Shown one piece after another: positions 1 to 14,408 of a stretch of 14,408 bases of DNA. Positions within the stretch are counted from its first letter, which is position 1; each line of letters begins with the position of its first letter. This DNA is from a virus (lineage: Duplodnaviria > Heunggongvirae > Uroviricota > Caudoviricetes), in IMG/VR virus record IMGVR_UViG_2606217117_000008. The stretch is one strand, 5' to 3'. The translations under genes and the position numbers were made by a program. The notes beneath the pieces are model-generated. The model saw only the letters and a list, made by a program, of their open reading frames with translations. It was not told where the DNA came from and did not search any database.

Positions 1-93
1 ACTCAGTTGCTGGTCTTTCTGACGGAGGGCTTCAGCCTGCTCAGAGAGCAACCTTTCCAGCTCTGCGATGCGAATGAGGTATTTCTGACTCAT
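1..93 (-). CDS. tnpC: IS66-family transposase TnpC, N-terminal 31 codons only (gene runs off the left edge)
   Basis: Reverse complement of 1-93 reads MSQKYLIRIAELERLLSEQAEALRQKDQQLS: an ATG ~30 nt downstream of the tnpB stop followed by a coiled-coil/leucine-zipper-like segment, as expected for an IS66 transposase N-terminus. Fragment is short, hence moderate confidence. Confidence 0.55.
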   Translation of the reverse strand, partial: MSQKYLIRIAELERLLSEQAEALRQKDQQLS

Positions 94-123
94 GACCGTT
101 TTTATAATGCGGTCAGGAGTTTT

Positions 124-474
124 TTACAACATTGTCAGTGAGTTACGGCTGGATGTTTTTGGCTGACGCCAGTCCAGCTTATCGAGGAGCATTGCCAGTT
201 GCGAGCGGGTAATGGATACCTTGCCGTCACGTACCGCAGGCCAGATAAACTGGCCTTCCTCCAGGCGTTTGGTGAACAGGCACAGACCATCAGCATCAGC
301 CCAAAGAATTTTGACGGTGTCACCCCGTCGGCCACGGAAGATAAACAGGTGACCGGAGAAGGGATTATCATTCAGCACATGTTGTACCTGTTCTCCCAGT
401 CCGTTGAAGGATTTACGCATATCGGTAACGCCGGCAACGAGCCAGATACGGGTACCTGATGGGAGTGAGATCAT
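124..474 (-). CDS. tnpB: IS66-family accessory protein TnpB (orfB), 116 aa
   Basis: ORF-track protein MISLPSGTRIWLVAGVTDMRKSFNGL…LFIFRGRRGDTVKILWADADGLCLFTKRLEEGQFIWP carries the characteristic IS66 Orf2 motifs. Confidence 0.9.
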   Translation of the reverse strand: MISLPSGTRIWLVAGVTDMRKSFNGLGEQVQHVLNDNPFSGHLFIFRGRRGDTVKILWADADGLCLFTKRLEEGQFIWPAVRDGKVSITRSQLAMLLDKLDWRQPKTSSRNSLTML

Positions 475-896
475 CTTCCCCTCCCGGTCAGTTCACGGAT
501 CAACACTGTGAGCAGCTCTGGCGATGGATTTTCCAGCGTCATGTTACCGTGACGGAATTCCACCTTGCAGGAACTGGCACTGACTCTGGTCTGAGTGGAA
601 GTGGATAAAGACGGCGCAATGGCCGCCACAGGTTCTTTCTGCTCATCCGGCGTTATTTCTACAGGTAATAATTCAACGCCAGTGTCAGAAGAGGTCGTTA
701 CCGGAAGACGCCGCGAAACACGCCCTTCGTTCTGCCAGAGCCTGAGCCATTTGAAAATAACATTATCATTGACGCCATTTTCACGTGCAATCTGTGCAAC
801 ACAAGCTCCAGGTTGTGATGCCAGTTCCACCATACGAAGTTTGAATTCATTCGAATAGTTTTTACGAGGTTCTTTTCGCCAGTCCTGTAATTCCAT
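471..896 (-). CDS. tnpA: IS66-family accessory protein TnpA (orfA), 141 aa
   Basis: ORF-track protein. Size, a helix-turn-helix-like segment (…CVAQIARENGVNDNVIFKWLRLWQ…) and position upstream of and overlapping tnpB fit IS66 orfA. Confidence 0.8.
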   Translation of the reverse strand: MELQDWRKEPRKNYSNEFKLRMVELASQPGACVAQIARENGVNDNVIFKWLRLWQNEGRVSRRLPVTTSSDTGVELLPVEITPDEQKEPVAAIAPSLSTSTQTRVSASSCKVEFRHGNMTLENPSPELLTVLIRELTGRGR

Positions 897-1750
897 ACTT
901 AGATGTCCGTCTATATCAGATGGGCGTCTAAGTTACCAATTCTCGTCTGATGGCTACATACGGCGGTCAGTTTACGCTTACGCAGGTACAGCTTGATGCT
1001 CCCGGAATGCTGGCTGAAACGGACGAGTACATGGCCGGAGGTAAACGACCGGCCCGTGTTTACCGGGTGGTGAACGGTATTGCTGTACTGCCGGTGACCG
1101 GCACGCTGGTGCACCGGCTGGGCGGTATGCGGCCATTTTCCGGAATGACAGGCTATGACGGCATTGTCGCCTGTCTTCAGCAGGCAATGGCAGATAGCCA
1201 GGTGCGGGGCGTACTGCTGGACATTGACAGTCCGGGCGGGCAGGCCGCCGGCGCGTTTGACTGCGCTGACATGATTTACCGCCTCCGTCAGCAGAAGCCG
1301 GTCTGGGCACTGTGCAATGACACGGCCTGTTCTGCAGCCATGCTGCTGGCGTCGGCCTGCTCCCGACGGCTGGTTACCCAGACATCCCGTATCGGCTCCA
1401 TTGGCGTGATGATGAGCCATGTCAGCTATGCCGGTCATCTGGCGCAGGCCGGGGTGGATATCACGCTGATTTATGCCGGGGCGCACAAGGTGGATGGCAA
1501 TCAGTTTGAAGCCTTACCGGCAGAGGTGCGTCAGGACATGCAGCAGCGGGTTGATGCGGCGCACCGGATGTTTGCCGAAAAAGTGGCGATGTATACGGGG
1601 CTGTCTGTGGAAGCTGTCACGGGGACAGAGGCTGCCGTTTTTGAAGGTCAGTCCGCTATTAAGGCCGGACTGGCGGATGAATTAATCAATGCGTCGGATG
1701 CCATCAGCGTGATGGCTGCGGCGCTGAACACTCATGATACAGGAGGCACT

Positions 1751-2353
1751 ATGCCGCAATTAACTGCAACGGAAGCTGCCGCGCAGGAGAACCAGCGAGT
1801 GATGGGGATCCTGACGTGTCAGGAAGCGAAAGGACGTGAACAGCTTGCCACGATGCTGGCAGGACAACAGGGCATGAGCATTGAACAGGCCCGGGCGATT
1901 CTGGCCGCGGCGGCACCACAGCAGCCGGTGGCATCCGCGCAGAGTGAAGCCGATCGCATTATGGCGTGTGAAGAAGCGAAAGGTCGTGAACAACTGGCGG
2001 CAACGCTGGCGGCGATGCCGGAGATGACGGTGGAAAAAGCCCGCCCGATCCTGGCTGCCTCACCGCAGGCGAATGCCGGGCCCTCACTTCGTGATCAGAT
2101 CATGGCCCTGGATGAGGCAAAAGGGGCAGAAGCGCAGGCTGAAAAACTGGCGGCCTGCCCGGGAATGACCGTGGAGAACGCCCGGGCTGTGCTGGCTGCG
2201 GGATCAGGTAAGGCCGAACCGGTCTCTGCATCCACAACCGCCTTGTTTGAACATTTCATGGCGAATCATTCACCGGCAGCGGTGCGGGGTGGCGTGTCAC
2301 AGACGTCAGCAGACGGTGATGCGGACGTGAAAATGCTCATGGCCATGCCATGA
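1751..2353 (+). CDS. nu3: Scaffold protein Nu3-like, from an in-frame internal start within C (200 aa)
   Basis: AGGAGG at 1741-1746 sits 4 nt upstream of the in-frame ATG at 1751. Lambda Nu3 is likewise made from an internal in-frame start in C, and the product contains the conserved IMGIL…EAKGRE…PGMTV…AR.ILAA scaffold motif. Confidence 0.5.
   Translation: MPQLTATEAAAQENQRVMGILTCQEAKGREQLATMLAGQQGMSIEQARAILAAAAPQQPVASAQSEADRIMACEEAKGREQLAATLAAMPEMTVEKARPILAASPQANAGPSLRDQIMALDEAKGAEAQAEKLAACPGMTVENARAVLAAGSGKAEPVSASTTALFEHFMANHSPAAVRGGVSQTSADGDADVKMLMAMP
1787..2209 (+). repeat. Three tandem copies of a ~141-156 nt (42-46 aa) unit inside the C/Nu3 scaffold-coding region
   Basis: Protein units (R/D)xIM(G/A)(I/C/L)…EAKG(R/A)E…LA…P(G/E)MTVE(K/N)ARxILAA begin at about nt 1787, 1943 and 2084. 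DNA similarity is visible, e.g. gaagcgaaaggacgtgaacagcttgcc (~1823) versus gaagcgaaaggtcgtgaacaactggcg (~1972). Confidence 0.6.
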
Positions 2354-2389
2354 AGTCAGTGCTGACCATCAATATGAGGTTTTAACAAA

Positions 2390-2737
2390 ATGGTGACGAA
2401 AACCATCACTGAACAGCGTGCGGAAGTACGTATTTTTGCCGGTAATGATCCGGCTCATACCGCCACAGGCAGCAGCGGGATTTCTTCTGCAACACCGGCT
2501 CTGACGCCCCTGATGCTGGATGAAGCCACCGGGAAACTGGTGGTCTGGGATGGACAGAAAGCCGGTAGTGCGGTTGGCATACTGGTACTGCCGCTTGAAG
2601 GCACAGAGACGGTGCTGACCTATTACAAGTCGGGGACCTTTGCGACGGAGGCAATCCGCTGGCCTGACAGTGTGGATGAACACAAAAAGGCAAATGCCTT
2701 TGCCGGCACAGCCCTGAGTCACGCGGCTCTGCCGTAA
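2390..2737 (+). CDS. D: Head decoration protein D, 115 aa
   Basis: Matches lambda gpD (…NDPAHTAT…LTPLMLD…GKLVVWDG…AVGILV…YKSGTF…AFAGTA…). Located between C and E as in lambda. Confidence 0.9.
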   Translation: MVTKTITEQRAEVRIFAGNDPAHTATGSSGISSATPALTPLMLDEATGKLVVWDGQKAGSAVGILVLPLEGTETVLTYYKSGTFATEAIRWPDSVDEHKKANAFAGTALSHAALP

Positions 2738-2794
2738 CACGTTATCAGGCCACCATGGCGGCCTGACTGATTTCTGAATGAAAGGAACTGATTT

Positions 2795-3823
2795 ATGGGA
2801 TTGTTTACGACCCGCCAGTTACTCGGTTATACCGAACAAAAAGTGAAATTCCGTGCGCTGTTTCTGGAGCTGTTTTTCCGCCGTACGGTGAATTTCCACA
2901 CCGAAGAGGTGATGCTGGACAAAATTACCGGAAAAACGCCGGTGGCGGCCTATGTCTCCCCGATCGTTGAAGGAAAAGTGCTTCGCCATCGCGGTGGTGA
3001 AACCCGCGTGTTACGTCCGGGCTACGTCAAGCCCAAACACGAATTTAATTACCAGCAGGCGGTTGAGCGCCTTCCTGGTGAAGATCCGGCTCAGCTGAAC
3101 GACCCGGCCTACCGTCGTCTGCGTATCATTACCGATAACCTCAAACAGGAAGAGCACGCCATTGTCCAGGTGGAAGAAATGCAGGCGGTGAATGCCGTGC
3201 TGTATGGCAAATACACCATGGAAGGGGATCAGTTTGATACTGTCGAGGTGGATTTCGGGCGCTCTGAAGGAAATAACATTGAGCAGGCTGACGGTAAAAA
3301 ATGGTCTGAGCAGGACCGTGATACGTTTGATCCGACGCATGATATTGACCTCTACTGCGATCAGGCCAGCGGCCTTGTGAATATCGCCATTATGGACGGT
3401 ACGGTCTGGCGTCTGCTGAATGGCTTTAAGCTGTTCCGCGAAAAACTGGATACCCGTCGCGGCTCAAATTCACAACTCGAAACGGCAGTGAAAGACCTGG
3501 GGGCGGTGGTGTCCTTCAAGGGGTATTACGGCGATCTGGCCATTGTGGTGGCGAAAACGTCTTATGTGGCAGAGGACGGTACCGAAAAACGTTATCTGCC
3601 GGAGGGCATGCTGGTGCTGGGGAATACGGCGGCAGAGGGGATTCGTTGCTATGGTGCCATTAAGGATGCACAGGCGTTGTCTGAAGGAGTGGTGGCTTCT
3701 TCCCGTTACCCGAAACACTGGCTGACCGTGGGCGATCCGTCCTGTGAATTCACCATGACGCAGTCCGCTCCGCTGATGGTGCTGCCGGATCCGGATGAGT
3801 TTGTGGTGGTACAGGTGAAATAA
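2795..3823 (+). CDS. E: Major capsid protein E, 342 aa
   Basis: Strong similarity to lambda gpE along the whole length (…YVSPIV.G.V.R.RGG…PGYVKPKHE…KLDTRRGSNS.LETAVKDLG…TMTQSAPLMVLPDPDEFVVVQ). Confidence 0.95.
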   Translation: MGLFTTRQLLGYTEQKVKFRALFLELFFRRTVNFHTEEVMLDKITGKTPVAAYVSPIVEGKVLRHRGGETRVLRPGYVKPKHEFNYQQAVERLPGEDPAQLNDPAYRRLRIITDNLKQEEHAIVQVEEMQAVNAVLYGKYTMEGDQFDTVEVDFGRSEGNNIEQADGKKWSEQDRDTFDPTHDIDLYCDQASGLVNIAIMDGTVWRLLNGFKLFREKLDTRRGSNSQLETAVKDLGAVVSFKGYYGDLAIVVAKTSYVAEDGTEKRYLPEGMLVLGNTAAEGIRCYGAIKDAQALSEGVVASSRYPKHWLTVGDPSCEFTMTQSAPLMVLPDPDEFVVVQVK

Positions 3824-3831
3824 TCCGTGAG

Positions 3832-3860
3832 CGGGGGCGAAATGCCCCCGTGTCTTTTTT
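3832..3860 (+). terminator. Intrinsic-terminator-like hairpin plus T-tract just downstream of E (CGGGGGC gaaat GCCCCCG tgtc TTTTTT)
   Basis: 7-bp G/C stem with a 5-nt loop, followed 4 nt later by six T residues, lying between the E stop (3823) and the FI ribosome-binding site. Probably a partial terminator that Q-antiterminated late transcription reads through. Confidence 0.4.
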
Positions 3861-3874
3861 CACAGGAGGCTGAG

Positions 3875-4228
3875 ATGGCAACAAAAGAAGAAAATCTGAA
3901 TCGTCTTCGTCAACTGGCTGGCCTGCTGGGGCGCGAGGCGGATATGTCGGGGAGTGCTGCGGATATTGCTCAACGTGTGTCTGAGTGGGAAGAGGAGCTT
4001 GCTGTTTCCCCGGAGGGCATTATGCACTCTGATGAGAGCGGGGCTGATCAAAATCACACAGACGATGGTGAGCAGTTGAACAACACGGATGCTCCGGATG
4101 ATGTTAAAGCCGTCCGGGTACGGAAGTGCCTGCAAGTAATGGGGTATTGCCCGGAGACAGGTCGTCCCGTTGAACTGACGTACGGGGTATGCGTGTTCTG
4201 GTGCCATCATCACTGGCAACGGCCATGA
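3875..4228 (+). CDS. FI: DNA-packaging protein FI-like, 117 aa; N-terminal half resembles lambda gpFI, C-terminal part is divergent and Cys/His-rich
   Basis: AGGAGG at 3864-3869 is 5 nt upstream of the ATG at 3875. MATKEENLNRLRQLAG…AADIAQRVSEWEEEL resembles the lambda FI N-terminus, and the gene sits between E and FII. The GTG at 3827 suggested by the ORF track is rejected. Confidence 0.7.
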   Translation: MATKEENLNRLRQLAGLLGREADMSGSAADIAQRVSEWEEELAVSPEGIMHSDESGADQNHTDDGEQLNNTDAPDDVKAVRVRKCLQVMGYCPETGRPVELTYGVCVFWCHHHWQRP

Positions 4229-4249
4229 TACAGCACGGAACGGCTGAAT

Positions 4250-4603
4250 ATGCGTGATTTTCAGAATGCCTTTGATGCTGCCCTCGCCGGGGTAGACAGT
4301 ACGATCGTTGAAGTGATGGGGCTCTGTGCGCAGTTCACCTCGGGGGCACAGTGTGGCAGCGAAGTTCAGGGGGTTTTTGACGATCCGGAGTCGCTGGGGT
4401 TTGCCGGTGGCGGGGTCCGTATTGAAGGAAGCAGCCCGTCATTATTTGTGCGGACGGATACGGTTCGTGCCGTGCGGCGTGGTGACACGCTGACCATTAA
4501 TGGTGAGATATTCTGGGTGGATCGTGTTTCTCCGGATGACGGGGGCAGCTGTTATCTCTGGCTCAACCGTGGTCAACCACCCGCAGTTAACCGGCGACGA
4601 TAA
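4250..4603 (+). CDS. FII: Head-tail joining protein FII, 117 aa
   Basis: Near-colinear match to lambda gpFII (…GVFDDPE…GVR.EGSSPSLFVRTD.VR..RRGDTLTI…FWVDRVSPDDGGSC.LWL.RG.PPAVNRRR). Confidence 0.9.
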   Translation: MRDFQNAFDAALAGVDSTIVEVMGLCAQFTSGAQCGSEVQGVFDDPESLGFAGGGVRIEGSSPSLFVRTDTVRAVRRGDTLTINGEIFWVDRVSPDDGGSCYLWLNRGQPPAVNRRR

Positions 4604-4618
4604 ACGCAGGGTGAAATT

Positions 4619-5152
4619 ATGGCGATAAAAGGGCTTGATCAGGCGATTGATAATCTGAGCCGGGTTCGTAAAAACGCCATTCCGGCGGCTTCAGCAATGA
4701 CGATTAACCGCGTGGCCACAACGGCGATTAATCAGTCTTCATCACAGGTTGCCCGGGAGACAAAGGTACGCCGGAAACTGGTTAAGGAACGGTCCAGACT
4801 GAAACGGGCGACGGTCAGAAATCCGAATGCCAAAATTATCGTTAACCGCGGTGATCTCCCTGTGATTAAGCTGGGGATCAGAATGCTGGGGCGTCGCCCG
4901 AACAGCATACTTAAAGCCGGTCAGCATCGGTATCAGCGGGCATTTATTCAGCGATTAAAAAATGGTCGCTGGCATGTCATGCAGCGTGTGGCCGGGAAAA
5001 ACCGTTACCCCATTCAGGTGGTGAAAATCCCGATGGCGGCCCCACTGAAACAGGCATTTGATGAGAATGTTGACCGTATCCGGCGTGAACGCCTGCCTAA
5101 AGAACTGGCATACGCGCTGAAACAACAACTGAGGATTGCGATAAAACGATGA
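4619..5152 (+). CDS. Z: Tail completion protein Z, 177 aa
   Basis: Matches lambda gpZ at both ends (MAIKGL.QA..NLSR…SQVARETKVRRKLVKER.RLKRATV.NP…NGRWHVMQRVAGKNRYPI.VVKIPMA…ERIRRERLPKEL.YAL..QLR..IKR). Confidence 0.9.
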   Translation: MAIKGLDQAIDNLSRVRKNAIPAASAMTINRVATTAINQSSSQVARETKVRRKLVKERSRLKRATVRNPNAKIIVNRGDLPVIKLGIRMLGRRPNSILKAGQHRYQRAFIQRLKNGRWHVMQRVAGKNRYPIQVVKIPMAAPLKQAFDENVDRIRRERLPKELAYALKQQLRIAIKR

Positions 5153-5544
5153 AACACACTGACATTCGTGCCGCAGTGCTGGATGCACTCGAGCAGCATG
5201 AACACGGGGCGACGCTGTTTGATGGTCGCCCCGTTGTTTTTGACGAAGAGGATTTTCCTGCGATCGCGGTTTATCTGACGGATGCAGAGTATACCGGTGA
5301 AGAGCTGGATGCAGATACCTGGCGGGCCACGCTGCATATTGAGGTGTTTTTACCGGCACAGGTACCGGATTCAGAGCTTGATCAGTGGATGGAAAGCCGG
5401 ATTTACCCGGCGATGACCGCGATCCCGGCACTGGCAGGACTGATTACCACGATGGTTACGCAGGGCTATGAGTATCGTCGTGATGACGATATGGCGTTAT
5501 GGAGTTCTGCAGATCTGACTTATTCCATTACATACGAGATGTGA
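5149..5544 (+). CDS. U: Tail terminator protein U, 131 aa
   Basis: Very high similarity to lambda gpU (MKHT.?[69 protein letters not shown]…). Start overlaps the Z stop (ATGA). Confidence 0.95.
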
Positions 5545-5551
5545 GGACGAT

Positions 5552-6208
5552 ATGGCAACACCAAATCCCCTTGAGCCGGTAAAAGGTGCCGGTACCACTC
5601 TGTGGGTTTACAACGGCAAGGCTGATGCTTATGCAAACCCGTTGTCAGACGATGACTGGCAGCGACTGGCTAAGGTGAAGGATCTGACGCCGGGCGAGAT
5701 GACGGCAGAACCCTACGATGATAACTACCTGGATGATGAAGACGCGGACTGGACCGCGACCGGGCAGGGACAGAAATCTGCAGGTGATACCAGTTTTACG
5801 CTGGCCTGGAAACCGGGAGAGGAAGGCCAGAAAGGGCTTATAGGCTGGTTTGAAAGCGGCGATGTCCGGGCCTATAAAATCCGTTTTCCGAATGGCACGG
5901 TGGATGTGTTTCGTGGCTGGGTCAGCAGTATCGGTAAGGCCGTGACGGCGAAAGAAGTGATCACCCGCACGGTGAAAGTCACTAACGTGGGTAAACCTTC
6001 TGTAGCGGAAGAACGCAGCAAAATTACGCCGGTCACTGCGATTAAGGTAACGCCGACAGGTACGGTGGAAAAAGGGAAAACAACCACCCTGACGGTTTCT
6101 TTTGAGCCGGAAAGTGCAACCGACAAGACGTTCAGAGCGGTTTCCGCCGATCCGTCGAAAGCCACCATTAGTGTGAAAGATATGACAATTACGGTAAACG
6201 GGGGTTAA
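5552..6208 (+). CDS. V: Major tail protein V, 218 aa in frame; the last ~31 codons of the lambda-like C-terminus continue in the +1 frame (6204..6299)
   Basis: Matches lambda gpV (…[13 protein letters not shown]…[55 protein letters not shown]…[41 protein letters not shown]…). The frame ends at TITVNGG* after a GGGGG run at 6200-6204. Confidence 0.9.
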
Positions 6209-6299
6209 GGATGGAAAAGTCAGCATCCCTGTGATTTCCGGTAATGGTCAGTTTGCTGCGGTGGCTGAAATTACCGTTAATAATGTGCCGGGTGGCTAA
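6204..6299 (+). other. V: Out-of-frame C-terminal remnant of V ([31 protein letters not shown]), matching lambda …[31 protein letters not shown]
   Basis: Translating the +1 frame from 6204 gives a segment colinear with the lambda gpV C-terminal Ig-like tail. Removing one G from the G5 run at 6200-6204 restores a continuous ~249-aa V. Confidence 0.7.
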
Positions 6300-6317
6300 A
6301 GAGCTGAGAGATAAGCG

Positions 6318-6749
6318 ATGTTCCTGAAAACAGAACAATTTGAATATAACGGTGTGTCCGTCACGCTTTCTGAGCTGTCTGCGCTGCAGCGTATTGAGCA
6401 TCTTGCCCTCCTGAAACGGCGGGCAGAAGAGGCTGAAGCCAGCGGCAACCTGCAGGTGAGTGTGGAAGATCTTGTCAGAACCGGCGCGTTTCTGGTGGCG
6501 ATGTCCCTGTGGCATAACCATCCACAGAAAACGCAGTCACCGTCAATGAATGAGGCCGTGATGAAGATAGAGCAGGAAGTGCTCACCACCTGGCCTGCAG
6601 ATGCCATTGCCCGGGCGGAAGACGTGGTGTTGTGCCTGTCCGGGATGATCGAAGCTGTTCGTCCGGATACTGATATTACTGAAGTGGCGAAAAATAACAC
6701 GCTGACTGATGATGATTTTTCTGCGGGAAAGTCTTCGACGGCGAGCTGA
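6318..6749 (+). CDS. G: Tail assembly chaperone G, 143 aa
   Basis: Matches lambda gpG (MFLKTE.FE.NGV.VTLSELSALQRIEHLAL.KR.AE.AE…GAFLVAMSLWHNHPQKTQ.PSMNEAV..IEQEVLTTWP…SAGK.ST.S*). Confidence 0.9.
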   Translation: MFLKTEQFEYNGVSVTLSELSALQRIEHLALLKRRAEEAEASGNLQVSVEDLVRTGAFLVAMSLWHNHPQKTQSPSMNEAVMKIEQEVLTTWPADAIARAEDVVLCLSGMIEAVRPDTDITEVAKNNTLTDDDFSAGKSSTAS

Positions 6750-7189
6750 ACTTTGCCCTCAGACTGGCGCGTGAGATGGGGAGACCCGACTGGCGCGCCA
6801 TGCTTGCCGGGATGACATCCACCGAATATGCCGACTGGCACCGTTTTTACCGCACGCATTATTTTCAGGATACCCAGCTGGATATGCATTTTTCCGGGCT
6901 GACGTACGCTGTACTCAGCCTGTTTTTTTGCGATCCGGATATGCATCCCTCTGATTTCAGTCTGCTTGTCCCCCGGCATGAGGAAGAGCAGGTGGAGAGG
7001 CCGGATGAGGACAAAATGCTGATGCAGAAAGCGGCAGGACTTGCCGGAGGCGTCCGGTTCGGTGGGGACGGAGGGCGCGATATTTTATCGTCTGCGGATG
7101 TGGCGGATGTCATGGTGGATGATGCCGCATTAATGATGGCTTCAGCGGGGATTCCGGGAGGTGTGAGATATGTCCCAGCCGGTTGGTGA
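6318..7189 (+). CDS. T: Tail assembly protein G-T, made by a programmed -1 ribosomal frameshift at GGGAAAG (6725-6731) joining G to the T frame
   Basis: The T-frame ORF (…MGRPDWRAMLAGMTSTEYADWHRFYRTHYF.D..LDMHFSGLTYAVLSLFF.DPDMHP.DFSLL…) matches lambda gpT and has no start of its own. It is open back to the slippery heptamer G GGA AAG near the 3' end of G, exactly as in lambda. Confidence 0.85.
6725..6731 (+). promoter_or_regulatory. Slippery heptamer GGGAAAG for the G/G-T programmed -1 translational frameshift
   Basis: Sequence GCG GGA AAG TCT… in the G frame. The -1 frame from this point reads …KVFDGELNFALRLAREMGRPDWRAML…, colinear with lambda gpT. Confidence 0.8.
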
Positions 7190-9722
7190 TCTTGTTATTG
7201 ACCTTAGTCTGGATGCTGTCCGTTTCGATGAGCAGATGAGCCGGGTAAGGCGTCATTTTTCAGGTCTGGATACCGACGCCAGAAAAACCGCCAGTGCTGT
7301 TGAACAGGGCCTGAGCCGCCAGGCGCTGGCTGCACAAAAAGCCGGGATTTCCGTCGGGCAGTATAAAGCGGCCATGCGAACCCTGCCCGCACAGTTTACG
7401 GATATCGCCACGCAGCTTGCCGGTGGTCAGAATCCCTGGCTCATCCTGCTGCAACAGGGCGGTCAGGTGAAGGACTCCTTCGGCGGGATGATCCCCATGT
7501 TCAGGGGGCTTGCCGGTGCGATCACCCTGCCGATGGTCGGGGTCACCTCGCTGGCGGTGGCGACAGGTGCGCTGGTGTACGCCTGGTACCAGGGAGATTC
7601 CACGCTTTCAGCGTTTAATAAAACCCTGGTTCTTTCCGGTAATCAGTCCGGACTGACTGCCGATCGTATGCTGACTCTCTCAAGAGCCGGGCAGGCAGCA
7701 GGGCTGACGTTTAACCAGGCGAGAGAGTCACTGGCAGCCCTGGTGAATGCCGGTGTGCGTGGTGGTGAACAGTTTGATGCCATCAACCAGAGTGTCGCGC
7801 GTTTTGCGTCTGCATCCGGTGTGGAGGTGGATAAAGTCGCTGAAGCCTTCGGGAAGCTGACCACTGACCCGACGTCGGGACTGATGGCGATGGCGCGCCA
7901 GTTCCGTAACGTGACGGCAGAGCAGATTGCGTATGTTGCACAGCTGCAGCGTTCCGGAGACGAGGCCGGGGCATTGCAGGCGGCGAACGATATCGCCACG
8001 AAAGGCTTTGATGAGCAGACCCGTCGCCTGAAAGAAAACATGGGAACACTGGAGACCTGGGCGGATAAAACAGGGAAGGCATTCAAATCGATGTGGGATG
8101 CCATTCTGGATATCGGTCGTCCTGAATCCTCAGCGGATATGCTCGCCAGTGCGCAGAAGGCATTTGATGAGGCGGATAAAAAATGGCAGTGGTACCAGAG
8201 CCGGAGCCAGCGCCGGGGAAAGACCTCCTCTTTTCGTGCGAACCTTCAGGGGGCATGGGATGACCGGGAAAATGCCCGTCTGGGTCTGGCAGCGGCCACG
8301 CTGCAGTCGGATATGGAAAAAGCCGGTGAACTGGCGGCAAGGGACCGGGCTGAGCGTGAGGCGTCACAGCTGAAGTATACCGGAGAGGCGCAGAAGGCGT
8401 ATGAGCGCCTGCAGACGCCGCTGGATAAATATACCGCCCGTCAGAAAGAGCTGAATAAGGCCCTGAAAGACGGAAAAATCCTGCAGGCGGATTACAACAC
8501 GCTGATGGCGTCGGCAAAAAAGGATTATGAATCGACGCTGAAAAAGCCGTCAGGTGTGAAGGTGTCTGCCGGTGAGCGCCAGGAAGACCGGGCGCATGCA
8601 GCCATGCTGGCGCTTGAAACCGAGCTCAGGACGCTGGAAAAACACAGCGGTGTGAATGAGAAAATCAGCCAGCAGCGCCGGGATTTATGGGAAGCGGAAA
8701 ATCAGTATGTGGTCCTGAAAGAGGCCGCCACGAAACGGCAGTTATCTGAGCAGGAAAAATCCCTGCTGGCCCATGAGAAAGAAACGCTGGAGTACAAACG
8801 CCAGCTGGCTGAGCTGGGCGACAAGATAGAACACCAGAAGCGGCTGAATGAGCTGGCACAGCAGGCGGCGCGGTTTGAGCAGCAGCAGAGCGCAAAAGCC
8901 CGCGGCCTCACTGACCGTCAGGCGCAGCGGGAGTCGGAAGAGCAGCGCCTTCGTGAGGTGTACGGTGATAATCCGGCTGCGCTGGCGAAGGCCACATCGG
9001 CACTGAAGAACACCTGGTCTGCGGAGGAGCAGCTTCGTGGAAGCTGGATGGCCGGGATGAAGTCCGGCTGGGGCGAGTGGGCGGAAAGTGCGACGGACAG
9101 TTTTTCGCAGGTTAAAAACGCGGCCACGCAGACCTTTGACGGTATTGCACAGAATATGGCGGCGATGCTGACCGGCAGTGAGCAGAACTGGCGTGGTTTC
9201 ACCCGTTCCGTGCTCTCCATGCTGACAGAGATTTTTCTGAAGCAGGCAATGGTGGGGATTGTCGGAAGTATCGGCAGCGCCATTGGCGGGGCTGTTGGTG
9301 GGGGCGCATCCGCGTCAGGCGGTACAGCCATTCAGGCAGCTGCGGCGAAATTCCATTTTGCGACCGGAGGATTTACGGGAACCGGCGGCAAATATGAACC
9401 TGCGGGGATTGTTCATCGCGGGGAGTTTGTCTTCACGAAGGAGGCGACCAGCCGGATTGGTGTCGGCAATCTGTACCGCCTGATGCGGGGCTATGCGGAA
9501 GGTGGTTATGTCGGCGGTGCCGGAAGTCCGGCGCAGATGCGGCGGGCGGGAGGCATTAATTTTAATCAGAACAATCACGTGGTGATTCAGAACGACGGCC
9601 CCAACGGGCGGGCAGGGCCGCAGCTGATGAAAGCGGTGTATGAGATGGCCCGCAAGGGGGCACAGGATGAACTCCGGCTGCAGTTGCGTGATGGCGGTAT
9701 GTTATCAGGGAGCGGTGGATGA
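7170..9722 (+). CDS. H: Tail tape measure protein H, 850 aa
   Basis: Extensive match to lambda gpH across the length (MS.PVGDLV.DLSLDA.RFDEQM.RVRRHFSG… GISVGQYKAAMR.LPAQFTD…GGMIPMFRGLAGAITLPMVG… C-terminal GGASASGGTAIQAAAAKFHFATGGFTGTGGKYEPAGIVHRGEFVFTKEATSRIGVGNLYRLMRGYA). Start overlaps the end of T. Confidence 0.95.
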   Translation: MSQPVGDLVIDLSLDAVRFDEQMSRVRRHFSGLDTDARKTASAVEQGLSRQALAAQKAGISVGQYKAAMRTLPAQFTDIATQLAGGQNPWLILLQQGGQVKDSFGGMIPMFRGLAGAITLPMVGVTSLAVATGALVYAWYQGDSTLSAFNKTLVLSGNQSGLTADRMLTLSRAGQAAGLTFNQARESLAALVNAGVRGGEQFDAINQSVARFASASGVEVDKVAEAFGKLTTDPTSGLMAMARQFRNVTAEQIAYVAQLQRSGDEAGALQAANDIATKGFDEQTRRLKENMGTLETWADKTGKAFKSMWDAILDIGRPESSADMLASAQKAFDEADKKWQWYQSRSQRRGKTSSFRANLQGAWDDRENARLGLAAATLQSDMEKAGELAARDRAEREASQLKYTGEAQKAYERLQTPLDKYTARQKELNKALKDGKILQADYNTLMASAKKDYESTLKKPSGVKVSAGERQEDRAHAAMLALETELRTLEKHSGVNEKISQQRRDLWEAENQYVVLKEAATKRQLSEQEKSLLAHEKETLEYKRQLAELGDKIEHQKRLNELAQQAARFEQQQSAKARGLTDRQAQRESEEQRLREVYGDNPAALAKATSALKNTWSAEEQLRGSWMAGMKSGWGEWAESATDSFSQVKNAATQTFDGIAQNMAAMLTGSEQNWRGFTRSVLSMLTEIFLKQAMVGIVGSIGSAIGGAVGGGASASGGTAIQAAAAKFHFATGGFTGTGGKYEPAGIVHRGEFVFTKEATSRIGVGNLYRLMRGYAEGGYVGGAGSPAQMRRAGGINFNQNNHVVIQNDGPNGRAGPQLMKAVYEMARKGAQDELRLQLRDGGMLSGSGG

Positions 9723-10048
9723 AAACCTTTCGCTGGAAAGTGAAGCCGGATATGGAGGTGAACTCGCAGCCATCGGTGCGTGAAGTGCGTTTTGGTTACG
9801 GGTACTCACAGCGTATGGCGGCAGGGCTGAATGCTGACCTGAAAACATACAGGGTGACGCTTTCCGTGACCCGGGAGGAGGCCCGGCATCTGGAAGCGTT
9901 CCTGGCAGAGCACGGTGGCTGGAAGGCATTTTTGTGGAAGCCACCCTATGCATACCGGCAGATAAAGGTGACCTGTGCCGGGTGGTCTGCGCGGGTCGGG
10001 ATGTTGCGCGTTGAGTTCAGCGCGGAGTTTAAGCAGGTGGTGAACTGA
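9719..10048 (+). CDS. M: Minor tail protein M, 109 aa
   Basis: Matches lambda gpM (MKTFRWKVKP.M.V.S.PSVR.VRFG.GYSQR…LN.LKTY.VTLSV.REEA…FL.EHGGWK.FLW.PPY…QIKVTCA.WS.RV.MLRVEFSAEF.QVVN). ATGA overlap with the H stop. Confidence 0.95.
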   Translation: MKTFRWKVKPDMEVNSQPSVREVRFGYGYSQRMAAGLNADLKTYRVTLSVTREEARHLEAFLAEHGGWKAFLWKPPYAYRQIKVTCAGWSARVGMLRVEFSAEFKQVVN

Positions 10049-10746
10049 TGCAGGATATTCGCGAAGAAAGTCTGAACGAGTCGGTTAAGTCAGAGCAGTC
10101 ACCGCGGGTGGTACTCTGGGAAATCGACCTGACGGTGCAGGGCGGTGAGCGGTATTTTTTCTGCAATGAGCTGAATGAAAAAGGGGAGCCGGTGACCTGG
10201 CAGGGGCGTGAATATCAGGCGTACCCGATTGAGGGGAGTGGCTTTGAGATGAACGGGAAGGGCAGCAGTGCCAGACCATCGCTGACGGTGTCCAATCTGT
10301 TTGGTCTGGTCACCGGGATGGCGGAAGACCTGCAGAGTCTGGTGGGGGCCACGGTGGTCCGCCGCCGGGTGTATGCCCGTTTTCTGGATGCGGTGAATTT
10401 CGTTGCGGGCAATCCGGAGGCGGACCCGGAGCAGGAGCTGAGTGACCGCTGGGTGGTGGAGCAGATGTCGCAGCTGACAGCCATGACGGCCTCGTTTGTG
10501 CTGGCTACACCGACCGAGACGGACGGGGCGCTGTTTCCCGGTCGCATCATGCTGGCGAACACCTGTATGTGGGATTACCGGGGAGATGAATGCGGGTATA
10601 ACGGTCCTGCGGTGGCGGATGAGTTCGACAACCCCACCACGGATATCCGTAAGGACAGATGCAGCAAGTGCATGCGCGGGTGTGAACTGCGCAGGAATGT
10701 CGGCAATTTTGGCGGTTTCCTTTCCATTAATAAACTTTCGCAGTAA
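10048..10746 (+). CDS. L: Minor tail protein L, 232 aa
   Basis: Matches lambda gpL (MQDIR.E.LNE…VVLWEIDLT..GGERYFFCNE.NEKGEPVTWQGR.YQ.YPI.GSGFE.NGKG…CSKC…NVGNFGGFLSINKLSQ). TGATG overlap with the M stop. Confidence 0.95.
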   Translation: MQDIREESLNESVKSEQSPRVVLWEIDLTVQGGERYFFCNELNEKGEPVTWQGREYQAYPIEGSGFEMNGKGSSARPSLTVSNLFGLVTGMAEDLQSLVGATVVRRRVYARFLDAVNFVAGNPEADPEQELSDRWVVEQMSQLTAMTASFVLATPTETDGALFPGRIMLANTCMWDYRGDECGYNGPAVADEFDNPTTDIRKDRCSKCMRGCELRRNVGNFGGFLSINKLSQ

Positions 10747-10756
10747 ATCCCGGTTT

Positions 10757-11500
10757 ATGACACAGACTGAATCAGCGATTCTGGCGCATGCCCGGCGGTG
10801 TGCGCCTGCGGAGTCGTGCGGCTTCGTGATAAGCACGCCGGAGGGGGAGTGGTATATCCCTTGTGTGAATATTTCTGCAGAGCCGGAGGCGTATTTTCGT
10901 ATCGCACCGGAAGACTGGCTGCGGGCAGAGATGCAGGGGGAGATTGTGGCACTGGTCCACAGTCATCCCGGTGGGCTGCCCTGGCTGAGCGAGGCTGACC
11001 GGCGGCTGCAGATAAAAAGCGCACTGCCCTGGTGGCTGGTCTGCCGGGGTGACATTCACAAATTCCGCTGTGTGCCACATCTGACAGGACGGCGCTTTGA
11101 GCACGGGGTGACGGACTGTTACACGCTGTTCCGGGATGCTTATCATCTGGCGGGGACTGAGATGCCGGATTTTCATCGCGAGGATGACTGGTGGCGCAAC
11201 GGTCAGAACCTTTACCTGGACAATATGGCGGTCACCGGCTTTTACCGGGTGCCCCTGTCCTCTGCACAGGCGGGCGATATTCTGCTGTGCTGCTTTGGTG
11301 CTTCGGTACCGAACCATGCCGCCATTTACTGCGGCAACGGTGAGCTGCTTCACCATCTGCCTGAACAACTGAGTAAACGGGAGAGGTATTCCGAAAAATG
11401 GCAACGACGAACGCATTCAGTCTGGCGTCACCGCCACTGGCACGCATCTGCCTTCACGGGGATTTACAACGATTTGGCCGCCGCCTCAGCCTGTATGTGA
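10757..11500 (+). CDS. K: Tail tip assembly protein K (JAB/MPN-like plus NlpC/P60-like regions), 247 aa
   Basis: ATG at 10757, 10 nt after the L stop and in frame with track ORF 10496..11500; the upstream track start lies inside L and is rejected. Conserved motifs …CAPAESCGFVISTPEGE.YIPCVNISAEPE…EIVALVHSHPGG…WWLVCRG… and position between L and I. The 3' end overlaps I in another frame. Confidence 0.85.
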   Translation: MTQTESAILAHARRCAPAESCGFVISTPEGEWYIPCVNISAEPEAYFRIAPEDWLRAEMQGEIVALVHSHPGGLPWLSEADRRLQIKSALPWWLVCRGDIHKFRCVPHLTGRRFEHGVTDCYTLFRDAYHLAGTEMPDFHREDDWWRNGQNLYLDNMAVTGFYRVPLSSAQAGDILLCCFGASVPNHAAIYCGNGELLHHLPEQLSKRERYSEKWQRRTHSVWRHRHWHASAFTGIYNDLAAASACM

Positions 11501-12078
11501 ACACGGCAGCGGAAGCCATTCGCGCCCTGTCGATGCAGATGCCGGGCTTTCGCCGTCAGATGAACGAAGGCTGGTACCAGATACGTATTGCCGGTTATGA
11601 CACGGCACCGGAGGCGGTGTACGCCCGTCTTCACGAACAGCTGGGTGAGGGAACGGTCATCCACATTGTGCCGCGACTGGCCGGGGCCGGAAAGGGTGGA
11701 CTGCAGATTGTGCTGGGGGCGGCAGCCATCGTGGGCTCTTTCTTCACTGCCGGGGCATCAATGGCGTTATGGGGTTCAGCCCTGGCAGCCGGTGGTTTTT
11801 CTGCCACCACGATGCTGTTTTCACTTGGAGCCAGCATGATTCTGGGCGGTGTGGCCCAGATGCTGGCCCCGAAGGCAAAAACACCGGATTACCGCGCAAC
11901 GGATAACGGCAGACAGAACACGTACTTTTCCTCACTGGATAACATGATTGCCCAGGGGAACCCGATGCCGGTGCCTTACGGGGAAATGCTGGTTGGCTCC
12001 CGCCGTATATCCCAGGACATCAGCACCCGTGATGAAGGCGGGGGCGGAAAGGTCGTGGTTATCGGGCGGCAGGGGTAA
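11398..12078 (+). CDS. I: Tail tip assembly protein I, 226 aa
   Basis: Matches lambda gpI (…LASP..ARICL.GDLQRFGRR…AEAIRAL..Q.P.FR……IHIVPR.AGA..GG.QIVLGAAAI.GSFFTAGA…LFSLGASM.LGGVAQMLAPKA.TP…TDNG.QNTYFSSLDNM.AQGN…VVVIGR). Confidence 0.9.
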   Translation: MATTNAFSLASPPLARICLHGDLQRFGRRLSLYVNTAAEAIRALSMQMPGFRRQMNEGWYQIRIAGYDTAPEAVYARLHEQLGEGTVIHIVPRLAGAGKGGLQIVLGAAAIVGSFFTAGASMALWGSALAAGGFSATTMLFSLGASMILGGVAQMLAPKAKTPDYRATDNGRQNTYFSSLDNMIAQGNPMPVPYGEMLVGSRRISQDISTRDEGGGGKVVVIGRQG

Positions 12079-12085
12079 AAAGAAT

Positions 12086-12123
12086 AAAAAAATCCCGCAG
12101 TGATCGCGGACAGGAACTGCGGG
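12086..12123 (-). terminator. Hairpin plus U7 tract acting as an intrinsic terminator for - strand transcription
   Basis: Stem CCCGCAG/CTGCGGG (12094-12100 with 12117-12123) and a 16-nt loop. On the - strand it is followed by A then TTTTTTT (12092..12086). On the + strand no T-tract follows, so the signal is specific to the - strand. Confidence 0.4.
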
Positions 12124-12182
12124 AGAGTTACGAAGATTAAGTGTAAGGAATTATTCTTATATCACGACAAAAAAATTAACGC
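12086..12182 (-). ncRNA. Candidate ~95-nt small RNA on the - strand in the I-J intergenic insert (prediction only)
   Basis: On the - strand: -35 TTCACA (12216..12211), 16-bp spacer, -10 TATAAT (12194..12189), predicted start ~12182. About 55 nt of AU-rich sequence is followed by a hairpin (CCCGCAG, 16-nt loop, CTGCGGG; 12123..12094) and A+UUUUUUU (12093..12086). No plausible ORF in the transcript. Confidence 0.3.
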
Positions 12183-12188
12183 AGAGAA

Positions 12189-12216
12189 ATTATACGCGCC
12201 ACAGTCAGTTTGTGAA
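12189..12216 (-). promoter_or_regulatory. Near-consensus sigma70 promoter on the - strand (TTCACA, 16 bp, TATAAT), transcribing away from J toward I
   Basis: + strand attata at 12189-12194 is TATAAT on the - strand; + strand tgtgaa at 12211-12216 is TTCACA on the - strand. 16-bp spacer, in an AT-rich intergenic insert. Confidence 0.45.
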
Positions 12217-12287
12217 AATGTGAAGATATTCAGAATTTTTATGCCATTACCGGTTTTAACCAACAGGATTATCGGTGGGCATGAAAG

Positions 12288-12324
12288 AAAACCCCGGTAT
12301 CTGCTGATACCGGGGTTTCTCTTT
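12288..12324. terminator. Strong perfect hairpin (AAACCCCGGTATC tgct GATACCGGGGTTT) flanked by U-rich tracts on both strands; possible bidirectional terminator
   Basis: 13-bp perfect inverted repeat with a 4-nt loop. The + strand follows it with TTTCTCTTT and the - strand with TTTTCTTTC. Lies inside the AT-rich I-J insert, ~100 bp upstream of the J start. Confidence 0.45.
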
Positions 12325-12421
12325 AGCATGGCAGAAATGTGTTTCATGCTTTTCGGGCGAAGGATATCCGACTTCTGTACGGAATGGCAAGTGGCGGTTA
12401 ATTTATTCAGGGGAAGGCTGT

Positions 12422-14408
12422 ATGGGAAAAGGTGGCGGTAAGGCACACACGCCTCGTGAGGCGAAGGATAATCTCAAATCCACGCAGATGATGAGTGTGA
12501 TTGATGCGATTGGTGAGGGACCGATAGAAGGCCCGGTGAAGGGACTGCAGAGTATCCTGGTGAACAAAACCCCGCTGACGGACACGGACGGTAATCCCGT
12601 GATACACGGTGTGACCGCGGTCTGGCGTGCCGGGGAGCAGGAGCAGACACCACCGGAAGGCTTTGAGTCCTCCGGAGCTGAAACCGGACTGGGCGTGGAA
12701 GTGACGAAGGCAAAACCGGTGACGCGCACCATTACGTCCGCGAACATTGACCGCCTGCGGGTTACCTTCGGGGTGCAGTCACTGGTGGAGACCACCTCAA
12801 AGGGTGACCGTAACCCGGCATCCGTCCGCCTGCTGATTCAGTTACAGCGTAACGGTAACTGGGTGACAGAAAAGGACGTCACCATTAACGGCAAGACCAC
12901 CTCACAGTTCCTGGCCTCGGTGATTCTGGATAATCTGCCTCCCCGGCCCTTTAACATCCGGATGGTCAGGGAGACGGCGGACAGCACCACGGACCAGCTG
13001 CAGAATAAGACGCTGTGGTCGTCATACACCGAAATCATCGATGTGAAACAGTGCTACCCGAACACGGCCATTGTGGGGCTGCAGGTGGATGCGGAGCAGT
13101 TCGGCGGCCAGCAGATGACGGTGAACTACCATATCCGCGGTCGCATCATCCAGGTGCCGTCAAACTATGACCCGGAAAAACGCACGTACAGTGGTATCTG
13201 GGACGGCAGCCTGAAACCGGCATACAGCAACAACCCGGCCTGGTGTCTGTGGGACATGCTGACTCACCCGCGCTACGGCATGGGAAAACGTCTGGGGGCG
13301 GCGGATGTGGACAAGTGGGCGCTGTATGCCATCGGGCAGTACTGCGACCAGACGGTCCCGGATGGTTTCGGGGGGACCGAGCCGCGGATGACCTTTAATG
13401 CGTACCTGGCACAACAGCGTAAGGCGTGGGACGTTCTCAGTGATTTCTGCTCGGCGATGCGCTGTATGCCGGTATGGAACGGCCAGACGCTGACGTTCGT
13501 TCAGGACCGTCCGTCGGATGTGGTGTGGCCGTACACCAACAGCGATGTGGTGGTGGATGATAACGGCGTGGGGTTCCGCTACAGCTTCAGTGCCCTGAAG
13601 GACCGGCACACGGCGGTGGAGGTGAATTACACCGACCCGCAGAACGGCTGGCAGACCTCCACGGAACTGGTGGAAGACCCGGAAGCCATACTGCGCTACG
13701 GACGCAACCTGCTGAAGATGGACGCGTTCGGCTGTACCAGCCGCGGTCAGGCCCACCGTGCCGGACTGTGGGTGATAAAGACCGAACTGCTGGAAACGCA
13801 GACGGTGGATTTCACGCTCGGGTCTCAGGGGCTGCGGCACACACCCGGTGACATCATTGAAATCTGTGATAACGACTATGCCGGGACCCTGACCGGCGGA
13901 CGTGTCCTGTCCATTGATGCTGCCACCCGCACCCTGACGCTGGACCGTGAAGTGACACTTCCGGAGACCGGTGCCGCCACGGTGAACCTGATTAACGGCA
14001 GCGGTAAGCCGGTGAGTGTGGACATCACCGAACACCCCGCGCCGGACCGGATACAGGTCAGTACCCTGCCTGATGGTGTGGAGACATACGGGGTGTGGGG
14101 ACTCTCCCTGCCGTCACTGCGCCGTCGCCTGTTCCGCTGTGTCTCCGTCCGGGAAAACACGGACGGCACCTTTGCCATCACGGCGGTGCAGCACGTACCG
14201 GAAAAAGAAGCCATCGTGGATAACGGTGCCCGCTTTGAGCCGCAGTCAGGTTCCCTGAACAGCGTCATCCCACCGGCAGTGCAGCACCTGACGGTGGAGG
14301 TGAGCGCAGCTGACGGACAGTATCTGGCGCAGGCGAAATGGGACACGCCGCGGGTGGTGAAGGGTGTGCGCTTCAGTCTGCGCCTGACCAGTGGTAAGGG
14401 AACGGATG
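12422..14408 (+). CDS. J: Tail tip/host-specificity protein J, N-terminal ~662 codons (gene continues past the right edge)
   Basis: ATG at 12422 preceded by GGGGAAGG. MGKGGGKAHTPREAKDNLKSTQMMSVIDAIGEGPIEGPV… and downstream segments (…WSSYTEIIDVKQCYPNTA…SNNPAWCLWDMLTHPRYGMGKRLGAADVDKWALY…DAFGCTSRGQAHRAGLW.IKTELLETQTVDF…) are colinear with lambda gpJ. No stop before 14408. Confidence 0.95.
   Translation, partial: MGKGGGKAHTPREAKDNLKSTQMMSVIDAIGEGPIEGPVKGLQSILVNKTPLTDTDGNPVIHGVTAVWRAGEQEQTPPEGFESSGAETGLGVEVTKAKPVTRTITSANIDRLRVTFGVQSLVETTSKGDRNPASVRLLIQLQRNGNWVTEKDVTINGKTTSQFLASVILDNLPPRPFNIRMVRETADSTTDQLQNKTLWSSYTEIIDVKQCYPNTAIVGLQVDAEQFGGQQMTVNYHIRGRIIQVPSNYDPEKRTYSGIWDGSLKPAYSNNPAWCLWDMLTHPRYGMGKRLGAADVDKWALYAIGQYCDQTVPDGFGGTEPRMTFNAYLAQQRKAWDVLSDFCSAMRCMPVWNGQTLTFVQDRPSDVVWPYTNSDVVVDDNGVGFRYSFSALKDRHTAVEVNYTDPQNGWQTSTELVEDPEAILRYGRNLLKMDAFGCTSRGQAHRAGLWVIKTELLETQTVDFTLGSQGLRHTPGDIIEICDNDYAGTLTGGRVLSIDAATRTLTLDREVTLPETGAATVNLINGSGKPVSVDITEHPAPDRIQVSTLPDGVETYGVWGLSLPSLRRRLFRCVSVRENTDGTFAITAVQHVPEKEAIVDNGARFEPQSGSLNSVIPPAVQHLTVEVSAADGQYLAQAKWDTPRVVKGVRFSLRLTSGKGTD

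What the first reader, a model, noticed from the sequence alone, without database searches (positions are those of the whole stretch)
1..1050. IS66-family element inserted at the 5' end of head protease gene C; prophage probably defective
The IS (tnpA-tnpB-tnpC on the - strand) ends near 980, and lambda-C-like sequence begins immediately after at a position equivalent to about lambda gpC residue 65. Portal gene B and the start of C would therefore be separated from the rest of C by more than 2 kb of oppositely oriented IS. That should truncate the prohead protease and have polar effects on late-operon transcription. Internal initiation at Nu3 (1751) could still supply scaffold protein.
Basis: partly seen in the sequence, partly recalled or inferred. 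Interest (0 to 1): 0.45.

Follow-up and report, generated by a model that had tools for sequence, protein, structure and literature searches.

The report
ISEc23 insertion splitting prophage protease gene
A common E. coli jumping gene (ISEc23) has landed inside the head-protease gene of a lambda-like prophage and cut off its first 45 codons, which probably cripples the prophage; this is an ordinary, well-understood kind of event.

Summary
Window 1-981 is the tnpA-side 981 bp of ISEc23 on the minus strand. ISEc23 is a 2532-bp IS66-family element, and this copy is identical to annotated copies elsewhere. It ends in ...CGCTTAC at 981.

The lambda C-type S49 prohead protease gene resumes at 982, which is nt 135 of a 1506-nt gene. 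The site is codons 45-48, equivalent to lambda gpC residues ~48-51 rather than 65.

The window is a whole draft contig (JNQN01000076.1). Another contig of the same assembly (JNQN01000125.1) carries terminase-W-portal, the first 142 nt of C and the other IS end. The two junctions share the 8-bp duplication GCAGGTAC. Two closed genomes show the complete insertion with identical sequence.

The portal gene is intact and the whole SppA-like catalytic domain lies downstream of the IS. That downstream remainder has lost its native GTG start and ribosome-binding site, and it has lost a conserved N-terminal segment. The Nu3-like internal start at 1751 keeps a strong ribosome-binding site.

Loss of intact gpC, which is essential in lambda, probably makes the prophage defective. 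A secondary frameshift in D in three sibling assemblies fits this. Strong transcriptional polarity is doubtful. Interest is low.

The parts
1..981 (-). tnpA-side 981 bp of a 2532-bp ISEc23 (IS66 family) copy. The contig ends inside tnpC.
   Evidence: Identical to the last 981 bp of the complete IS in L006. That IS is 2532/2532 identical to the annotated ISEc23 copies in L002, L003, L004 and L021.
1..93 (-). First 31 codons of tnpC (the DDE transposase), cut by the contig end.
   Evidence: The ATG is at 93 on the minus strand. The full 537-aa product with DDE_Tnp_IS66 domains is present in L005 and L006. A 485-aa part lies on sister contig L034.
124..474 (-). tnpB (IS66 Orf2-like accessory protein, 116 aa).
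   Evidence: Pfam PF05717, E=1.1e-36. Identical to WP_000624722.
471..896 (-). tnpA (IS66 accessory HTH protein, 141 aa).
   Evidence: Pfam PF01527, E=5e-12. Identical to WP_000422741.
958..981 (-). Terminal inverted repeat of the IS (GTAAGCGTAAACTGACCGCCGTAT on the minus strand).
   Evidence: It matches the other end (GTAAGCGTCAACGGAGCACCGTAT) at 18 of the first 24 positions. The boundary was fixed by comparison with four other insertions.
982..989 (+). Right-hand copy of the 8-bp target-site duplication GCAGGTAC (nt 135-142 of gene C).
   Evidence: The same 8 bp directly precede the other IS end on JNQN01000125.1 (L034), and in L005 and L006. It is a single copy in intact prophages.
982..2353 (+). 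3' remainder of the lambda C-type S49 prohead protease gene (third base of codon 45 through the stop).
   Evidence: 100% identical to the S49 peptidase gene of VR50 and others. Pfam Peptidase_S49, E=4e-36. PHROG 53 head maturation protease, profile positions 52-583. The SppA-like domain corresponds to residues 77-289 of the intact protein.
950..2353 (+). Hybrid ORF of 467 aa: 11 codons from the IS end (ATG at 950) fused in frame to codons 46-501 of C. It has no ribosome-binding site.
   Evidence: ORF list and alignment. Anti-SD pairing is -0.1 kcal/mol at 950, +0.6 at 1007 and -3.2 at 1031. Real gene starts in the window give -3.0 to -11.6, and the native GTG start gives -9.1.
1740..2353 (+). 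Nested Nu3-like scaffold ORF (ATG at 1751, 200 aa) with its AGGAGG ribosome-binding site at 1740-1745.
   Evidence: SD pairing is -10.3 kcal/mol. It aligns with lambda Met309, whose own SD scores -10.8. PHROG head scaffolding and capsid assembly families match.

Best explanation
**What happened (shown)**
A copy of ISEc23 (IS66 family, 2532 bp) transposed into gene C of a lambda-like prophage, antisense to the late operon. It duplicated the 8-bp target GCAGGTAC, which is nt 135-142 of C. This is a simple insertion, with no deletion or rearrangement.

**What it left behind (shown)**
- The portal gene is intact.
- The native GTG start of C now yields a 61-aa stub: 47 C residues plus 14 IS-encoded residues.
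- The remaining 456 codons hold the entire SppA-like catalytic domain and the Nu3-like C-terminal part. They have lost the native start, its ribosome-binding site and the coupling to portal translation.
- They have also lost a conserved N-terminal segment.
- The insertion is inherited in a lineage of E. coli.

**Consequences (inferred)**
- Little or no active prohead protease is made.
- The nested Nu3-like scaffold is still translated from its own strong site at 1751.
- Downstream late genes are still transcribed, because Q-antiterminated polymerase reads through the IS.
- On its own the prophage would therefore assemble proheads that cannot mature. It is defective unless gpC is supplied in trans by a co-resident lambdoid prophage.
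For: **Junctions and duplication**
- The right junction is in the window. The left junction is on JNQN01000125.1 of the same assembly. Only 61 bp of the IS lie between the two contigs.
- The complete insertion sits in two closed chromosomes whose sequence is identical to window 1-3495.

**IS identity**
- The IS is 2532/2532 identical to four annotated ISEc23 copies. Each of those has its own 8-bp duplication.

**Intact gene for comparison**
- The intact 501-aa C overlaps the portal gene in VR50 and N10.
- The two fragments cover PHROG 53 profile positions 4-51 and 52-583.
- The SppA homology begins at residue 77.
- N-terminal residues 1-36 are 72% identical to lambda, against 37% for residues 37-76.

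**Translation signals**
- No SD precedes ATG 950, 1007 or 1031. A strong SD precedes 1751 and the native GTG.

**Function**
- C is essential in lambda (Table 1 of PMC10695390).
- Three sibling assemblies with the same junction share a 1-nt deletion that truncates D to 40 aa. This fits relaxed selection on the head genes.
- No terminator-like site lies on the plus strand inside the IS.
Against: - Nothing contradicts the insertion itself.
- The functional consequence is untested. The catalytic domain is complete, the hybrid ORF is in frame with an IS-borne ATG, and low-level translation of a truncated protease cannot be excluded.
- The role of the N-terminal 45 residues of gpC-type proteases is unknown.
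- The strain holds at least two more contigs with the same tail module, so co-resident prophages might complement.
- In the closed sibling genome L006, every other gene called in the 21.4-kb stretch held (lysis genes through tail gene I) has its normal length. The lesion is therefore recent, and decay evidence rests on a single secondary event.
Confidence: 0.85

Rival explanations
1. The insertion is real but functionally tolerated. An N-terminally truncated protease, started at the IS-borne ATG 950 or at ATG 1007 or 1031, is made from the read-through late transcript. It works well enough for the prophage to remain viable.
For: - The hybrid ORF is open and in frame.
- The whole SppA-like domain (residues 77-289) and the Nu3-like part lie downstream of the IS.
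- No terminator-like site lies on the late-transcript strand inside the IS.
- All other structural genes are intact in sibling genome L006.
Against: - None of the candidate starts has a usable ribosome-binding site (-0.1, +0.6 and -3.2 kcal/mol, against -9.1 at the native start).
- The lost residues 1-36 are the best-conserved stretch between this protein and lambda gpC (72% identity). They are part of the family profile.
- A secondary frameshift in D spread in a sub-lineage.
Confidence: 0.1
2. The IS-phage junction is an assembly artefact. On this view it is a chimeric draft contig that joins a multi-copy IS to a multi-copy prophage, and the gene is intact in the real genome.
For: - The window is a draft contig that ends inside repeats at both ends.
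- Its right 7.9 kb is duplicated exactly on another contig of the same assembly.
- Metagenome contigs L035 and L036 are chimeric across this IS.
Against: - The same junction occurs in two closed chromosomes, and in several independent isolate and metagenome assemblies.
- The reciprocal junction, with the matching 8-bp duplication, lies on a second contig of the same assembly.
- A chimera would not produce a target-site duplication.
Confidence: 0.01
3. The IS marks a larger rearrangement, such as an IS-mediated deletion or inversion, or recombination between two ISEc23 copies. The upstream head genes would then be lost or displaced, not merely interrupted.
For: ISEc23 is multi-copy, with up to 42 matching places per genome. 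The window alone cannot show what lies beyond the IS.
Against: - Identical 8-bp direct repeats flank the element, and the left flank continues colinearly into C nt 1-142, portal, W and terminase.
- Recombination between different copies would leave unmatched flanks.
Confidence: 0.02

Closest known systems
ISEc23 (IS66 family insertion sequence of E. coli)
   Same: It has the same 2532-bp sequence as annotated copies (100% identity). It shares the tnpA-tnpB-tnpC organisation, imperfect terminal inverted repeats beginning GTAAGCG, and 8-bp target-site duplications.
   Different: Nothing about the element differs. Only the insertion site is particular, and it is absent from 5,426 complete RefSeq E. 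coli genomes.
Bacteriophage lambda gene C / Nu3 (S49 prohead protease with a nested scaffold gene)
   Same: The gene order is portal-C-D-E. C starts at a GTG overlapping the portal gene. Both have an S49/SppA-like domain, are 57% identical overall, and have a conserved internal SD+ATG for the nested scaffold product.
   Different: The intact homologue is 501 aa against 439 aa in lambda, with a longer repeat-containing C-terminal part. Here the gene is split after codon 47 by the IS.
IS-disrupted prophages of E. coli and Shigella. One example is ISEc23 in gene FII of the near-identical prophage of strains N10 and 23CRST038.
   Same: The same IS, in the same antisense orientation, interrupts a head gene of the same prophage type in another lineage, with its own duplication GTATTGAA.
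   Different: It is an independent event in a different gene (FII, head-tail joining) of a different host lineage.

Membership tests
IS66 family / ISEc23 | Three consecutive ORFs tnpA, tnpB and tnpC on one strand, with tnpB carrying the IS66 Orf2 domain. | tested here: met
   Pfam HTH_Tnp_1 for tnpA and TnpB_IS66 (E=1e-36) for tnpB. The tnpC start is in the window. Full tnpC with the zf-IS66 and DDE_Tnp_IS66 domains is in L005 and L006, and in part on sister contig L034.
IS66 family / ISEc23 | Terminal inverted repeats beginning 5'-GTAAGCG. | tested here: met
   Both ends start GTAAGCGT, and 18 of the first 24 positions match.
IS66 family / ISEc23 | 8-bp target-site duplication. | tested here: met
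   GCAGGTAC flanks both ends in the source assembly (window plus L034) and in L005 and L006. Four other copies each have their own 8-bp repeat.
IS66 family / ISEc23 | Sequence identity to the named element. | tested here: met
   2532/2532 identical to copies that RefSeq annotates as ISEc23 family. ISfinder itself was not available.
Lambda gpC-type S49 prohead protease | Peptidase S49 / SppA-like catalytic domain. | tested here: met
   Pfam PF01343, E=4e-36. B. subtilis SppA (PDB 3rst), E=1e-17 over residues 77-289. PHROG 53 head maturation protease, E=1e-206.
Lambda gpC-type S49 prohead protease | Position between the portal and head decoration/major capsid genes, with the start overlapping the portal gene. 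| tested here: met
   Annotated intact loci L001 and L021, and lambda itself.
Lambda gpC-type S49 prohead protease | Nested in-frame scaffold (Nu3) product from an internal start. | tested here: inconclusive
   A strong SD+ATG at 1751 is homologous to lambda ATG 5342. The RefSeq-annotated lambda start at 5132 is not conserved here. Actual translation cannot be shown with these tools.
Lambda gpC-type S49 prohead protease | Proteolytic activity and catalytic residues. | not tested
   A Ser aligns with an SppA Ser in the hmm alignment. Its catalytic role was not checked against a structure or the literature. Activity needs experiment.

The most novel reading that the evidence does not exclude
The IS end fortuitously supplies an in-frame ATG. 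The read-through late transcript could then yield a low level of an N-terminally truncated protease-scaffold protein, alongside a 61-aa N-terminal stub. Such fragments might act as dominant-negative inhibitors of head assembly for co-resident or superinfecting lambdoid phages that share this module. The broken prophage would then be a host-beneficial interference element, not mere debris.
Probability: 0.03. Interest if true: 0.45.

Novelty: already known. Interest (0 to 1): 0.1.

Why it matters
It matters little beyond annotation. It shows that this prophage, and its copies in a dozen or so related assemblies, should be annotated as carrying an IS-interrupted prohead protease pseudogene. The called 448- or 467-aa 'S49 peptidase' is not an intact gene. 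The prophage should not be counted as intact in prophage inventories. It is one more example of IS-driven prophage grounding in E. coli. A second independent ISEc23 hit in the same head module, and a follow-on frameshift in D, illustrate the usual path of decay.

Tried and rejected
**Junction not in complete genomes**
- I searched 5,426 complete RefSeq E. coli genomes for the junction and found none. The source had to be found by exact-protein look-up instead.

**False lead on the IS boundary**
- IS matches at first seemed to extend to 990-995, overlapping the phage match from 982. This suggested the IS ended later, or that there was microhomology.
- Direct comparison showed these were chance extensions among top-ranked hits. 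The IS ends at 981.

**Contig ends rejected as evidence of spread**
- Dozens of draft contigs end or begin near C nt 135-137: the 45-aa partial protein P0016, and 448-aa ORFs at contig starts. I considered these as evidence that the insertion is widespread.
- I rejected this. Contig ends are spread over residues 30-47, involve several alleles, and do not include IS sequence.
- Only contigs containing an explicit IS junction were counted.

**Searches that gave nothing**
- A literature search for the accession numbers found nothing.
- The Medina et al. 2010 gpC paper is not held.
- An Rfam scan of the window gave no hits.
- The promoter scan gave no outward-reading promoter above background.

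**Not run**
- Structure prediction was not run. The tool reports confidence and secondary structure only, so it could not show whether the lost N-terminus contacts the catalytic domain.

Full report
**What the window is.** An exact-protein look-up with the tape-measure protein shows that the 14,408-base window is a whole draft contig. It is JNQN01000076.1 of assembly GCA_000704145.1. GenBank names attached to the matching protein stub suggest an E. coli isolate of the '2-222-05_S3' series. That attribution is indirect.

**The IS part (1-981).**
- The minus strand carries tnpA (471-896, HTH_Tnp_1), tnpB (124-474, TnpB_IS66, E=1e-36) and the first 31 codons of tnpC (1-93).
- Thousands of E. coli records match this stretch. 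RefSeq names the element ISEc23, IS66 family.
- I fetched three complete copies in unrelated contexts: a DMT transporter gene, traD on a plasmid, and an ISEc12 inside lom. All share sequence up to ...TTTACGCTTAC and then diverge. Each is flanked by its own 8-bp direct repeat.
- The IS end in the window is therefore base 981.
- The apparent extension of IS matches to 990-995 was chance similarity in top-ranked hits.
- The full element is 2532 bp. The copy studied here is identical over all 2532 bases to those three copies and to a fourth in strain N10.
- Its ends are imperfect inverted repeats beginning GTAAGCGT, matching at 18 of the first 24 positions.

**The phage part (from 982).**
- From 982 onward the window is 99.9-100% identical to the 'S49 family peptidase' gene of lambda-like prophages in many E. 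coli genomes.
- In intact annotated loci (VR50, N10) the gene is 1506 nt (501 aa). It starts at a GTG that overlaps the last 11 nt of the portal gene. Head decoration, major capsid, FI, FII and the tail genes follow in lambda order.
- Window base 982 corresponds to nt 135 of that gene.
- Alignment with lambda gpC (57% identity) places the break at codons 45-48 of the homologue, equal to lambda residues ~48-51.

**The other side of the IS.**
- No complete RefSeq E. coli genome contains the junction.
- The 467-aa hybrid ORF (950-2353) was found by exact look-up in two closed chromosomes (UGFX01000002.1 and OZ038772.1). It was also found in several draft and metagenome contigs.
- In both closed genomes the order is terminase, W, portal (530 aa), a 61-aa C stub, then tnpC-tnpB-tnpA on the opposite strand, then the hybrid ORF.
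- There the IS is 2532 bp and is flanked by GCAGGTAC on both sides.
- OZ038772.1 is identical to window 1-3495.
- The 61-aa stub was then traced to contig JNQN01000125.1 of the same assembly as the window. That contig holds the terminase 3' end, W, portal, C nt 1-142 and 1490 bp of the tnpC side of the IS.
- Its junction reads ...CAACAGCAGGTAC|GTAAGCG.
- Together the two contigs cover all but 61 bp of the IS and show the 8-bp duplication.
- The event in the source strain is therefore a simple transposition. It is not a deletion, a rearrangement or an assembly chimera.
- At least a dozen independent samples carry one or both explicit junctions. The insertion is inherited in a lineage.

**What is left of C.**
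- The native GTG start has a strong ribosome-binding site (-9.1 kcal/mol) inside the portal gene. It now gives a 61-aa product: 47 C residues plus 14 IS-encoded residues.
- The downstream remainder is open from an ATG at 950 inside the IS end. The ORF has 11 IS-derived codons followed by codons 46-501.
- The starts at 950, 1007 and 1031 have essentially no anti-Shine-Dalgarno pairing (-0.1, +0.6 and -3.2 kcal/mol). Real genes in the window give -3.0 to -11.6.
- The SppA-homologous domain spans residues 77-289 (PDB 3rst, E=1e-17), so it lies entirely downstream of the IS.
- The two fragments cover PHROG 53 'head maturation protease' profile positions 4-51 and 52-583.
- The lost segment is not a dispensable leader. 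Residues 1-36 are 72% identical between this protein and lambda gpC. Residues 37-76 are 37% identical and the catalytic domain 64%.
It aligns with lambda Met309 (coordinate 5342), which has the same site (-10.8).
- The lambda RefSeq Nu3 start at 5132 is a GTT codon here.

**Consequences.**
- These steps are inferred. C is essential in lambda (PMC10695390, Table 1). Together with portal and Nu3 it forms the initiator of head assembly (PMC3224144).
- Without the native start and the conserved N-terminus, active protease is unlikely to be made in useful amounts. The scaffold should still be made.
The scan found no terminator-like site on the late-transcript strand inside the IS.
- From established knowledge of lambda, Q-modified polymerase from pR' resists terminators.
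- Downstream genes have their own ribosome-binding sites.
- One observation supports loss of selection. Three other assemblies with the identical IS-C junction (L007, L008, L010) share a 1-nt deletion that truncates the head decoration gene D to 40 aa.
- Against over-reading this, the closed sibling genome L006 has all other structural genes intact. The IS insertion is therefore recent.
- Complementation by co-resident prophages is possible. The source assembly has two more contigs with the same tail module, one 100% and one 99.8% identical to window 6474-14408.

**Comparison and verdict.**
- This is a textbook IS insertion by a known element into a known gene family of a known prophage type.
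- A near-identical prophage in strains N10 and 23CRST038 carries the same IS in gene FII, in the same orientation, as an independent event.
- Novelty is nil as a kind, and interest is low.

Noticed in passing
window 4174-4181 (gene FI, 3875-4228): A 1-nt deletion (TT to T at 4181) and two nearby substitutions shift the last ~16 codons of FI. The product is 117 aa instead of 127 aa, and the usual FI-FII overlap is lost. No complete E. coli genome has this deletion; the best hits are 762 nt against 761 nt. It could be a draft sequencing error or a second lesion.
   Followed up: partly
window 6197 (gene V, 5552-6208): An extra A in an A-run (GGTAAACGGGGG) relative to VR50 frameshifts the major tail gene V. 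It stops at 218 aa instead of 248-250 aa, losing the end of the C-terminal Ig-like part. The homopolymer context makes a sequencing error plausible.
   Followed up: partly
window 6474-14408; L015 1-7935; L014 1-7928: The right 7.9 kb of the window (G through J) is 100% identical to another contig of the same assembly, and 99.8% identical to a third. Either the strain has several lambdoid prophages sharing a tail module or the assembly is redundant. The link between the head and tail halves of this contig is therefore less certain than the IS junction.
   Followed up: partly
L007 1657-2003, L008 1519-1865, L010 1534-1880 (gene D; window equivalent 2390-2737, nt 121 of D): Three independent assemblies carrying the same IS-C junction share a 1-nt deletion in head decoration gene D (40-aa stub). 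The window, L005, L006 and L009 have D intact. This looks like secondary decay in a sub-lineage.
   Followed up: yes
L021 6446-8977 (strain N10; also H75, strain 23CRST038): An identical ISEc23 copy interrupts gene FII of a 98.6% identical prophage, in the same antisense orientation, with duplication GTATTGAA. This is an independent hit on the same head module.
   Followed up: yes
window 1740-1753; lambda NC_001416 5342 versus 5132: The strong SD+ATG at window 1751 is homologous to lambda ATG 5342 (SD -10.8 kcal/mol). The Nu3 start annotated in lambda RefSeq (5132, SD -6.9) corresponds to a GTT codon in this phage. The conserved site suggests the shorter ~130-200-aa scaffold product is the conserved one.
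   Followed up: partly
window 12079-12421 (between I and J): A 343-nt gap separates tail genes I and J. It is also left unannotated in RefSeq for the N10 prophage. It contains a 113-aa GTG ORF (12100-12441) with no PHROG match. Lambda has no such spacer.
   Followed up: partly
L016 ~2960 (GCA_054600255.1); proteins P0002-P0042: Many database entries are short N-terminal fragments of this protease with frameshifted tails (55-106 aa). One uninterrupted locus (L016) has a 1-nt deletion at about codon 37. Some of these may be assembly errors, but the 5' part of C seems to be disrupted often.
   Followed up: no
window 8889 (gene H, 7170-9722): There is a 21-bp in-frame deletion in the tape-measure gene relative to sibling genomes (850 aa against 857 aa). 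All three contigs of the source assembly share it.
   Followed up: no
ISEc23 flanks: window 982-989; L002, L003, L004, L021: Three of the five 8-bp duplications contain GTAC (GCAGGTAC, CAAGTACG, CAGTACAC). The other two are GACAAGAA and GTATTGAA. This hints at a weak target preference, but the sample is far too small to judge.
   Followed up: no

Follow-up and report, generated by a model that had tools for sequence, protein, structure and literature searches.

Positions 1787-2209 of the window encode three tandem, mutually homologous units of ~40 amino acids each, which lie in the scaffold part of a phage 21-type prohead protease gene. By the window we mean the whole stretch of 14,408 nucleotides analysed here (IMG/VR record IMGVR_UViG_2606217117_000008). 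This repeat is the triplication annotated as the Tri boxes of Escherichia phage 21, and so was already known. It is a protein-level triplication of a conserved scaffold-domain module that is common to the protease and to the scaffold protein nested in it. The triplication is an ancient duplication kept under protein-level selection, neither a recent expansion nor a DNA-level element. We consider its identity and age to be close to certain. The features of this region are as follows.

982..2353, plus strand: 5'-truncated homologue of phage 21 gene 5 and lambda C (S49 prohead protease and scaffold domain; PF01343)
1741..1746, plus strand: Shine-Dalgarno sequence AGGAGG of the nested scaffold gene, read from the sequence
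1751..2353, plus strand: nested in-frame scaffold gene, 200 aa, analogue of phage 21 gene 6 and lambda Nu3
1787-1921, plus strand: unit 1, amino acids 13-57 of the Nu3-like protein, ENQRVMGILTCQEAKGREQLATMLAGQQGMSIEQARAILAAAA
1946-2065, plus strand: unit 2, amino acids 66-105 of the Nu3-like protein, EADRIMACEEAKGREQLAATLAAMPEMTVEKARPILAASP
2087-2209, plus strand: unit 3, amino acids 113-153 of the Nu3-like protein, LRDQIMALDEAKGAEAQAEKLAACPGMTVENARAVLAAGSG
2210..2350, plus strand: C-terminal tail of the scaffold, amino acids 154-200 (...STTALFEHFMANHSPAAV...DADVKMLMAMP)

The plus-strand ORF at 950..2353 encodes 467 amino acids, an S49 peptidase domain first and then a C-terminal part rich in alanine. 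The Pfam model PF01343 (Peptidase_S49) matched residues 112-259 of this ORF (E 3.8e-36; 124.8 bits against a cut-off of 24.9), and the domain sits in the N-terminal two thirds of the protein, as in the lambda C/Nu3-type family. From 982 onwards the protein is 100% identical to the S49 family peptidase WP_001253979.1 of E. coli VR50. Intact relatives of the protease have 501 amino acids and a portal gene upstream. On the portal side of the window an IS66-family element is present at 1-981 instead of the portal gene:

1..981, minus strand: end of an IS66-family insertion sequence (ISEc23-like; Megablast, terminal inverted repeat ending at 981)
124..474, minus strand: tnpB of the insertion sequence, inside the IS66-family element
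471..896, minus strand: tnpA of the insertion sequence, inside the IS66-family element

In Megablast searches, positions 1-981 matched ISEc23, copies of which occur in thousands of E. coli records, with 99.8% identity. The terminal inverted repeat, ...acggcggtcagtttacgcttac, terminates at 981, and we take this end to be the reverse complement of the GTAAGCG... end of the IS66 type. The first position with homology to phage 21 and E. coli prophages is 982. The ATG at 950 and the first 11 codons of the 467-aa ORF derive from the terminal repeat of the insertion sequence. As homology runs only from 982, the intact gene has 501 codons' worth of protein and the ATG at 950 lies within the insertion sequence, the 467-aa ORF is an IS/protease chimera, in which the 5' part of the protease gene has been lost to the IS66-family element. 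With ~45 N-terminal codons gone, the reading frame of the protease is incomplete; the nested scaffold gene is complete. Because the protease gene is disrupted by this element, the prophage copy in the window is probably defective for head assembly. The junction between the insertion sequence and the protease gene (981/982; window 860-1100) was absent from the 5426 complete E. coli genomes searched. For the annotation of the window, this truncation is a more useful practical point than the triplication.

Downstream of the protease/scaffold gene, the head and tail genes follow:

2390..2737: head-decoration gene, D-like (phrog_49)
2795..3823: major capsid gene, E-like, 61% identity to lambda E
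7170..9722: tape measure gene

The E-like capsid protein is an unremarkable homologue of lambda E and equals it in length. The gene order 3' of the capsid gene is lambda-like, with an FI-like gene, tail genes including the major tail protein, and an I-like gene. Within 12100-14408, a J-like tail-tip gene (99.5% identity to E. coli prophage gpJ genes) runs past the 3' end of the window; the minus-strand ORFs of the same stretch are without family matches and are probably spurious.

The three units were predicted to lie within the part of the protein expressed as Nu3 from an internal start at 1751, and this is upheld. The ATG at 1751 and the AGGAGG at 1741-1746 coincide with the annotated start and ribosome-binding site of gene 6 in the phage 21 records, and the ATG aligns with Met309 of lambda C. 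Read from the sequence, this in-frame internal start would give a separate scaffold protein with a C-terminus in common with the protease. The nested protein aligns with phage 21 gp6 without a gap, and 190 of its 200 residues are the same; the equivalent product in OL657228.1 is annotated as scaffolding protein. Profile searches assigned the 200-aa protein to phrog_53 (4e-78) and matched phrog_8399, 'head scaffolding protein', in three stretches. No Pfam or NCBIfam model covered the scaffold part in searches of these two collections. We also observed that the annotations of the nested gene in lambda and in phage 21 are not equivalent. RefSeq NC_001416 gives lambda nu3 from 5132, with 201 aa (833..1438 of the 4300-7200 segment that we used, L004). 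The lambda start equivalent to that of phage 21 gene 6, and to 1751 in the window, is C Met309, and its product would have 131 aa.

We then compared the units with one another. BLOSUM62 local scores of the unit pairs were 81-105, compared to 24-26 ± 5 for composition-preserving shuffles, and none of the 2000 shuffles scored as high. These scores, 12-17 standard deviations above the shuffles, bear out the claim of three motif copies here against one in lambda, as does the lambda C/Nu3 sequence itself, which contains a single unit, ENSRIMGILNCEEAHGREEQARVLAETPGMTVKTARRILAAAPQ. Each unit alone matched equal positions of four PHROG profiles, namely phrog_8399 (~49-93), phrog_8940 (~119-163), phrog_17040 (~20-65) and phrog_16406 (~515-560), with E values from 7e-4 to 2e-14, and the whole 200-aa protein matched these four profiles in three stretches. 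The unit consensus of the family, ERxRIxxIL..EEAKGRE.LA..LA...xMSVE.AK.ILAAAP, is followed by a tail of ~50 aa, and it is present here as three units and the tail. The tail (amino acids 154-200) has homologues in lambda and most family members, where it comes after their single unit.

The unit was also matched by the portal-protein profile phrog_21 (~894-982 of 1362), which suggests that portal-protease-scaffold fusions bearing the unit exist in some phages. Long N-terminal extensions ahead of the protease were observed in P0095 (844 aa) and in P0230 and P0233 (613 and 640 aa).

The repetition is less evident at the DNA level. Units 1 and 2 match over 97 nt at 70% identity with a spacing of 150 nt, and this match is the sole direct repeat of at least 40 nt in the whole window. 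Unit 3 is offset from unit 2 by 141 nt, with an identity of 59-66% over a 102-nt core. Tandem Repeats Finder, run on 1500-2500, reported no array covering the units, as the DNA copies are too diverged. The DNA repetition expected at ~150 nt is therefore only partly borne out.

Phage records contain the same gene. By megablast, the protease/scaffold gene is 95.8% identical in nucleotides to that of phage 21 (M81255.1, OL657228.1), and 17 other full-length E. coli phage records showed 92.9-95.8% identity. M81255.1 ('Bacteriophage 21 head gene operon') is attributed to the sequence analysis of the phage 21 prohead genes by Smith and Feiss (Gene, 1993). Gene 6 of this record is marked with three features of the type repeat_region, which are called 'Tri1 box', 'Tri box' and 'Tri3 box' and annotated as 'function unknown; putative'. 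Transferred to the window with an offset of -519, the Tri1 box falls at 1818-1921, overlapping unit 1; the second Tri box at 1958-2068, overlapping unit 2; and the Tri3 box at 2099-2212, overlapping unit 3. In phage 21 genes 5 and 6 (head-tail preconnector and protease-scaffold) the gene, the nested start and the positions of the three units are equal to those in the window, and the D-like (shp) and E-like genes come next in both. The window differs from phage 21 by ten amino-acid substitutions in the 200-aa scaffold protein, and by the IS66-family element that stands in place of the first ~45 codons of gene 5 and everything upstream. The novelty implied by the original prediction therefore does not hold: apart from the Tri boxes of M81255.1, the triplication is present in about a third of the complete E. 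coli genomes. Its value as a discovery is accordingly low, having been recorded decades ago in the GenBank entry of the phage 21 head operon.

To see how far the triplication extends, we counted units in near relatives and in the wider family. Of 5426 complete E. coli genomes, 1865 contained at least 80% of the 603-nt nested gene, for the most part with 95-99% identity. A near-identical protease defined 85 near-relative loci (80 from IMG/VR and 5 from GTDB genomes, including E. albertii, Shigella flexneri and Trabulsiella guamensis), and 81 of these carry three units. For the wider family, the protease and scaffold were searched against 1.84 billion representatives, which gave 32,474 matches. 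An iterated unit profile was applied to the best 150 of these matches, 128 of them full length. Among these 128 full-length representatives one unit was found in 104, no detectable unit in 23, and three units in P0090 only. The usual family architecture is a protease, a linker, one unit and a tail (median 52 aa, with a recurring ALD.xM motif). The family census rests on this representative search and on the loci, as the search for homologous proteins gave mostly partial proteins; a scan of genome contigs with a single-protein query gave 6 loci and reaches close relatives only. The original prediction had itself raised the alternative that three copies are simply the family norm. This is right for near relatives and wrong for the wider family: given 81 three-unit loci among the 85 near relatives against 104 one-unit proteins among the 128 representatives, three copies are normal in the phage 21 lineage and not in the wider S49 protease-scaffold family.

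The age of the triplication was assessed from the codons and from a tree of the units. In the unit cores (34 codons), any two units differ at 18-21 third positions, compared to 6-11 first and second ones; residues identical between units are encoded by different codons in about half of the cases, and synonymous sites are close to saturation. In the neighbour-joining tree, the second units of E. coli and Salmonella group together, the third units group together with Trabulsiella included, and the first units group with the lambda-type single units. The near-saturated third positions, and the orthology of units of equal rank across genera, indicate that the triplication is old.

Variants in unit number do occur among the relatives. 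The contig encoding P0022 (L091, GCA_053199985.1; 1357 bp, one assembly) has an exact in-register deletion of 150 nt, with a shared GCCCG at the junction, which fuses unit 1 to unit 2 and leaves two units. In L083 and in P0009 and P0010, 19 residues are missing inside unit 2 (the L083 deletion is in-frame), P0013 lacks most of unit 2, and two IMG/VR loci (L027, L063) have frameshift truncations within the repeat region. A further protein, P0089 (382 aa, 96% identical), is without the stretch from the end of the protease to unit 2. Four units are present in P0029 (locus L092, 1-1043 of a GCA_032727965.1 contig), which belongs to another type of E. coli lambda-like prophage. The order there is likewise S49 protease, units and tail, then D-like, E-like (342 aa) and FI genes, and its first unit is orthologous to ours; the differences are the number of units and an identity of only 48% to our protein over the scaffold part. 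Tandem Repeats Finder detected the L092 units as an array of 138-nt period with 3.7 copies and 77% matches, and its units 2-4 group together in the unit tree. As units 2-4 are more alike, with 77% matches at the 138-nt period, the four-unit array of L092 looks like a separate, younger expansion. These rare copy-number variants show that the unit array can still recombine.

We predicted the structure of the scaffold protein with AlphaFold; the models were of moderate confidence overall (pLDDT 63-69). From the single sequence, each unit was modelled as a pair of a long and a short helix (pLDDT 63.5). With an alignment of 21 sequences, each unit became compact, with three short helices at pLDDT 74-80, the linkers stayed below pLDDT 65, and the pTM was 0.27. 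The first helix of units 2 and 3 is three residues shorter than that of unit 1. The expectation that the units are helical agrees with these predicted modules. Considering the pTM and the low linker scores, the models fit independent helical modules on flexible linkers, predicted to be without a fixed mutual arrangement. A sequence search of the PDB gave no match to the unit region at E<=1, and Foldseek against the PDB gave none at E<=0.001, the best hit (E=1.0) being unrelated; the tandem three-helix repeats R2R3 of c-Myb (E=5.5 in the same Foldseek search) were treated as noise. The only Foldseek matches in BFVD, all at E>0.1, were the C-terminal single units of other phage S49 proteases, with rmsd 1.5-2.0 Å over 59 columns.

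Among known systems, lambda gpC/gpNu3 is another close counterpart. Both have homologous S49 proteases (54% identity) and a nested in-frame scaffold gene, and the unit motif, the C-terminal tail and the neighbouring genes D and E are all common to the two. Lambda differs in having one unit instead of three, and a linker between protease and unit that is 34 aa longer. The scaffolds P22 gp8, staphylococcal 80alpha gp46 and T7 gp9 carry single helix-turn-helix coat-binding domains at their extreme C-terminus. They resemble the present protein in having small helical modules in an otherwise flexible scaffold, which makes an analogy of mechanism plausible; here, in contrast, the units are internal and repeated, and are followed by the tail of ~47 aa. 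No similarity to a solved P22-type coat-binding domain was detected at the PDB thresholds given above (sequence E<=1, Foldseek E<=0.001). Going by the title of a 2011 paper by Medina et al., lambda Nu3 is said to be intrinsically disordered in solution. The reported interaction partners of lambda Nu3 are E, C, B and Nu3 itself (PMC3224144).

These Nu3 interactions, and the observation that no other stretch of the scaffold region is as well conserved in the family as the unit, led us to take the units as interaction modules. Two extra units stand between the ancestral one and the conserved C-terminal tail. Each unit would fold alone as a small helical module, with flexible linkers rich in Ala, Pro and Gln between them. 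The modules would link scaffold molecules to one another, attach them to the inner side of the E-like capsid protein, or both, and, as the protease has its C-terminus in common with the scaffold, they would also carry the protease into the procapsid. With three units the gp6 chain would be multivalent; lambda Nu3, which reportedly forms dimers, has one unit and a longer linker that is disordered. Once assembly is complete, the scaffold would be degraded by the S49 protease. We regard this account, taken as a whole with the identity and age of the module, as likely to be right. For its mechanistic part, that the units form the multivalent interaction module of the scaffold, the case is evenly balanced. 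Against it we count the moderate confidence of the models, the failure to find a PDB match in sequence or fold at the thresholds used, and the disorder ascribed to lambda Nu3.

The main competing explanation is that the units are spacers, setting length or providing substrate segments for the S49 protease, and that the conserved tail binds the capsid; in a variant of it, with the tail as the capsid binder, the units would serve self-association or spacing only. The tail after the units is indeed conserved in length and motif throughout the family, and between lambda and the window protein, and the 34 extra residues of the lambda linker partly compensate for total length. In phi29 gp7 and P22 gp8, moreover, capsid contact is made at the extreme C-terminus, which we count in favour of this explanation. 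We nevertheless consider it unlikely, given that the EAxGRE, LA..LA and GMT/S columns are invariant or nearly so in 21 homologues and that exactly one unit occurs in 104 of the 128 representatives, a constraint that exceeds the needs of a spacer; the unit is also predicted to be folded and not disordered. A different view of the repeat, and the one to which the original prediction inclined, is that of a young and unstable in-frame expansion, a recombination hotspot with its copy number in flux and an altered scaffold:capsid stoichiometry. The copy-number variants of near relatives speak for it: the in-register deletion between units 1 and 2 with its GCCCG junction in one contig, the partial deletions of unit 2 (L083, P0009/P0010, P0013), and the four-unit protein with its 138-nt array. 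Occasional in-register change, as in the 150-nt deletion and the four-unit type, is thus the part of that view that stands. A recent expansion is improbable and already largely refuted by the pattern of divergence, as the DNA of the units is only 59-69% identical, third positions are nearly saturated, Tandem Repeats Finder is blind to the units, and rank-specific orthology extends across genera. The near relatives have moreover kept their three units in all but four loci, the segment found in 1865 E. coli genomes spans all 603 nt in 19 of 20 sampled matches, and the capsid protein has the size of lambda E and 61% identity to it.

The two remaining explanations concern whether there is a protein repeat at all. 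A DNA-level cis element, made of repeated protein-binding sites (for CII, for example) or of a regulatory RNA structure, could be read from OL657228.1, which annotates two opposite-strand 'CII binding sites' (TTGYN6TTGY) corresponding to 1756-1769 and 1990-2003 on the minus strand of the window. However, this pattern occurs 2 times in the window when 2.15 are expected by chance, the two sites are out of register with the units, and what is conserved from unit to unit tracks the codon structure, the third positions being free to vary. No promoter-like sites were found in 1600-2450. The minus-strand ORFs 1749..1934 and 1760..1993 were discounted, as the divergence of the units follows the plus-strand codon phase. 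We reject a cis element as very improbable. Still less credible is a chance resemblance of non-homologous segments in an Ala-rich, low-complexity helical region. Richness in Ala, Glu and Gln does inflate similarity scores, but the shuffles, which preserve composition, fall far below the observed values, the independent profile matches occur at identical profile positions, and all three units of P0090 are recovered at ~1e-14 or better by a profile made from relatives with one unit. Chance resemblance is therefore refuted.

The number of units (one in lambda, two in the rare deletion variants, three in the phage 21 type and four in the L092 type) might act as a tunable valency, a suggestion that we make tentatively and think rather unlikely. 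Were it true, valency could alter the number of capsid subunits engaged per scaffold chain, and with it the kinetics or fidelity with which T=7 procapsids assemble and take up the protease; naturally occurring scaffolds with one to four units, together with their homologous capsid proteins, would then lend themselves directly to studies of the part that scaffold valency plays in assembly. The one-to-four unit series, found beside homologous T=7 capsid proteins, gives simple genetic access to scaffold valency.

What the first reader, a model, noticed from the sequence alone, without database searches (positions are those of the whole stretch)
12079..12421. AT-rich 343-bp insert between I and J with its own promoter and terminators: candidate small-RNA moron
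In lambda, I and J are nearly adjacent; here they are separated by an AT-rich segment with no convincing ORF. On the - strand it carries a near-consensus sigma70 promoter (TTCACA, 16 bp, TATAAT at 12216..12189) about 60 nt upstream of a hairpin (12123..12094) followed by A+U7. That predicts a ~95-nt AU-rich transcript convergent with the late operon and expressible from a repressed prophage. A promoter-plus-terminator unit inserted between conserved phage genes is the classic moron architecture. It may resemble the Hfq-dependent prophage sRNAs reported in pathogenic E. coli, but I cannot verify identity to any named sRNA from sequence alone.
Basis: partly seen in the sequence, partly recalled or inferred. 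Interest (0 to 1): 0.72.

Follow-up and report, generated by a model that had tools for sequence, protein, structure and literature searches.

The report
Prophage small RNA gene, PasB family
The spacer between tail genes I and J holds a small regulatory RNA gene of a family already shown by experiment in pathogenic E. coli (PasB in EPEC, EcOnc22-24 in EHEC), here as a divergent version that the papers I could search do not describe.

Summary
Window 12079-12421 is a 343-bp spacer between lambda-type genes I and J; lambda itself has 60 bp there. On the - strand it carries an 11/12 sigma70 promoter (12216..12189) and an intrinsic terminator (hairpin 12124..12093, then U7 at 12092..12086). This predicts a 97-nt, largely unstructured transcript.

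The unit is homologous in position, promoter region and terminator to pasB of EPEC E2348/69, an 83-nt, Hfq-dependent sRNA validated by Northern blot and RIL-seq. It is equally homologous to EcOnc22/23/24 of EHEC Sakai (~85 nt, destabilised without hfq). I linked EcOnc22-24 to this locus through their published Northern probe.

The window carries a different allele. Its body is only about 63% identical to PasB, while conserved motifs are kept: an (AAN)3 tract, UCCUU and UUAAUCUUC. This allele occurs in 800 of 5,426 complete E. coli genomes, including CFT073. A word-28 BLAST with PasB, as used in the 2026 Pas survey, would miss it.

The kind of element is therefore known, and this is a new member of it. 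The family has at least four divergent alleles inside 89-100% conserved flanks. Expression of this particular allele remains untested.

The parts
11398..12078 (+). Tail assembly gene I. Its stop codon lies 8 nt from the sRNA 3' end, and the two are convergent.
   Evidence: PF06805 at E 6e-17 and phrog_32/4244. Annotated 'tail assembly protein' in RefSeq hits.
12086..12182 (-). Predicted primary transcript of the PasB/EcOnc22-family sRNA, 'W' allele, 97 nt. The position equivalent to the mapped PasB 5' end is 12168, which would give 83 nt.
   Evidence: Alignment to E2348/69 pasB. The fold shows a terminator hairpin plus an open body. The TSS is inferred from the -10 element.
12086..12124 (-). 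Intrinsic terminator and Hfq-binding 3' module: stem UCCCGCAGU/ACUGCGGGA followed by U7.
   Evidence: inverted repeat I4. It is present in all 56 aligned rows, partly because the search pattern required it. The published PasB probe matches 12092-12111 at 20/23 positions.
12132..12158 (-). Single-stranded core: (AAN)3 tract at 12158..12150, UCCUU at 12149..12145, and UUAAUCUUC at 12140..12132. This is the candidate Hfq distal-face site and seed.
   Evidence: These are the conserved columns in alignment A2 and in the consensus of 45 unique transcripts. 52 of 56 rows have at least 3 ARN triplets.
12189..12216 (-). Sigma70-type promoter: -35 TTCACA at 12216..12211, a 16-nt spacer, and -10 TATAAT at 12194..12189.
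   Evidence: The same promoter is found in E2348/69.
12219..12245 (-). Conserved upstream module AAA-WTTCTGA-N6-TCACATTT. TCTGA-N6-TCACA matches the CRP core at 9/10, centred near -44.5.
   Evidence: with near-invariant columns in A2. A role for CRP is inference only.
12241..12322 (+). Two strong hairpins (12241-12282 and 12285-12322, the latter with a 13-bp perfect stem) between the sRNA promoter and J. They are not part of the sRNA.
   Evidence: I1; -42.6 kcal/mol, z -7. The segment is at least 99% identical in 1,442 of 1,451 records.
12422..14408 (+). Tail tip gene J, 5' part; it runs off the window.
   Evidence: phrog_31/1727, PF24801, PF13550, PF24421.

Best explanation
Window 12086-12216 (- strand) is a gene for a small, Hfq-dependent, trans-acting regulatory RNA of the PasB/EcOnc22-24 family. 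It is a moron inserted between tail genes I and J of a lambdoid prophage.

It is probably transcribed in the lysogen from its own sigma70 promoter, against the direction of the late operon, and stops at an intrinsic terminator 8 nt from the I stop codon. The RNA is 97 nt as made and may be trimmed to about 83 nt. It consists of an unstructured A/U- and C/U-rich body followed by a terminator hairpin and U7.

The U tail, and probably the (AAN)3 tract, would bind Hfq. The conserved UCCUU and UUAAUCUUC stretches would pair with purine-rich (Shine-Dalgarno-like) sites in host and prophage mRNAs.

Shown here: homology of position, promoter and terminator to RNAs that others validated by experiment. 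Inferred: expression, Hfq binding and seed for this allele, and its target set, which should differ from PasB because the body is only about 63% identical.
For: - **Anatomy.** The promoter (11/12) and terminator lie on the - strand.
- **PasB homology.** E2348/69 pasB maps to the same place: 6 nt after the I stop, on the antisense strand, with the same promoter and the same terminator. The PasB Northern probe matches window 12092-12111 at 20/23.
- **PasB experiments.** Northern band of 83 nt, log2FC -6.8 and -2.4 in the hfq deletion, 37 RIL-seq interactions, a 7-nt U tract.
- **EcOnc22-24.** The Sakai Sp15/Sp14/Sp11 I-J spacers carry a third allele on the antisense strand. The published EcOnc22/23/24 probe matches that allele over 23 exact nt. 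These RNAs are ~85 nt and destabilised in the hfq deletion.
- **Family alignment.** 56 rows share the upstream module, GNGUUA plus a U run at the 5' end, an AAN tract, UCCUU-like and UUAAUCUUC motifs, and the terminator. The only consensus structure is the terminator.
- **Prevalence and context.** The window allele is found in 800 of 5,426 genomes, including CFT073. Every close I-J junction sampled carries such a unit. The spacer contains no credible ORF.
Against: - There is no expression, Hfq-binding or target data for this allele in anything I could search.
- No Rfam model exists for the family, so there is no independent covariance-model support.
- The body is 63.5% identical to PasB with indels, so function cannot simply be transferred.
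- The mapped PasB 5' end lies 14-16 nt downstream of the TSS predicted from the -10 element.
- The terminator stem and AUCUUC were required by my search pattern, so their invariance in alignment A2 is partly by construction.
- A duplex scan against the ribosome-binding sites of the phage's own late genes gave nothing above shuffled controls.
Confidence: 0.85

Rival explanations
1. The RNA works mainly in cis. It is perfectly complementary to the I-J intercistronic stretch of the late mRNA. Pairing would then trigger cleavage or alter coupling between I and J expression; conversely, late transcription would titrate the sRNA at induction.
For: The gene lies wholly inside the late transcription unit on the opposite strand, 8 nt from the I stop. 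Its position is fixed in every allele class while the sequence drifts. All spacer types also keep a hairpin in late-operon sense just upstream of J.
Against: PasB forms RIL-seq chimeras with many core and accessory mRNAs in uninduced cells, where late mRNA is scarce. The conserved short motifs inside a variable body look like a trans seed. A cis role and a trans role are not mutually exclusive.
Confidence: 0.1
2. In this allele the unit is an unexpressed or functionless relic. The promoter- and terminator-like sequences persist only because they are linked to conserved tail genes.
For: There are no expression data for the W allele. The flanks are 89-100% identical between prophages, so linkage alone preserves sequence. 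The body evolves fast, as neutral DNA would.
Against: The promoter is consensus-grade (11/12), better than the Sakai allele, which has no consensus match yet is seen on Northern blot. Short motifs and the terminator stay intact across four allele classes, which is not expected under neutrality. This allele is also the commonest in the IMG/VR sample.
Confidence: 0.04
3. The spacer encodes a small protein (the 113-aa + ORF 12100..12441, the 94-aa - ORF 12162..12446, or the 66-77-aa '+' CDS annotated in some phage records) rather than an RNA.
For: ORFs exist mechanically. Two phage records annotate a 'hypothetical protein' or 'tail fiber protein' just upstream of J.
Against: None has a Pfam or PHROG match. 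The ORFs span modules that are replaced by non-homologous sequence in the 240-bp spacers. RefSeq annotates nothing there. The transcript itself holds only a 2-codon GUG frame (sequence).
Confidence: 0.01

Closest known systems
PasB sRNA of EPEC O127:H6 E2348/69 (Pearl Mizrahi et al. 2021, PMC8550237; Zhu, Shabalina & Storz 2026, bioRxiv 10.64898/2026.05.13.724894)
   Same: Same locus (I-J spacer of a lambdoid prophage), same strand (antisense to the late operon), and the same promoter with its upstream module. The terminator is the same (CCCGCAG...CUGCGGGAU7) and the 3' end corresponds exactly. Both share the AAN tract and the UCCUU and AUCUUC motifs.
   Different: The body is 63.5% identical, with three indels, and the RNAs are 73% identical overall. 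The longest shared word is 25 nt. A megablast search with PasB returns only genomes at 90% identity or more (956 genomes); the window allele defines a largely separate set of 800 genomes. The published PasB variants differ by 'a few nucleotides'. The window spacer also has an extra 176-bp hairpin module that E2348/69 lacks.
EcOnc22/23/24 of EHEC O157:H7 Sakai, prophages Sp15, Sp14 and Sp11 (Tree et al. 2014, PMC4104026)
   Same: Same I-J position and strand, same terminator and core motifs, ~85 nt, Hfq-dependent.
   Different: This is a third allele, about 63% identical in the body. Its promoter has no consensus -35/-10 match, and its spacer is 240 bp. Neither Pas paper mentions EcOnc22, so the link between these names is my inference from the probe sequence and the locus.
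Anti-sRNAs AgvB and AsxR (Rfam RF02702, RF02703)
   Same: Short Hfq-binding sRNAs encoded in lambdoid prophage morons. They have a conserved 3' part, a variable 5' part and ARN motifs.
   Different: They lie downstream of PR', next to the lysis genes, not between I and J. Their sequence is unrelated and there is no Rfam hit in the window. They are 51-60 nt long.
The sodC (Cu,Zn superoxide dismutase) moron at the same junction
   Same: It occupies the I-J spacer on the strand opposite to the late operon and adjoins a W-like sRNA body.
   Different: It is a protein-coding moron. Where it is present, the sRNA's own promoter is replaced, so the sRNA body sits in the sodC 3' UTR. The window does not carry it.

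Membership tests
PasB / EcOnc22-24 prophage sRNA family | Encoded in the I-J intergenic spacer of a lambdoid prophage, antisense to the late operon, with its 3' end a few nt from the I stop codon | tested here: met
   In the window the I stop is at 12078 and the RNA 3' end at 12086. In E2348/69 the I stop is at 1466255 and the PasB 3' end at 1466261. The Sakai spacers are arranged the same way.
PasB / EcOnc22-24 prophage sRNA family | Homologous promoter region, including the conserved upstream TTCTGA-N6-TCACATTT module | tested here: met
   The same 11/12 promoter is found in E2348/69.
PasB / EcOnc22-24 prophage sRNA family | Intrinsic terminator CCCGCAG-loop-CUGCGGGA followed by at least 6 U | tested here: met
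PasB / EcOnc22-24 prophage sRNA family | RNA body close to the published PasB sequence (published variants differ by a few nucleotides) | tested here: not met
   63.5% identity in the body and 73% overall. A megablast search with PasB does not retrieve this allele class.
PasB / EcOnc22-24 prophage sRNA family | Shared single-stranded core motifs (AAN tract, UCCUU-like, UUAAUCUUC) upstream of the terminator | tested here: met
   AUCUUC was part of the IMG/VR search pattern, but it is also present in the E, W and S alleles, which were found without that pattern.
PasB / EcOnc22-24 prophage sRNA family | Expressed as an ~83-85-nt RNA whose abundance depends on Hfq | not testable with these tools
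   This is shown only for the E2348/69 and Sakai alleles.
Moron (extra gene with its own promoter and terminator between conserved phage genes) | Extra DNA relative to the ancestral gene order, atypical composition, and own transcription signals | tested here: met
   343 bp against 60 bp in lambda. GC is 0.30-0.40 against about 0.6.
AgvB/AsxR anti-sRNA family | Location 3' of PR', and the conserved 3' region ...UGCCCGAACCCAYUCGGGCAUUUU | tested here: not met
   The location differs, the sequence is absent, and there is no RF02702/RF02703 hit.
Class II CRP-dependent promoter | TGTGA-N6-TCACA site centred near -41.5 | tested here: inconclusive
   There is a 9/10 core match at 12219-12234, conserved across alleles. 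Its centre is about -44.5 from an inferred TSS. Three such matches occur in the window against 0.47 expected. Higher PasB levels in overnight LB than in DMEM are compatible with CRP control but not specific to it.

The most novel reading that the evidence does not exclude
The I-J junction sRNA locus may be a hypervariable 'seed cassette'. At least four old allele classes keep the promoter module, an AAN tract, a short CU-rich core and the terminator, while differing by about 37% in the body. The classes are E (PasB), S (EcOnc22-24), C, and W as in this window; W is the one in CFT073 and other ExPEC. They sit inside 89-100% identical tail genes. Related prophages would then deliver different target specificities, possibly under common (CRP-like) control. 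The W allele would be an uncharacterised regulator in extraintestinal pathogenic E. coli.
Probability: 0.35. Interest if true: 0.5.

Novelty: new member of a known kind. Interest (0 to 1): 0.3.

Why it matters
The kind of element is known and has been validated by experiment, so the main result is that the finding is real and already explained. Three smaller points are new relative to the papers I could read.

- PasB (EPEC, 2021) and EcOnc22/23/24 (EHEC, 2014) are alleles of one locus.
- The family is much larger than the surveyed PasB set. In 5,426 complete E. coli genomes the copy counts are about 999 E-type, 985 W-type, 1,246 S-type and 1,559 C-type.
- The sRNA body is the most divergent 100 nt in an otherwise 89-100% identical tail-gene block.

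The W allele is carried by reference uropathogens such as CFT073, where no function is known. Allele-swap experiments could test how seed turnover in prophage sRNAs rewires host regulation.

Tried and rejected
- **Rfam.** There was no hit at gathering thresholds in the whole window. The sub-threshold hits in 11900-12600 are chance-level and mostly driven by the 12285-12322 hairpin.
- **AgvB/AsxR identity.** Rejected: these lie at the PR' moron site and have unrelated sequences.
- **Coding potential.** The spacer ORFs have no Pfam or PHROG match.
- **Mapping EcOnc22-24 by coordinates.** The published peaks fall about 140 nt from the sRNA in NC_002695.2. Calibration with AgvB1 gave +140. EcOnc42 allowed +119 to +218. 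EcOnc51/PasA was ambiguous. I settled the question with the Northern probe sequence instead.
- **Other EcOnc peaks.** EcOnc35, EcOnc49 and EcOnc54 were checked as possible further family members; none is at an I-J junction. No EcOnc peak is listed for the Sakai Sp12 I-J spacer.
- **Trans pairing within the phage.** An RNAduplex scan of the sRNA body against 16 late-gene start regions gave no energy better than shuffled sRNAs.
- **Other genera.** A pattern scan over one genome per species found true matches only in Escherichia albertii; the remaining hits are chance.
- **Literature on this allele.** Searches for a UPEC or CFT073 description found nothing.

Full report
**Observation**

The window shows gene I (11398-12078; PF06805, tail PHROGs) and gene J (ATG at 12422; GpJ domains) separated by 343 bp. 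In phage lambda the same two genes are 60 bp apart. GC drops to 0.30-0.40 over 12100-12250 against about 0.6 in the flanks, while the right part of the spacer is 0.47-0.50.

On the - strand the consensus scan finds TTCACA-16-TATAAT at 12216..12189, an 11/12 match. It also finds a terminator whose full stem is 12124..12116 / 12101..12093, followed by U7 at 12092..12086. A start about 7 nt after the -10 element gives a 97-nt RNA (12182..12086). This RNA folds only into the terminator hairpin, leaving an open A/U- and C/U-rich body. The ORFs in the spacer have no family match.

**Identity**

Rfam 15 has no match. My first lead, the prophage anti-sRNAs AgvB and AsxR, failed because those lie downstream of PR'.

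The literature search led to the Pas sRNAs of EPEC E2348/69. Table S6 of Pearl Mizrahi et al. places PasB on the minus strand at NC_011601.1 1466343->1466261. It is 83 nt, in prophage PP6, with Northern probe AATCCCGCAGTGATCGCGGAGCT. In that genome the RNA lies in the 240-bp spacer between the tail assembly gene (I) and gpJ. Aligning it with the window shows the same terminator, the same 3' end (window 12086), the same 11/12 promoter and the same upstream sequence. The probe matches window 12092-12111 at 20 of 23 positions.

PasB was confirmed by Northern blot. It is strongly reduced without Hfq (log2FC -6.8 and -2.4). It has 37 RIL-seq interactions and a 7-nt U tract. It is more abundant in overnight static LB than in DMEM.

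**A second, older name for the same locus**

In EHEC Sakai the I-J spacers of prophages Sp15, Sp14 and Sp11 are 240 bp. On the strand opposite to the late operon they carry another version of the same unit.

Tree et al. 2014 list Hfq-CRAC peaks EcOnc22, EcOnc23 and EcOnc24 in exactly these three prophages, with a ~85-nt Northern band that is destabilised in the hfq deletion. Their coordinates refer to an older genome version and sit about 140 nt away in NC_002695.2. Calibration was consistent for AgvB1 and EcOnc42 but ambiguous for EcOnc51.

I therefore used the published EcOnc22/23/24 probe. Its reverse complement matches the Sakai allele over 23 exact nucleotides, GTTAATCTTCATCGTTCTCTCCC. 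Neither Pas paper mentions EcOnc22. The equation PasB family = EcOnc22-24 family is thus my inference from the probe and the locus.

**This allele is different**

The window RNA is 73% identical to PasB overall and 63.5% in the body, with indels. The longest shared word is 25 nt. A megablast search with PasB finds 956 of 5,426 complete E. coli genomes, all at 90% identity or more. The window allele finds a largely separate set of 800 genomes, including CFT073 and many human extraintestinal isolates.

The 2026 survey by Zhu, Shabalina and Storz used blastn with word size 28 and reports PasB variants that differ by a few nucleotides. By construction, that search cannot seed on this allele.

Two further classes exist. 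The Sakai 'S' type is in 542 genomes with 1,246 copies. A 'C' type is in 469 genomes with 1,559 copies, up to 8 per genome. A pattern scan of IMG/VR gave at least 120 contigs and 53 distinct 145-nt alleles, and the window allele was the commonest. Among one-genome-per-species references, only E. albertii had true matches.

**What is conserved**

In the 56-row alignment the nearly invariant parts are:
- the upstream module AAA-WTTCTGA-N6-TCACATTT;
- GNGUUA and a U run at the 5' end of the transcript;
- an AAN-rich tract;
- a UCCUU-like motif and UUAAUCUUC;
- the terminator.

The -35/spacer region and the rest of the body vary, and the only consensus structure is the terminator. AUCUUC and the stem were required by my pattern, but they are also present in the E, W and S alleles, which were found independently.

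Between the window and Sakai Sp12 the sRNA body is the least conserved 100-nt bin (70%) in 3.4 kb, where other bins are 82-100% and most are above 93%. This pattern fits a trans-acting Hfq sRNA with U tail, AAN tract and a short CU-rich seed, whose specificity region is exchanged or diverges quickly. The seed assignment is inference. [quoted passage not shown]

**Regulation (hypothesis)**

TCTGA-N6-TCACA at 12219-12234 is a 9/10 match to the CRP core and is conserved in all promoter-bearing alleles. PasB behaves opposite to the CRP-repressed Spot 42 across the two EPEC growth conditions. However, the site centre (about -44.5) is off the canonical -41.5, and such matches are not rare in the window (3 found against 0.47 expected). 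I rate this as a lead only.

**Rest of the spacer**

The segment 12240-12421 is not part of the sRNA. It is at least 99% identical in 1,442 of 1,451 records, about as conserved as the adjoining J 5' end. On the + strand it folds into two strong hairpins (z -7).

The non-homologous 240-bp spacers carry, at the same relative place, a terminator-like hairpin in late-operon sense. Lambda's 60-bp gap also holds a hairpin, though the scan does not flag it as a terminator. Its function is unknown. Possible roles are stopping non-antiterminated late-sense transcription before J, or stabilising mRNA.

In some prophages a sodC gene sits on the sRNA strand directly upstream of a W-like sRNA body and replaces its promoter. 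This shows that the I-J junction is a moron hotspot.

**Verdict**

The finding is a real feature. The window carries an undescribed allele of it, so I classify it as a new member of a known kind, of modest interest. Expression, Hfq dependence and targets of this allele remain untested.

Noticed in passing
window 12240-12421 (hairpins 12241-12282 and 12285-12322): A 182-bp module between the sRNA promoter and J is at least 99% identical in 1,442 of 1,451 E. coli records. It folds into two very stable hairpins on the + strand (z -7). Non-homologous 240-bp spacers (E2348/69, Sakai Sp15) have a terminator-like hairpin in late-operon sense at the same place, and lambda's 60-bp gap also has a hairpin. 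Function unknown.
   Followed up: partly
L004 1-582 (E. coli O145:H28 RM13516); IMG/VR loci with I-J spacers of 851-903 bp: A sodC (superoxide dismutase) moron sits on the sRNA strand directly upstream of a W-like sRNA body and replaces the sRNA promoter. The sRNA sequence would then lie in the sodC 3' UTR.
   Followed up: partly
window 12219-12234: TCTGA-N6-TCACA is a 9/10 match to the CRP core, conserved in all promoter-bearing alleles and centred near -44.5 of the sRNA promoter. The PasB expression pattern (high in overnight LB, low in DMEM) is compatible with it.
   Followed up: partly
window 12086-12103 and 12170-12187: The 5' end of the predicted RNA (UCUCUGCGUUAAUUUUUU) resembles its own 3' end (UCACUGCGGGAUUUUUUU); this is direct repeat D1, 78% identical. 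The 5' CUGCG could compete with the 3' arm of the terminator for CGCAG.
   Followed up: no
window 12390..12361 (- strand) with hairpin 12322..12285: A weak - strand promoter (TTGCCA-18-TATCCT, 9/12) lies upstream of the - strand face of the big hairpin (tail UUUUCUUUC). Together they could give a ~75-nt RNA antisense to the J leader. There is no expression evidence, and no Hfq-CRAC peak is listed for the equivalent Sakai Sp12 spacer.
   Followed up: partly
L011 1192-1431, L013, L014 (Sakai Sp15/Sp14/Sp11 I-J spacers): The Sakai allele has no sigma70 consensus match in the scan, yet EcOnc22 is detected on Northern blot. Coordinates in Tree et al. 2014 Table S2 are offset by about 140 nt from NC_002695.2 at these loci.
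   Followed up: yes
window 12100-12199 versus L015 (Sakai Sp12): The sRNA body is the least conserved 100-nt bin (70%) in a 3.4-kb comparison whose other bins are 82-100% identical. Recombinant or intermediate alleles exist (for example L007).
   Followed up: partly
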